Below are positions 1-64,000 of a stretch of 64,000 bases of DNA, one piece after another. The DNA is taken from assembly GCA_963798485.1 (NCBI GenBank), contig CAWCTR010000016.1:1-64000 (forward strand), read 5' to 3'. The notes below the pieces were generated by a model that was not told where the DNA came from, did not search any database, and saw only the letters and a list, made by a program, of their open reading frames with translations. Each line of letters starts with the position of its first letter. The first letter of the stretch is position 1. This stretch comes from an uncultured delta proteobacterium (lineage in GTDB: Bacteria; Desulfobacterota; Desulfomonilia; UBA1062). A program made the translations under genes and the position numbers.

Positions 1-347
1 TTCTCTTAGGATTGACATCAGCCTTGTTGGCCAGCAGCAATTCCACCATGTCCTTGTGACCTCTATCCGCCGCCGCATGTAAAGGCGTCCGGTCGTATTG
101 GTCTTTGCTGAAAACCACAATCAGAATGGTCATTGAGCAGCGCCTTGACCATTTCCAAGTCGCCTTTCCAGACTGCATCATGGAAAGAGAGCACCTGTGG
201 AAGGGTCGGTTGTGGTAGTGAGGCTGGTATTGGCTGGATAGAAAGAGGCTGCGTATTAGAAGTTGCGGATGGCGAGGTTGATTTCCTTTCGAGAAGTTTA
301 GACTTTGGTGATTCCTTGACTCCAAATAGTTTCTTCCAGAAGCTCAT
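1..347 (-). CDS. Ankyrin-repeat protein, runs off the window edge, with a frameshift near nt 119
   Basis: ORF 63..347 ends HDAVWKGDLEMVKALLNDHSD. Removing one base continues it as VVFSKDQYDRTPLHAAADRGHKDMVELLLANKADVNPKR, a canonical ankyrin repeat. Confidence 0.8.
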
Positions 348-478
348 AATGCAACCTCCCTTTTGTTAATCTAAAGTGTGTGATTCGTAGAGATCATTTA
401 CACTTGAGTAATTGTGATAATTTCTATTTGTGTCATATCTTCATCTATTGGCTACCTTGGCGCAATTGCCGCAACACT

Positions 479-1243
479 TTACTTGTGGCCGCCGTGTTGG
501 CGCAGCAATTGCGCTACATCCTTGTGGCCCTTGATCACCGCCAGCCTCAAAGGCGTATCGCCATTTTTGTCCTTAGCATTCACATCAGCCCCATGTGCCA
601 GCAGTATCTCCACCACGCCCTTGTGGCCCGCCATTGCCGCCATGTGTAACGCCGTTTCGCCTGAATCATCTTTGCTGGAAGCCAGAGCAGGATTGCCTTT
701 AAGCAGCAACTTCACTCGCCCCAAATCACCATCCTGTGCCGCGTCCTGAATGCGGTTTGGAATTGTTACTGGGGCAAGTGGTCCGAACCGAAAAGACGTA
801 GCGTGAGACTTATCGATGCCCACAAACAGCAGTTTAGCGAGGCCTACCTCTGTTGTAACAAGCTTGGCACTGCCATCCACCGAAGAGACCATCTGGAAAG
901 TATCGTCAATCTTAAGTGTCGTCATTAGGATTTCTGCCTTCGTCTTGTACCAAGGTAAAATTGGAATATCATTCCAATCACATTTTCTTTCACCCTTGGT
1001 TGTCACAACACAAATTTGATTAGCGGGGAGTCTTAGGCTGCCATACAACCCGACGTAGAGCTCAAGACCTGGCGTGCCTCCAACGCTGACATCGTGTGCC
1101 CCAACAATTTCAACATGGGGGGGAACAACGCTGGTCTTACCTTCTTTTGCCATATCCCCCGCACGCGCTGCGTCATGAATTGGCGCTGCCAACAAGCTGA
1201 GGAAAAGTACCGCTAAACAAAGGATTAATTCTTTTGCAACCAT
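479..1243 (-). CDS. Secreted ankyrin-repeat protein with an inserted domain
   Basis: Hydrophobic signal-like N-terminus (MVAKELILCLAVLFLSLLA). C-terminal ankyrin repeats GETALHMAAMAGHKGVVEILLAHGADVNAKDKNGDTPL. Confidence 0.8.
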   Translation of the reverse strand: MVAKELILCLAVLFLSLLAAPIHDAARAGDMAKEGKTSVVPPHVEIVGAHDVSVGGTPGLELYVGLYGSLRLPANQICVVTTKGERKCDWNDIPILPWYKTKAEILMTTLKIDDTFQMVSSVDGSAKLVTTEVGLAKLLFVGIDKSHATSFRFGPLAPVTIPNRIQDAAQDGDLGRVKLLLKGNPALASSKDDSGETALHMAAMAGHKGVVEILLAHGADVNAKDKNGDTPLRLAVIKGHKDVAQLLRQHGGHK

Positions 1244-1771
1244 ATCAGGTTTTAGATTTTTGTCACTCTGAGATTCCCATAGCCTTCCAATCTGCATTTC
1301 TCTTCCCTCCTCTTTCTTAAGATGTTGTTGTCTATGGCCTTTTGCAATTAGCTCAGGTAATAAAAAGTATACCTGGTGTAATGTTCATTTCATTTCTCTC
1401 TATTTAAAAGGGCAAAAATATAATAGGGACCCCAGAATCTGTTCCTAAAATAGGTCAAAGCCAATAATTACTTTACTCTTGCAGTATATCCAGATATCGA
1501 GCGCAAGGCAATACGATGGTATATTCTTGAAGCATAGATCACGTGATAATCACACCATGCTCTGATGAGACCGACGATATAGATCTGATTCATCGACCAT
1601 CGGTTTTAGGGCATTTCGAAAGCATCCATCTATCACGGAGATCTTCATGCAGGGGAAAAAGTGTACAGGGTTATTTTTCAGCTCATCCCCTATTCTTCCC
1701 GGGATCAGATCATTATTGATGACGACTGTCCTTCACTAAATATCAACTACAAGGATCTGATAATCCGGTTC

Positions 1772-2683
1772 TTACTGCTGTATCACCTTGTACCCCTTGG
1801 CCTTGAGCATCTCCAGAAGCCCGCCCTTGCCCACCAGGTGCCCGGCGCCCACCACGACGAACACGTCACCCTCCTGGGAGAGGAGCCTGGAGATTCGCGT
1901 GGTCCAGGCCTTGTTCCGCTCGGTGAAGAGCTTCTTTTCAACCTCGGGGAATTCTTTCAGGCTCTTCTGCGTGAACATCTCCATTTGCGCAGCATCACCG
2001 GCCTTCCATGCCTGCACCATTTCGGTTGAGGCCTTTTCCAGCACCGCTATCTCTTCAAGCGCCTGTTTGAGAAGGTCCTCTTCCTTTCCGGGAAAGGCAT
2101 TGGCAAGCAGGTCCAGTTGCTGCCGGGCGGTTTCCAGGTATATCATCTTCTTTTTATCCGAGGCGGCTTCTTTGGAGAAATGTGCGTCCAGACCATCCTG
2201 GGCGGTAAACCCGAGGCGCTTAAGCTCTACGACAGCAATAGACAGTGCTGCAAACCACGGCCTGTAGGTGTCGAACTGTTCTACCTTAAGGTTATTGGCC
2301 TGGGCTCGGTCCTTGAACAGGGCATAGGTCTTCTCTGAGACCTCCTTGGGCAGTGTCTTGCCGTCGTGGTAGGTGCCCAGCTTGAGCATCATGTCCCTGA
2401 TCTCATCGGTGCCCGGCCCTTCCATATCCGCTTCGAAGACCACCCGGGGGCAGGATTGATAGGCCTTCTCTATTCGAGGATCAAGCGGGTAGGACGCCGC
2501 CTTGAACATATGTATGGAGCCCAGGAGAAAGGCCTTGGACTTAGTGCCCTGCACCGACCACATAAAGACCTTCGAAGGCCTTTCTTGGGCGGCATGCACG
2601 GGATGAAAAGGGGTTCCCGGGCAGACAAAAGAAAAGAGAAGGATCGCCATAATCAGCCGCCATTGCTCACTGTGCTTATGCAT
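1772..2683 (-). CDS. TraB/GumN family periplasmic protein
   Basis: Signal peptide plus FLLGSIH, LETARQQL, ERNKAW and VVVGAGHLVG motifs. Confidence 0.9.
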   Translation of the reverse strand: MHKHSEQWRLIMAILLFSFVCPGTPFHPVHAAQERPSKVFMWSVQGTKSKAFLLGSIHMFKAASYPLDPRIEKAYQSCPRVVFEADMEGPGTDEIRDMMLKLGTYHDGKTLPKEVSEKTYALFKDRAQANNLKVEQFDTYRPWFAALSIAVVELKRLGFTAQDGLDAHFSKEAASDKKKMIYLETARQQLDLLANAFPGKEEDLLKQALEEIAVLEKASTEMVQAWKAGDAAQMEMFTQKSLKEFPEVEKKLFTERNKAWTTRISRLLSQEGDVFVVVGAGHLVGKGGLLEMLKAKGYKVIQQ

Positions 2684-2713
2684 ACCCTTCTTTCCCTTCC
2701 CGGTATAGGCCCT

Positions 2714-3660
2714 TCAGGAGTTTTCCTTGGCGCAAAGGATGATATTGTTCGCGTTGACCGCCTGCATCACCGTGGAGCCCGGCTCTATATCATGGTCGAG
2801 CCACACGTTTCCGCCGATGGTACTGCCCTTGCCGATGCGGACCCTGCCTAAGATCGTGGTGCCCGAGTAAATGATTACATCGTCCTCCACCAGCGGGTGG
2901 CGCGCGATGCCCTTGACCAGCCTTCCAGAATCGTCCTTGGGGAAACTCTTGGCGCCGAGTGTAACTCCCTGGTATAGCCTGACGTTCCGGCCGATCACGC
3001 AGGTCTCGCCGATGACCGTCCCGGTGCCATGGTCTATAAAGAACCGCTCGCCTATGGCGGCGCCCGGATGGATGTCTATGCCGGTGGCCGAGTGGGCCAT
3101 TTCGGTTATGATCCGTGGGATGATCTCTACGCCGAGCTCATAGAGCTCATGGGCGATGCGGTAGTTGGTCATGGTCTTGATGCTCGGGTAGCAGAATATG
3201 ACCTCGCTCAGGCTCTTTGCCGCAGGGTCGCCCTCGTATGCAGCCGATACGTCGCTGATGAGCAGCCGGCGGATCCTGGGGATTGTTGAAATGAACTTTC
3301 GGGAGAGGATAATGGCCCGTTCGTTGCACTCGATGCAGGCCTGTCGGTCCGTCATCTCGCACGAGAACTCGAACCCCTCTTTATCTGTTCGTTCAGGAGG
3401 CGCTCGATCTTCTCCAAATGGTTCCCGATGATATAGGGCATGGTCGAAACCGTCATCTCGGAGTCGCTGAAATAGGCAGGGAAGATCACCATGCGCACCC
3501 TCTCGACGATATCTGCAAGGACATCGAGCGAGGGCATTGCGCCTTCCAGGGTGGGCCTGTGATACACCTGATCATACGATTCCGGATCGCACAGCTCATC
3601 CACCACTCTTTTTATGATATTGTCGTTTTCAACTACCTCTATCTTCTGTTTCGGTATCAT
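2714..3660 (-). CDS. cysE: Serine O-acetyltransferase (long form), frameshifted at about 3374-3377
   Basis: GDPAAKS, TGIDIHPGA, FFIDHGTGTVIGET and RHP motifs. Adding one G to the G4 run joins 3352..3675 to 2714..3355 as KRGFEFSCEMTD. A GGAGG RBS precedes ATG 3660. Confidence 0.88.
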
Positions 3661-3729
3661 GATAACCCTCCGCACTTAATCATACGTGCCGGTTTACTAA
3701 AACACTTCTTGAACGATACCTCTCTTTGT

Positions 3730-4362
3730 TTATGGATTTGAGGGTTTCTCTTCGATGCTGCAGAAGTGCCTGTTCTTGTAGAACTCCAGAAGCCGCTCCA
3801 CCTCGTCCTTGCACTCCCCGCACACCGTGCTCACCTTGGTCTTTTCCTGGAGCTCGTAGAAGGTCCTTGCGCCTTCCAGCACGGCCTCTTCGATCTCGTG
3901 GTCGGTGACGTTCATGCAGTTGCATACCACCCGTGCCTCTTCCCGTTTGATTTTGTCCTTCATGCCGCCGCGCTCGTAGTAATCGTTGATGGCGGCCCTC
4001 AATGCCTTGTCGCCCAGGACGCTGCAGTGGATCTTGTGCTCGGGCAGGCCGCCCAACTCCTTGTTGATGTCTTTCGGTGAAAGCTTGAATGCATCTTCGA
4101 GCTTCATTCCCTTGACCATCTCGGATAACACCGAGGTGCTTGCAATGGCGCTGGCGCACCCAAAGGTCTTCCACTTGCAGTCGGTGATTACGCCCTTTTC
4201 CTTATCCACCTTGATGGCAACGACCATCTGGTCGCCGCACTTGATGTTCCCTGTTATACCCCTGCCGTCTGCGTCAAAGGCCTTCTCATCCTCCAGGATA
4301 TTCTTGGGGTGCATGAAGTGCTCGAGCACCTTGTCGGTATATACCCAGTTCACCTGTTCCAT
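3730..4362 (-). CDS. nifU: Fe-S cluster scaffold NifU/IscU fused to a BFD-like [2Fe-2S] domain
   Basis: KVLEHFMHPKN, CGD, FGCASAIAS and KIHCS motifs, followed by CxC...CxxC (VCNCM...VCGEC). Lies directly after nifS. Confidence 0.9.
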   Translation of the reverse strand: MEQVNWVYTDKVLEHFMHPKNILEDEKAFDADGRGITGNIKCGDQMVVAIKVDKEKGVITDCKWKTFGCASAIASTSVLSEMVKGMKLEDAFKLSPKDINKELGGLPEHKIHCSVLGDKALRAAINDYYERGGMKDKIKREEARVVCNCMNVTDHEIEEAVLEGARTFYELQEKTKVSTVCGECKDEVERLLEFYKNRHFCSIEEKPSNP

Positions 4363-5549
4363 TATTGCCTCCTTACGTATGCGGTGGACATGTCCCTGAT
4401 GCGCCCTATGACCCCTGGGAGAACTCCAAGCATATAGTCGATATCTTCAATAGTGTTCTCCCTGCCCAGGCTGATACGGATAGAGCCGTGGGCGCACTCC
4501 GCAGGCAACCCTGTGGCCAGGATCACGTGGGAGGGGTCGAGCGATCCCGAGGCACAGGCGCTTCCGGTGGAGACCGCGATCCCTGCAAGGTCGAGATACA
4601 ACAGTATGGCCTCGCCCTCGGAACCTTCAAAGGACACGTTCAGCGTGCCGGGCAGACAGTCGGTGGGGTGCCCCACGAAGAGCACGTCCGGGATCTTTTC
4701 GGCAATGCCCTTTCTGAGCGTTTCCTTCAGCTGCAGCATGCGCTTTTCCTCCTCCTTCATCTCTATGGCGCGCATATCAACTGCCTTGCCGAGCGCAATG
4801 ATGCCGATGGTGTTCTCGGTGCCGGCCCGCCTGCCGCGCTCCTGGTGGCCTCCCCTGATGAGAGGGCAGAAAGGCGATCCCTTTCTGATGTACACGGCGC
4901 CGATCCCCTTGGGGCCGTAGATCTTGTGGCCGGATAAGGTGAGGAAGTCCACACCGAGATCGTTCACGTCCACGGGGACCTTGCCCACTGCCTGGACAGC
5001 ATCCGTGTGGAGCAGCGTCCCCTCTCCGTGCACGATCTTTGAGATGGCCTTAATGTCCTGGATGGTGCCGATCTCGTTGTTGGCCATCATGATGGAGACC
5101 AGTCCTGTCATGGGGGTTATGGATTTCTTGAGCTGATCGAGGTCCACCTTGCCGTCTTTGTCCACGCCCAGGTACGTCACCTTGACACCCTTTTCGGCCA
5201 TGCACTTTGAGGCCTCGAGTACGCATGGGTGCTCGATGGTGGTTGTAATAAGCTCCTTGCCGCTGCATGCATTGAACTCACAGGCGCCGCACTGGCTGTT
5301 GAGGATGGAGAGCACGGTATTGTTGCCCTCCGAGCCACTGCCCACAAACAGGATCTCTTCAGGTTTCGCCCCGATAAACCGGGCCACCTTTTCGCGCGCC
5401 TCTTCCACATATTTGCGCGCAAGCCTGCCGAAACCGTGGAGGCTCGATGGGTTGCCGAATATATCAAGTGCTTCGAAGATCGCCTTCTTCACCTCGGGAT
5501 GAAGAGGGGTCGTGGCATTATTATCAAAATAGATCATCCGTTTATCCAT
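4362..5549 (-). CDS. nifS: Cysteine desulfurase NifS/IscS
   Basis: YFDNNATT, GNPSS, HTDAVQ, SGHKIYGPKG (PLP lysine) and STGSACAS motifs. A GGGAGGA RBS precedes ATG 5549. Confidence 0.95.
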   Translation of the reverse strand: MDKRMIYFDNNATTPLHPEVKKAIFEALDIFGNPSSLHGFGRLARKYVEEAREKVARFIGAKPEEILFVGSGSEGNNTVLSILNSQCGACEFNACSGKELITTTIEHPCVLEASKCMAEKGVKVTYLGVDKDGKVDLDQLKKSITPMTGLVSIMMANNEIGTIQDIKAISKIVHGEGTLLHTDAVQAVGKVPVDVNDLGVDFLTLSGHKIYGPKGIGAVYIRKGSPFCPLIRGGHQERGRRAGTENTIGIIALGKAVDMRAIEMKEEEKRMLQLKETLRKGIAEKIPDVLFVGHPTDCLPGTLNVSFEGSEGEAILLYLDLAGIAVSTGSACASGSLDPSHVILATGLPAECAHGSIRISLGRENTIEDIDYMLGVLPGVIGRIRDMSTAYVRRQ

Positions 5550-5847
5550 GGATTCCTCCCGGTCAGTCTTTTTATTATGACGGCTTTCTATCGCTATAGG
5601 GTTCACAACATTTACCCTTCATAGGGGTATCTTTACCCTTTTTCCAGTCGGCACATGAAAACCGGTGGCTGCAATCCCATCGTTTAACCCCATTTTAAAC
5701 CATGAGGGAAGAGCCAATTTTAAAAATTAAAAATGGTGTATTCCTCGCAAAAGCTATGGGACAGAAGCCCTTGAAAATACTTGATTCCAAGCTTTGGCGG
5801 GAATCTTGTTTCATCAAACAGGGTCATGCCAAATTTTTTTATCAGGC

Positions 5848-5948
5848 AAAATCCCCCTAAATCCCCCTTTATAAAAGGGGGACTTGTAAAGACCTAGCCA
5901 AGCTTGCATTTAGCCCCCCCTTTCGTAAAGGGGGGCAGGGGGGATTTT
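5848..5948. repeat. REP-like palindromic element of C-tract/G-tract type
   Basis: AAAATCCCCCTAAATCCCCCTTTATAAAAGGGGGACT ... CCCCCCCTTTCGTAAAGGGGGGCAGGGGGGATTTT: two hairpins inside terminal inverted repeats. Confidence 0.75.
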
Positions 5949-6061
5949 CCAAAAGGCACACTTATCAAATAGTTGCTTACTATCCGGCTGACTTTGACGG
6001 TATCTTGCATCATCGACCATCTCAATTGACAGCTCCCATACGAAAAAGATAGAGGTGGACA

Positions 6062-8197
6062 ATGCTGGAATCTTATTACCAAACGATTGCCCTTGAGCTG
6101 GGCATAGCACCAAGGCAGGTCAACGCGGTCGGCACCCTTCTGGAAGAAGGCTCCACAATGCCGTTCATCGCCCGCTACCGCAAGGAGGTCACCGGGTCTC
6201 TCGACGAGGTGGCCATCTCCGCCATCAGGGACAGGCTTAAAGACCTCGAACAGCTCGATGCCAGGAAAGAGTCCATCATCAATTCCCTGACCGGCCAGGG
6301 GGTGATCACCGATTCGCTGCGCCAGGCAGTGGAGGCTGCCAAAACCTTGGCCGAGCTGGAAGACATCTACCTCCCCTACCGGCCCAAGCGCAGGACCAGG
6401 GCCGCAATTGCCCGTGAAAAAGGACTTGAGCCTCTCTCAGAGATCATCTATTCCCAGCCTGAGGGGACAGAGCCTCTCACAGAGGCCGCGGCCTATATCA
6501 ATAAGGAACGTGGTGTCGAGACCGCGGAAGACGCCCTTGCCGGGGCTCGGGACATAATGGCCGAGCGCATGGCGGAAGCAGCGGATGTCAGGGCCACCAT
6601 GCGCGCCCTTTTCGAGAAGGAGGGGACCATACGGTCCGAGGTCTTAGACGGCACGCAAGAACAAGCCGACACATACCGGGATTACTTTGACTGGCAGGAG
6701 CCGGCGGCTAAGGCACCATCCCACCGGGTGCTGGCCATGTTTCGCGGGAACAAGGAGGGCTTCCTGAAGCTCTCCATCCGCCCGCCTGAAACAAAGGCCC
6801 TGGCGCTTATGGAAAGGCTCGTCTGCACAGGTCGCGGGGCATGTACGGAGCAGGTGCGGCAGGCCTGCGCGGACAGCTGCAAGAGGCTCCTCATGCCTTC
6901 ATTGGAAAACGAATTCAGGGCAGCGCTCAAGTCAAGGGCCGACGTAGAAGCCATAGACGTGTTTGCCGGAAACCTGCGGGAGCTCCTCATGGCACCCCCG
7001 CTCGGCAGGAAAAGGGTGCTGGCCATTGATCCCGGCTTCCGCACCGGGTGCAAGGTGGTCTGCCTCGACAGCCAGGGCGCGCTCCTGCACCACGATGTGA
7101 TCTACCCGACCCAGTCCGCAGGCAAGGTTTCAGAGGCGGCCACGAAGGTGAAAACCATGATGCAACAATACGCCGTAGAGGCCATTGCCATCGGGAACGG
7201 GACCGCAGGCCGCGAGACCGAGTCCTTTGTGCGCGGCCTCGGCCTTAAGCCTCAGGTGATCATGGTCAACGAGAGCGGCGCATCGATTTATTCCGCCTCG
7301 GAAACCGCGCGCCATGAATTCCCTAATCATGACGTGACCGTACGCGGGGCCGTGTCCATCGGCAGGCGGCTCATGGACCCCCTGGCGGAGCTGGTAAAGA
7401 TCGACCCCAAAGCAATCGGTGTGGGGCAGTACCAGCACGATGTGGACCAGCCACGGCTCAAGGATAAGCTGGACGATGTGGTTCAAAGCTGTGTCAATGC
7501 CGTGGGTGTCGAGGTGAATACGGCAAGCCCCGAGCTCCTCACCTCTGTGTCGGGCCTGGGCAAGACCCTGGCAGGCAATATTACCACCTACCGTACCGAG
7601 CATGGCCCCTTTAAAAGCCGCAGCGAGCTCAAGAAAGTACCCAGGCTCGGGGCCAAGGCCTTTGAGCTCTGCGCCGGGTTCCTGCGCATACGGGACGGTT
7701 CGCACCCGCTCGATGCAAGTGCAGTGCACCCGGAACGGTATGGGCTGGTGGAACGTATGGCAAAGGACCTGGGCTGCACGGTGGCAGACCTGCTGAAGGA
7801 CCCAGAGCTACGTTCGCAGATTGAATTGAAACGCTATGAGAGCGAAACAGTAGGTATGCCCACCCTGAAGGACATCATGGCCGAGCTCGCCAAGCCCGGC
7901 AGGGACCCGCGCGAGCAGTTCGAGGCCTTCAGCTTTACCGAGAACATAAACACCATTGAGGACCTATCTACAGGCATGGAGCTGCCGGGCATTGTGACCA
8001 ATGTCACCAACTTCGGGGCCTTTGTGGATATCGGGGTCCACCAGGACGGCCTCGTGCACATAAGCCAGCTTGCGGAGCGGTTCGTGAAAGACGTGTCCGA
8101 GGTGGTGAAGGTGAATCAGCGGGTCAAAGTGCGTGTTCTCGAAATAGACACAAAACGCTCCCGCATATCGCTATCCATGAAGAAGCTCAGCTCATAG
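6062..8197 (+). CDS. tex: Tex/YhgF RNA-binding transcription accessory protein
   Basis: PFIARYRKEVTGSLDE, AIDPGFRTGCK, HhH motifs and a C-terminal S1 domain (FGAFVDIGVHQDGLVHISQL). Confidence 0.95.
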   Translation: MLESYYQTIALELGIAPRQVNAVGTLLEEGSTMPFIARYRKEVTGSLDEVAISAIRDRLKDLEQLDARKESIINSLTGQGVITDSLRQAVEAAKTLAELEDIYLPYRPKRRTRAAIAREKGLEPLSEIIYSQPEGTEPLTEAAAYINKERGVETAEDALAGARDIMAERMAEAADVRATMRALFEKEGTIRSEVLDGTQEQADTYRDYFDWQEPAAKAPSHRVLAMFRGNKEGFLKLSIRPPETKALALMERLVCTGRGACTEQVRQACADSCKRLLMPSLENEFRAALKSRADVEAIDVFAGNLRELLMAPPLGRKRVLAIDPGFRTGCKVVCLDSQGALLHHDVIYPTQSAGKVSEAATKVKTMMQQYAVEAIAIGNGTAGRETESFVRGLGLKPQVIMVNESGASIYSASETARHEFPNHDVTVRGAVSIGRRLMDPLAELVKIDPKAIGVGQYQHDVDQPRLKDKLDDVVQSCVNAVGVEVNTASPELLTSVSGLGKTLAGNITTYRTEHGPFKSRSELKKVPRLGAKAFELCAGFLRIRDGSHPLDASAVHPERYGLVERMAKDLGCTVADLLKDPELRSQIELKRYESETVGMPTLKDIMAELAKPGRDPREQFEAFSFTENINTIEDLSTGMELPGIVTNVTNFGAFVDIGVHQDGLVHISQLAERFVKDVSEVVKVNQRVKVRVLEIDTKRSRISLSMKKLSS

Positions 8198-8212
8198 AAG
8201 AGACTACGTTCT

Positions 8213-9376
8213 TCAAGAAAGAAGCTCTCCGCTTTGTTGCCACCCCAGGACCCTTATCCCCTTTTGTTGGTAGGCTTCACTGCCCCCATAGATAAGTGAA
8301 GGCATCAATCCCATATCGCCGGCAAGGGCACGCCATTTTTCCAGCCCGGCGAATGAATCCCGCGACAGGGTCTTTCCTGACTTGATCTCGATCGGCATCA
8401 GCTTGTCATCCCGTTCTACAATAAGATCGACCTCATTGCCGTTGCTGTCCCGCCAGAAAGAGAAGACCGGTCGTTCTCCTTGATTGAACCGCGATTTAAT
8501 CAACTCCGAAACGATGAACGTCTCGAATATGTTGCCCCGCAGGGGATGTGTCTCCATCTGTTCCGGAGTCCTGATCCCCAGCAGCCATGAGACGAGTCCG
8601 ACATCGTAGAAATACAACTTCGGCATCTTGACCAGCCGTTTGTTGAAGTCGGTGTGGTGCGGGCGCAGAAGAAAAACGAGATAGCTTGCTTCGAGCACGG
8701 ATATCCAGGACTTGGCCGTGTTGTGGGTAATGCCGCATTCCGCGGCCAGCGAGGATAGGTTGAGCAACTGCGCGGTACGCCCGGCGCAGAGCCGAACGAA
8801 TCGCTGGAATGTCTCCAATTCCTGAATCTTGAGGAGTTGCCTTACATCCCGTTCGACATACGCCGTAACATAGGCGGCAAACCAGGCGGAAGGGGGCACA
8901 TCACGGTCGTAGAGCGGCGGATAACAGCCCTTCAACAACATAATGTCGACTGAGGGCGGCAGCTTGCCGGCATGGGCCAGTTCCGGGATGGAAAAAGGGA
9001 GCAGTTCAACAAAGGCGGTCCGGCCTGCTAAAGATTGGGTAATCCCCGACATCAGACCGAACTGCTGGGACCCGGTCAGGATATAGCGCCCCATGCGGCC
9101 ATCCGCGTCAACCATCGTCTGGAGATATGAGAGGATATCGGGACAGCGTTGTACCTCATCGAGCACGGCTCCATCCGGGAACCGTTCCATAAAGGAGCGG
9201 GGATCATCCGTTGCCGCCAGACGTATGTCAGGATCTTCCAGCGAGGCATAGGGGCGATTTTTGAAAAGCGCCTTGGCCAAGGTTGTCTTGCCGGACTGAC
9301 GCGGTCCGGTCAGGGTAACGATCGGAAAACCACGCAGCAGGGTTCGGATGGTTTGCCCGGCATCACGATCAAGCAT
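8213..9376 (-). CDS. AAA+ ATPase (AAA_14) with a DUF4143 / PD-(D/E)XK-like C-terminus
   Basis: Walker A GPRQSGKT, Walker B LDEVQ, LTGS, KMPKLYFYDVG and EVDLIV...IEIKSG motifs. Confidence 0.9.
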   Translation of the reverse strand: MLDRDAGQTIRTLLRGFPIVTLTGPRQSGKTTLAKALFKNRPYASLEDPDIRLAATDDPRSFMERFPDGAVLDEVQRCPDILSYLQTMVDADGRMGRYILTGSQQFGLMSGITQSLAGRTAFVELLPFSIPELAHAGKLPPSVDIMLLKGCYPPLYDRDVPPSAWFAAYVTAYVERDVRQLLKIQELETFQRFVRLCAGRTAQLLNLSSLAAECGITHNTAKSWISVLEASYLVFLLRPHHTDFNKRLVKMPKLYFYDVGLVSWLLGIRTPEQMETHPLRGNIFETFIVSELIKSRFNQGERPVFSFWRDSNGNEVDLIVERDDKLMPIEIKSGKTLSRDSFAGLEKWRALAGDMGLMPSLIYGGSEAYQQKGIRVLGWQQSGELLS

Positions 9377-9469
9377 AGGGTGGTGCTACATCCTTTTATG
9401 CAATTTGTCAAAGTCATTTCCATTTTGCATAATCAGCGTGTGAGCCCCCTGAATAAGGCATCTAAGAAA

Positions 9470-10111
9470 TCATTCCTTCGGATACCCTACGGTCTGCGCG
9501 AGGATGACCTTCTGGCCCGGGCGAAGATTCATGGTCTTTGCCAGCTCATCTTTATCCATGCTGCCCCTCACCACGGTTGCCAGACCCTCTGAGGCACAGA
9601 AGAGATAAACATTCTGGCTTATGAAGCCCGTATCAGCTGCAGAGTAAAAAATCCTCTCCTCGGCAGTGGCTCCCCCCATCTTCGAAAAATCGGCCACATA
9701 AATGAGGTTCACCGGTGCTACTGAAACGAATGGCTGCTTACCGGTATCGGGCCTGATATCCCGGGCCAGGACCAGCCTCAGGGCATGCTCTTTCACATCA
9801 TACAGATAGAGCCCATCAGACGTAGCCGCATAGACATCGATCTCCTGAGAGTTCATGGCCGATGGCGCCGTACGTTTCCCCGTCTCGGGCCTGTTCACCC
9901 CGCAGGCAGACCACAGCAGGTTGGAAAGCACATTAACGGGCAATTTCTTCGTGCTGAATTCCCGCGTTGATTTCCTCTCCTTAAGCGCGTGGGCAAGGGT
10001 CTTGTGGACATCCAATTGTGGCTGCGGGAGTTTGATGATCTTAGGCTCTTCTGCCAAGACCACCACGGAAAATGAGATGAGCACTGCTGCAAGGAATAAT
10101 CTCTTTAACAT
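9470..10111 (-). CDS. SagB/ThcOx-type nitroreductase-fold FMN protein with a signal peptide
   Basis: ERKSTREF, RTAPSA, DTGFISQNVYL and QTVGYP motifs; hydrophobic N-terminus. Confidence 0.85.
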   Translation of the reverse strand: MLKRLFLAAVLISFSVVVLAEEPKIIKLPQPQLDVHKTLAHALKERKSTREFSTKKLPVNVLSNLLWSACGVNRPETGKRTAPSAMNSQEIDVYAATSDGLYLYDVKEHALRLVLARDIRPDTGKQPFVSVAPVNLIYVADFSKMGGATAEERIFYSAADTGFISQNVYLFCASEGLATVVRGSMDKDELAKTMNLRPGQKVILAQTVGYPKE

Positions 10112-10307
10112 AGTAACCCTCCTTGTGGCTCATGATGGAGCGGTCAGGACCAATGGAATCGTTTCGCAAATACTTGATAGCAGGATGGAGAGGTCTTGGC
10201 AATACCACGACGAAATTTCGCATACAGCCTTTCAGCGCATGCCTTGCTTCATTCTTTTCATTGTTTTCTCTGTAAACAGCATTTATTATTGTACAGGGGC
10301 TACACCC

Positions 10308-11429
10308 ATGCATGATGCAACAGACATCGTTCTCAATCTGAAACACCAGGACAGGCGTATCATCGGATGCTTCCCCCTCTATCCGCCGCTTGAGCTCCTG
10401 CATTCCTTCGGCCTAACGCCCGTAGTGCTCTGGGGGCTTCGATCAGAAATGAAGGACCTTTCCCGCAGCGACCGGCACCTCCAGAACTACACCTGCCAGG
10501 TGGCCCGGTGCCTGACGGAATTTATCCTGGCAAACAACAGGTCATTATTCGATGCGCTCTTCATGTACAATGCCTGCGACACCCTGCGGAACCTGCCAGA
10601 GATCATCGAGGCCGGCCTGGCTGAGGATGGTGAAAGCCTGCGCGTCTTCAGGCTCCATGTGCCTGCTGTCCCCCACGACCGGACCGGGGCGCAAGGCTAC
10701 CTGAAAGACCGCATCCATAGTTTGATTGCCGAGCTGGAGGAATTCACACATCGATCTTTTTCACCTCAGGATTTTTCAGTAAGTGTGGATCTCTATACCA
10801 GGCAACGGGGGCTGTGCCGGGAAGTAGAGGATTTGTGCGCCCAGGGCAGGACTGACTTCGCATCCGGTGCCTCTCTCCTGGAACAAGCCCACTTCATGAG
10901 GGTTGAAGAGCACATCACCCTGCTGGAAAGGGGGATTTTAAAGGCCAAGAAGATGCCTATGGACGTATCGCCGCATAAAAAGGTGATGGTCAGCGGCATC
11001 CAGACGCCGCCTTTGGGGCTGATTGAGGCCATGGAAGCCTCGGGTCTGCGCATCGTGGCGAACGATATCGCAACACTGGCGCGGTCTTATGGGTATTGCC
11101 CGAAACCCATGGCAGACCCATGCGAATACTACCACGACTTCTATTTCAACCATTACCCCTGCACCACCATGCTCCCGGCAGGAGACCGCAGGGTCGAGCT
11201 CATCAGAAAGCGCGCCCGTGAAAGCGGGGCCCAAGGATTTATCTTCTTGGGCGAGAAGTTCTGCGAGTATGAATACTTCGAGATCCCCTTTCTTAAGGAT
11301 ATGCTCAGGTCTATCGGTGTGGATGTCCTGACCCTGGAACTCGGCGCGGACGACCTCTTGAACCTCGTACCCCATAAGACGCGCATCGAGGCCTTTGCAG
11401 AGATGCAGGGTGCCAAGAATATACCCTAA
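10308..11429 (+). CDS. 2-hydroxyacyl-CoA dehydratase family subunit (HgdB/FldC-like)
   Basis: YPPLELLHSFG, NACDTLR, KFCE and TRIEAFAEM motifs. Start set at ATG 10308 because the longer ORF overlaps the divergent gene. Confidence 0.85.
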   Translation: MHDATDIVLNLKHQDRRIIGCFPLYPPLELLHSFGLTPVVLWGLRSEMKDLSRSDRHLQNYTCQVARCLTEFILANNRSLFDALFMYNACDTLRNLPEIIEAGLAEDGESLRVFRLHVPAVPHDRTGAQGYLKDRIHSLIAELEEFTHRSFSPQDFSVSVDLYTRQRGLCREVEDLCAQGRTDFASGASLLEQAHFMRVEEHITLLERGILKAKKMPMDVSPHKKVMVSGIQTPPLGLIEAMEASGLRIVANDIATLARSYGYCPKPMADPCEYYHDFYFNHYPCTTMLPAGDRRVELIRKRARESGAQGFIFLGEKFCEYEYFEIPFLKDMLRSIGVDVLTLELGADDLLNLVPHKTRIEAFAEMQGAKNIP

Positions 11430-11439
11430 GGAGCTGATC

Positions 11440-12711
11440 ATGACCCAGGAGTCCACAGCAGGGGCACCCCAAAAGACCTCATCGGGCAAACGTCTTTCCG
11501 GCATTATCAAGGACGACTATATTAAGCTCCACCAGAGGGCCACCGAAGGCGCCTTCGTGGTGTGGATCGCCATTGTCGTGCCGGCCGAACTCTTTGCCGG
11601 GTTTGAGAACGTGGTCTATGCAGTGCCTGAAAGCCATGCAGCCATGAGCGCGGGCAAGGGCGTGGGCGCGCTCCAGTGTGAAAAGGCCGAGCAGGAAGGC
11701 TACTCGCCGGATCTGTGCTCATACGCCCGGATCGACCTGGGAACGGTCTTCAAGGGGGGTAAGGATTCCCCCTCTTTCGGCCTGCCCAAGCCCCACCTGC
11801 TGGTGAGCAATAATAACAACTGCTCGCTTCTTTCCAAGTGGTTCGACGTCTACCACCGGCTCTGGGGGATACCGCATTTTATCCTGGATATCCCATTCTG
11901 CTATGAGGACCAGAACCTTAAGGACTTCACATACATCAAAAATCAGTTCGGCGACCTCATCCGCACTATCGTTGGGCTCAGCGGCCAGAGGTTCGACATG
12001 GACAAGGCCCGCGAGGCAGTGCACTTTTCGCGGGCTGCCTTGAAGGAATGGAAACGCTTCATCGGGCTTGCAGCCAACAGGCCGTCCCCCATCACTGCCT
12101 TTGACTCCTTTGTGCAGATGGCCCCCATCCTCACTTCCCGGGGCACGGCCCGGCTGGCGGAACACTACCGGCTGCTTGCGGACGAGACCGAAGAGAAGAT
12201 GGCCCGGGGCATCTTCCCGGTGCCTGACGAGCGCTACCGCCTGCTATGGGACAACATCGCGCCGTGGCATCAGTTGAGAAAGATGTCGAACAGGCTTGCC
12301 GCCCTTGGGGCCAATATCACAACAGCGAGCTATACCTACTGCATCGGCTCGCTGGAGGGTGATTTCAACCTCTACGATATTCACGGCCAGGACCCCGTTG
12401 ACTGGCTTGCCAGGCTCCAGAACTTCTCGGTATGCCCCCAAGGCATGACGCTACGGGCCCGCGCAATGAAGCAGGCCATCGATCATCATGCCATTGACGC
12501 TTTGGTCTTTGCGAGCAACCGCAGCTGCAAGGTATATTCGCTCATGCAGATGGACCAGATGAAACACCTGCGGGCTCATACCGGCATACCGGCAGTGATG
12601 ATCGATGTGGACCACGCAGATGAGCGCAAGTACAGCGAAGATGCCGCATTCGTGAGGCTGGAGGCCCTTCTGGAGACCATCGAGGCCGGGAGATTATCCA
12701 ATCGCGCCTGA
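11440..12711 (+). CDS. 2-hydroxyacyl-CoA dehydratase family subunit (HgdA/FldB-like)
   Basis: GYSPDLCSYAR, NNNCS, NRSCK and RLEALLE motifs. AGGAG RBS before ATG 11440. Confidence 0.85.
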   Translation: MTQESTAGAPQKTSSGKRLSGIIKDDYIKLHQRATEGAFVVWIAIVVPAELFAGFENVVYAVPESHAAMSAGKGVGALQCEKAEQEGYSPDLCSYARIDLGTVFKGGKDSPSFGLPKPHLLVSNNNNCSLLSKWFDVYHRLWGIPHFILDIPFCYEDQNLKDFTYIKNQFGDLIRTIVGLSGQRFDMDKAREAVHFSRAALKEWKRFIGLAANRPSPITAFDSFVQMAPILTSRGTARLAEHYRLLADETEEKMARGIFPVPDERYRLLWDNIAPWHQLRKMSNRLAALGANITTASYTYCIGSLEGDFNLYDIHGQDPVDWLARLQNFSVCPQGMTLRARAMKQAIDHHAIDALVFASNRSCKVYSLMQMDQMKHLRAHTGIPAVMIDVDHADERKYSEDAAFVRLEALLETIEAGRLSNRA

Positions 12712-12724
12712 AGCCTTCATGGGA

Positions 12725-13168
12725 CTACTGATCTCCTCCGAATCGGCCCTGTCTCTTCTTTCTCATCTCCTCAAATTTCCCTGTGAGGATCTTGAAACGC
12801 TCGGGGCCGAGGGTTTTCCTCACTTCAAGGATATATTTGAATCGCTCAAAGGCCAGCTTTTCACGCCTCTCTTCTACCCGTTTGAACTGGGCCCTGGCAG
12901 TTGATTCATTGACAGGGTCTTTATCAAGGATGTCCTCCAGCTTGAGCTGTTCCTTCTCGATGTCGCCCCTCATATCAATGAGGGCATTCCGGTTCCGGGC
13001 GAACAGATCATCCATAGTTTGCCTCTCTTTGTCCGTCAATCCAAGGCCTTTGGCAAGCTCCGGCGACCTCCACCACCTGCCCGGGCCGAGGTCAGCGCTA
13101 TGGGCCTGGACAACCCCGAAGATAACTGCCGAGCATACCAGCATTCCGATAAGCATTCTCTTTGACAT
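12725..13168 (-). CDS. Spy/CpxP/ZraP-like periplasmic protein
   Basis: Signal peptide, GRWWR, LGLTDKE and LGPER motifs; lies downstream of the ECF pair. Confidence 0.75.
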   Translation of the reverse strand: MSKRMLIGMLVCSAVIFGVVQAHSADLGPGRWWRSPELAKGLGLTDKERQTMDDLFARNRNALIDMRGDIEKEQLKLEDILDKDPVNESTARAQFKRVEERREKLAFERFKYILEVRKTLGPERFKILTGKFEEMRKKRQGRFGGDQ

Positions 13169-13218
13169 ACCCTATTCCTTTATTTTTTCTGTTAGGTCCT
13201 TTTTTGTATATACCCTTA

Positions 13219-13731
13219 TCAAGCATCGACCGGGGCTGCGAAGTCCAGAACGTCATCATTATCATCCGCAGGGCCCGTGTCGGGGACGATCTCTTGTAGA
13301 GAGACAGGGAGGCAATTTTCCTCAATCTCCTTGGTTGTTGTAATGAGCATTTCATCGGCTGCCGTCTCAGCGGCGAGATTCAATTTACCATATGGGAGGA
13401 GGTTGTGGGTAAAAAGATGCGGCAAGCTTAGTGTGATAATGAACACAAGACAAGCCGCAGCAGCGGCCAGCTCGGCATACCATCTGCCTTTCCAGCCCCT
13501 GCCTGGAAGAACCTCTGTTGAAGGCAAGGTAACCCTTCTCCGGGGGGCGGGCGTGAATCGCATCGCCTCTTCTGAGAGGCAACCGAGCTTTGCGGCAAGA
13601 TGGCGGCAGGAGGCAGAGCAGATGGGGCAAACCTTCAAATGTTCCCTTTCTTCTTGGGCCAGATCGTTCTCGTCGATGAGAGAGGCTATTATCCGCTGAA
13701 CATCGAGGTGGGTGCTTCGGTTATTATTCAT
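13219..13731 (-). CDS. Putative zinc-binding membrane anti-sigma factor
   Basis: HxxxCxxC motif (EHLKVCPIC), one TM segment, and translational overlap with the ECF sigma gene. Confidence 0.8.
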   Translation of the reverse strand: MNNNRSTHLDVQRIIASLIDENDLAQEEREHLKVCPICSASCRHLAAKLGCLSEEAMRFTPAPRRRVTLPSTEVLPGRGWKGRWYAELAAAAACLVFIITLSLPHLFTHNLLPYGKLNLAAETAADEMLITTTKEIEENCLPVSLQEIVPDTGPADDNDDVLDFAAPVDA

Positions 13732-14333
13732 AATGTCTCCTCAGGCTCAGACCCCAGGGAAAATCCCTCGTTCTTGAACTTTTCAATAGCACGATAGAGA
13801 TGGGTCTTTACCGCGCTCTCGCTCCTTTCAAGCGTCACGGCGATCTCGGTTATGCTTAAGTGGTCGAGGAACCGCAACCTGAATACCTCCTGCTGGAGTT
13901 TGGGCAGCTTCTTGATAAATTCATTGAAGCGGGCCCAGAACTGCTTTCCGGCCAAGTTATCGTAACTGTCCGGTCCCATGTCAGGGGGATCTTGTTCCTT
14001 TCCATCTTCTGCGAAACTGAACAGTGAGGTTAACTTCTGCCTTCTGCGAAAATCCTTAACCTTGTTGACTGCAATGCGATAGAGCCAGGCCTTGAAGAGC
14101 TCCGGGTCCCTGAGTGAACTCAGACTGCCGTATGCCTTCAGGAACACGTCCTGAACCAGGTCTTCTGCATCTGTTCTTGACTGGACCCGTGCATACACCA
14201 TGCGGAAAATACCCCCTTGATGAATCTCTACCAATTGCTCGAAAGAGCTCCGATTGCCTTCAACGGCAGCCCTGACGAGGACCTTGATATCTCTGAGAGC
14301 CTGTGTGTCATTGCCTCTTTCATCTTCCTGCAT
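13728..14333 (-). CDS. ECF RNA polymerase sigma factor
   Basis: Region 2 (DAEDLVQDVFLKAY, FKAWLYRIAVN) and region 4 (EIAVTLERSESAVKTHLYRA). Confidence 0.92.
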   Translation of the reverse strand: MQEDERGNDTQALRDIKVLVRAAVEGNRSSFEQLVEIHQGGIFRMVYARVQSRTDAEDLVQDVFLKAYGSLSSLRDPELFKAWLYRIAVNKVKDFRRRQKLTSLFSFAEDGKEQDPPDMGPDSYDNLAGKQFWARFNEFIKKLPKLQQEVFRLRFLDHLSITEIAVTLERSESAVKTHLYRAIEKFKNEGFSLGSEPEETL

Positions 14334-14456
14334 CGCCTTTGCATTCTATCAGCACTCAAGTATCCCCGTCTGCACCTTTTATTATTTGCTGTTATGTAAG
14401 ACGCATCGGAATGGGAAATTGTCTACAGAATATTAAGTATTCTTATTCAAAGCGTC

Positions 14457-14483
14457 GATATATTAGATATATTAGATATATTA
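14457..14483. repeat. Tandem repeat (GATATATTA)x3 in a divergent promoter region
   Basis: Three perfect 9-bp copies read directly from the sequence. Confidence 0.8.
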
Positions 14484-14503
14484 ATTGTTAGGGAGAGTTG
14501 ATT

Positions 14504-14872
14504 ATGAATTACAACATCTCTGTTTCGGTACCTAAGACATATATACGTATACAAGTAAACGAGCCTGTGACGAAGGAATCATTGCAAGGTTTTATAGGTG
14601 AAGCAGCGGAGAAATCCAAAGAATGCGGAATCGACAACTTTCTTTTTGATCTACGATGCGCATCAAACCAAACGGGCATGATCCACCACTACGAATTTGT
14701 GTATGACCTATCCAAACAATTAGGGTTTAAGCCTTTATCCAAACACGCCTTGCTCGTAAGCCAAAAAGGCATGTTGGATTACAATTTCGTGGAGACAATT
14801 CTCATTAATGCTGGATATAAAGGCAAGTTATTTACAGATGAATCAGCTGCAATTGAATGGCTTGATAAATAG
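14504..14872 (+). CDS. SpoIIAA/STAS-like small hypothetical protein (AT-rich)
   Basis: LFDLR motif and C-terminal FTDESAAIEWL; GGGAGAG RBS. Confidence 0.65.
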   Translation: MNYNISVSVPKTYIRIQVNEPVTKESLQGFIGEAAEKSKECGIDNFLFDLRCASNQTGMIHHYEFVYDLSKQLGFKPLSKHALLVSQKGMLDYNFVETILINAGYKGKLFTDESAAIEWLDK

Positions 14873-14973
14873 CGAAGCAATCCCTGCATCTAGGCACAGT
14901 CTGGATTTATTCAGATTGCCACGTCGCCTTCGGCTCCTCGCAATGACCGATGGGTAGTTTATGCAAAGGTCTC
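14872..14973. repeat. Truncated palindromic repeat element (GAAGCAATC...GATTGC...CTCGCAATGAC type) with a TTTATGCAAAGGTCTC end
   Basis: GCGAAGCAATCCC at 14872 pairs with GATTGCCACGTCGCCTTCGGCTCCTCGCAATGAC at 14914-14947. Confidence 0.6.
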
Positions 14974-15068
14974 TTTAATGATGGTTGAAGGTTTCATGAC
15001 AGGTCTACTGAGCAAGTTCAACGTGAAGATACTTCATTCAGGCGTTCAGCGTTTCGTCCTCTCATCTT

Positions 15069-15095
15069 CTTCGTGCCCTTCGAGTCCTTCGTGGT
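15069..15095. repeat. Imperfect 9-bp tandem repeat (CTTCGWGNN)x3
   Basis: Units CTTCGTGCC, CTTCGAGTC, CTTCGTGGT. Confidence 0.55.
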
Positions 15096-15101
15096 GATAA
15101 A

Positions 15102-15623
15102 CTATGTTCCTCCAAATGCCCTTGTTACCCGCCGGCCCGGCACATCCATGATCTTCGGCACGTGTCCGGTCAGCGAGAGGAACCGCTCGATGTCCTGCCT
15201 TGAGATCACGAGTGTGCTCGTGTTTACCAGGGGGTGGCACTGGATTGTATTGCATTGCCACAGGTCCTTATCCACGATGACCTCCACCCTGCCTGAAGTA
15301 TCGTTGAGAACGGACAGGATCGTCACAGAGCCAGGCGTGAGCCCCAGGTATTCCAAAAGGCGATCTGCAGAGGCAAAGCTCAAACCCTTTACCTCGAGCG
15401 CTTCCTCAAGGCCCTTGATGTCAACGGACTTCTCATCGCCCACCGTGACCAGGAAATGACGTCTGCCCTTGCGGTCGCGCAGGAACAGATTCTTGGTCTT
15501 TGCCGCAGTGGTCTTGATGCCGAGCCGGTCCGCCTGCTCACAGGTGAACACGGCCTCGTGGTCAAAACGCTCATAAGGTATTCCATTCCGGTGGAGGAAT
15601 TCGTAGATGTCCATAACGCTCAC
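15102..15623 (-). CDS. Prolyl-tRNA editing protein (YbaK/ProX/PrdX family)
   Basis: HEAVFT, TKNLFLRD, LSFAS, TPGSVT and HPLVNT motifs. Confidence 0.9.
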   Translation of the reverse strand: MSVMDIYEFLHRNGIPYERFDHEAVFTCEQADRLGIKTTAAKTKNLFLRDRKGRRHFLVTVGDEKSVDIKGLEEALEVKGLSFASADRLLEYLGLTPGSVTILSVLNDTSGRVEVIVDKDLWQCNTIQCHPLVNTSTLVISRQDIERFLSLTGHVPKIMDVPGRRVTRAFGGT

Positions 15624-15653
15624 GTCTTTCCTTATATGTATTGGCCGGTTTTT

Positions 15654-15683
15654 TGTCGGGCAACCACAAGGGTTGCCCCTACA
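15654..15683 (-). repeat. GTAG-family REP sequence
   Basis: The minus strand reads TGTAGGGGCAACCCTTGTGGTTGCCCGACA: GTAG followed by a hairpin. Confidence 0.7.
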
Positions 15684-15728
15684 AGTGAATGTTGAAATAC
15701 CGGCATTATCTCGATAGGTAAAATCACA

Positions 15729-16400
15729 TCAGAAGCCGCACCAGGTAGTGAGGTTTTTGATATCCTCCCTCGGGCTCTCGATCTGATTGGCCGGGAAATC
15801 CCAGTCCGGATAGCCTATGGCGATTGAGATAATAATGCGCTTTGTGTCCGGTACTTTTATTACCGAGCGTATGTTCTCGGGATACATCACCCCCTGATCC
15901 TCGATGCAGGTGCCAAGCCCATAATCAAGGGCTGCAAGGCAGATGGTCTGCACAACCGCGCCCATGTCCATGAGCGGGCCTGCATCGGTAAGCGCAGTAT
16001 CGGTGAGAAGAATAATGGCCGCCGGGGCATCGAAAAAGCGGAACCCCCGCTCCATCCAGACTGCCCGCTTGGCCTTGTCCTCCCTGGGGATGCCCATACG
16101 CCGGAAGATCCTTTTCGCCACCTCCACCTGCCGCTCGCGGTACACGCTTTTCTCAGGCCACCCGGTAATTACATGCTCGGGGTGTATCATGACCCCGTCC
16201 TGGAGCATCTTTGCATTCCTGTCTGCAATCTTTCTGAGTACGTCTCCCGCGATCACGAGAAATTCCCAGGGTTGGGTGTTCATGGTGGAAGGCGCCCTGC
16301 AGGCGGTCTCCAGGACCTTCTCCAGGACCTCCCTCGACACCGGAAAAGGTTTGAAGCCCCGTATGCTCTTCCTGCCCCTTATGGCCTCTGTGATTTCCAT
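15729..16400 (-). CDS. Nitroreductase family protein
   Basis: RKSIRGF, RAPSTMNTQPWEF, GLGTC and IAIGYP motifs. Confidence 0.9.
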   Translation of the reverse strand: MEITEAIRGRKSIRGFKPFPVSREVLEKVLETACRAPSTMNTQPWEFLVIAGDVLRKIADRNAKMLQDGVMIHPEHVITGWPEKSVYRERQVEVAKRIFRRMGIPREDKAKRAVWMERGFRFFDAPAAIILLTDTALTDAGPLMDMGAVVQTICLAALDYGLGTCIEDQGVMYPENIRSVIKVPDTKRIIISIAIGYPDWDFPANQIESPREDIKNLTTWCGF

Positions 16401-16419
16401 TTGTCCCCCTAAGCCTTTT

Positions 16420-16995
16420 TCAAAACCGTTCAATAATGATCTCTTCAAGCGAGCGCTTGGGCACATGGTGCACGCCTTTATCATCCCGATGGTATTTGAT
16501 GTCTCCCCCCGGCCCCACTGGCTCGATCCGGACCTCTTCCTTGGGCTTGCCCAGGGCAATGACAAGGAGGATTTCAAAATGCCCGGGTATATTCAGCGCC
16601 GCCATGAGCCCTTTTCGGTTGACGGATGCGATCATGCACCCGCCGAGCCCCTGTTCCGCAGCACCCAAAAGGATGGTTTGGGCTGCAATCCCGTGGTCGC
16701 ACCAGAAGTTCGCGGCTATATGCGTATCTCCCAGGATGACGATGTAGGCCGAAGGCCTCTCGCCCTCATCAGGGCCCGGCCAATCCTTGAGATATGCGGC
16801 CCATCCGAGATGGGGGAATATGGAGGCGTTCGTCGGCTTATCGGCAGAGATAAAGAATTTGAGCGGCTGCATATTAGCGGCCGAGGCAGCCAGACGCGCA
16901 AGGTCCACCAACGCGCACAGCCCATCTTTCGTGATGGTATAGTCCTGGTAAAACCGCCGGTAAGATCTGTTCTTTATGACAATATCCCGTAACAT
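16420..16995 (-). CDS. Nitroreductase family protein
   Basis: NRSYRRF, ASAANMQPL, GLGGCMI, ALGKP and HHVPKR motifs. Confidence 0.9.
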   Translation of the reverse strand: MLRDIVIKNRSYRRFYQDYTITKDGLCALVDLARLAASAANMQPLKFFISADKPTNASIFPHLGWAAYLKDWPGPDEGERPSAYIVILGDTHIAANFWCDHGIAAQTILLGAAEQGLGGCMIASVNRKGLMAALNIPGHFEILLVIALGKPKEEVRIEPVGPGGDIKYHRDDKGVHHVPKRSLEEIIIERF

Positions 16996-17074
16996 AAATA
17001 ACCTCCTTGCCTTTTGTCTCTACGAACGGCTTTAAGCAGCTTTTCTTCTCAAGGGATCGCACCCGGGCGCACTC

Positions 17075-17915
17075 CTACAGGCGCTCTTCTTTCGCACCAG
17101 GCCGGATGCGCCTCCACTCCGAGCCCATGGGGCATGCCTTCATGCACGAAATGCAGTTGTCCACGTCCGTTATCATGGTCTGGCCGAACTCCACCATGAA
17201 ATCCCTTCGGCGGTTGTGAGCCAGAAGCATCTTGATGTACGCAGGCCATTCACCAAGCTTCTTGGGCGGCACCCGATCGAAACCCCAGGTCCAGTAGTGA
17301 AAGCACGGGTCCACATTATATGTTCCGTCCTTCAGGGCGCTCACCGGACAGGCGAGCTCGCACCGCCTGCACCCGTCCGGGCACGGATCATATATCTTGG
17401 AGACATCAGGTTCAAGCGACAACTCGGTTATTACGGCGCAGAGTCTCACATGGGGGCCGAACCGCTCGGTAATGAGCAGGTTCGACCGGCCGATAGAACC
17501 CAAGCCGGCGCTCATGGCCGCATGCTTGAGTGAGAGCTGGCCCAAGACCTTGGTATGGTCGAGCTCCTTACCCGTCTCGGGGTTTCGCTTGTGGATCTCC
17601 ACCGGTTTGTCAGCGGATATGGGTAGTGAAAGAAAACCTTTTTGTTCAAGGGAGCGTCCCACCTTCTCTGCAACCTCGTCAAGCAGCCTCGATGTCTGCA
17701 TCTTGTTCCTGGTCCAGAGCTTGAGGTCCGGGGCATAAACCGCTCCCAGACTGTGTGAAACCGCCATGACGATCACGCTCTTGGCTGTGGGCATGAGCGC
17801 CAGGGCAGGTCTTGCCGGATCGGGCCAGGAGCAGGTCCTCTGCATGGGCGATACCCACAAGGTCAATGCCCTCTGCTAGGACCATCTGCTTGATCGATGC
17901 CGAATTAATTTCCAT
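17075..17915 (-). CDS. Epoxyqueuosine reductase-like / reductive dehalogenase superfamily 4Fe-4S protein, frameshifted at about 17822
   Basis: DLVGIA, AKSVIV, SLKHAAMSAGLGSIG, FGPHVRL, CxxxCxxCxxxCP and CxxCxxxCP motifs. Removing one C joins the two ORFs as LLLADPARPA. Confidence 0.8.
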
Positions 17916-18632
17916 GTTTCTCCCTCGACTTCCGGAGGTTCTTCAGGAACGGCTTATAGAGGAAGCTCTTTTCGTCGAGCCTGCAGAGCTGTTCGAACAT
18001 GGGCATTGTCACGGACAGGGCCAGGATGTCAGGCGGCAGCCACTGCCTCATGGCCACGTCGGTGGCGCCGAGGGCGGCCTGGGGCATGGCAAGGTCTTCA
18101 AACACCGTGATCATCTCCATGCAGCCTGACCCGAAGGGCGCAATCACGGCAGGCGGGTCGCCCGGGGCGTTTCGATAGTGTGCGCCGATAATCAGGGCGC
18201 TCAACTGGTCGGGGTTCACGAAAAAGGTCACTGTCTTCAGGATACTGCTTCCTTGCCTTCATGCAGAGGGCCGATGAGGATATGAGGATGCTTTGGCTTA
18301 TAGGTCCTGCGATTGTCAATCCACTTGCCCATGATCTCATGATCGGCCTTCAGACCCTCGGTGTCTGCGAGAAAGGTTATGTATTCATCCCGGCTGCGGG
18401 TGGCCACACTGCACAGGGCTGTGCCCGCCCCTGTACAGCCGAAGTTGTCTTTTGTTATAAGCAGTGTCTTTCCGTCAAGCCAGTCTTTATAGAAGGCAAA
18501 GACACATACATGTCTCTTCGGCTCAGGGGCCACCACCGGCTCGAACCCTATCGTATCCGGCGCATCATAGAAACCGATAAGGGGTATCTTGATACCTAGG
18601 CGTTCAATGAGTCTGGAAGGGTTATGTTTCAT
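17905..18632 (-). CDS. DUF169 family protein, frameshifted at about 18237-18250
   Basis: GCTGA, IGPL and TFFVNPDQLSAL...FGSGC...GATD..MR motifs. Removing two extra bases restores EGKEQYLKTVTFF. Confidence 0.7.
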
Positions 18633-18710
18633 GGTTCCTCCTTTCTTGATCCATGCATGATCATCTCTAAAGTCCACTGACCCCAAGGGACATTACGCCT
18701 ATCAAGACGA

Positions 18711-19787
18711 TCATCTGTCTATGGGCATGAGATGTTCCATAAGGGCCGCCTTCTCGAAGCTGTCAGGGTCCCACTTGGGCCTGTCATCCTTGTCGATGAG
18801 CCTGGAGCGGACCCCCTCTTTGAAATCATGCTGCGCCATCAGATATCTCGCAACCGTAAGATCTGCCTGAAAGACCTCGGCCAGGTCCCTGCCCTCGTCC
18901 CGGCGCAGACACTTGAGTGTGACAAACACGGCGCTTGGCGAACGCTCGGAGAGCCTCCTGAAGACCCCTTCGCAAAGATCGCTCAGTATGCTGCAGGCCT
19001 TCAGTGAATTCAGGATATCAAGAACGGACGTCTTTCCGGCAAAATACCCTTCGACCCACTGGTCCATTTCCGGGTTTGCGGGTATGTCTTTTTCTTCAAG
19101 GGGACTGAGGTGTTCGTGCAGGCAGGCAGCCGCAGCCCTTCGCCCTGCAGGCAGTGCAGGGGCATGGTATTTTATGATCTCTAATGCATCGGCAAGCCTT
19201 GATTCAGGGATAAGGCAATTTGCCAGCCCTATACGAACGCATTCAGTGCCCGTCATCTCATAACCGGTGAGGCCAAGGAATTCAGGGTATCCCTTAGCGC
19301 ACTTCAAAAACAGCCATCCTGTGGAACCGACATCCGGGAAAAAGCCGATGCGCGTCTCAGGCATGGCCATACGCGTAGTTTCGCTTGCTATGGTGATGTC
19401 CGCCCCGGAAGAAATGCCAAGACCGCCGCCCATGGTAATGCCGCTGGTAAAGACGACTACAGGCTTGGGATACCGGTGGATTGCAAGGTCAAGGTTATTC
19501 TCTTCTTCAAGGAACGCCATGGCGGGTTCAAGATTATTTTCCGTCACCGCCCGGGCCATCAACTTGATGTCGCCGCCGGCGCAAAACCCTCTCTCACCCG
19601 CACCGCTTATAATGATGAGTTTTACTGCATCGCTGGTCCTTGCCCCCTCCAGTTCTCCGGCTATGATGCGTATCATGTCCAGGGTAAGGCTGTTTATAAC
19701 CTCAGGGCGGTTGAGGAGAACATGTACAAAGGAATCCGCGTGTTCAACGATTACCGGCTGGCTTTTTGATTCAGTTACTCTATTCAT
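18711..19787 (-). CDS. 3-hydroxyisobutyryl-CoA hydrolase-like enoyl-CoA hydratase family protein
   Basis: LNRPEVINSL, FCAGGDI, MGGGLG, MPETRIGFFPDVG and DFKEGVRSRLIDKD motifs. Confidence 0.9.
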   Translation of the reverse strand: MNRVTESKSQPVIVEHADSFVHVLLNRPEVINSLTLDMIRIIAGELEGARTSDAVKLIIISGAGERGFCAGGDIKLMARAVTENNLEPAMAFLEEENNLDLAIHRYPKPVVVFTSGITMGGGLGISSGADITIASETTRMAMPETRIGFFPDVGSTGWLFLKCAKGYPEFLGLTGYEMTGTECVRIGLANCLIPESRLADALEIIKYHAPALPAGRRAAAACLHEHLSPLEEKDIPANPEMDQWVEGYFAGKTSVLDILNSLKACSILSDLCEGVFRRLSERSPSAVFVTLKCLRRDEGRDLAEVFQADLTVARYLMAQHDFKEGVRSRLIDKDDRPKWDPDSFEKAALMEHLMPIDR

Positions 19788-19860
19788 GTCAAGCCCCAAG
19801 CCTCAAACTCCATGAAGGATTCAAAAGTCTGGACAGCGGCATACCCATCAGGCTTTATCT

Positions 19861-20925
19861 TCAGCTGCCGAACAACTCCTTCATGTGCATGAGCAGTGTG
19901 AGGTCGCCTTCAGCGGTATACCTTCCCTTCATAAATGCATCCTGGCCGTCCGTTTTTTTCGTAAAGATATCCATCCATACCTCAAAGGGGGCCTTCACCA
20001 CGAGGTCGGGCCTTAAAGCCTGGCCCATAGATTCCTCAATCCCGTCTTGTGAGACTAAAAAAGAGCACGAGCCTGTCTGTTCACCCGTGAAGTCGAACTG
20101 GAGCACGGCCTTTGTGTTACCTGCCGCTTCAGGCTTGTAGCCCATCTTCATGAGCAGGGCGAAATCCTCGATGGTCTCGGGTCTGGGGACAGCGCCCTTT
20201 GCCCTCATCTCCTCAGGGGTCATCTTTTCCCTGATGCAGGTCTTCCAGAAGATATTGGCGGCCCTAGTCATAATCTTTTTATCGCCAATGGGCTGGGTGA
20301 TACGTTCCATGGTCTTCTGCTCAACCTTCATGGTCTTCACAAGTTCCACACCCGCTTGAGTGAGGGCGGAAAGGATATCGTCACGCACCTTCCTGTTCGG
20401 CCCCAATACAAAAGCCTCGGCGGCAGGACGATAGATCTCTGCGATGAGGCCTTTGTTGTACATGAAACGCATATGGTTTGAGAGCTGGTCAAACACCAGC
20501 CTCTCGGAAAAGCCTGCCACAGAGAGTACCACGACCGCCGGGTGCCGCAAACGCAGAGGATGGTAGCTCACCCCTTTCTTATCCTGGATAAACGGCTCCA
20601 AGACAGGCAAGGTGCGCTCGATAAAGGCCTTCAAGGCGGCGTTCATGGTGTAGTGGTATAGAGGAGTGGCATATACGGCTATATCGGATTCAATGAACTT
20701 CGGGAAGAGCTCTTCAGCCATATCATCCCTATGGACGCACCTCCCGGGCGACTTGGTCCAGCAGTTGAAACACCCGACACAGTTCTTTATCTTCTTGTTC
20801 CTCAGGTGCACGACCTCCACCTGTGAACCTGCCTTTTCCATCCCTGCCACGAGATGGCTCAACATGAGCTCTGTCTTGCTCTGACCTTTGATCCTGGGGC
20901 TGGAATTCAATGCGAGTATCTTCAT
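19861..20925 (-). CDS. Iron-sulfur flavoprotein/FMN reductase fused to an SCP2 sterol-carrier-like domain
   Basis: SSPR, CVGCFNCW...C and ATPLY motifs; the C-terminus PDLVVK...AFMKGRYTAEGDL is SCP2-like. Confidence 0.85.
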   Translation of the reverse strand: MKILALNSSPRIKGQSKTELMLSHLVAGMEKAGSQVEVVHLRNKKIKNCVGCFNCWTKSPGRCVHRDDMAEELFPKFIESDIAVYATPLYHYTMNAALKAFIERTLPVLEPFIQDKKGVSYHPLRLRHPAVVVLSVAGFSERLVFDQLSNHMRFMYNKGLIAEIYRPAAEAFVLGPNRKVRDDILSALTQAGVELVKTMKVEQKTMERITQPIGDKKIMTRAANIFWKTCIREKMTPEEMRAKGAVPRPETIEDFALLMKMGYKPEAAGNTKAVLQFDFTGEQTGSCSFLVSQDGIEESMGQALRPDLVVKAPFEVWMDIFTKKTDGQDAFMKGRYTAEGDLTLLMHMKELFGS

Positions 20926-21077
20926 AACATCCTCCTGGGCACAACATTCCCCCTCGTAAAACGGCCGCCAATAAATTGCCTGATCAAAGTTATCTTTTTC
21001 CTTACGTATTGACAAGAGGATTGATGCCGGTTGGAAAAAAGATGGGTGAGGGGTGACTAAAACTATGCTTCCTGGTC

Positions 21078-22361
21078 TTATTCCAGATATTTCTTGAGCT
21101 CTTCCATGCGGACCTTCACCTGCTCCTTGATGGAGACAATCTGCTCCGGACTGATCTCAAGTGCGGCAGTGGCTGAGTACGTTTCCGGGGCAATACCTTC
21201 CGTATTTGGTGTTCCATATCCCATCGACTTTACAAGCACATTGGCAAACTGCACTACAAGGAGTTCATTACCCGGTTCTGGTCTGTCTTCCATATCATCA
21301 TGGAGTTCGGCCACCTTCAGGAAGATGCCGGGGAATGCCCACCTTTTCAGGAGCACTGCCCCTGTTTTACCATGATGGGCCTCGATGGAACCTATTACCT
21401 CATTGATATCCATACCTTTTCCATTTTTCTCACTCTTATCCATCTCACCGATAACCCGCAGGAGCATGAGCTTGCCGATGTCATGGAGCAGGCCCAGGGT
21501 GAAGGGGTCATCGCTGAGTTTAATGCCCTTGGTCTCGGTAATAACCTGGCATGCATGGGCGCACGAGAGTGCATGCTCCCACAATCCCTCCATGACCTCC
21601 GCATACTTCGGGTTGGTCCCCAGATAGAGAGACCTGTTGGAGATAGCATCCACGGTCTGTTTCGTTATAATAAGCCCCATCCGGCTGACAGCCTGCTCTA
21701 CGGTGATGTTCGCCGTGATACCCCGATAATAAGACGAGTTGGAAATACTTATAATCTTTGATGAAATGGCAGGGTCTCTCTGCAGGAGACCACCGATCTC
21801 CTGTAAATCAGCACCTGACTTTATCAGGGCATAGAACTTGGTCTGTATGCGAGGCATGGGTGGAAGCTCGATCTCTCCCCTATTAAAACGGGCAATAATC
21901 TTGGTAAGCGGGTTCTTCTTTTCAGGTGCCGGCACATTTTCCGTCGAGCCTGCTTTCTCTTCCGGTTGCTTCGTGAGACCGGTGCCTCCAAGCTTCTTGA
22001 CAACGGTCTCCATGTCAAAAGGCTTCATGATGTAGTCATTGCACCCCGCCTTGATGCAGGTAAGGATCGTATCTTTTTCAGATGACGCCGTTACCATGAT
22101 GATCCTGACCTGATCCTCTTTTGGAATTCCCTCTTCCTTCTCCAGGGTGCGGATCCGGCCCAGCACCTCGGTACCGTCCATTTCCGGCATGGAGATATCC
22201 AGTGTTATCAGGTCATATTGTTTGCCGTCGGTTCGGGCGTCGGAGAATGCCTTCAGCGCGTCCTGCCCGCTGGCCGCCTCGTCGCACTCACCCAAAGAAC
22301 TCATGATGTGCCTCATCTTTTCCCGGCTGACAAGCTCATCATCAACGACAAGGATCCTCAT
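21078..22361 (-). CDS. Response regulator with an HDOD output domain
   Basis: Receiver motifs (VVDD, LDISMP, KPF) followed by HDOD motifs (DPAISSK, SNSSYY, GLLHDIGK). Confidence 0.9.
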   Translation of the reverse strand: MRILVVDDELVSREKMRHIMSSLGECDEAASGQDALKAFSDARTDGKQYDLITLDISMPEMDGTEVLGRIRTLEKEEGIPKEDQVRIIMVTASSEKDTILTCIKAGCNDYIMKPFDMETVVKKLGGTGLTKQPEEKAGSTENVPAPEKKNPLTKIIARFNRGEIELPPMPRIQTKFYALIKSGADLQEIGGLLQRDPAISSKIISISNSSYYRGITANITVEQAVSRMGLIITKQTVDAISNRSLYLGTNPKYAEVMEGLWEHALSCAHACQVITETKGIKLSDDPFTLGLLHDIGKLMLLRVIGEMDKSEKNGKGMDINEVIGSIEAHHGKTGAVLLKRWAFPGIFLKVAELHDDMEDRPEPGNELLVVQFANVLVKSMGYGTPNTEGIAPETYSATAALEISPEQIVSIKEQVKVRMEELKKYLE

Positions 22362-22447
22362 CAGTCCTCCTGTCCTGACGGTGCAATCAATCCTGAAAAA
22401 CTTTCTCGGTGTCTTTTGTTGTCTTTTTTATTCTTCGTGAACATAAT

Positions 22448-25400
22448 TTATAGCCTGTTAGCAAACGTCTCAAGTCTTAAATATTCTTCTTCGAGCCGGC
22501 GGAGCTCATCCTGAGAATCGTCTCTTTGCCCGGTTTTTGCTGTTTTCTCAAGAGCCAGGGCGATCTTAGACAGATCAATGGCGGTCAGGTTGGCAGCCCC
22601 ACCCTTAATCGAATGGGCCTCTTTCCTGACGACCTCCATATCTCCATCGCTGATGGCCTTTCTTATTATGTCGATCTGTCCTCGCGCAATGTCAATAAAC
22701 CCATTGATGAGTTTCATGAGAAGCACCTTGTCCCCATCAAATTCATCCAGGGCTCGGTTGAGATTCAGCGGTGGATTTGCTTCATTTGTTGACGAATCCA
22801 TAAGACTAATAGTGTTTTTATCGATTATCCCGTGCCCTGCCTCTTCAATACTGCGTGCCGGCAACCACTTCTTGACCATGGAGATGAGGTCGTCACGAAA
22901 GACAGGTTTTGTAATAAAGTCGTCCATCCCCGCATCTATGCATCTCTCACGAAATCCCTCAATAGCATGACCGGTCATGGCAATGATGGGGATATGTCCC
23001 CTGGCCCTGTGAACTCCATCGCCTATGAGCCTCTCCTCAATTTCCCGTATGGCCTTGGTTGCGGTAAAGCCGTCCATATTGGGCATCTCAATATCCATAA
23101 TGATCAGGTCATAGCTCGACCGTTTGTATGAATCCAGTGCCTGCTGTCCATCATCCACGATTTCCACAGAAAAGCCTGCCTTGGTAAGATGCCTGTTTGC
23201 CACCTGCTGATTCGTAGGATAATCGTCTGCCAATAAAATATGCACTCCGGTGGGTCTATTCTCTTCGGCAAGGGTATATCGTGTTATCAGCTTGCCGGAA
23301 GATATTGCAGGACATATATCCCCCTGTTTGAGCACACTCGTGATGACTCTATGGAGTTCTTCGTTCCGAACCGGTTTGGGCAGATACCCCTGGATACCGG
23401 ACTGGGTGCACCTTAATCCATCTCCGATGCTGCCCGAAGGGGTAAGCATAATGATGGGAATGCCCTTAAACAGCTGCTGCGTCCTGATTTGTGCAGCAAG
23501 CGTGAATCCATCCATGACAGGCATGTGAGAATCGGTGATTACAAGCTTGATCTGCTCGCAGTATCCGGCCCTGTCTTTCAGGATATCCAGGGCCTCAAAA
23601 GCGGATGTGGCCTCCAGGGGAATACAGCCCCAGGCCTTGAGATAGGATGCAAAGGTCGAACGGGCCGATATATTGTCATCTACGACAAGCACCTTTATAC
23701 CCGACAGATCCATATCTTCGGGAACAGGCCGCATATCGGGTTCATCCTGGTGCGCAAAGACCGCTGTAAACCAGAAGGTGCTCCCTTCTCCGGGCTTGCT
23801 CTCAACGCCTATCTGCCCCTCCATCAATGAGGTGAGACTCTTGGATATGGAGAGCCCCAATCCGGTGCCTCCATATTTACGGGTCGTGGATGAGTCCGCC
23901 TGGGTGAAGCTCTCGAAGATTGTCCCCTGCTTGTCCTGTGGGATGCCGATGCCGGTGTCTTTCACAAGAAACCGTGCCCTGGTTTTGGCGCCAATACCTT
24001 CAAGATACTCAACCTTGAGGAGTATCTCGCCTTTGTCCGTGAACTTCATGGCATTGCTCAACAGGTTGGTCAGGATCTGCCTGAGCCTTCCAGGATCCCC
24101 CACGAGCCGGGTCGGCATTTCAGGTGAGACATACATGATGAGTTCCAGGTCTTTCTTTTTAGCCATCACGGCAAAGCTGCATGAGATATCTTCCATGAGG
24201 ACCTTGAGGTCAAAAGGTATGTTTTCTATCTCAAGCCTCTGGGACTCAAGTTTTGAGAAATCCAGAATATCATTGATAAGTCCCAGCAGGTTTTCCGACT
24301 CACGGTATACCGTTGTCATAATCTCCCGCTGCTCGACAGTAAGATCGGTATCCAGGGCTATCTCCGTCATCCCGATGATGCCGTTCAAAGGGGTGCGGAT
24401 CTCATGGCTCATATGGGCAAGGAACTCGCTCTTGGCCCTGTTCTGTGCCTCGGCCTTGATCATGGCCTTGTGAAGCTCTTCCGCCTTTTTCCGATGGGTG
24501 ATGTCTCGCAATACCCCCCTGAACCCAATGGGCTGTCCTTTTGAATCCCTCATCAGGCTGATGGAACTCTCTATGGGTCTTTTCTCGGCATTCTTCTGAA
24601 TCAGCTCCCAGTCAACCCCCTTGTCAGGGTTTCCGGTTTTGAAAACCGTATTGAACACCGAGAATATCCGTTTGGCTGTGTCATTATCCATAAACTTACG
24701 ATAGGAATTGCCGATAACCTCAACCCTGGGGAAGCCGACGATTCTGCACGTTGAATCGTTCACAAAGGTGAAGTTCCCCATGAGGTCAGCCTCAAAATAG
24801 CCTTCCTCCATGCTTTCAAGGATGCTCCGGTACTTCTCTTCACTCCTTCTCAGTGCCTTTTCCGTACGTAACCGGTCGGTTATGTCACGCGCAGAACCAC
24901 GCACCCCGATAGGTCCGGCTTCGCCGTACACAAGCGAATTTTTATATTCCAGGATATGTTCCTGCCCATCCCTGGTCTTCACCTGGACAAGTCCTTCATC
25001 CTTTCCTTTTTCAAGCACCCTTGCCATATAAACCTTGAAGAGCTCCCTGTAGCGCTCAACAATGAGCTCCTTAAGGTTCGCCTTGGTCTGCTTGTCATCA
25101 AGGACAGCCCAGTCTTCCCTCACCTTTGCATTGCACTCGCTGAAATCAAGATTGCCATCCAGATCATGGAAGTAGAGGAAGTCGGACACATTGTCGAAGA
25201 TATCGCGAAAGCGCTGCTCAATCCTCCGATCTTCCAGTGCCTGCTGCCTTGCCGTATTCCTGGCGAGCATGTCAAGGTATGCAGCAAGCCTTCCCCCTAA
25301 TCCATCACCCCCTTGAATACCTGCATGAATGAAGTAAGGGTTGATGGATAAAACCCCGTTCATAATCAGCAGGGGGTGGAATTCAAGTGCATCCAGTAAA

Positions 25401-25876
25401 GATCGCTCTGAGAAATGCTGTATGTTATAGATGCACAGGATTATCCCCAAACGCTTCTTGAGCCATTCAGCCATTGATGGATGAAACGTCTCGTGATTGA
25501 ACACATCCTTTGCAGAACTCATGCCTATGGCAATCCTTACAACCTTGCCGTTCTGCGAGTGTTTATCAAGATAGTTCACAAACTCTTTTTCATTGGAAAA
25601 ATCGCCCTTGCCTGCAACGATAAGAGTACTGTCGGAGTTGTATTCTCCGGGATCATATCCAATGGCTTTGGCTTTATCCCAAAAATCCCCCGGATCGGAA
25701 ATCCCGTCCACGGCAATGCATTTCTCGCCGCGTTTGATCCCCTCACAGAGGAACAACACAAGAGAACGGGCACAAGCCTTTTTATCCTCGGGGAAACACC
25801 CGAGATAATCACCACCCGAAAGGCTTCCCATGGCCCGTATCATCACGGGTATATCCTCCCATAGGCCCCGATCCAT
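22448..25876 (-). CDS. Hybrid sensor kinase: MEDS-like, 2xPAS, HisKA, HATPase, 2xREC, Hpt
   Basis: LCIYN...HP..NPYF (MEDS-like), SHEIRTPLNG, RKYGGTGLGL, two receiver domains and AHSIKG (Hpt). Confidence 0.9.
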   Translation of the reverse strand: MDRGLWEDIPVMIRAMGSLSGGDYLGCFPEDKKACARSLVLFLCEGIKRGEKCIAVDGISDPGDFWDKAKAIGYDPGEYNSDSTLIVAGKGDFSNEKEFVNYLDKHSQNGKVVRIAIGMSSAKDVFNHETFHPSMAEWLKKRLGIILCIYNIQHFSERSLLDALEFHPLLIMNGVLSINPYFIHAGIQGGDGLGGRLAAYLDMLARNTARQQALEDRRIEQRFRDIFDNVSDFLYFHDLDGNLDFSECNAKVREDWAVLDDKQTKANLKELIVERYRELFKVYMARVLEKGKDEGLVQVKTRDGQEHILEYKNSLVYGEAGPIGVRGSARDITDRLRTEKALRRSEEKYRSILESMEEGYFEADLMGNFTFVNDSTCRIVGFPRVEVIGNSYRKFMDNDTAKRIFSVFNTVFKTGNPDKGVDWELIQKNAEKRPIESSISLMRDSKGQPIGFRGVLRDITHRKKAEELHKAMIKAEAQNRAKSEFLAHMSHEIRTPLNGIIGMTEIALDTDLTVEQREIMTTVYRESENLLGLINDILDFSKLESQRLEIENIPFDLKVLMEDISCSFAVMAKKKDLELIMYVSPEMPTRLVGDPGRLRQILTNLLSNAMKFTDKGEILLKVEYLEGIGAKTRARFLVKDTGIGIPQDKQGTIFESFTQADSSTTRKYGGTGLGLSISKSLTSLMEGQIGVESKPGEGSTFWFTAVFAHQDEPDMRPVPEDMDLSGIKVLVVDDNISARSTFASYLKAWGCIPLEATSAFEALDILKDRAGYCEQIKLVITDSHMPVMDGFTLAAQIRTQQLFKGIPIIMLTPSGSIGDGLRCTQSGIQGYLPKPVRNEELHRVITSVLKQGDICPAISSGKLITRYTLAEENRPTGVHILLADDYPTNQQVANRHLTKAGFSVEIVDDGQQALDSYKRSSYDLIIMDIEMPNMDGFTATKAIREIEERLIGDGVHRARGHIPIIAMTGHAIEGFRERCIDAGMDDFITKPVFRDDLISMVKKWLPARSIEEAGHGIIDKNTISLMDSSTNEANPPLNLNRALDEFDGDKVLLMKLINGFIDIARGQIDIIRKAISDGDMEVVRKEAHSIKGGAANLTAIDLSKIALALEKTAKTGQRDDSQDELRRLEEEYLRLETFANRL

Positions 25877-26060
25877 TTATCATCCTTGCCTTGATTAATA
25901 TGAATTGGAGAACCTGTATCTCTTTTCTCTTTATGCACCGGTCCCTTCACACCTATAAAAAAATACATCGGTAGTCTCGGTATCGGAATTTCAATCGTGT
26001 TTTATGAAATCTTAATAAAAGAAGTACGATTCAGTGAATCAAGGGATTGTTTCCCCCATA

Positions 26061-26786
26061 TTATTCCCGGCCCCCTGGGGCCTGTTGCCCTGAACCGATA
26101 ATGTGCATACCCGTATATGACTTCGTCTTTGGCCCGCAGGTGAACAGGAGGTCGAAGATTGAGAGGTTGGGCACGAAAGATCCCCAGAGCTGGGGGTATA
26201 TCCGTGTTGGAGGTTTGTAGAATTCCACTTCGACCCCGGCCTGTTCAAAGGAAATGCTATCGAGCCGCTTCCTTGCAGATTCATGAACCAAGTAGTGTGT
26301 TGCATTGAGTGACAGGCAGATATCCACAATCAGCCTGGTGCCCTTTTCCTGGATGCCGAGCTCGGACATCCTGATGATTCTGGTTGTGCAGCCAAGTTCT
26401 CCGAGCACATAGGAAATGATCTCCATATTCATCTCGAAGAGGCTCTCCTGTCCTGAGGAAAAAAGCCTTTCAAAAATGCCCATGTGCTTGTCACAATAAG
26501 GTGCATGCAAGTATGCTTGGCGCAGGCTTGCCAGGTGCTTTTTGTGCCACCGGCCTTCATGGCAGATCTTCACATCGCTGTTCTTCTGCGGGCCAAGGCC
26601 CTTTTTCCACACCGGGATGCTCATCCACAAGGTGCCCTGGTCGTTCTTGAAGCGGTTGCGGGTGATCCATGTGGAGCCCTGGGGAAACTGTACTTCGTCG
26701 AGGATAACGAAGATGTCGGAGGCAAGGATCCTGGCAAAGTATCCCGGATAAGGGCAGAAATAGGGTCTCGCAGCTGATACGATCAT
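26061..26786 (-). CDS. WbqC-like protein
   Basis: PYFCPYPGYF, DIFVILDEVQF, RNRFK, YPQLW and NLSIFDLLF motifs. Confidence 0.85.
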   Translation of the reverse strand: MIVSAARPYFCPYPGYFARILASDIFVILDEVQFPQGSTWITRNRFKNDQGTLWMSIPVWKKGLGPQKNSDVKICHEGRWHKKHLASLRQAYLHAPYCDKHMGIFERLFSSGQESLFEMNMEIISYVLGELGCTTRIIRMSELGIQEKGTRLIVDICLSLNATHYLVHESARKRLDSISFEQAGVEVEFYKPPTRIYPQLWGSFVPNLSIFDLLFTCGPKTKSYTGMHIIGSGQQAPGGRE

Positions 26787-26875
26787 GCGCCCGCCTGTAC
26801 CATTAGGTGGATTGTAACTTATGAATATACCTTGTTAGAGGTAATTTTAAATCCGCTATTATCCGGGTTGCCGGT

Positions 26876-27367
26876 TCACAGGTCGTAGAGGGTATCGTCC
26901 ACCTTGGGTTTGGAACCCTTCTTTCCCCCCTTGGACTTCTGCTCCATCATAAAGGGGTCCTCCCCCTCAAGCAGGTCCCCCATTTCGGCCTCGATCTTTT
27001 CAGGGTCCTCACCACGCTCCATCCTTGCCAGCGCCTCCTCCATGCCGGAGCCCATCTTCAGGCCCGTCGCATCCGTGAGCTTTCGCATAAGCAAAGCGGC
27101 CTGCCTGGGATCATCTTCCTTAAGCCCCCCTGCCTCGCTTGCAAGCATGGACATGGCCTTTTCCATCTTGTCCTCGTCGAATTGCGGCATGTCACCTTCC
27201 GCCTCATCTCCCTTTCTGCCTGAGATGGCAGCAAAAATCGAGACCTTGCGTTTGAGTCTGACGTTTTTGCATTTCGGGCATTTCGGTTTCTTGTCCGTGT
27301 TGATAGTCCTGGAAAAAAAGTTATATATGGTGTCGCACTTGCTGCAGTAGAACTCATAGATCGGCAT
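26876..27367 (-). CDS. FmdB-family zinc-ribbon protein
   Basis: MPIYEFYCSKC...CPKC followed by an acidic helical C-terminus. Confidence 0.85.
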   Translation of the reverse strand: MPIYEFYCSKCDTIYNFFSRTINTDKKPKCPKCKNVRLKRKVSIFAAISGRKGDEAEGDMPQFDEDKMEKAMSMLASEAGGLKEDDPRQAALLMRKLTDATGLKMGSGMEEALARMERGEDPEKIEAEMGDLLEGEDPFMMEQKSKGGKKGSKPKVDDTLYDL

Positions 27368-27461
27368 GGATACTCCTTACATAATGGGGGTTCTGACCCT
27401 TATATGAATTAAATCGTCATAAGAAATCAAGTCCGAAGATCCGTGTCTGCTGCGTCGTTCC

Positions 27462-27490
27462 TTGACATTTAGGTCATAGAGGTCTATATA
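27462..27490 (+). promoter_or_regulatory. Sigma-70-type promoter of the helicase gene
   Basis: TTGACA-N17-TATATA. Confidence 0.6.
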
Positions 27491-27571
27491 TAGGTCAATC
27501 AGGCATATCATTCATGAAATCAGAGCCATTTTGTCGAAACAATAAACGAATAACCACACCAAGGAGTATTC

Positions 27572-28804
27572 ATGTACTTTGCTGAATTGCCAATTGACGA
27601 TCGGATTCTGCTCGGCATCAATGATGCGGGTTTTACCGCATGCACGCCTGTTCAGGCTGCCACATTCGAACACAGCCTCAAAGGCTCTGACGTATGCGCC
27701 CAGTCGCAGACCGGCACCGGGAAGACCGCTGCATTTCTTATCACGATCTTCCAGAATCTCAAAGAGCAGAAGGGCCGTAAGGCCATGATCATCGTACCCA
27801 CCAGGGAACTCGCCGTCCAAGTTGAGGAGGAAGCCGAGCTCCTCGGGGGCCATCTTGACTACAAGGTAGCCTGCATCTATGGCGGTGTGGGATACAAGTC
27901 CCAGGAGCAGCAGCTCAAGCAGGGGGCGAACATCATCGTGGGCACCCCTGGCAGGATAATGGACCTCAACCGCTCGGGAAAGCTGAGCTACAAGGACATA
28001 GGCATCCTTGTCATCGACGAGGCGGACCGGCTCTTCGACATGGGTTTTATCGCAGACCTGAGGAAGATGCTTAGGGGCATGCCCCCTGTTCATAAGCGCC
28101 AGACCATGCTCTTTTCCGCCACCCTGAGCTTCCTGGTAAAGGAGCTTGCCTGGCAGTATATGAACAACCCTGTCGAGATCGAGATAGCCGCAGAGCACCT
28201 GACCGTAGACTCGGTTACCCAGGAGCTCTACCATGTGGGTAATGATGAGAAGATGAACCTCCTCATGGGACTCCTCAGGAAAGAAAACCCCAAGAACTGT
28301 CTGATTTTTGCCAACATGAAGCATACCGCTGAAGATGTCTCGCGGCGCCTGAGAACGAACGGGTTCACCTGCGAGTTCATCACCGGAGATCTCCCTCAGA
28401 AGAAGCGGCTCGAGGTCATCGACGGCATAAAGAGCGGCCATATACCGTTGCTTGTAGCGACAAACGTAGCGGCCCGGGGACTGCACGTGGACGACCTGGA
28501 CCTGGTGATCAACTATGATATCCCTGAGGACTGCGAGGATTATGTCCACCGCATCGGGCGTACTGCAAGGGTGGGGAAAGAAGGCAAGGCCATATCGCTG
28601 GTCTGTGAAGATTATGTCCATGCCCTGGATTCCATCGAGAAATACCTCGGCATGAAGATACCCGTCATCTGGCCGGAAGAGTCCCTGTTTGCCGAAGACA
28701 AGAGTAAGCGCGCACGGCAGCACGGCAGGGACTCCAGGGGGAAAGGCACCTTCAGGGGCAAGAGACCTTCGCCTGCGCAACGCCACGCCCATCATCACCG
28801 GTGA
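27572..28804 (+). CDS. DEAD-box RNA helicase (RhlB-like)
   Basis: Q motif, QTGTGKT, PTRELA, DEAD, SAT, ARGL and HRIGRTAR motifs. Confidence 0.95.
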   Translation: MYFAELPIDDRILLGINDAGFTACTPVQAATFEHSLKGSDVCAQSQTGTGKTAAFLITIFQNLKEQKGRKAMIIVPTRELAVQVEEEAELLGGHLDYKVACIYGGVGYKSQEQQLKQGANIIVGTPGRIMDLNRSGKLSYKDIGILVIDEADRLFDMGFIADLRKMLRGMPPVHKRQTMLFSATLSFLVKELAWQYMNNPVEIEIAAEHLTVDSVTQELYHVGNDEKMNLLMGLLRKENPKNCLIFANMKHTAEDVSRRLRTNGFTCEFITGDLPQKKRLEVIDGIKSGHIPLLVATNVAARGLHVDDLDLVINYDIPEDCEDYVHRIGRTARVGKEGKAISLVCEDYVHALDSIEKYLGMKIPVIWPEESLFAEDKSKRARQHGRDSRGKGTFRGKRPSPAQRHAHHHR

Positions 28805-28814
28805 TGAAATAATA

Positions 28815-28834
28815 GGGCGCTGCACACAGCGCCC
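28815..28834. terminator. Hairpin between convergent genes, probably an intrinsic terminator
   Basis: GGGCGCTG-CACA-CAGCGCCC. Confidence 0.6.
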
Positions 28835-28886
28835 CTCCTTTGTAAAATCCTGTTCCTATCTCCTCCGGACATCCTGCTGCTTCACT

Positions 28887-30098
28887 TCATGACCTGGTGA
28901 ATACCATGGATGCAAAGGTCACGGCACTGTTTGTGGCAGGCTCGTCATAGGTGCCGTAGTCGAGAAGCTCTGCCGTGCACCTGCCAATGAGCGATGAAAA
29001 GAGCATCATGGATGTGAGCCCGCAGACATTGAACTGGTCACCTGTTTCCCTGGCGTTTTGAAAGATGTCCTCGGCCCGGGCGTTCATAAGGCTCTCGATG
29101 ATCACCCTATCATTGGCAGTAGCCCGGCCCAGGAGTGAAGCGGCAGGCAAGGAGTGCCCGAACTTATAACCCACATGGGAAAAATCCACACCTGACACAA
29201 AGAGCACCTTGCGCCCGCTTTGTTTGACGATGCGAAGGATGCCGTCCCTGAACGCGATAAAACCCTCATCGCAAAAAGGGTCTTTCCCGCTCGACAGGTA
29301 TTCATGAATGCCCCCGCAGAGCACAGGGACGATTCGAGCGGACGCCCCCAGATAATAGGCCAGAAACACGGTTTGGAACTCGATGGAATGCTCCATCATG
29401 TGATCAAAATCATAGAGGGCAACGCTGCCTTCAGGAAGCTCTTCCTTCAGCTCAGCGACGAACTCTTTGTCGGTATTCAGCGTGCAGAGCGGTGTTACAT
29501 AATCCTTCTCAGTCAGGCAGTACGGTTCAGGCCCGCCGTGATGATTGATGCCCAGAATGATCACCAGGTCATATTCCCTGCCTTTTATCCTCCGGTAGGC
29601 ATCCACATAGGCCTTTTCTGCGGCGGCTATCTCGATATGGGGGGCCAGGATTCCCACAATGTCATGGCCCGGGTCAGGCAGAACCGGCAGCCCGGCCTCT
29701 ACAGAAGCGATATGCGCCCTGAGCCTGTCCGGATCCTTTTCATAGGATGTCCCGGCAAGCACGGGCATGCGGATGCCCTTTTGGGCGAAGTCTTCCATGA
29801 TTGCCGTCTTCTTGAGCCTGAAGGCATCACTTTCCAGGAGAAAGGCCTGATCAAACTGATCGATAAGGGCCTCCACATCGGCAATGGGCACAATGGAACC
29901 CCCGAACAAATGCATAAGCCCCATCTGGATGTCCCGCAGGTCATGTTGCCCGTCCATCATGGCAAGAAGCGGTGCCACCCGGGCATGGAGGGCAAATCCC
30001 CCACCGGCAAGCCTCATGGGATCCATGAAGGTGATCATCTGCATGCCCTCAAGCATGACAGGAACAGCCTGGATGTCTCGCCTCAAGATAGGCTTCGT
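28887..30098 (-). CDS. MEMO1 family protein (AmmeMemoRadiSam protein B) with an N-terminal PqqD-like extension
   Basis: AGTSY, APHI, GINH, EHSIEFQ, DFSHVG and NVCG motifs. The start is uncertain: ACG 30098 or TTG 30086. Confidence 0.85.
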   Translation of the reverse strand, partial: TKPILRRDIQAVPVMLEGMQMITFMDPMRLAGGGFALHARVAPLLAMMDGQHDLRDIQMGLMHLFGGSIVPIADVEALIDQFDQAFLLESDAFRLKKTAIMEDFAQKGIRMPVLAGTSYEKDPDRLRAHIASVEAGLPVLPDPGHDIVGILAPHIEIAAAEKAYVDAYRRIKGREYDLVIILGINHHGGPEPYCLTEKDYVTPLCTLNTDKEFVAELKEELPEGSVALYDFDHMMEHSIEFQTVFLAYYLGASARIVPVLCGGIHEYLSSGKDPFCDEGFIAFRDGILRIVKQSGRKVLFVSGVDFSHVGYKFGHSLPAASLLGRATANDRVIIESLMNARAEDIFQNARETGDQFNVCGLTSMMLFSSLIGRCTAELLDYGTYDEPATNSAVTFASMVFTRS

Positions 30099-30248
30099 GG
30101 TACCATCCTCCCTTTGAAGACAGGCTCAGAAGAACCGCTGTCAATACACTCAAACAGTCTGGGCCTTTGGGGCAAGCTTGCCGTATATGGTCGGGGTTGT
30201 TCTTTACAGACGTTGAAGTGATAAGGCCGGAAAAGCCTGTGTTCAGCC

Positions 30249-30374
30249 TTATTTTTTCCTGGTGGCCTTCTTGATGATCGGTGCTGCCCTTTTTTTACTC
30301 TTCCTGGGCCTCGATTTGCCAAAGGTCCCGATCCAGATCTTGCCTCGTTTACTCTTCTGATCGCCCTTACCCAT
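30249..30374 (-). CDS. thx: 30S ribosomal protein bTHX (THX/bS31), 41 aa, absent from the ORF track
   Basis: Translates as [41 protein letters not shown], carrying the MGKGD.K..RGKI..G..GK.RP signature. GGGAGG RBS. Confidence 0.9.
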
Positions 30375-30556
30375 AAATGAATCCTCCCTGTGCAATCATC
30401 TGCTCATGATGGAATTCTTCCGTATGGAGCGCATTTCAATTCCCGTAAGCCTCTCCTGCCCTTGCCGGTTTAGAACCAGGATATAACCAATGTTTTTTCG
30501 TAAGGCACGCCATTTGTCAAGCAGGATCTGGAGATAAGGCAATAGGCACGAGATAG

Positions 30557-30589
30557 GTCCCCTCTCCCTCGATGGGAGAGGGACAGGGT
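30557..30589. repeat. REP-like hairpin (CCCTCTCCC...GGGAGAGGG), possibly the hslO terminator
   Basis: GTCCCCTCTCCC-TCGAT-GGGAGAGGGAC. Confidence 0.6.
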
Positions 30590-30605
30590 ATAGTAAGAAT
30601 AAGGT

Positions 30606-31481
30606 TCAATGCATCTCATGGAGCAGGCGCATGAGGTGCTCCTTGGTAAAGGCATAGCTGCGGCAGCAGAAGTGGCATGAGATGTCGAAGACCTCCCGGC
30701 CTTTGATAACCTCTTCCATCTGGGACTTGCCGAGCGTTATGAGGGCCTGTTCCACCCTGCCCCGGGAGCAGGTGCATTTGAACGAGAGCGGCCTTGTCTC
30801 GATGATCCGGTACGGGATCCCGTCAAATACTTCCGTAAGGATGCCTTCCGGTGTCTTGCCGTCGCGAAGCTGCCTCGTGACCGGCGGCATGTTCTCGATC
30901 CTTTCCGCCAGGGCATCGATGAGTGCATCATCGGCAGGGGGGAGGGATTGCACAAGGAATCCGCCCGAGGCGCTCACGACTCCGTCGGCCTCGACATAGA
31001 CCCCCAGGCCCACTGCCGAGGGTATCTGCTCCGATTCGGTGAGATAATATGCAAGGTCGGAAGCGATCTCCCCGGTGTAGAGCTTAACAACCCCATTATA
31101 CGGGTCTTTGAGCCTCAGGTCCTTGGTCACGGTGAGCAGGCCCTCCCTGCCCAGGGCGCCTCCCACGTCTAGCTTGCCGTTCCTGGGGGGCAGGTCAACC
31201 TGGGGCACCTCCACATATCCCCGCACCGTGCCGTCACCCTCTGCCTCAACGATGATCTTCCTGAGCGGTCCGTTTCCGGTGAACTTCAGCGCCACCCTCT
31301 GGCCCGGATCCAGCAATGCACCGAGAAGCCCGCCTCCGGTGAGCGCCCTGCCTAGGGCAGCCGTGGCGGTGGGATAGGTGCCGTGACGGTTCTGCGCATC
31401 GTTCACCAGGTTCGTGGTAATGCATGCAAGACCAAGGATGTTCTTCTCTTCAGTAATGACCCGTACCAGGTAGTCGTCCAT
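30606..31481 (-). CDS. hslO: Hsp33 redox-regulated chaperone
   Basis: SEQIPS and GGFLVQ motifs; C-terminal CxC...CxxC (CTCS...CHFC). Confidence 0.95.
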   Translation of the reverse strand: MDDYLVRVITEEKNILGLACITTNLVNDAQNRHGTYPTATAALGRALTGGGLLGALLDPGQRVALKFTGNGPLRKIIVEAEGDGTVRGYVEVPQVDLPPRNGKLDVGGALGREGLLTVTKDLRLKDPYNGVVKLYTGEIASDLAYYLTESEQIPSAVGLGVYVEADGVVSASGGFLVQSLPPADDALIDALAERIENMPPVTRQLRDGKTPEGILTEVFDGIPYRIIETRPLSFKCTCSRGRVEQALITLGKSQMEEVIKGREVFDISCHFCCRSYAFTKEHLMRLLHEMH

Positions 31482-31660
31482 TGATGCATATTCCTTTCAT
31501 TCATCATAGGGCGTTGTGCCGTTTCAATTCCTTCCTAGGATACGCACTGAAGGTATTCAAGGATATTCTTGCACAGTATCGTAAAGGTTATGTTTAAAGT
31601 GACGCCGTGCTGTTTCGGCAAAGCCTCAACAGCACGACGTGATCTGTTTAACGAATAATG

Positions 31661-31739
31661 AGAACTTGTCCGTAAATAAAATTGCATCCAATGATAACAG
31701 CACGTTATCCGGCGAGATACCTATTTACGGATAAGTTCT
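31661..31739. mobile_element. MITE-like 79-bp element with 18-bp terminal inverted repeats
   Basis: AGAACTTGTCCGTAAATA ... TATTTACGGATAAGTTCT, matching at 17 of 18 positions. Confidence 0.5.
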
Positions 31740-31745
31740 TAATCT

Positions 31746-32270
31746 CTAGATCTGTGGCTCAACCAGGGCAAGCCTTCCATCCTGGCGCTTATAGATGAGA
31801 TTGAGCTGCTTTGATTCGGTGTTCTGGAAGATAACGAATCGCTCAGGGGCCTCTTCCATAAGCTCGAGGGCCTCTTCCACGCTCATGGGACTGACAGCAT
31901 AGTTCTTCTCATAGATGAGGCGCGGTTTTGCCTTTTTACTGACCAAAGATGCAGCTGCCGCCGGCGGGGTTTTGGTTTGGGTCTTCTTGCCTTGGAGCTT
32001 TTCCTTGTGCTTTTTAATCTGCCTTTCCAGCTTATCCATTACCATGTCGATGGCCGAGTATAAGTCTTCAGTGATCTCTACGGCATTGATCACCACACCA
32101 TCGGCGGTCAGCGTGACATCAGCCTTGTGCCGGCGCTTTTCCACAGAAAGGACGACATGCGCTTCAGCGGTGCGGTCGATGTATTTGTCCATCTTCGAGA
32201 GCCTTTTGAACGCGTAGTCTTTCAGCGCATCGGAAGAGTCAATGTTTTTAAAGGTAATGTCGGTCTGCAT
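31746..32270 (-). CDS. hpf: Ribosome hibernation promoting factor (long HPF)
   Basis: DLYSAID..DKLERQIKK motif and C-terminal MSVEEA...IYKRQDG; follows rpoN. Confidence 0.93.
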   Translation of the reverse strand: MQTDITFKNIDSSDALKDYAFKRLSKMDKYIDRTAEAHVVLSVEKRRHKADVTLTADGVVINAVEITEDLYSAIDMVMDKLERQIKKHKEKLQGKKTQTKTPPAAAASLVSKKAKPRLIYEKNYAVSPMSVEEALELMEEAPERFVIFQNTESKQLNLIYKRQDGRLALVEPQI

Positions 32271-32299
32271 AAATCCTCCTCTCGTGGTTAAACAGTTAT

Positions 32300-33679
32300 T
32301 TAAAAATGTTTCTTCCTCTGGTTTGATGGAAGAATACCAAGCAATTCACGGTACTTGGCAACGGTCCTCCGTGCGATCCTCACCCCTTTCCCTTTTAGTT
32401 TATAAGCAATGGCCTGGTCGCTCAGGGGATGTTTGACATCCTCTACCTTAATAATATTTTCGATTTCACTCTTGACGCTCTGTGATGCAACAAAGCTACC
32501 ATCACTTTTGGATATGCCGCTGTTGAAAAAATATTTGAGCTCGAATGTTCCCTGGGTCGTATGCACATATTTATTAGATGTAACCCTGCTTATAGTGGAT
32601 TCATGCATGCCCACGTCATCGGCAACATCTCTTAAGACCAACGGCTTCAGGTTGGTTATCCCATGGTCGAGAAATTCTTTCTGGAATTTTACAATGCTCT
32701 CGGTGACCTTGCACAGGGTATTCTGTCTCTGCTGTATGCTCTTCAATAACCATTGGGCGGACTTGAAGCAGTCGGAGAGATAGTTTTTGGCCATCTTGCC
32801 CATGTTGTCGGACTTCATCATGATCTGGTATTCCTTGTTGAGCTTTAGGATGGGCAAATCCTCATCATTGAGCAGGACCACATATTCACCCTCGAGTTTG
32901 ACTACATAGACATCAGGGACAATGTACTGCGGTGGATCGTCGGAATAGTCCCTGGCCGGCCTGGGTTCCATGTTGACAATGATCTGGGCTGCCTGGGCCA
33001 CATCATCCACGGTTGCAGAGAGTTCCTGGGCGATCTTGTTGTAGTTCTTGGTCTGGAGGTCCTCGAGATGGGAATCAATGATACTCCACACCAGGGTATT
33101 CTCCAGGCCCAGTATTCTTGCCTGGATCTTGAGACAGTCCCGTAGGTCGCGGGCAGCGATACCGGGCGGGTCAAACCGCTGTACCTTGGCCACTGCGGAT
33201 TCAACAACCTCAGGCATAGCACCGGTTTCCTGGCATATGGCCTCAGTATCAAGGATCATGTAGCCATTGTGATCGAGGTTGCCGATAATAAAGAAGCCGA
33301 CTTCCTGTTCTTTTTCAGTGAAATCATTGAGCCTCAGTTGCCAGAGAAGATGATCAAAAAGGCCTTCGGGTTTGCAGGTGGTGGATTCAATGGAGGGCCG
33401 CTCTTCGTCTTCGTAGTATGGGACATTGTCCTGGCCGTATGTTTCCAGGTATGCATCCCATCTCTGTTTGAGCTGTTCCCTCTCCTTTACGACATCAGGG
33501 GTGTCCTCACGCTGGCTTTCGGCTCCCACATCAAGCAAGGGGTTCTGTTCGAGCTCGCTTTCTATGTATTCCTGCAGTTCGAGCCGGCTGAGCTGCAGGA
33601 GTTTGATGGCCTGCTGGAGCTGTGGCGTCATAATGAGTTGCTGCGCCAGCTTGAGATGTTGCTTAAGCTCCAATGCCAT
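32300..33679 (-). CDS. rpoN: RNA polymerase sigma-54 factor
   Basis: MTPQLQQAIKLLQL, HESTISR and the RpoN box ARRTVAKYRE. Confidence 0.97.
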   Translation of the reverse strand: MALELKQHLKLAQQLIMTPQLQQAIKLLQLSRLELQEYIESELEQNPLLDVGAESQREDTPDVVKEREQLKQRWDAYLETYGQDNVPYYEDEERPSIESTTCKPEGLFDHLLWQLRLNDFTEKEQEVGFFIIGNLDHNGYMILDTEAICQETGAMPEVVESAVAKVQRFDPPGIAARDLRDCLKIQARILGLENTLVWSIIDSHLEDLQTKNYNKIAQELSATVDDVAQAAQIIVNMEPRPARDYSDDPPQYIVPDVYVVKLEGEYVVLLNDEDLPILKLNKEYQIMMKSDNMGKMAKNYLSDCFKSAQWLLKSIQQRQNTLCKVTESIVKFQKEFLDHGITNLKPLVLRDVADDVGMHESTISRVTSNKYVHTTQGTFELKYFFNSGISKSDGSFVASQSVKSEIENIIKVEDVKHPLSDQAIAYKLKGKGVRIARRTVAKYRELLGILPSNQRKKHF

Positions 33680-33691
33680 CCTTAACCCCTT

Positions 33692-34411
33692 CTAGAGAGA
33701 AAAATCCTTGCCCACATAGATCTGCTTAACCTGATCATTTGCCACTACCTGTTCCGGGGTTCCTTCCTCAATAACAACACCCTGATGGATAATATATGCC
33801 CTGTCACATATCTTCAGGGTTTCTTTTACATTATGATCGGTAATAATGACACCAATTCCCAATTTTTTCAAGTTTACTATCATATCCTGTATGTCACCTA
33901 CCGTGATGGGGTCAATCCCGGCGAACGGTTCATCCAGGAGCATGAATGCAGGGCTCAGGGCCATGGCCCTGGCGATCTCAACGCGACGCCTCTCTCCGCC
34001 GGAGAGTGAGACACCTTTGGTCCTTCGTACCTGATCAAGCCCGAAGCTTGCCACTATCTCATCAAGGTTCTGTTTCAGAGCACTTCCCCTTAATCCCCTT
34101 GCTTCCAAAGGGACAGCAATATTGTCCTCCACACTCAAGCCCCTGAATACGGAGGGCTCCTGCGGCAGATAGCCGATGCCTCTCATGGCCCGGCCTGCGA
34201 GATCGATACCGGTGATATCTTCGGCGCCCAAGAAGACCTTGCCCTTGTCCACGCGGATGAGCCCGACAATCATATAGAAGGTTGTGGTCTTTCCTGCGCC
34301 GTTGGGGCCTAAGAGCCCAATGATCTCACCAGGGTTGCATGCAATAGAGAGCCCTTTGATGACATGGACCTTTCCAAAGCTTTTTTCAAGGCCCACGGCC
34401 TTTAAGGTCAT
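33692..34411 (-). CDS. lptB: LPS export ABC ATPase
   Basis: GPNGAGKTT, YLPQE, LSGGERRRVEIAR, DEPFAG and TDHNV motifs. Confidence 0.95.
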   Translation of the reverse strand: MTLKAVGLEKSFGKVHVIKGLSIACNPGEIIGLLGPNGAGKTTTFYMIVGLIRVDKGKVFLGAEDITGIDLAGRAMRGIGYLPQEPSVFRGLSVEDNIAVPLEARGLRGSALKQNLDEIVASFGLDQVRRTKGVSLSGGERRRVEIARAMALSPAFMLLDEPFAGIDPITVGDIQDMIVNLKKLGIGVIITDHNVKETLKICDRAYIIHQGVVIEEGTPEQVVANDQVKQIYVGKDFSL

Positions 34412-34914
34412 TTCCCCCACTGCATGACCCCCTTGCTCTCTCCTGCATTCACCCGGACTTTCACCCTGCCGCCCGCACCTTCAACCACCTGGGTATCGTT
34501 CTTTTTATCCATGGTTACCTTCTGGCCGGATACCCGTTCCTGGCCTCTGGTGATGACAACGTTGCCGGTCATTACCATAACATCATTTGTAAGGTTATAT
34601 TCCGCCTTGCTGCACGTAGCATCTTTGTCTTTCCAAAGAATGGTCACGTCACCCTCGGCGGTCAACAAGGTAACCTTCCGGGATTTCTGGTCGTACAATA
34701 AGGTGAGGGTGTCTCCCTTGACGGTGATATCCGGTTTGACTGCCTTTACCTTGCCTTTGAATATTGCCGTACCGTTCTTGGTGTTCACGTCCAGTCTGTC
34801 CGCCTCGATATCTACCATATCGGTTGCAGCCACAGGCGTCTTGAGGGCCTCCGCATGAAGCGCATGCGGCAACAACACGCTAAGGATTAAGAATATTCTG
34901 CATAATCTGCGCAT
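34408..34914 (-). CDS. lptA: LPS transport periplasmic protein
   Basis: Signal peptide and OstA-like beta-jellyroll motifs; lies between lptC and lptB. Confidence 0.85.
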   Translation of the reverse strand: MRRLCRIFLILSVLLPHALHAEALKTPVAATDMVDIEADRLDVNTKNGTAIFKGKVKAVKPDITVKGDTLTLLYDQKSRKVTLLTAEGDVTILWKDKDATCSKAEYNLTNDVMVMTGNVVITRGQERVSGQKVTMDKKNDTQVVEGAGGRVKVRVNAGESKGVMQWGK

Positions 34915-35413
34915 GAACCCTGCCTATAAAAGCGATCCTCGTAAACTCTTCGGAAAACTCCGCCTTATCCGAGGTTATGATCCCATCTTTTGATTCGAGC
35001 CTAACGGGATTATCCGTATGGGCGGCATCTTTCTCCCTGTTCCAGGTAAGGCCGTTCAGTATCGCCTGAGAGCCACCCACCCTGTTGATAACCACCTGAT
35101 TCCTGACCTCCAGTATGGAGCTGGTGCGATCATAGATTGCGTCTGTCCCGCTCATGGTCAGCTCACCTGGTTGGGTGAGAAGAAAATCCTTAAGATGCAC
35201 GACCTGCCCCCCTGTCTCATCCACCTCCCGGGCGGACACCTCCATGGTCTTGCCGTTTTGGTGTTTACGCTCGAACATTACCACATTCATGGCCTGGCGT
35301 TTGAGCTGTGCGCCCTTGTTCAGGGACGGCCCCCGTTCATTTTCACGGGAAATTGAGACAATGAATGTTAGTGCGATGATGACAAGCGTGAACCAGATCA
35401 GCTTATTCCACAT
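34880..35413 (-). CDS. lptC: LPS export protein
   Basis: N-terminal TM segment, HTDNPV motif and conserved synteny. Confidence 0.75.
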   Translation of the reverse strand: MWNKLIWFTLVIIALTFIVSISRENERGPSLNKGAQLKRQAMNVVMFERKHQNGKTMEVSAREVDETGGQVVHLKDFLLTQPGELTMSGTDAIYDRTSSILEVRNQVVINRVGGSQAILNGLTWNREKDAAHTDNPVRLESKDGIITSDKAEFSEEFTRIAFIGRVHAQIMQNILNP

Positions 35414-35906
35414 AGCGCTCCATGACCTTATCGAAAAGACCCTCGCGCTTCAACAGTATTTCAATGGCCTCTCTGACCGCCCCGTGCCCGCCCGGTTTGG
35501 TGGTCACCACGTCACAGCGCTCCTTCACCATATCCATGGCATCGGCCGGGGCAAAGGTCATACCGCAGACGGACATGGGGGGGAGGTCCACAACATCATC
35601 CCCCATGTAGGCCATGTTTATCGGTTCAATGCCAAGCTTGCCCGCCGCTTCCAGCAATAACGGTTTTTTATCTATGGCTCCCTGGAAGACATGCATGATA
35701 CCGAGTTCGGCTGCCCGGTACTCCAGGGCCTTTGATGTCCTGCCGGTAATGATGACCACCTCGATACCGGCCCTCAGGAGCATCCTGAGGCCGTGCCCGT
35801 CCTTAGAGTTAAAGGCCTTGATCTGGGTACCCTCATCGGTAAAATAGATTCGGGAGTCTGTGAGTACACCGTCTACATCGAGTACAAGGCACGAGATCTT
35901 GTTCAT
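35403..35906 (-). CDS. kdsC: KDO 8-phosphate phosphatase
   Basis: HAD motif DVDGVLTD, GDDVVD and GGHGAVRE. Confidence 0.93.
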   Translation of the reverse strand: MNKISCLVLDVDGVLTDSRIYFTDEGTQIKAFNSKDGHGLRMLLRAGIEVVIITGRTSKALEYRAAELGIMHVFQGAIDKKPLLLEAAGKLGIEPINMAYMGDDVVDLPPMSVCGMTFAPADAMDMVKERCDVVTTKPGGHGAVREAIEILLKREGLFDKVMERYVE

Positions 35907-36715
35907 GAGGCCACCTTATGGATCTTTTTCAATTGAATCAGGAGCGGCTCAAGATCATCGAGCCTCAGGCTGTTGGGCCCGTCGCTCAGCGCCAGGGCCG
36001 GGTTGTCATGCACCTCCAGGAAGACGCCGTCGAGCCCGAAGGCAACCCCTGCGCGGGCCAGATGGGGGATATATTCGCTGTTACCGCCCGAAGATGCACC
36101 CTGCCCGCCTGGAAGCTGGAGGCTGTGGGTCACATCCAGGATCACGGGAAAACCAAGCGAACGCATGATGGCAAGGCTCCTCAAGTCACACACCAGGTTG
36201 TTATACCCCAGGCTCGCTCCACGCTCGGTGAGGACGATGGCATTGTTACCCGTACTTTGCACCTTTGAGGCGGCATTGGACATGTCCCATGGCGCCATGA
36301 ACTGCCCTTTTTTGATGTTCACCGGCAGGCCTGTGGCACCGGCTGCAACCAGGAGATCCGTCTGCCGGCACAGGAACGCCGGGATCTGGAGCATGTCCAG
36401 TACCTCTGCAGCAGGACCCGCCTGGGAAGGATCGTGGATATCCGATACGACGGGGATGGATAATTCTTTTTTGATCTTATCCAGGATCTTAAGGCCCTTG
36501 ATGAGACCAGGGCCACGATATGAATCAATGGATGAGCGGTTCGCCTTGTCAAAGGAGGCCTTGAAGATATAGGGAATCCCGATGCGTGAGGCGATGTCCC
36601 GGATGTTTTGGGCCATAAACAGGGCATGGTCTTCTGATTCGATGACGCACGGACCCGCGATCAAGACCAGGCCGCCACTACCGATAGTGATGTCATGAAT
36701 CTTTATCTTATGCAT
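35903..36715 (-). CDS. kdsA: KDO 8-phosphate synthase
   Basis: GPCVIES, KANRSS, IPAFLCRQTD and KKGQF motifs. Confidence 0.96.
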   Translation of the reverse strand: MHKIKIHDITIGSGGLVLIAGPCVIESEDHALFMAQNIRDIASRIGIPYIFKASFDKANRSSIDSYRGPGLIKGLKILDKIKKELSIPVVSDIHDPSQAGPAAEVLDMLQIPAFLCRQTDLLVAAGATGLPVNIKKGQFMAPWDMSNAASKVQSTGNNAIVLTERGASLGYNNLVCDLRSLAIMRSLGFPVILDVTHSLQLPGGQGASSGGNSEYIPHLARAGVAFGLDGVFLEVHDNPALALSDGPNSLRLDDLEPLLIQLKKIHKVAS

Positions 36716-36924
36716 AAACCCCTTCTCAATTGTGTAACCGAGCCGCCATGCATAATACTAACCGGCGCTCCTGTTAGAAGATTTATCGTATGGCAAGGGG
36801 GGTGTCAAGCAATCACAAGAAAAGATCTTGAAACATCTTCTGTTAGAACCTAAACATTATATAGGTTAGGGTGAGTGAAACGAATCCCAACGATTTTATT
36901 TGGGGACAAAGGAGTCTTACAGGG

Positions 36925-39571
36925 ATGGATGTAAACAAATTTACGCAAAAATCGCAGGAAGCGCTTGCCAACGCCCAGAATACCGCTGTCCGGTTCGGAC
37001 ATGCCGAGATGGACGTGGAGCACCTGCTGCTGGCGCTGATCGAGCAGCCGGACGGACTCGTGCCCAGGCTCATTGCCAAGATGGACGTGCCATTACCGAG
37101 CTTTGCCGCCGAGGTGGTCAAAGAGCTCGAACGCAGGCCCAAGGTATCCGGCCCCGGGGCGGAACCCGGCAAGATACTCGTTTCCCAGAGGCTGGGCAGG
37201 GTCCTGGTGAAGGCCAAGGAAGAGGCTGCGCGCCTCAAGGATGAATATGTATCTGTCGAGCACCTGCTCTTTGCCATGATCGAAGAGGGCAAGTCCTCAC
37301 CGGCGGCAAAGATCCTTGCCCAGTTCAAGATCACCAAAGAGCGCCTGCTGCAGGCACTGACCTCCATAAGGGGCAACCAGCGCGTGACCAGCGACAACCC
37401 CGAGACCGCCTACGAGGCCCTGGAGAAGTACGGCATCGACCTCGTGGCCCAGGCCCAACTCGGCAAGCTCGACCCGGTCATCGGGCGCGACGCCGAGATC
37501 AGGCGCGTGGTGCGCATCCTTTCGAGAAAGACCAAGAACAACCCGGTACTCATCGGCGAACCGGGAGTGGGTAAGACGGCGATCGTGGAAGGCCTGGCCC
37601 AGAGGATCGTGCGCGGGGATGTGCCCGAGGGGCTCAAGGACAAGACCGTGTTCTCCCTGGACATGGGTTCCCTTGTCGCAGGGGCAAAGTACCGGGGCGA
37701 ATTTGAGGAGCGGTCTGAAGGCCGTTCTGGCCGAGATCAAGGCGAGCGAAGGCAGGATACTGCTCTTTATCGACGAGCTGCACAATATCGTAGGCGCCGG
37801 CAGGGCCGAGGGCTCCATGGACGCAGGCAACATGCTCAAGCCCATGCTGGCAAGAGGCGAACTCCACTGCATCGGAGCTACCACACTGGATGAGTACCGC
37901 AAGTACGTTGAAAAGGACAAGGCCCTGGAGCGCCGTTTCCAGCCCGTAGTGGTGGAGCCGCCCACCGTGGAGGACACCATTTCGATCCTGCGGGGGCTCA
38001 AGGAGCGGTTCGAGGTGCACCACGGGGTGAAGATCCTGGACAACTCTCTCGTTGCTGCATCCATACTGTCCAACCGCTACATCACGGACCGTTTCCTGCC
38101 GGACAAGGCCATTGACCTGGTGGATGAGGCATGTGCCATGATCCGCACCGAGATCGACTCCATGCCGTCTGAACTCGACACGGTGACACGCAAGATCATG
38201 CAACTGGAGATCGAAGAGGCGGCCCTGAAAAAGGAGAAGGACAAGGCTTCTCACGCCAGGCTCGATGAGCTTCGTAACGAGCTGGCCGACCTCAAGGAGC
38301 ACTCAGGCGCCATGCGCGCCCAGTGGGAGAGCGAGAAGGAATCCATCCACAAGATCACCAGGGTGAGAGAAGAGATCGAGGAGACCAAGCGCCTCATCGA
38401 ACGCGCCGAGCGGGATTACGACCTGAACAAGGCCGCCGAACTCAGGCACGGAAAGCTTCCCCAGCTGGAGCGGCATCTTGCCGAGGCTGAAAAGACCGAA
38501 GGCACTTCAAAGACAAGGCTGCTGCGCGAGAGTGTGACCGAAGACGTGATCGCGGACATCGTGTCGCGCTGGACCGGCATCCCTGTCTCCCGGCTCGTGG
38601 AAGGGGAGAAGGAAAAACTGCTGCGGCTCGATGATATCCTTCACAAGCGGATCATAGGCCAGGATGAGGCGGTTAAGGCCGTTGCGGATGCGGTCATCCG
38701 GGCGCGCTCAGGCATCAAGGACCCGCGGCGGCCCATCGGCTCGTTCATCTTTTTAGGCCCCACGGGCGTGGGCAAGACCGAGCTCGCCAAGGCCCTGGCC
38801 GAGGCCCTGTTCGACACGGAAGAAAACATGGTCCGCATCGACATGAGCGAGTACATGGAGAAGCATGCAGTGTCCCGCCTCATCGGATCACCCCCTGGTT
38901 ACGTCGGGTATGAAGAGGGCGGCCAGCTTACCGAGGCGGTCAGGCGCAAGCCATATTCCGTGGTGCTCTTCGACGAGATCGAGAAGGCCCACAGCGATGT
39001 GTTCAACGTGCTCCTGCAGATCCTGGATGACGGCAGGGCCACCGACTCCCACGGCAGGACCGTAAACTTCAAGAACACGGTCATCATTATGACCAGCAAC
39101 ATAGGGTCTGCCGACCTTATCGAAGGGGTGAGCAAGGACGGCGAGATAAGCGAGAAGGCGAGGAAGGCCGTGCTCTCTGAGATGCGAGAGCACTTCAAGC
39201 CCGAGTTCCTCAACAGGGTGGACGACATCGTGCTCTTTAAGGCCCTCACACTCTCCGAGATCAAGCAGATCGTAGTGCTGCTCGCCTCTGAGATCGAAAA
39301 ACGGCTTGCCGAGCGTCAGATCAGTTTCTCTCTCAGCGAGGCCGCCAAGGAATTCATCGCCAAAGAGGGGTATGACCCGGTCTATGGGGCACGGCCTTTG
39401 AAGCGGTTTATCCAGCGTGAGCTTGAGACCAAGCTCGGCCGGGCCATCATAGCGGGGGATGTCATGGACGGCTCTGAGGTGGCGGTGGATGTGAAGGGAT
39501 CAGAACTGGTTTTCAAGATGGGAAAACCTCAAGGGCATGACAAGCCGACCCAGGCCGCCGCAAAAGCATAA
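36925..39571 (+). CDS. clpB: Chaperone ClpB, frameshifted at about 37714
   Basis: Two AAA+ modules (GEPGVGKT and GPTGVGKT) and a coiled-coil M domain. One extra T in GAG CGG T CTG AAG breaks FEERLK. Confidence 0.95.
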
Positions 39572-39599
39572 ATTAGGGATGATCCGATTACCTCACCGA

Positions 39600-40502
39600 C
39601 TATTTTGATGAGATGATAAGGCCAATGGCAAGGAGCACACCATAGAGCAAGGAAAGACGGGCAGTCAAGGCAAGGGCTTCATTCAGGACCGACCCAGTCT
39701 GGATCATGACCCCACGGGCCGTACTCCAGGCCATTGGAACAGAGATCAGAGGAAGGAGCATCCAAAGACTTGAGCCTCTAACAACCCAGAGCAGAACTGC
39801 CATCAGGTACGATGAAGTTATGAGTATGATAAACTCTATGCGGGTTGCTCTCTCACCAAGAATGACGGCCAGGGTACGTTTATTGACCTTGGCATCCGTA
39901 CCTAGGTCCCTCAAATTATTCACTACGAGTATTGCGGTAATCAATAGGCCTATGGGTATCGACGCCATTACAGCCAGCAAAGTAATATGCAAAGTTTGAA
40001 CATAATAGGTTCCGCAAACCGCAACTAGCCCAAAGAAAATAAATACAAAGAGGTCTCCGAGTCCATGGGAAGCAAGTGGATAAGGGCCACCGCTGTACAT
40101 AAGCGCTGCAAGGATAGATGAAACACCGACAGCAAAGATGGGTAAGCCGGCCACTATGATGAGATAGATCCCAATGCACGCCACTATGAAGAAGGTGAAA
40201 AACATGGCATTCCTTACTTTATTCGGCGAGATCAGTCCACTGTGGGTCACCCGGATGGGACCGACTCGCTCTTCAGTGTCGAATCCCCTGACAGAGTCGA
40301 AGTAGTCATTGGCCAGATTCACGCCTACCTGGAGCAGCAGGCTACCCGCCAACGCTGCAATGGCTGGCAGCAACTTAAATTGACTATCGGCACAAGCTGC
40401 AGCTGAGCCGACTATAACCGGAGTAATTGAAGCAGGTAGTGTCCTTGGGCGGATCGCAAGCAGCCAAGCCTGTGAAGAAGATAGTGCATCTTTTCTTCTC
40501 AT
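39600..40502 (-). CDS. menA: 1,4-dihydroxy-2-naphthoate polyprenyltransferase
   Basis: RPRTL, NLANDYFD and NNLRD...KRTLAV motifs; multiple TM segments. Confidence 0.93.
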   Translation of the reverse strand: MRRKDALSSSQAWLLAIRPRTLPASITPVIVGSAAACADSQFKLLPAIAALAGSLLLQVGVNLANDYFDSVRGFDTEERVGPIRVTHSGLISPNKVRNAMFFTFFIVACIGIYLIIVAGLPIFAVGVSSILAALMYSGGPYPLASHGLGDLFVFIFFGLVAVCGTYYVQTLHITLLAVMASIPIGLLITAILVVNNLRDLGTDAKVNKRTLAVILGERATRIEFIILITSSYLMAVLLWVVRGSSLWMLLPLISVPMAWSTARGVMIQTGSVLNEALALTARLSLLYGVLLAIGLIISSK

Positions 40503-40750
40503 AATATTTTCACCATATGTTTTACCCCCGGAAAATGCAGATTTATATCAGGTATATCAGGATTAGCTTTAAGGTGAATCTGTTTTATATTGGGAATCAT
40601 ACTATTTCAAAGAGAGGGTATGCCTCAAGTGACTCCCAATACAGCTATTACAAAAGTGCAGGCAGCCACCCATGGGACCCCGGCTCACTCAGGGCTCTCT
40701 CCACTCTGATAGGCAATAAGAGTATTTTACAAGGGGCATTGATAAACACC

Positions 40751-41551
40751 ATGAATATATATAGACCCAGGATCATACCCATAATAATTACAATCTGCAT
40801 ACTTCTTTTCCTCCCCGACATGCAGAAGGCTGTTTTTGCCGCCACCTCTGGTGCAAAAGAAAAATATCGGGAAGCTAATTCGGCATATGTTGAGCTATCA
40901 CGAGATGCAAGCCTCCGGAAGGACAAAGCCAACTGGGTGAAGGTGGTGCAAAAGTTTGATGATGTCACAACAGGATACCCTGAATCGTCTTTTGCCCCGA
41001 AAGCCTTATATATGGAGGGAAAACTCTACGAGCAGATCTATGGCTACTTCTTCAGGAAGGCTGACCTTGAAGAAGCAGTTAAAGCCTATAAGACGGTCGT
41101 CAGCAAGTATCCCGATTCCGGAACTGTGCCCGATGCCCTTTTCAGGGAGGCCAAAGTCTACGAGGTCAGGCTACGAGAGAAAAAGAAGGCCATCGAACTA
41201 TATCATGAGATCGTGAAGAAGTATCCAAGAGGGGATATTTCCTGGAAGGCGAGAGCTGCTCTTCACAGCCTTGAGAAAAAAAAGAACGGGGGTGAGGAGA
41301 AGGCTCCCGATGTGGATAATCAGGAAGGTACCGATCTCAAGCACAAGGAGACAAAGCAATCTGATAAGACCCTTGACCGGAATGAGGATGCGATCACTGT
41401 GGACAAGGATAATACACCTTCACAAGTTATGGGTAATCAGTCTTCGGTAACAAATGGACTCTCTCGCAAAATATCGAAGATCGTCATTGACCCAGGCCAT
41501 GGAGGGAAGGACACTGGAGCAATAGGACCAGATGGTGAGAAGGAAAAAGAT
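40751..41551 (+). pseudogene. TPR-containing N-acetylmuramoyl-L-alanine amidase, truncated
   Basis: Signal peptide, TPR helices, then KIVIDPGHGGKDTGAIG..GEKEKD. The rest of the Amidase_3 domain is absent and the ORF runs through non-homologous sequence to 41692. Confidence 0.7.
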
Positions 41552-41993
41552 CAAAGTCAATCAAGCTACTCTCCTTGCCATATTTGCAATCATACTGGTC
41601 CTTGTGGGGGCAGTCGTATTTCTGGAAAAGGGTATGCACAGAAGGGAAGCACAACATGTACTGGCGGCACCTGCAAAGCTTTTGAAACCTGATTTAATTA
41701 TAAAGGGCTGTCTGTTTGATCTCGGAATTCATAAAGACCAGACAACGACCTATAATCATACAATCAAGGTGGAGTCCCGTAAAAACTTCACCCGTGATCA
41801 GTTGTCATTCGCATTCAAGCCAGTCGAGAAATACGGCAACATCGAGATCAAGGATATCGGGTATGTAACAATAGAAGTTGGTGACGAGACCTGGATACAC
41901 ATCATCCAGCGTCTCTGTAAACAAATTCCATGCTTCAGCCGGAAGAACCATAAGCACCTACTTCAGGAATACACCCATCCTCTTCATTACTGA
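41532..41993 (+). pseudogene. Fragment of a membrane-anchored protein, probably truncated near 41895
   Basis: Basic N-terminus with a TM segment (MVRRKKIKVNQATLLAIFAIILVLVGAVVFL). The start overlaps the amidase break point. Confidence 0.4.
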
Positions 41994-42030
41994 TATGATA
42001 GTATCCTGCTTCTTCTTGATCACGGCATGT

Positions 42031-43008
42031 TCACCCGGCACAAGCTTTTATCCCGAAACATGCCACAAAATGGCCCTCTTCTGCTTCCTTCAGTTCAGGC
42101 CTTTCAAGGGTGCATTCATCCATGGCCTTGGGACAGGTCGGCCTGTATGGGCAACCGGTCTGACTCTGGATACCTGTAAGGTCAGCAGACACCTGAAGTG
42201 ACCTCGATTCGGGGAGCCTCCCTGATGCCTCGGGCACTGCTGCCATAAGGCACCGGGTATAGGGGTGGAGGGGGTTGTCGAAGATGGTCTGCGCCCGCGC
42301 GAGTTCCACAATGCGGCCCTGGTACATGACCGCAATGCGATGAGAAAGGTAGCCCACCACGGCAAGGTCATGGGAGATGAACAGATACGACAGCTTGAAT
42401 TGGGCCTGGAGATCGGTAAGGAGGTTTATGACCTGGGCCTGGATAGATACATCCAATGCGGAAACCGGCTCGTCGCAGATGATGAGCTTGGGGTTGATGG
42501 CCAGGGCCCGGGCAATACAGATCCTCTGGCGCTGTCCGCCTGAGAACTCGTGCGGATAACGACCCAGCATATCAGTGCTTAAGCCGACCATATTGAGCAA
42601 CAGCAAAACCCTCTCCCAGATCTCGTTCTTGTTCCCGGTCTTATGGACGATCATGGGCTCTTCGATTATAGAGAGGATTTTTTTTCTCGGGTTCAAAGAA
42701 CCGAAGGGGTCCTGGAAGATCACCTGCATGCCCCTGCGGACCTTCTTGAGGGTCTCCCCCTTTGCATGCAAGATATCCATCCCGTCAAAGACGATCTTTC
42801 CTTTATCCGGGTCTAAGAGCCTCAGTATCAGCTTGCCCAGTGTGGTTTTGCCGCACCCTGACTCCCCCACAAGCCCCAAGGTCTCGTTGGGCCACAGGTC
42901 GAAGTCTACACCGTTCACGGCATGGACAAACCCGGCCGTTCTGCCGAAGGCGCCCGATCGGATGGGGAAGGACTTCATGAGCCCCTGTACACTAAGGATA
43001 GGGTTCAT
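42031..43008 (-). CDS. Oligopeptide/dipeptide ABC ATPase (OppF/DppF-like)
   Basis: [24 protein letters not shown] motifs and a C-terminal Cys cluster. Confidence 0.92.
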   Translation of the reverse strand: MNPILSVQGLMKSFPIRSGAFGRTAGFVHAVNGVDFDLWPNETLGLVGESGCGKTTLGKLILRLLDPDKGKIVFDGMDILHAKGETLKKVRRGMQVIFQDPFGSLNPRKKILSIIEEPMIVHKTGNKNEIWERVLLLLNMVGLSTDMLGRYPHEFSGGQRQRICIARALAINPKLIICDEPVSALDVSIQAQVINLLTDLQAQFKLSYLFISHDLAVVGYLSHRIAVMYQGRIVELARAQTIFDNPLHPYTRCLMAAVPEASGRLPESRSLQVSADLTGIQSQTGCPYRPTCPKAMDECTLERPELKEAEEGHFVACFGIKACAG

Positions 43009-44054
43009 GCCCCCTTGTACCTCCAGCAGCTGACCTCTCGGGCGGTACAAGGGTGAAAGATCGGGGGAAACTCGGCCCTGCATATGTCCATCACCTCAGG
43101 GCACCGTGGGTTGAATGTGCATCCGCGGGGAATGTCCTTAAAGGTGGGGACGTTGCCCGGTATGGCATAGAGTCTATCGCCCATGAAACCCTCACTGAGC
43201 CTTGGCACGGACTTCATGAGCCCCTTTGTGTAAGGGTGCAGGGGCTCTAGAAAGATTTCATCGGCCTTTGAATATTCCACTATATGGCCTGTGTACATGA
43301 CCGCCACATCCTGGCATACCTGTGCAACAACACCGAGGTCATGGGTCACCAGGATTATGGATGCCCCGATCTCTTCCTTGAGGTCTCTCATGAGGCCCAG
43401 GATCTGCGCCTGGGTGGTCACATCCAATGCCGTGGTGGGCTCATCGGCAATGAGCAGTGTGGGCCTGCATGCCATGGCCATGGCAATCATAACGCGCTGG
43501 CACATGCCGCCGCTGAGTTGGTGGGGATAATCCCTTATCCTCTTATGGGCTTCGGGTATGCCGACCATATTCAGCATATCCGCGGCGATGTCCAGGGCCT
43601 GTTTTTTTGTGCCGGCAATTTGCCGCTGGTGCAGAAGGATCACCTCGGCGATCTGTGAGCCGATGGTAAACACCGGATTGAGCGACGTCATGGGCTCCTG
43701 GAAGATCATGGAGATCTTATTGCCCCTGATGGCGCGCATCCTGTCCGCCTTCAAGCCCAGCAGGTCAACACCCTGGAACGTGATGCTGCCATGCGTAATC
43801 TTGCCCGGCGGGTCAGGGACCAGCCTGAGGATGGACAGGGCGAGCACGGTCTTCCCGCAACCGGATTCGCCCACGATGCCGAGTGTATGCCCGGCCTTCA
43901 GTGCAAGGGTTACACCGTCTACGGCCTTCACCACACCCTCGGGGGTGAAAAAGGATGTGTGCAGACCTTGAATATCAAGGAGATTATCGCCTTGTTCTCT
44001 CAGAGAAGGCATCTCAAGTCCTGCCGAAGCGTTCATTGTGAATTTTCCATCCAT
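43005..44054 (-). CDS. Oligopeptide/dipeptide ABC ATPase (OppD/DppD-like)
   Basis: [26 protein letters not shown] and DEPTTALD motifs. Confidence 0.92.
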
Positions 44055-44154
44055 TCCCTTATAGGATTATCTTCTCACGTGTTAAGATATAACAGATTCA
44101 CTGATATCACGATACTACCGGACTTCCAAGTTAACTCATCAGTGGATAAAAACC

Positions 44155-44505
44155 TCAGAACATCACCCTTGATCCACCATTTTCACACAAGAAGTGCACT
44201 TGACTTACCCCCTCCTTTAAGCGGATGGCCTTGGCAAGATCCTCATAAAGACTTTCTTCAATGGGGTCCATTATCGAGACCGGTCTGCCGTCTTCACGCA
44301 GGCAAAACCGTAACGATACAATGCGGCCTGTCACAACAGCATAGCTGCATCCTGCGGGGCCGCAACATGACCGGTCCATCACTGCATATCCTACAAGGTA
44401 CAGTATCCGGCCTGCAGGATGGTCAAGCCTCTCTTCTCTTGTGAAAAGGTAATGACCTCCTATTGCTTCAACTTCCTCACCTAGCTGGGGGTGTACAAAC
44501 TCCAC
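44155..44505 (-). CDS. Hypothetical protein with a CCxxxGC motif
   Basis: GTG start after AAAGGAGGG; DRSCCGPAGC motif. Confidence 0.6.
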   Translation of the reverse strand: MEFVHPQLGEEVEAIGGHYLFTREERLDHPAGRILYLVGYAVMDRSCCGPAGCSYAVVTGRIVSLRFCLREDGRPVSIMDPIEESLYEDLAKAIRLKEGVSQVHFLCENGGSRVMF

Positions 44506-44715
44506 GAGCCCTCCTTTGCAGCCGGCCCATTTTCACTTCCATAGATGATCATAACTTCTTTATTGTCAAGCTGATCATGGAGTTACTGAAATGTATTTCA
44601 CGTTTGTTATCTCTTCATAATCCGGTTAAAGTTTGTATATCCGTCCTCCGATGAACCATATATCATGGCCTGTGACTGGTAGAAGTACTATCTAAGAGAA
44701 AGGTATTGTTAAAAG

Positions 44716-45765
44716 ATGAGCCTATTTGACAAGCTCTTCGGGCGAAACAAGGCATCCAAGGAGATCTCTGCCTGCGAAGGTGCCCTGGAGAAACGCCCGA
44801 ACGACACCATGATCCTCAAGAAGCTTGGTGACCTCTATCTCAAGGCCAACAACCACAAGAGCGCCTCCGAGGTCTATGTACGCTTAGGAGAAATCTATAG
44901 TGAGAAAGGTTTCTACCCCAAGGCCATAGCGCTGTACAAGCAGGCGATCAAGATCAACTTATCCTGGGAAGGGCCTTATGAGAAGCTTGCCGAACTCTAC
45001 CGGGTTCAGGGGTTCTCCCGGGAGGCCGCCACCCAGTATGTCAAGCTGGCAGAGATGCTCGAAAAGGACGGTAGTAGCGTAGAGGCCACCATGTACATGC
45101 AGAAGGCAGCAGAGCTGGACCCGGCCATCAACCAGATGAGCAAGAAGGTCCACACCTTCAAGGTCAAGGAAAAGGCCATGACAGAGGCCATTCCCAAGAC
45201 CGCGCATAAGCCTGAGTTTGAGCGAACCGAGTTCTATGATCTTACCAAAGAACTCGATAAACAGCTGGAAAAGGAACTCTCTGAGTTCTCCATTGATGAA
45301 ACCTTTGAAGACAACGAGGATACTACAGGCGTAGAATCCGTATTCAAGGCCATCGAAGAAAATGCCTTAAAAGAAGGTAAGGATGACCCGTTGTTCCAAT
45401 ACAATATGGGACTTGCCTATAGGGAAACAGGACTTCTGGATGAGGCCGTCGAGTCTTTCAAAAAGGTTATCGGTACGGGTGAGAAACTCTATGATGCCTG
45501 TGTTATGCTTGGGTTAACCTACAGGGAAAAGGGCCTCTTCCATGAGTCCCTTGACATACTCCGGAAGGCGGTATCGCTGGAAGAGGCATCCACTGACATG
45601 AAGGTGGGGATTCTCTACGAAATAGCCCAGACATACAAGTCCTTGGGTGATAATCAAGCTGCCTTGTCCATCTTCAGGGAGATTCAGAAAGAGCATAGGG
45701 ATTTCAAAGATGTTGAGCTTGAAATAATCCGCCTGGCGGGTGGAGGACAATATGGCAGTCATTAA
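44716..45765 (+). CDS. TPR protein (SgmX-like termini)
   Basis: N-terminal TPRs (GFYPKAIALYKQ), an acidic linker, and C-terminal TPRs (YNMGLAYRETGLLDEAV...HRDFKDV). Confidence 0.75.
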   Translation: MSLFDKLFGRNKASKEISACEGALEKRPNDTMILKKLGDLYLKANNHKSASEVYVRLGEIYSEKGFYPKAIALYKQAIKINLSWEGPYEKLAELYRVQGFSREAATQYVKLAEMLEKDGSSVEATMYMQKAAELDPAINQMSKKVHTFKVKEKAMTEAIPKTAHKPEFERTEFYDLTKELDKQLEKELSEFSIDETFEDNEDTTGVESVFKAIEENALKEGKDDPLFQYNMGLAYRETGLLDEAVESFKKVIGTGEKLYDACVMLGLTYREKGLFHESLDILRKAVSLEEASTDMKVGILYEIAQTYKSLGDNQAALSIFREIQKEHRDFKDVELEIIRLAGGGQYGSH

Positions 45766-46771
45766 TTATTCCAAGAAGGAGATCTCGGCGAAAATCGTCT
45801 ATTACGGACCTTCCCTGTGCGGGAAAACAACAAACATACAGTCCATCTATGCCAGCCTCAAACCCGATCAGAAGGGCAAGCTCGTCTCTCTGGCAACAGA
45901 GGCTGACCGGACATTGTTCTTTGATTTCCTGCCTATTGAAATCGCGAATATCCGTGGCTTCAAGACCAGGCTCCACTTCTACACAGTCCCGGGCCAGGTA
46001 TATTACAACTCCACACGAAGGGCCGTTCTCACCGGAGTGGACGGTCTCGTATTCGTAGCAGATTCCCAGCGGGATAAGATGGAAGAGAACATCGAGAGCC
46101 TGAACAATTTGGAAGAGAACCTGAATTACTATGGGAAGAGCATCAAGACCATCCCAATAGTCATCCAGTATAACAAGAGAGACCTCTCCGATGTCACATC
46201 AGTGGCTGAGATGGAGCAGATGATCAACCCCTATGGGAATCCGTCCTTCGAGTCCGTGGCCACCACCGGGGAAGGTGTGCTGGATACACTCACCAAGATC
46301 ACCAAGATGGTGCTCCAGCATATTGAGATGGGGACAAGCGGCAAGCAACCCAGAAGCCAAGGCGCCATGGCAGAAAAACCCCCTGTTTCTCCCGGCCTCT
46401 CTCAAACTGGTTTGTCCTCTCAAGGTGCGCCACAGCAAGGCTTATCCGAATCCGGCATACCCCGGACCGGCATATCACCTCAGAGCGGCCTGTCTCAACC
46501 GACACCATCACCAAGGGAACAAGAGCCACCACCCGAGAGCCATATGGAACCTGCCTTGGATTTGCCCAGATATAATGAACCTGAACCCAGCGTAACCGGG
46601 GCCGTGCCAAAGTCCTCAGTAGGCAGGATTCAGATAGTAGGCACGGATAATGCAGAAATTATATCGGCAAATGCCATAAGTGTACCGATCAGGGTGAAAA
46701 TTGAGGGCGATATGAAGGTATACAGAATAGACCTGGCTATCAAGCTTGATGGCTTCAAACCAGAGGATTAA
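45752..46771 (+). CDS. MglA-family small GTPase with a C-terminal extension
   Basis: KIVYYGPSLCGKTTN, DRTLFFD, YTVPGQV, FVADSQ and QYNKRDL motifs. GGAGG RBS. Confidence 0.92.
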   Translation: MAVINYSKKEISAKIVYYGPSLCGKTTNIQSIYASLKPDQKGKLVSLATEADRTLFFDFLPIEIANIRGFKTRLHFYTVPGQVYYNSTRRAVLTGVDGLVFVADSQRDKMEENIESLNNLEENLNYYGKSIKTIPIVIQYNKRDLSDVTSVAEMEQMINPYGNPSFESVATTGEGVLDTLTKITKMVLQHIEMGTSGKQPRSQGAMAEKPPVSPGLSQTGLSSQGAPQQGLSESGIPRTGISPQSGLSQPTPSPREQEPPPESHMEPALDLPRYNEPEPSVTGAVPKSSVGRIQIVGTDNAEIISANAISVPIRVKIEGDMKVYRIDLAIKLDGFKPED

Positions 46772-48272
46772 AGGTGTGCAAGCAGCTCCGGTGTTTACAG
46801 GGATCCTGCCCATAATCACCCTTAACGGCGTTCCCTTATCCTGGCCGGTCATCAGCACAATCCTTGGAAATAGTTACTTTTTCGTTATTACAGCGACGCT
46901 TTTGACCCTTTTCCTGGTGGGGTTGTGCCTGATTTACAAATATACACCACAGATGCTCAATGACCTCAGGGCTTTTACCAATAATGACCTGGCGGACAGA
47001 GGTCTTATTGTGTGGATGATTTTTATACTGCTGATACCCCTGTTCTTCGATGTAGGCCCCATGATGCTCTTGCTCTGGTGGATCTTACTCTTGTGGGGAT
47101 ATCTGATCCCTGCTGAAAAACGGATAGCATTCTTCTTCGTATTCCTCATCCTCATGTCCAGTTGGATCGCCCATATAGGGGCGGGCTTTATCACGTATAC
47201 CGAAAATCAGATCAACAGACAGATCTATGCGACTGAACATAGACAGGCCAATGAAACGGATACCAGTGCAATTGCATCATGGATCTCCACTCACCCGGAT
47301 GACGCTGAGCCTATGAACACCATGGCCCTTATCGAGATCAATAGATCGAATTATCCGGAAGCGATCAGGCTCCTCAATAGGAGCATCGACCTGGACCCTG
47401 ACAATCCAAGGTTTTACAACCATTTAGGGCTGGCATTAATCGGCTCCGAAAAAAGCAAAGAGGCATTCAAGGCATTCCAGAACTCCATCGTGCTCATGCC
47501 GGACAACGTAGTCTACCACTACAACCTGTCCAGGCTTTATCAGTCGACCTATAACTTCTACGAAGGGGAAAAGGCCATTGCCACGGCGAGCGGTATTGAT
47601 GCCGATAGGGTACGACATCTCCTGGATGAAGAAAACGCTGTAGGAAGGACCAGGTACATACAGGAATACTCACCGCTGCGGTTACAGCTTGCTCGGCAAA
47701 TGAAACCTTCCGAGGAGTTGAGATCCGTTGCTGATGCCCTCTGGACCTTCGCCTTTGGCATGATCCCAAGGAAGGCGTCGATCTTCCTTGCATTCGGATG
47801 CCTCCTTGTCTTTCTCATGATGGGCTATGTCCCTGATGACAAGTTTACCAAGCGTTGCAGCCGTTGCGGGAAGCTGTACTATTCCGGCGCAAGAACAACA
47901 TCCGGAAACCCCATGTGCCTCCAGTGCCACTGGATCGATGTAAAGACAAAGAAACAGCAGGGCAGCATACTCCACCATAAGACGGAAGAGATCAGGAAAT
48001 ATAAGACATACAGCTACCAGAAGCTGTTAAGGCTCGAGCTTATTTTGCCGGGCCTCGGCTCCTTCCTGACCAACCGAACAAGCACCGCATTGATCCGTAT
48101 GAGTGTATTAAGCGCTTCGCTTGTGGCCATTATAACCGGAGGGCAATTTATTATCTCCTTCACCCCGGTCGCAATAGAATATACAGGGATTATCCGGATC
48201 ATCGGCGCCATATCCCTTGGTCTGCTCTTGATAAGGGCTTATAAGGCCCCTCCCATCAGGTACGGGGTGTAA
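46749..48272 (+). CDS. Multi-pass membrane TPR protein with a zinc-finger-like motif
   Basis: TM helices, a TPR block, CSRCG...CLQC, and C-terminal ILPGLG TM segments. The start is uncertain. Confidence 0.75.
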   Translation: MASNQRIKGVQAAPVFTGILPIITLNGVPLSWPVISTILGNSYFFVITATLLTLFLVGLCLIYKYTPQMLNDLRAFTNNDLADRGLIVWMIFILLIPLFFDVGPMMLLLWWILLLWGYLIPAEKRIAFFFVFLILMSSWIAHIGAGFITYTENQINRQIYATEHRQANETDTSAIASWISTHPDDAEPMNTMALIEINRSNYPEAIRLLNRSIDLDPDNPRFYNHLGLALIGSEKSKEAFKAFQNSIVLMPDNVVYHYNLSRLYQSTYNFYEGEKAIATASGIDADRVRHLLDEENAVGRTRYIQEYSPLRLQLARQMKPSEELRSVADALWTFAFGMIPRKASIFLAFGCLLVFLMMGYVPDDKFTKRCSRCGKLYYSGARTTSGNPMCLQCHWIDVKTKKQQGSILHHKTEEIRKYKTYSYQKLLRLELILPGLGSFLTNRTSTALIRMSVLSASLVAIITGGQFIISFTPVAIEYTGIIRIIGAISLGLLLIRAYKAPPIRYGV

Positions 48273-48273
48273 G

Positions 48274-49239
48274 ATGGCACTACTCGGGACACTCAAAGGA
48301 TTCGGCGTCACAGAGATTTTCCAGCTCATCTCCCAGCAGATGAAGACAGGTGCGCTGATCCTCTCCTCACCCAAGGCCAATGTCACCATTACCTTTGAGA
48401 ACGGTGTCATCGTGGGCATAACCTCTGATCAATGGGAGAGAGACCCCCGCGCCGACGTTCTCCTCAAGGCGGGCTACGTCAATGAAAAAGAGCTTAAGGC
48501 AGCCTTTGAAAACGAGAAGAAGAACTCAGAGCGCTGGCATGATATTTTAATCTCTAAAGGTCAGCTGAAGAAGCTCTTCCTGGATAGGGCGACCAATGTA
48601 GTCATAAAGCAGACCCTGCTTGAGGTGTTCCAGTGGAGGGAGGGAGGTTATAAATTCGATGACTGGAATACCGAACTAACGAGCATGCTCTCCTGCCACA
48701 TACCCACAGAGGGCGCCATCCTCGACACATTACGCATCATCGACGAATGGCCCACCATCAAGCAAAAGATACCTCCGGTGGATTATTGTCCTGTAACCAT
48801 CATCCCCATCACCGAGGAGATCGTGGGCCATCACGAACTGAGCGATGTGGACCTGCATATCTATGACTTGATCGACGAGAAGAGGACGGTCGAGCGTATA
48901 GTAAAGGAATCGCTCGAACCCCCGTTTGAGGCATTAAGCTCTCTGGTCAGGCTTATCGACATCGGCCTCGTGGAGGTATTTCCAGAGGGCGCCAAGGACA
49001 TACGTGATGTCTCCATTGCCCGGAGTCTCTTCTTGAGCCAGGTCAAACAGGCGGCGCTCTATGTTGTGCTCGTCCTTTGCATCTTTATTCTGCTCATCAT
49101 AGGTCACCCCAGGGTCACAAAGGGACTTATCCCCAAAGAGATCAAGACGTACCTTAATGACCAGACGACATTACGTGAGCAATTCAGCTCGAAGCAGAGA
49201 GCGCCTTTAGAGACAGATATAGATAATCATGCCCATTGA
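48274..49239 (+). CDS. DUF4388 (PatA N-terminal-like) domain protein with a C-terminal TM segment
   Basis: MALLGTLKGFGVTEIFQLI...KTGAL, FQWREGGYKF and IDEW motifs. Confidence 0.85.
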   Translation: MALLGTLKGFGVTEIFQLISQQMKTGALILSSPKANVTITFENGVIVGITSDQWERDPRADVLLKAGYVNEKELKAAFENEKKNSERWHDILISKGQLKKLFLDRATNVVIKQTLLEVFQWREGGYKFDDWNTELTSMLSCHIPTEGAILDTLRIIDEWPTIKQKIPPVDYCPVTIIPITEEIVGHHELSDVDLHIYDLIDEKRTVERIVKESLEPPFEALSSLVRLIDIGLVEVFPEGAKDIRDVSIARSLFLSQVKQAALYVVLVLCIFILLIIGHPRVTKGLIPKEIKTYLNDQTTLREQFSSKQRAPLETDIDNHAH

Positions 49240-50875
49240 GGCGTATCTTTACCGGCGAAAAGGCTACATCAAGGCATCTTCCTTTTTCACAGAATTCAGA
49301 GTCAACAGCACACCGCAGCGTATGAAAGACCCTGTTGGAATGCCTCAGCATCAGCTTTGTCTGGCCGTCCTCAAAAATCTTGCGCCCCACGATCTCCATG
49401 GATGGAATCAGAAACACCGGCTCAGGATTGCCTTCGCCGAAAGGGGAGAGCAGTTCAAGCTCATCTAAAAAAACCGGTGTGAGATCGAAGGGGGAGAGCT
49501 TGAGATCAACCGTAAATGTCATCTGCTCTTCGTGTTTCTGAAGGAAAATGGCCTCATTAAGGGCCTGAGAGAACAAGGTGATCCGTTCTTCAGAGATACT
49601 CAACCCAACGGCCATCTTGTGTCCACCGAAACTGCTGAGCAGCCCATTCGTGGTACCCAGGCAACGATGCAGATCAATACCCACCAGTGACCTGCCTGAA
49701 CCGATGCCGACTCCATCCATGAATGACACGACAATGGCGGGCCTGGAGTAGATATTCACCAGCCGTGAGGCTACAATTCCAAGGACACCGATGTGCCAGT
49801 CGTTTCCCCATACAACGGTTACATTTTCCAAAGGGGGCTGATCTTTTAATTGCTCAAGCGCCATCGCCAGGACCTTCTGCTCATGGATCTGCCTTTTCCT
49901 GTTCAGACCGTCAAGTTCCTGAGCCAGGACATGGGCCCTTGTCTCATCATTTGTGGTAAGCAGATCAAAGGCCTTTCTGGCATCCGATATCCTGCCGGCG
50001 GCATTTATCCGCGGACCAAGAATGAACCCCAAATCGCGCGAGATGACCTCTTTCTTGATGCCTGCAACCTTTACAAGTGCCTGGATGCCGACCCTAAGCG
50101 TAGAGTTCATGACGTTCAGCCCCTCTTTAACCAGGATGCGATTTACCCCGGAAAGACTGACCGAATCGGCAACAGTTGCCATAGCAACGATATCGAGCTC
50201 GTCTTTGAGGTTCGGCAGATCATCTCTGCCTCGTTCTCTGAGCAAGGCGCGTAATGCTACAATCAGGTGAAAGACCACCCCTGCACCGCAGAGGTCTTCC
50301 CCGAAGAAAAGGCAGTCGGGCTGTTTGGGATTAATCAGGGAGTATGCCTGCGGGACCTCGGAATCAATCTCGTGGTGGTCTGTGATGATGACATCCATGC
50401 CCAGTGAGTTCGCATAGCTCACCTCTTCAACAGCCGTTATCCCGCAATCGGCGGTAATGAGCAGGCTCACCGCCTTAGCATGCAGCTCTTCAATTCCGCG
50501 CCTGTTCAGGCCATATCCATCAAAGATCCTGTCAGGGATGAAGATTACAGGCGGCTCACAGCCGATGAACACAAGAAACCGATGGATGAGCACTGCGCTG
50601 CATACACCATCTACATCGTAATCCGTAAAGACGCCGATGGTCTCTCTTTTATCTATGGCCTGGGCAATCCGCTCGCAGGCCTTATGGATCCCTAACATAC
50701 CCCTGGGGTCTCTGAGCTGGCCGAGATTAGGCGTAAGATAATCCAGGACTTTGGCAGGGTCCGCCATGCCCCGACTACGCACAAGCGACCGGAAGGCAGG
50801 GGTAAACTTCAGAGAGGGCAACGCATTGTCATCAACCTGCCCTTGGAACACCCATTCGGGTGACATACATACCAT
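49184..50875 (-). CDS. recJ: Single-stranded DNA exonuclease
   Basis: DYDVDG, TDHH, PRINAAGR, GSGRS, GGH and PFGEGNPEP motifs. Confidence 0.95.
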   Translation of the reverse strand: MVCMSPEWVFQGQVDDNALPSLKFTPAFRSLVRSRGMADPAKVLDYLTPNLGQLRDPRGMLGIHKACERIAQAIDKRETIGVFTDYDVDGVCSAVLIHRFLVFIGCEPPVIFIPDRIFDGYGLNRRGIEELHAKAVSLLITADCGITAVEEVSYANSLGMDVIITDHHEIDSEVPQAYSLINPKQPDCLFFGEDLCGAGVVFHLIVALRALLRERGRDDLPNLKDELDIVAMATVADSVSLSGVNRILVKEGLNVMNSTLRVGIQALVKVAGIKKEVISRDLGFILGPRINAAGRISDARKAFDLLTTNDETRAHVLAQELDGLNRKRQIHEQKVLAMALEQLKDQPPLENVTVVWGNDWHIGVLGIVASRLVNIYSRPAIVVSFMDGVGIGSGRSLVGIDLHRCLGTTNGLLSSFGGHKMAVGLSISEERITLFSQALNEAIFLQKHEEQMTFTVDLKLSPFDLTPVFLDELELLSPFGEGNPEPVFLIPSMEIVGRKIFEDGQTKLMLRHSNRVFHTLRCAVDSEFCEKGRCLDVAFSPVKIRLNGHDYLYLSLKALSASS

Positions 50876-50920
50876 GCCTCTCTCTCTAAACCTGTGATGT
50901 TGGTAAGTCAAGGAGGGCCG

Positions 50921-51667
50921 CTATCGGTTGGTTATTAAGCGTTGAAGGGCCTCCCTCGTAGAAGCCATATCAGGGGGCTTCACCTCCATGGTGATGGTTG
51001 AATCGTACCCGCTACGCAAGAGTGATGAGATGATAGCCTTATAATCCACGATCCCCTTCCCCAAGGCCAGGTGGAGATCGTCCTTCACACTTGTGCCCCC
51101 ATGGTTGTCATGGACATGTACATGCGCGATTCTCTCAAAACAGCTTTCTATGAAACCGAAGGAGGTGTTCTTCTTTGCAAGAAGCTGGGCATGGCCGATA
51201 TCCAGGGTCATCCTGAGATCGTCAATGGCATCGAATGCACCCTTGAAACTCTCGGCGCGCTCACTCAGGTTTTCAATACAGATAACAATGCCTGACTTGG
51301 AGGCATATCCGACAATCTCTTTGAGCAGTTCGAGCTTCGTTGCAATCAGCCCTTCAGGTGCCCATCTCTTGTCGATCCAGAAATGCAAGGTGGCCTTATG
51401 GATTGCAAGCTTTTTGGAGAGATCTATGAGTGCCTTGATCCGGGGTACGAACCGCTCTGATAGAATACCGGCATCAAAGGGATTATCCTCGTTGGGATAA
51501 TGGGCAAGATACGTGATGCCATAGTTTTCTTTCACCATAAGAAGCTCAGGCATCCAGTGCAAGACGGACTCAGGCTCGTCCAGCGACATCTCCACAAAGG
51601 GCAGGCCGAGCCTGCAAACCTCATGGATCTCCTCTAGGGTGTGTGCCCTGCCGCCGATAGTGACCAT
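50921..51667 (-). CDS. Sugar phosphate isomerase/epimerase (AP endonuclease 2-type TIM barrel)
   Basis: IENL, LDIGHA, HVHVHDN and DLHL motifs. Confidence 0.85.
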   Translation of the reverse strand: MVTIGGRAHTLEEIHEVCRLGLPFVEMSLDEPESVLHWMPELLMVKENYGITYLAHYPNEDNPFDAGILSERFVPRIKALIDLSKKLAIHKATLHFWIDKRWAPEGLIATKLELLKEIVGYASKSGIVICIENLSERAESFKGAFDAIDDLRMTLDIGHAQLLAKKNTSFGFIESCFERIAHVHVHDNHGGTSVKDDLHLALGKGIVDYKAIISSLLRSGYDSTITMEVKPPDMASTREALQRLITNR

Positions 51668-51684
51668 GTATCCTCCTCAAATGA

Positions 51685-52989
51685 TTATGGTCTTGTCTCG
51701 TCCATCCCTGTGAGCTTTTTTACCGTGAGTTCCATACCTGATAGGGACACAACCTTTACAAGGTCACCCACCTTCAAGGTTGAAGGGCCTTTGGCATTCC
51801 AGTACTCGCCGTGGCAGAAGACCTTGCCCGTGCCGTCTTCATTCCAGGCATACACCTGGGCAATCTCGCCTTTCAAGGCCTCTGCGCCAAGCTTGGGTGT
51901 GGTCTGCTGGGCCTTGACCACGAGGTATATAGTGGCGGCAAAAAATGCGGCAAAGAACAGGGTGACCGGCAAAATAAGGGCATAGGAAACCTGGGCATAG
52001 AGTTCAGGGGTCCTGAAGAGCAAAAGTGAGCCAAGCGTCATGGAGATGATGCCACCCACGGTGAGCAGGCCATAGCTCGGCACCTTGATCTCGGCAATGA
52101 ACATGATTACGGCCAGGAGGATAAGTCCGACCCCGGCATAATTCACCGGCAGGGTCTGGAAGGCAAAAAAGGCAAGGATCAGAGAGATCCCCCCGATGAC
52201 ACCCGGCAGGATAGCACCGGGGCTTGAGAGCTCGAAGTATATGCCTGCGAGGCCGATGAGCATGAGTATATAGGCGATATTCGGATTGGAGAGTGTGGAA
52301 AGCAGCCGGTACCTGAAACCCATGGGATTGTCCACAAGATTGGCCTGCTTTGTATTGAGCACAAAGGTTACAAGGTTCTTCTTGATCTTTCTTCCATGGA
52401 GCTGGTTCAGGAGGTCGGTCATATCCTGGGCCACAATATCAATGACCCCCTTGGTCAACGCCTCCTGGGCAGGCGTGGAAATGCTCTTCCGCACGATATC
52501 CTCCGCCCACTGTTCACTCCTTTTCCGCTCCCGGGCGATACTCTGGGCATAGGCGACAGCGTCATTGGTCACCTTGTTCACCATGGTGCTGTCTTTGCCC
52601 TCGTCGCCGCCACCGATGCCTACAGGGTGTGCAGCACCGATGTTGGTGCCCGGGGACATGGCGGCTATATCAGAGGCAAGGGTGATAAGCGCCCCGGCGG
52701 ATGCGGCCCGTGCACCCTTTGGGGAGACATAGACGATGACCGGGATAGAGGCGTTCATCTCCTTCTGGATGATATCACGCATGGCTGTGTCCAGACCTCC
52801 CGGGGTGTCCAGCCGGATGATGACGGCGGCCTTGTTGGTGGCCAGGGCGTTATCGATGTTCTCCATGATATAGGAGGCGATGGGCGGGCTGATGGCGTCC
52901 TTGACCTCGATGACAAGGATATCGGATGCACTGAGACGACCCGGCGCACAGAGCAGCATAAAAACCAAGACCCAGAGTATGCTACCCAC
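51685..52989 (-). CDS. nfeD: NfeD membrane-bound serine protease (long form)
   Basis: LDTPGG, ARAASAG and NIGAAHPV motifs, a TM bundle and a C-terminal OB fold (GEYWNA). The start is approximate. Confidence 0.9.
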   Translation of the reverse strand: MGSILWVLVFMLLCAPGRLSASDILVIEVKDAISPPIASYIMENIDNALATNKAAVIIRLDTPGGLDTAMRDIIQKEMNASIPVIVYVSPKGARAASAGALITLASDIAAMSPGTNIGAAHPVGIGGGDEGKDSTMVNKVTNDAVAYAQSIARERKRSEQWAEDIVRKSISTPAQEALTKGVIDIVAQDMTDLLNQLHGRKIKKNLVTFVLNTKQANLVDNPMGFRYRLLSTLSNPNIAYILMLIGLAGIYFELSSPGAILPGVIGGISLILAFFAFQTLPVNYAGVGLILLAVIMFIAEIKVPSYGLLTVGGIISMTLGSLLLFRTPELYAQVSYALILPVTLFFAAFFAATIYLVVKAQQTTPKLGAEALKGEIAQVYAWNEDGTGKVFCHGEYWNAKGPSTLKVGDLVKVVSLSGMELTVKKLTGMDETRP

Positions 52990-52991
52990 GT

Positions 52992-53663
52992 TTACCTGAT
53001 ACCGAGCACTTCCATGACCTTCTTGATATCTTCCCATACATCCCTCTTTTTCGATGGGTTCTGCAACAGATAACTCGGATGATAGGTCGGCATTGTCAGG
53101 ATTCCTTGGTACTCCTTGAATGTCCCTCTCAGCTTACTTATGGGAGTGGTTTCATCAAGGAGGGTATGGGTTGCTATCCTGCCCAAGGCTACAATGATCT
53201 GCGGATGAACGGCCCTGATCTGCGCATGGAGAAATCCTATACATGCGGCCACTTCATCGGGTAGCGGGTCTCTGTTGGCAGGGGGCCGGCACTTAAGGAT
53301 ATTGGCTATGAAGACGTCCGGCCTCTTCAAACCCATTCCCTTTTCGATGATGTTTGTCAGGAGGTTGCCTGCTGGGCCCACGAATGGCCTCCCTGTCTCG
53401 TCCTCCACTGCACCGGGGGCCTCGCCGATGAACATGACCCGTGCATCGGGATTACCCTCTCCGAATACAGCATTATTTCTGGTATGGCATAAGCCACAGG
53501 AGGTACAGTCACTGACCATCTTCCGGATGCGTTCCAGCTCATGCCCTGCCCCAAGATGGGCATGAGGGACCGAAGGCTTGGAGACCGCCGGCTCCGGTAG
53601 TATGAGAAAAGGACCTGTCCACCTTGCCTCATCACGCAGGAGCTGGATAATCTGTTCCCTCAC
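52992..53663 (-). CDS. Uracil-DNA glycosylase, family 4
   Basis: CTSCGL, GEAPG, PFVG, KCRPP and YHPSYLL motifs. Confidence 0.93.
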
Positions 53664-54874
53664 AGTCTCTCTTTCACAAGATCCAAGATCTTGTGGGCCA
53701 GAACTTCTTTTCCCATGTGTTCGAAATCGTAGATCACACCCTCGGCAGAGAGGATAACGCCGCTGTTTGTGTCCGATGCAAACCCGGTGTTCATCTCTCC
53801 CACCCGGTTTGCCACAATCATGTCCAGCCCCTTCCTGATCATCTTGTCCTGTGCGTAGCTCTTGAGGTTTTCCGTCTCGGCGGCAAAACCGACAAATATT
53901 TTTGATTCCTTTAACGTACGTATTGTTGCAAGGATGTCCGGCGTTGATGCAAGCTCGATATGGGCTGACTTCTCCCCCTTCTTGATCTTGCTCTTGGAGT
54001 AGGTATGGGGGGTGTAGTCCGCCACTGCTGCAGCCATGATGAGTACATCCGCATCAGAGAGGTTCTCCTTGACACGCTCAAGCATCTCCTGGGCGGATCG
54101 GACATTGATCACCGTGGCCCATGGGGCATACTCCACCATCACAGGCCCGCTGATCACTTTCAGCTTTGCTCCCCGTGTACAGGCATCCTCAACAATGGCC
54201 GCCCCCATCTTGCCTGTGGACCTATTGGTTATAAAACGCACCGGATCGATGTCCTCGCATGTAGGGCCTGAGGTGATAAGGATGTTGATGCCTGCCAGGT
54301 CGTGCTGTGCAAGCAGAAGTTTAACCTCTTCGGTGATCCGAACGGGCTCCGGCAACCTCCCCGCCCCTTCCCATCCGCACGCAAGCTCACCTGTTGATGG
54401 TTCAAGCACATGGATACCCCTGGCCTTGATGGCATCCAGATTATCCTGGGTTGCCCTGTTGGCAAGCATGTTCACGTTCATGGACGGGCAGACAAGGACA
54501 GGCGCCTTTGTAGCCAGAACCGTACAGGTCAACAGGTCATCCGCAATGCCATGGGCGAGTTTTGCAATAAAGTTCGCTGTGGCAGGTGCGATAAGAAAAA
54601 GATCCGCCTTGTCGGCCAGCACGATATGCTCGATTTCATGGGATGTCCCGGAAACCTCGGCAAACATTTCCGTATTCACGGGTCTGCCGCTTAGCGTCTG
54701 AAGGACAAGGGGAGTTACAAAGTGCCGGGCGGCTTCGGTCATCACCACGTGCACGTCCAGCCCAAGCCGCTTGAGACCGCGCACGATAAGCGGCGCCTTA
54801 TAAGCCGCTATCCCTCCTGTTATTCCGAATACGACGGTCTTGCCCTCTATATCTTCTCCTGCGGCACCACCCAT
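53660..54874 (-). CDS. coaBC: Phosphopantothenoylcysteine decarboxylase/ligase
   Basis: GGIAAYK, APATAN, DPVRFITNRSTGKMG and GFAAET motifs. Confidence 0.96.
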   Translation of the reverse strand: MGGAAGEDIEGKTVVFGITGGIAAYKAPLIVRGLKRLGLDVHVVMTEAARHFVTPLVLQTLSGRPVNTEMFAEVSGTSHEIEHIVLADKADLFLIAPATANFIAKLAHGIADDLLTCTVLATKAPVLVCPSMNVNMLANRATQDNLDAIKARGIHVLEPSTGELACGWEGAGRLPEPVRITEEVKLLLAQHDLAGINILITSGPTCEDIDPVRFITNRSTGKMGAAIVEDACTRGAKLKVISGPVMVEYAPWATVINVRSAQEMLERVKENLSDADVLIMAAAVADYTPHTYSKSKIKKGEKSAHIELASTPDILATIRTLKESKIFVGFAAETENLKSYAQDKMIRKGLDMIVANRVGEMNTGFASDTNSGVILSAEGVIYDFEHMGKEVLAHKILDLVKERL

Positions 54875-55263
54875 AGCTCCACCCTTGTAGCAAGAGGATT
54901 CTCTTCAATAAGTATTGAGGCAAACCTGTCCGGTTTCTTGAAGAAGAGTTTAACAGTCCCCTCGAATTTATACTGGTTCAAGGACACCCAGCCTTCAGAG
55001 TTCATGGAGGTAATGAAAAACTGGGAAAGCGATTCCACCTCCACCCGGCCTGATACCACAAGTTTACCGAACCCATTCGTAATATTACATTCTTTGGCCA
55101 CCCTCTCAAGCTCACCGGGGATCAGGATATCGGCAAAGTCGAGATACCTCGGCGACGGACGTGTCTCCTGTGAAGAAGACCCACCGGAAGCGGCGTTCTT
55201 TAACTGGGCGCAACCGGAGAGCATAAGCACTAAAACAAGACTTATCCAAACAGTTTTTCTCAT
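54847..55263 (-). CDS. Putative lipoprotein
   Basis: Lipobox LSGC after a hydrophobic signal. Confidence 0.75.
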   Translation of the reverse strand: MRKTVWISLVLVLMLSGCAQLKNAASGGSSSQETRPSPRYLDFADILIPGELERVAKECNITNGFGKLVVSGRVEVESLSQFFITSMNSEGWVSLNQYKFEGTVKLFFKKPDRFASILIEENPLATRVELWVVPQEKI

Positions 55264-55274
55264 TGTTCTCCTCC

Positions 55275-55901
55275 CTAAAGGAATGGATTATATTTGCGCT
55301 CGGCCCCTACGGTAGTTGCAGGGCCGTGTCCGGGCAATACCTTCACCTCATCCCCTAAGGGCAACAGCTTGGTCTTGATGGAGGCGATCAACGTATGGTA
55401 ATCCCCGCCGGGCAGGTCTGTCCTTCCGATGGAACCTGCAAAGAGGGTGTCTCCTGCAAAACAGATTTTTTTGTCCGAGGTGACAAGGGTAATGCCTCCC
55501 GGAGAATGCCCTGGGGTCTCAAGGACGCTCAAAGAAATACCATTGCCGAAAGAGATCTCTTCCCCTTCGCTTAAGAACCGGTCAGGGTCCGGTGGTTGTT
55601 CGATCCGGACCCCGAAGAGCCTGCCCATACGCGACGCTGCCTGTAACAGAGGCAATTCGTCTTTATGCATCATGATCTGGGCGCCTGTTGCGTCCTTGAT
55701 CTCCCTGATAGCCCCTATATGGTCTACATGGGCATGGGTGTTCACAACAGCAATAACCTTTAAACCCATGGCATCAATCTGTTTCAATATCATTTCCGCT
55801 TCTCCGCCAGGGTCTATGACAACAGCCTGAAGCGTCTGTTCATCCCCAAGAATAAAACAGTTCGTCATGAATTCAGTAACCACTACCGTATTTAACAACA
55901 T
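55275..55901 (-). CDS. MBL-fold metallo-hydrolase (glyoxalase II-like)
   Basis: THAHVDH, TPGHSPG, GDTLF and PGHG motifs. Confidence 0.92.
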   Translation of the reverse strand: MLLNTVVVTEFMTNCFILGDEQTLQAVVIDPGGEAEMILKQIDAMGLKVIAVVNTHAHVDHIGAIREIKDATGAQIMMHKDELPLLQAASRMGRLFGVRIEQPPDPDRFLSEGEEISFGNGISLSVLETPGHSPGGITLVTSDKKICFAGDTLFAGSIGRTDLPGGDYHTLIASIKTKLLPLGDEVKVLPGHGPATTVGAERKYNPFL

Positions 55902-56028
55902 CTACTTCCCCCGGCCCTTTAAAGCCTGAATTCCTCCAGAAAACCTATCAAATCTTCAACACCCTTATACAATAGTATACCAGCCAGCTTAGGTCAACTG
56001 CCATAACCCTTTCCTTTGTGAATATTTG

Positions 56029-56054
56029 AGGGTGTATATATAGGGTGTATATAT
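56029..56054. repeat. 13-bp tandem direct repeat upstream of the sigma-54 activator
   Basis: AGGGTGTATATAT in two copies. Confidence 0.6.
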
Positions 56055-56099
56055 ATAGAGGTAAAGTTTTCAGCACGCAAATCCGATTACAATACTGTT

Positions 56100-57491
56100 A
56101 TGGCACACATCCTCATTGTAGAAGACGACATCAATCTGGGACAGGTTATTTTCCAGGAACTTAAACGACACAACCACGAGGTTGAACTCGTGGAAAATGC
56201 CGAAGCGGCCCTCGTTCGTTTGGGAAAATATATCTATGACCTCATGCTCACCGATCTCAAGCTGCCGGGTATTGACGGTATAGAGCTCCTCAAGCGGGTC
56301 AAGGCTACCAACCCCACCACCATTGTGCTCGTGATGACCGGATATGCCTCGGTAGACACTGCGGTTGTTGCCATGAAAAACGGGGCCCAGGATTTTATCC
56401 AGAAGCCCTTCGGCCTGCACGAACTCGTGCAAAAAATCGATGACGCCCTGGCTATCAAGCGGATGAAAAACGAGATCGACTACCTCAGGCATGCCCAGGG
56501 AGACCTCATCTATCGCACTGCCGACATTGTCGGGGTAAGCACTGCCCTCAAGAAGGTGCTCAAACTGGTTGAAAAGGTGGCAAAGGCCGATTCCACCATG
56601 CTCGTCACCGGTGAGACAGGTGTAGGGAAAGGACTCATTGCAGGGGCCATTCACCATAACTCAAGCCGGAGTGGGAATAATTTTGTTCAGGTTAACTGTG
56701 CAGCCCTACCTCAGAATATCCTCGAAAGCGAGCTCTTCGGGCACGAAAAGGGCGCCTTCACCGGGGCCATACGAATGAGGGTAGGCAGGGTGGAGCAGGC
56801 AAACATGGGGACAATCTTCCTCGACGAGATCGGCGATATGGATCTGGGCCTGCAATCCAAGATATTACGGGTCCTGGAAGAGAGAGAATTTGAGAGGGTC
56901 GGGGGGGAAAAAACCATAAAGGTGGATGTCCGGGTAATCACAGCAACCAACCAGGACCTGCACTCCCTTGTTGAACAGGGGAAATTCCGCGAGGACCTGT
57001 ATTACCGGATCAATGTAGTCAATATCCACATCCCGCCCATCCGCCAACGCAAGGAGGACATAGAGCCTCTGGTAACCTACTTCATCAGCAAGTATTGCAG
57101 GGAATTCAACAAACCCCAGATGGATATCGACCCTCAAGCATTGGCCGCCATTACCGAGTATGACTGGCCGGGAAATGTCAGAGAGATCAGGAATTGCATC
57201 GAACGGGCCGTACTGCTTGCCGAGGGTGAAACGATCAGGCATCAGGACATTTCCATTCTGCATCCGGGATCGATCCAAACCGCCCCTGTACATGACGGCG
57301 GCAATGGGGACCAGAAAAGGTCCATGTCAACCCTGGCGCTATCGGAACGTGATATGATCCTGGAAGCGCTCAGGAAAAACGACTGGATACAGAAAGAAGC
57401 AGCGAGCTCGCTGGGGATCAGCAAGAGGGTGATCCATTATAAGATCAGGAAATACGGCATTACACACCCCAGGTGGATCAAGAACCGATAA
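56100..57491 (+). CDS. Sigma-54-dependent response regulator (NtrC/AtoC family)
   Basis: Receiver domain, GETGVGK, GAFTGA, FLDEIGD, WPGNVRE and a Fis-type HTH. Confidence 0.95.
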   Translation: MAHILIVEDDINLGQVIFQELKRHNHEVELVENAEAALVRLGKYIYDLMLTDLKLPGIDGIELLKRVKATNPTTIVLVMTGYASVDTAVVAMKNGAQDFIQKPFGLHELVQKIDDALAIKRMKNEIDYLRHAQGDLIYRTADIVGVSTALKKVLKLVEKVAKADSTMLVTGETGVGKGLIAGAIHHNSSRSGNNFVQVNCAALPQNILESELFGHEKGAFTGAIRMRVGRVEQANMGTIFLDEIGDMDLGLQSKILRVLEEREFERVGGEKTIKVDVRVITATNQDLHSLVEQGKFREDLYYRINVVNIHIPPIRQRKEDIEPLVTYFISKYCREFNKPQMDIDPQALAAITEYDWPGNVREIRNCIERAVLLAEGETIRHQDISILHPGSIQTAPVHDGGNGDQKRSMSTLALSERDMILEALRKNDWIQKEAASSLGISKRVIHYKIRKYGITHPRWIKNR

Positions 57492-59334
57492 GATCCACGT
57501 AAAGGGATGCAACGTCTGGATCCAGCGTCCTGCCCGACATGGCACACAGCTCTCTCAGCGCCTCTTCATGCCTTATCTGCGCCCGGTAGAGCCTTGGTGT
57601 GGTCATTGCATTATATGTATCCACCACCCTCATGGCCCGGGCGGCCAGTGGAATATCCTCCCCTTTGAGTCCCCGCGGAAAACCGCTGCCGTCGAAATTC
57701 TCATGGTGATATATCAGCAGGTCCTCATCAATATTGAGGACAGTCACGTCCTTGAGGATGCGCGAGGTAATAATGGGGTGGCTGTCAAGCTTCTTTTTAT
57801 CAAAGGGGGTAAGGTCGCCTTTTATAAACAGGGTTGTCGGTATGCCAAGGTATCCGATATTGGCAGCCAGAGAAGAATTGGCCCACTGATTCGCGATTCT
57901 GTCTCCTACCCCCATCTCCTTGGCAAGTGAAAAGATCTGGTCGGCGACCTTCAGAGAGAACCCCATGGGGTATCCTGCACGTAGGTCGCATATGATTGAT
58001 GCCGTGTTTAAGATGCCCATATACCAGTTCTGGATATCCGTATCAAAACCTGTGGCAACAGCCCAGGCAGGGGTAATAAATGTGGTGATCCACTCGAAGA
58101 TGTCCTGGGGCAATCCTTCCTGGTGAAGGTACCCAAGCTCATTGCCCTCCCAGGCTACAGGTATCCCCGGGGCTTCATGCCGGAGGGACACCTCGTCTGC
58201 CTGGCACTGGATCTTGATAAGGTTCAACAGCTCATCAAGCGCCTTCAGGGATGGCCCTGATTGGAGGAGCTTCTTCATACGGAGCTCCAGCGAGATATTC
58301 ACCTGCTTCATGGCCCCGGCCTGTGAAAAAGTGGCTACATGGGTCCCTTTCTTTTTTGCATGGGACAAGGCCTGGTGTACGACATTAATAATCCCTTTTG
58401 CATCCTGGGCTTCATCGGGCAGGGTTGCCACCCCTATGGTCATGGTATCTGCAAGATCCGCCCCGAGACTCAGGGTGGCCTTATGCAAGACACTGACTGC
58501 ATCTCGCGCTGTGCAACCGGGCAAGATCACAAAGAAGCTGAGTTCTTCGTACCTTAATACCTTGTCATAGCAACGAAGCCCCTCCTGTATCCTCTTGGCT
58601 AATATCTTGAGGGTCCTTACGCCTTCGGGAAGATGCTGATACAGACCGAATTTGTCTCTATTTTCTATCTCAATGATCGCAACGCTTAACGGAAAGCTGA
58701 GTCTCTTGGAAAGCTCCTCGTATTGATGCAGGATATCCAGGAGGATATGCCTCTGGGGGATATCAATACGGACATCCAGCGCATCATCGAACTCCTTTTC
58801 AGGGGCCATGACTTTCTTAAGCACCTTCTCCGAACTCAGCAGGAGGTGCTTGGTCAGGATGAGATCATTCATGCAAAAAGGGCTTTTACCTTTCCTGAAA
58901 AGCTCTACGCACCCGATGATCTTGGTATCCTTGTAGATAGGAAGCCCGATCATGGATGTACAACTGATGGGAAGCTCATCGTTGCTGAGCCCTGCCCGGG
59001 ACATTTCCGGGACGAGAATGGGCCTTGCCATCTCCCGGATGGCATTGGTAAAGATGTCACCCTTTTCGATATTGCCGGGGATCTCCCCCTGTAATCCCCG
59101 GCAGAACCAGGCATCCTGCGGTTCCCAAAGGTAGACAAAGGCAACATCATAAGGGGTAATATGGCCTATGTAATTGAGGAAAAGGTCCGATATCTTCTCG
59201 ATCCTTACCTCCACATCGGACAAGAGTGAAACCTGGAAAAGCAAAGGGATTATACTTGCATTATTTTTTATGAATTCAGGTGAGAGTTCAAGTGTTTGAT
59301 CAACAATATATTCATTCAATCTATCAGGCCACAT
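57478..59334 (-). CDS. GAF + degenerate GGDEF + degenerate HD-GYP protein
   Basis: GAF (IGLPIY..IIGCV); RYEELSF in place of RxGGDEF; ANIG in place of HDIG; HHENFDGSGFP motif. Confidence 0.8.
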   Translation of the reverse strand: MWPDRLNEYIVDQTLELSPEFIKNNASIIPLLFQVSLLSDVEVRIEKISDLFLNYIGHITPYDVAFVYLWEPQDAWFCRGLQGEIPGNIEKGDIFTNAIREMARPILVPEMSRAGLSNDELPISCTSMIGLPIYKDTKIIGCVELFRKGKSPFCMNDLILTKHLLLSSEKVLKKVMAPEKEFDDALDVRIDIPQRHILLDILHQYEELSKRLSFPLSVAIIEIENRDKFGLYQHLPEGVRTLKILAKRIQEGLRCYDKVLRYEELSFFVILPGCTARDAVSVLHKATLSLGADLADTMTIGVATLPDEAQDAKGIINVVHQALSHAKKKGTHVATFSQAGAMKQVNISLELRMKKLLQSGPSLKALDELLNLIKIQCQADEVSLRHEAPGIPVAWEGNELGYLHQEGLPQDIFEWITTFITPAWAVATGFDTDIQNWYMGILNTASIICDLRAGYPMGFSLKVADQIFSLAKEMGVGDRIANQWANSSLAANIGYLGIPTTLFIKGDLTPFDKKKLDSHPIITSRILKDVTVLNIDEDLLIYHHENFDGSGFPRGLKGEDIPLAARAMRVVDTYNAMTTPRLYRAQIRHEEALRELCAMSGRTLDPDVASLYVDLIGS

Positions 59335-59396
59335 AGTAATTCCCGTCTTCTCCCCAAAATTGTATTATAACAATAAGTTAGATATACCCAGGGGCT

Positions 59397-59522
59397 TTAT
59401 ATACGAGTCTGTTGCGTATACCAGTATGATTCGAACTCTCGACAGGCCTTTTTCAGATCACGCAAGGTCCTGATGCCCAACCTTCCGAGCTGTTCGAGAA
59501 TCTCTCTCCTGGTAAGCCACAC
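59397..59522 (-). CDS. Putative 41-aa small protein, absent from the ORF track
   Basis: GTG start after a G-rich SD-like run; translates as MWLTRREILEQLGRLGIRTLRDLKKACREFESYWYTQQTRI; lies directly downstream of a sigma-54 promoter. Confidence 0.55.
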   Translation of the reverse strand: MWLTRREILEQLGRLGIRTLRDLKKACREFESYWYTQQTRI

Positions 59523-59565
59523 GATGAAGACCCCCCATGCCTTTCTTTATCTTCCCAATAATAGG

Positions 59566-59581
59566 TGCAAACATGGTGCCA
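59566..59581 (-). promoter_or_regulatory. Sigma-54 (-24/-12) promoter
   Basis: The minus strand reads TGGCAC-CATGT-TTGCA with exact GG-N10-GC spacing, in an intergenic region with AT-rich sequence upstream. Confidence 0.8.
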
Positions 59582-59752
59582 CAGGTCAAATATAACGCAT
59601 CATATTGATATTATAACTGTTAAATTACTTTTGGCCTTCTGAGGATTGATTCACTAATAGAACTTTTCTTACTCTTTATAAGAAATAAATTTCATACCGC
59701 GAACACATTGTGCTGTCATAAGAAATCAATATCCGCAAGTATATAGGTCTGA

Positions 59753-61294
59753 TCAGGCTGTTTTTTGTCTATCAGGAAAGCCTCTCATACCCATAGCCCA
59801 CAGTGAACCAAAATACATCCCGCAACCCAACACTATCGATGAAAAAAGCAGCAAGCAGGATTTCAGGGTCATGCCTGCATTCCAGATATTCATGCGGGCA
59901 AAAGGGACCAACACAAGGCCCATTATGACAGCGGCCGCAAACATCTTGCCAAACTGTCGCACATGCTCCTCCGGGATATGGATTCCAGAACCTGTAAGAT
60001 ATTTGTGCTGAATAAGGACCTGGGCAAAGACCGAAATACTGCTGGCAAGGGCGATCCCGGCATGCTTCATAAAGGGCATGAGGATGAGACAGAATATCAA
60101 GTTCACCACCAAGCTCATCCAAGAGATATTCACTACTGCCTTGGCCTTTTGCATGGCGTAGAGCGCCTGAGTCTGTATCCGCGTATATCCTACGGCCCAG
60201 AGACTTAGGGCATACATCTGCAGGGCATAAGCCGATGCAAGGGCATCGCTTAGGGTAAAGGCGCCACGCAGGAAGAGGACAGCGAAGATAGGCCTTGCCA
60301 GGACGAGAGAGCCGACAGTGGCCGGGATTGTAAAGAGAAGGACCGCCAGAAGCCCCCTTCCCATGAGAAAAGAGAACCGCTCCGTATCCAGCCGCGCAGA
60401 GGCCGAGCTCATGGCGGGCAGCATCACATTGCCCACGGCAAAGGCGAAGATCCCTAAAGGCAGCTCCAGAATCCTGTTTGAATAGTAAAGATAAGAAACG
60501 CTTCCCTGGGGAAGCAGCGAGGCAAGCAAGGTCCCGATGAGCACATTGACCTGATATATGGAGGCCCCGATAGCCGCCACACCTAGGAGGCGGATCACTT
60601 GCCTCACCCTCGGTGAATTGAAGTGGGATGCAAATGCCAGGGGAACACGTCTTTTCAGCAATGGGGGTATCTGGATCAGGATCTGCGCGATACCCCCGGT
60701 GATCACCCCCCACGCCAACGCATCTGCAGGCGAAGAGAATAGGGGATATGCCACATAACAGAGCAAAGGCACCCCGATCATAAAGAGGTTCATGAGGATC
60801 GGTGCGGCGGCAGGTGCTGCAAAATGTCCCAACGAGTTGAGGATACCCATGAAGAGTACGGCCACACCTATAAGGAGTATGTAGGGAAACATGATCCGGT
60901 TAAGGTGAACCGTGGTGTCGAAGACTCCGCTATGGAGAAACCCCGGAGCCATGACTGCAACAAGGGCGGGTGAGGCGATCTCGCCGATGATCACCACTAC
61001 CACCAGGCTGTAGAACATCAGCGTCATGATCTGTTGGGCCATGAGGTAGGCCCGCTCGAGTCCCTCACGCTCCTTGACCTCGCTGAACACAGGGACGAAC
61101 GCCACGCTGACAGCGCCTTCGGCCATGAATCGCCTGAGAAGGTTGGGAATCCTGTTCGCAACGACAAAGGCATCGGCGAGGAGGCCTGCCCCGAGGAGCC
61201 AGGCCATTATCATATCACGGATAAAACCGAGAATTCGACTGATTGCGGTGAGCCCACCGACAGTGGCGACGTTCTTCTTGAAGCCGTCCCTCAT
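59753..61294 (-). CDS. murJ: Lipid II flippase
   Basis: SRILGFIRD, RIPNLLRRFMAEGA and RILELPLG motifs; many TM segments. Confidence 0.95.
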   Translation of the reverse strand: MRDGFKKNVATVGGLTAISRILGFIRDMIMAWLLGAGLLADAFVVANRIPNLLRRFMAEGAVSVAFVPVFSEVKEREGLERAYLMAQQIMTLMFYSLVVVVIIGEIASPALVAVMAPGFLHSGVFDTTVHLNRIMFPYILLIGVAVLFMGILNSLGHFAAPAAAPILMNLFMIGVPLLCYVAYPLFSSPADALAWGVITGGIAQILIQIPPLLKRRVPLAFASHFNSPRVRQVIRLLGVAAIGASIYQVNVLIGTLLASLLPQGSVSYLYYSNRILELPLGIFAFAVGNVMLPAMSSASARLDTERFSFLMGRGLLAVLLFTIPATVGSLVLARPIFAVLFLRGAFTLSDALASAYALQMYALSLWAVGYTRIQTQALYAMQKAKAVVNISWMSLVVNLIFCLILMPFMKHAGIALASSISVFAQVLIQHKYLTGSGIHIPEEHVRQFGKMFAAAVIMGLVLVPFARMNIWNAGMTLKSCLLLFSSIVLGCGMYFGSLWAMGMRGFPDRQKTA

Positions 61295-61329
61295 GTCAGT
61301 GGGCTTTACCCAGTGCGGGGGTGGCCGTA

Positions 61330-62037
61330 CTAATCCCTCACGACCTTTGCCTTGATACGGGCATCCTTGGCCTTGATAGTCTCCTGATCAGTCTCGACAT
61401 GTAATGTCCCGAAAAAGAAATCAGTAGGCAGGCCTGCCTGAAAACGCACCTCCACGGATATGGACTTTTCAGGCTCGAGTTTCACCTTGCCCTGATGGGA
61501 AACCGAGAGCACGGTTGAAGGGTTTGCGGATATGGAGGTTATGGTTAGGGGCTCTTTCCCCTTGTTTGTAATGGTAAACATCTTTTTATTCATAGAGCCT
61601 GTTTTCACCGTCCCGAAATTGAAATCCATAGGTGTTACGGAGAGGATCTCCACAATTTTGACCTTCATGGTCAACCTGAGAACCGGCATGGAGGGATCAT
61701 TGGTTTCAACCTCGATGTTTTTCGTATAGTCCCCTTTAATATAATGGGTTGCTATGTTCACCACAAGCTTCTGGGTCTTGCCCGGCTCAATCTCCTGCCC
61801 ACCCGGGGCAGTTACCGTGGCGCCTCAACAAGGTTTGGGCTTGAAGGTAAGCTTCTGATCTCCTATGTTCTTAAACACGAATTCGTGTGAAAAATCCTTA
61901 CCCTCAGATAGTGCCCCTGCATCATAGACCGCCTGGTCAACCTGTATCTTGGCAGATGCATGGCATGAAGCCGCTGCAATAAGGGAAAGGGCCAAACAAA
62001 CCATGATCAGGCCTGTAATCCTCAAGGAATTAATCAT
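61330..62037 (-). CDS. Exported DUF1573/Ig-like protein, probable selenoprotein (in-frame UGA at 61825-61827), 235 aa
   Basis: ORFs 61825..62067 and 61330..61764 are in frame and separated only by TGA. Readthrough gives FVFKNIGDQKLTFKPKPC-U-GATVTAPGGQEIEPGKT...ETNDP, one continuous domain. A SECIS-like hairpin follows. Confidence 0.8.
61795..61811 (-). promoter_or_regulatory. Bacterial SECIS-like hairpin
   Basis: mRNA reads UGA-13 nt-CUGCCC-CGGGU-GGGCAG; the G-containing apical loop begins 19 nt after the UGA. Confidence 0.7.
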
Positions 62038-62153
62038 ATAACCACCTCCGGTAATCATGGCTAACATAAATTTTTCCTGTTTGCCACTGGGTTTTCAAGA
62101 CCATTTTGGGTTAGTGTGTTGACTTTTCATACTTCAGAGAATACATCTAAGCC

Positions 62154-63293
62154 ATGCGTGGAAAACTGGAACATCCAAGAGGGCTCATAGAGCTCCTTTC
62201 CGTAGAAGTGGAGCGAATCGATAATGAGTATCGAGAGCTGTGGCTGAGTTTTGAATATACCTGCCCGGGCGGCGAGTATAAATCGGCCATGGTGCTGCCT
62301 ATCTCCAACTCCAAAGAGATGGTGAACTTCTTTTTCAAAGAGCTTATCAGCGAGGCCAAACACCTCTCTGAGATTGAAAAAAACGAGGCCTTGAACGTCG
62401 GACTCTTTGTGGCCAACAAGACCGACACCATGCTGCCCATTAAAAACCTGTGCCAGCGGGTGATAGATGTTCTCAATATCGCCGAAGACCTTCATGAGAA
62501 CCGCGAGTTCATTGACCTGTGCACCTCTGGGTTCCACTTCAAGGATGGAGCTAACAGTTTGAGCGCCAAGGGTTTTGAGGAGCGCTTCAAGATATTCATG
62601 GGCCGCGCCACGGACAAGATGTCACAAGGCTACTATACCATAGCGGCCGATGACCTGGAAAAGGCGAACATCCTGTGCGCTACCAGCCCATTCATAACCA
62701 AACTCATAGGCATCTGCCACCGCGAACTGGGCCATCTCGATCTTGCTTTGGAGATGTTTACAAGGGCAATGGAACTCGGCGATAAGGAAAAGGATACCTA
62801 TCTTTATCTCTCTGAGATCCACTTCTTCCTCAACGATATGGAGCATGCATATGATATCCTTGAAAAGATGCTCGAAGAACACCCCGGCGATATAAGGGCC
62901 CTTGTGGAACTCGCCAATATTAAATATCAGATGGACGAGGAATACACCACCTATCTTGACAGGGCTTATGCCATCGAACCGGAGCAGACCCAGAAGACAA
63001 TCCTCCAGACCTTTGTGTTCAAGAAGGTGGGCGGAGGCAAGAAGGCCCGCATGTCCATCGTTGAGGCCTCAAGGCTTTTAGACATACCCGAGCACAGTAT
63101 CAGACAGCTTGCCGGCAGCAACCGCATACCCGTCAGGGCATTCCCGGACAATGACGAGCTGGTGCTTGATGAGAATGAGCTCAAATCGTGGGCCTACGTT
63201 TACAGGAGATACAAGCTGCTGCAGGATGAGATCGAGAGAGTTAGTACTCACCCGCCAGGGGAGAAAAATCAAGGCGTGGCTCTACTTTCCTGA
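62154..63293 (+). CDS. TPR protein with a C-terminal excisionase/MerR-like HTH
   Basis: Central TPR helices; C-terminal MSIVEASRLLDIPEHSIRQLAGSNRIP. Confidence 0.7.
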   Translation: MRGKLEHPRGLIELLSVEVERIDNEYRELWLSFEYTCPGGEYKSAMVLPISNSKEMVNFFFKELISEAKHLSEIEKNEALNVGLFVANKTDTMLPIKNLCQRVIDVLNIAEDLHENREFIDLCTSGFHFKDGANSLSAKGFEERFKIFMGRATDKMSQGYYTIAADDLEKANILCATSPFITKLIGICHRELGHLDLALEMFTRAMELGDKEKDTYLYLSEIHFFLNDMEHAYDILEKMLEEHPGDIRALVELANIKYQMDEEYTTYLDRAYAIEPEQTQKTILQTFVFKKVGGGKKARMSIVEASRLLDIPEHSIRQLAGSNRIPVRAFPDNDELVLDENELKSWAYVYRRYKLLQDEIERVSTHPPGEKNQGVALLS

Positions 63294-63984
63294 GCCTGCA
63301 CCGAAAGGCCTGCTACCAGCGCTTATCTTCTGCCATGGAATACCAGGCTCGAAACCAGACCCTTTCGACAGGGGCTATACTCCGCTGTTTGAGGAGCTCA
63401 CGAGCTATGGCTTTGCCTGTGCCACCTTCAATTTCTCAGGGTGCGGCCTGTCCGAAGGGAACATAGACATGTTAGAATGGCACCATGATCTGGATGCCGT
63501 GATCGATGTCGTATACGACTGCCCCGGTATATACCCCAAGTCCATTCACTGCATCGGCTTTTCTGCAGGCGGTGCCGTTGCAGCAAAGATCGTTTCCTAT
63601 AATAAGCACGTGACAAGCCTGCTCCTCATGGCAAGCCCGTGTAACTTTGTGGACATCCTTCCAAAGGACCCGGCGCTGCTCAAGGCCCATTTTCTTTCCA
63701 TCGGGATTATCAGAGATGATTCCTTTCCAACCGATCTCATGAAATGGTATAACGGTTTCCTCGAAGTAAAGCCCGCCCACTGGCTGCCGTTCATATTTCC
63801 CCGGCCAGTGGGAATCGTACACGGCGACTGCGATGAGACCGTCCCGGTGCGCCACGCAACAATGCTTTACCATGCGGCATTCAAGCCCAAGAAACTGACT
63901 ATACTGGAAGGCGCAACCCACCAGTTAAGGAAAGACCCCCGGATCAGTGAGGTCATCCGGGACTGGTTGAATGAGGTGCTTTAG
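63226..63984 (+). CDS. Alpha/beta-fold hydrolase
   Basis: CHG, GFSAGG nucleophile elbow, HGDCDETV and GATH motifs. Confidence 0.9.
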   Translation: MRSRELVLTRQGRKIKAWLYFPEPAPKGLLPALIFCHGIPGSKPDPFDRGYTPLFEELTSYGFACATFNFSGCGLSEGNIDMLEWHHDLDAVIDVVYDCPGIYPKSIHCIGFSAGGAVAAKIVSYNKHVTSLLLMASPCNFVDILPKDPALLKAHFLSIGIIRDDSFPTDLMKWYNGFLEVKPAHWLPFIFPRPVGIVHGDCDETVPVRHATMLYHAAFKPKKLTILEGATHQLRKDPRISEVIRDWLNEVL

Positions 63985-64000
63985 ACCCCGATGGATAATC

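Follow-up and report, generated by a model that had tools for sequence, protein, structure and literature searches.

A predicted exported selenoprotein with a Cys-Sec pair in a DUF1573 domain from an uncultured member of the Desulfomonilia

DUF1573 has been a selenoprotein family since 2007, when OS_HP2 was found in the metagenome of Olavius symbionts (Zhang and Gladyshev 2007, PMC1976440), and DUF1573/OS_HP2 is listed among the selenoprotein families with the motif UGC (PMC9312934, PMC13188914). In the phylum to which the genome studied here belongs, the curated model NF041425 ("OS_HP2 family (seleno)protein") matched in 161 of 401 genomes and exceeded its cut-off in 31, most of the top matches containing one TGA. 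No functional study of DUF1573 domains was found, the term being absent from the titles and abstracts of the four papers that mention DUF1573, and a literature search returned no paper holding both "Desulfomonilia" and "selenocysteine". The gene described in this work, from an uncultured delta proteobacterium, represents a separate clade of the family with a variant of the motif, C-U-G. Supplementary family alignments of the papers cited may already include C-U-G forms.

A reading frame interrupted by one TGA

The window is the whole stretch of DNA that was analysed, 64,000 nucleotides of contig CAWCTR010000016.1; the source genome, a draft assembly, comprises 32 contigs and has an estimated contamination of 6.96%. 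On the minus strand of the window, positions 61330-62037 constitute a single frame of 235 codons plus a TAG stop, broken solely by a TGA at 61825-61827, which is codon 71. The initial annotation had noticed two ORFs that share one frame and are separated by a single TGA, and both the ORF list and the read-through translation bore this out. The upstream ORF (61825-62067, minus strand, 80 aa) ends with this TGA, the downstream ORF (61330-61764, minus strand, 144 aa) starts with GTG in the identical frame, and translation of 61330-62067 with TGA as U yields one open frame with one recoded codon. From the TGA to the GTG there are 20 open codons, which spell GATVTAPGGQEIEPGKTQKL, exactly the residues that had been quoted. 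Translation is likely to start at the ATG at 62037, which lines up with the first Met of the orthologues in the alignments; a Shine-Dalgarno-like GGAGGTGG box (62042-62049, minus strand), read from the sequence, is located 7 nt 5' of this ATG. The predicted selenocysteine codon is immediately preceded by the TGT codon of Cys70 (61828-61830, minus strand).

TGA is the commonest ordinary stop codon in the window, where it ends 22 of the 40 ORFs of at least 250 aa. A reassignment of TGA throughout the genome was rejected on these grounds, and the recoding is therefore local and not the consequence of an altered genetic code. It had also been foreseen that standard gene callers would split such a gene. 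When 5.8 billion predicted proteins were searched, there were 33 matches, and 28 of these were fragments of 136-171 aa, which corresponded to the part after the TGA and covered 56-66% of the query, and there was no full-length close match among the proteins searched.

The DUF1573 family (PF07610) matched residues 41-136 of the read-through protein with 79.6 bits (E = 1.9e-22, gathering cut-off 26.1 bits), so that one Pfam domain crosses the TGA; taken together with the match to the HYDIN/VesB-like Ig family (PF22544, E = 2.6e-25), the matched region is residues 39-136. This first domain (61660-61947, minus strand) is the one that would bear the Cys70-Sec71 pair. The second domain (61372-61644, minus strand) is of the choice-of-anchor D or ASH type, also Ig-like (NF012200, 52.7 bits with a cut-off of 45; also PF15780 and PF22073). 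With Cys placed at the Sec site, the score against NF041425 was 74.3 bits, below the cut-off of 100, and in a six-frame search of the genome this model gave 47 bits at the gene. The AF2 model, computed from a 27-row alignment, had a mean pLDDT of 92.5 and consisted of a helix (residues 2-24) and two beta sandwiches; in it the read-through sequence formed a single compact domain, and pLDDT exceeded 90 around the Sec site. When the PDB was searched with Foldseek, the nearest folds were ASH/HYDIN-type Ig domains of ciliary proteins, CEP192 and 2qsv, a P. gingivalis protein of unknown function. These matches confirm the modelled fold and give no function. The sequence search of the PDB produced two matches only, with E about 0.7, and neither this search nor Foldseek revealed a close solved structure of known function.

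The protein is probably exported, as suggested by a predicted Sec-type signal peptide comprising residues 1-27 (61957-62037, minus strand), with cleavage after C-H-A. In the full-length aligned homologues the N-terminus is hydrophobic and ends with small-x-small, two rows of the alignment being N-terminally cut. A lipoprotein signal was considered and rejected: the sequence that precedes Cys25 is incompatible with a lipobox, and this Cys is not conserved outside the genus.

Conservation of the TGA and of the downstream hairpin

Forty-one related genomes were searched, and 40 of them gave matches. The in-frame TGA was present in all of the best 26 matches, whose identity ranged from 100% down to 31%, and absent from the matches that came from the second family of the class. 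Homologues were excised from 30 loci and 31 sequences were aligned, of which 24 contained TGA, one had Asn (L046) and six had S/T/D-C-G-C. The TGA occupied a single column in the 24 sequences; it was followed by Gly in all of them and preceded by Cys in 23 (the exception being Thr in L047), which gives the clade motif P-C-U-G-[A/V]. In two further alignments the canonical DUF1573 C-G-C, present as S-C-G-C in six homologues of the same class, had its first Cys in the Sec column. In the alignment of 29 NF041425-type sequences, 24 had G/D-U-G-C and five C-x-C; the Sec column of the present gene was that of the Sec of G-U-G-C in the 24 OS_HP2 members and was occupied by Cys in the other five. His51 is likewise a conserved residue of the Sec forms.

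These alignments agree with the initial annotation in that the UGA lies at the position of the family's Cys motif. The check proposed there, an alignment of homologues, showed TGA, or in more distant forms Cys, at the same column. The motif itself, which had been written as C..C, has to be corrected: it is C-x-C, and Sec stands in place of its first Cys. Compared with C-x-C, the present motif lacks the second Cys and has gained one directly before Sec. One locus of the C-U-G clade (L046, G023:C56) has no TGA: its sequence there is C-E-S-C-N-G, in which Asn fills the Sec column and the residues immediately preceding it form a new C-x-x-C. With regard to copy number, one genome (G016) contains two C-U-G genes in tandem on one contig (locus L041, G016:C96) and another (G009) contains three separate TGA-bearing copies, which indicates that the clade has expanded in some genomes.

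The CUGCCC/GGGCAG hairpin that had been reported to start 13 nt past the UGA was found at 61795-61811 (minus strand). It has a 6-bp stem and the 5-nt loop CGGGU, and the distance from the UGA to the apical loop is 19 nt. In the bSECIS model, as described in PMC13188914, the loop has 3-9 nt with a G within its first two positions, the stem has 4-16 bp, the loop is 16-37 nt from the UGA and the minimum free energy is at most -7.5 kcal/mol. All the corresponding values of this hairpin, including the G at loop position 2 and the -9.3 kcal/mol obtained when it was folded in isolation, fall within these bounds. A scan of 61300-62100 against Rfam, with E values up to 10, gave three chance-level matches (E 1.8-6.1), none of them at the hairpin. 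Judged by the sequence of the window alone, the hairpin does not stand out from chance: the single-sequence fold of 43 nt had -12.4 kcal/mol (z = 0.13), and 100 of 200 shuffled sequences folded equally well.

Taking the homologues into account, the hairpin is above chance, because it is both conserved and covarying in 24 of them. In an alignment of 69 nt around the TGA (24 sequences, 22 of them distinct) the 6-bp hairpin was kept in every sequence and 94.7% of the cells were paired, a proportion that dropped to 34-64% when the 3' partner was slid by 1-3 columns. In three of the six stem pairs both partners had changed (U-A to C-G or G-C, and C-G to U-A), amounting to 12 cells. The covariation score was 0.302, with a mean of 0.156 for shuffled alignments, and was reached by 0 of 500 shuffles, a count that is not a probability because the aligned sequences are related. 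RNAalifold independently predicted the same helix from this alignment. Since the hairpin overlaps the conserved peptide A/V-P-G-G, its conservation could partly be derived from the protein. In some of the compensating changes one side of the stem changes synonymously (Gly GGG to GGA) and the other side exchanges Ala for Val; such changes argue for a constraint on the RNA and not on the protein alone. The six non-Sec homologues examined (L046, L048-L052) had no hairpin at this place. Conservation of the hairpin, which had been proposed as a check on the selenoprotein interpretation, is thus seen in the 24 Sec-bearing homologues, together with compensatory changes.

Genomic context and alternative readings of the TGA

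All components of the Sec machinery named in the initial annotation are present in the genome. Matches over the curated cut-offs were obtained for selA (519.5 bits) and selD (383.3 bits), selB was found twice (323.9 and 322.6 bits, cut-off 242), and tRNA-Sec scored 75.9 bits (gathering score 47) and was called SeC with anticodon tca by ARAGORN. In the set of 41 related genomes selB was over the cut-off in 37, including 33 of the 33 high-quality genomes; the four without selB are 76-86% complete. The two selB matches of the source genome (C28:1576-3417 and C27:14132-15973; L001 and L002) are both open frames of 648 aa with near-equal scores; they could stem from a genuine duplication or, the estimated contamination of the genome being 6.96%, from two strains that were binned together. 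The selD gene (G000, contig C14:110693-111616; L010) contains one in-frame TGA, located in a G-A-G-U-A-C-K motif, which suggests that SelD is itself a selenoprotein here. The spacer in the SECIS of selD is 13 nt long, like that of the DUF1573 gene, and leads into a 7-bp stem with a GUU loop.

Four sequencing runs were compared with the locus, all as contigs. A DNA contig from a bioreactor metagenome of another study covered 61656-61879 with zero differences, TGA included, and a second DNA contig covered 61300-61693; either of the two samples may be the source of the assembly. The same TGA, for which a confirmation in raw reads had been proposed, was in this way seen in the assembled contig of a second study. 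The contigs from RNA libraries, which can also hold DNA, belonged to a relative with 90-95% identity and covered 61315-61646, downstream of the TGA. Since their source is a relative and the TGA lies outside the part that they cover, these contigs are evidence neither for transcription of the present gene nor for read-through.

The gene is followed, 35 nt downstream and on the same strand, by murJ, which encodes the lipid II flippase (59753-61294, minus strand; PF03023, E = 2.5e-104). Because murJ adjoins 21 of the 24 C-U-G loci, these loci can be regarded as orthologous. The terminator scan found no terminator-like site in the 35-nt gap, and the selenoprotein gene is probably co-transcribed with murJ, judging from the sequence. 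In the promoter and terminator scan the counts were no higher than in shuffles, and there was one weak -35/-10 match at 62098-62070. A divergent TPR-repeat gene (62154-63293, plus strand; TPR families) lies on the other side and is found beside 18 of the 24 homologous loci. Among relatives the C-U-G selenoprotein has an identity of 31-84%, whereas that of the neighbouring genes is 54-96%; the TPR gene, with 54-96%, is well above the selenoprotein. By eye, the C-terminal part of the TPR gene product resembles a small DNA-binding domain. Neither murJ nor the TPR gene was found in the 36 other loci (L048-L083) within the flanks examined. Genes that recur next to the OS_HP2 loci and the Cys-form loci were also sought; within the 1.5-kb flanks none was informative, many of the clusters being spurious antisense frames.

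A search for related loci with the protein gave two close loci only. When one genome per species was scanned with a degenerate DNA pattern combining C-U-G and the hairpin, at least 119 stretches were obtained; among the 80 loci listed, 23 encode a C-U-G homologue and 57 are chance matches in unrelated organisms. All of these 23 are in metagenome-assembled genomes, whose titles name Desulfomonilia, Deltaproteobacteria, Thermodesulfobacteriota, Syntrophaceae, Desulfobacter and Bacteriovoracaceae. As far as found, and among the matches listed, the C-U-G clade appears to be restricted to Desulfomonilia-like genomes, a range that is to be taken as a lower bound. Several of the public bins with a C-U-G gene, which is typical of Desulfomonilia-like genomes, are titled "uncultured Bacteriovoracaceae bacterium" (L085, L104, L108, L113, L128, L136 and L164), and these labels are probably wrong.

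From the results described above (one reading frame, a TGA conserved among homologues, covariation in the hairpin, Sec machinery in the genome, domain matches, synteny and the modelled fold) we estimate a probability of about 0.92 that 61330-62037 is one gene for an exported selenoprotein of 235 residues, in which the UGA is decoded as Sec by means of the hairpin. SelB carrying Sec-tRNA(Sec) would bind the hairpin at 61795-61811 and thereby read the UGA at 61825-61827 as selenocysteine. Removal of the putative signal peptide would leave a mature protein of about 208 residues in the periplasm, made up of two Ig-like beta sandwiches, the first of which (DUF1573) would carry Cys70-Sec71 in place of C-x-C. 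In our view Cys70-Sec71 is the active site.

If the TGA were a true stop codon, the locus would be a pseudogene, or it would encode an exported peptide of 70 residues and a protein of 144 residues restarted at the GTG at 61764. This is how gene callers read it, all 28 close database homologues being C-terminal fragments of 136-171 aa, and TGA is after all the commonest stop in the window. A stop codon is, however, very hard to reconcile with the observation that in 24 homologues, down to 31% identity, this column always contains TGA, or with the 20 codons that follow it, which lack any start codon and are nevertheless conserved at the protein level. In addition, a single Pfam domain spans the break, the read-through is a single compact domain in the AF2 model, where pLDDT around the site exceeds 90, and the hairpin covaries. 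The same very low likelihood is assigned to read-through by near-cognate or suppressor decoding, in which Trp, Cys, Gly or Arg would be inserted instead of Sec. It is true that the sequence alone cannot tell the inserted residue, but the genome possesses the complete Sec machinery, the geometry of the hairpin is that of a bacterial SECIS and resembles the selD SECIS of the same genome, Cys occupies this column in homologues, as is typical of Sec sites, and L046 has lost the TGA and the hairpin together. An assembly or sequencing error might be suspected, given the 32 contigs of the draft and its estimated contamination of 6.96%. That the same codon is found in 23 other independently assembled genomes and in at least 23 more loci from the pattern scan of public genomes, and that the contig from another study matches with zero differences, makes such an error hardly credible. 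We therefore retain the interpretation of the locus as a selenoprotein gene.

Provided that the protein is real, we lean, with some reservation, towards the view that the Cys-Sec pair is a redox centre that cycles through a selenenylsulfide, because most Sec sites pair with a redox Cys (PMC9312934). A soft metal or metalloid site seems doubtful by comparison, but it is a serious alternative since several of the OS-type selenoproteins tabulated alongside OS_HP2 are metal-related (PMC9312934); some other role of the pair accounts for the remainder. In a wider and rather unlikely scenario, the C-U-G clade would be a functionally distinct periplasmic selenoprotein whose Cys-Sec pair, presented on an Ig-like scaffold, serves through its selenenylsulfide as a redox or chalcogen-transfer centre in the manner of the thioredoxin reductase tail, and the conserved co-transcription with murJ would reflect a function in the biogenesis or protection of the envelope under anoxic, sulfidic conditions.

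Comparison with OS_HP2 and with Cys-Sec proteins

The present protein and OS_HP2 have in common the DUF1573 Ig-like domain, the Sec column (the first Cys of C-G-C) and the phylum. They differ in the motif, which is G-U-G-C-[T/S] in OS_HP2 and P-C-U-G-[A/V] here, so that Ala or Val stands at +2, where OS_HP2 has Cys, and a Cys is gained at -1. The motif U-G-C, which characterizes NF041425 according to PMC9312934 and PMC13188914, is thus represented by C-U-G-[A/V] in this gene. A further difference is that the hairpin described here is encoded by the clade-specific A/V-P-G-G segment. The OS_HP2 UGC loci (L054-L083) mostly have two hairpins after the UGA, a nearer one approximately 10-13 nt past it and variable in sequence, and a second one approximately 31 nt past it, encoded by the conserved I-P-P-G-G/K-E-G segment. 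Finally, murJ lies beside the present gene, in contrast to 0 of 30 OS_HP2 loci within the 1.5-kb flanks.

A tree was computed from 61 first domains; in it a branch with an SH-aLRT value of 98 separated the 25 C-U-G rows and L046 from the UGC and the same-class C-G-C sequences. This single split was used because the tree has few columns and includes the neighbours of the motif itself. L046 is nested in the C-U-G clade and looks like a case of secondary joint loss of Sec and SECIS, as far as its sequence and position can tell. With the canonical Cys-form DUF1573 proteins (PF07610; same-class loci L048-L053) the present protein shares the two-domain exported architecture and 23-26% full-length identity. 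The Cys forms differ from it by having S-C-G-C, no TGA, no hairpin and no adjoining murJ within the flanks examined.

These comparisons show a whole clade of genes that are cut in two in public annotation and that the curated NF041425 model does not reach. Because the genes are split and score below the cut-off of this model, selenoproteome counts for this lineage are too low. They also show, within one family, how the resolving Cys shifted from position +2 to position -1 relative to Sec with the Sec column fixed, and one clade member, L046, which then appears to have lost Sec and SECIS and gained a C-x-x-C. The gene is a defined, easily expressed and probably exported target for studies on the function of DUF1573.

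Vicinal Cys and Sec residues are also known from proteins of other types. In animal thioredoxin reductase the C-terminal Gly-Cys-Sec-Gly forms a selenenylsulfide that shuttles electrons. The likeness to the present motif, a Cys-Sec pair followed by Gly, may serve as a lead; the two proteins are not homologous, and the pair is placed here inside an Ig-like domain of a predicted exported bacterial protein and not at the C-terminus of a flavoenzyme. A scan of the present protein against NCBIfam gave no match to SaoC (NF040734) or SaoB (NF040727), bacterial selenoproteins with a CU motif (PMC13188914). These families are unrelated to the gene described in this work, and what they have in common with it is the adjacent Cys-Sec.
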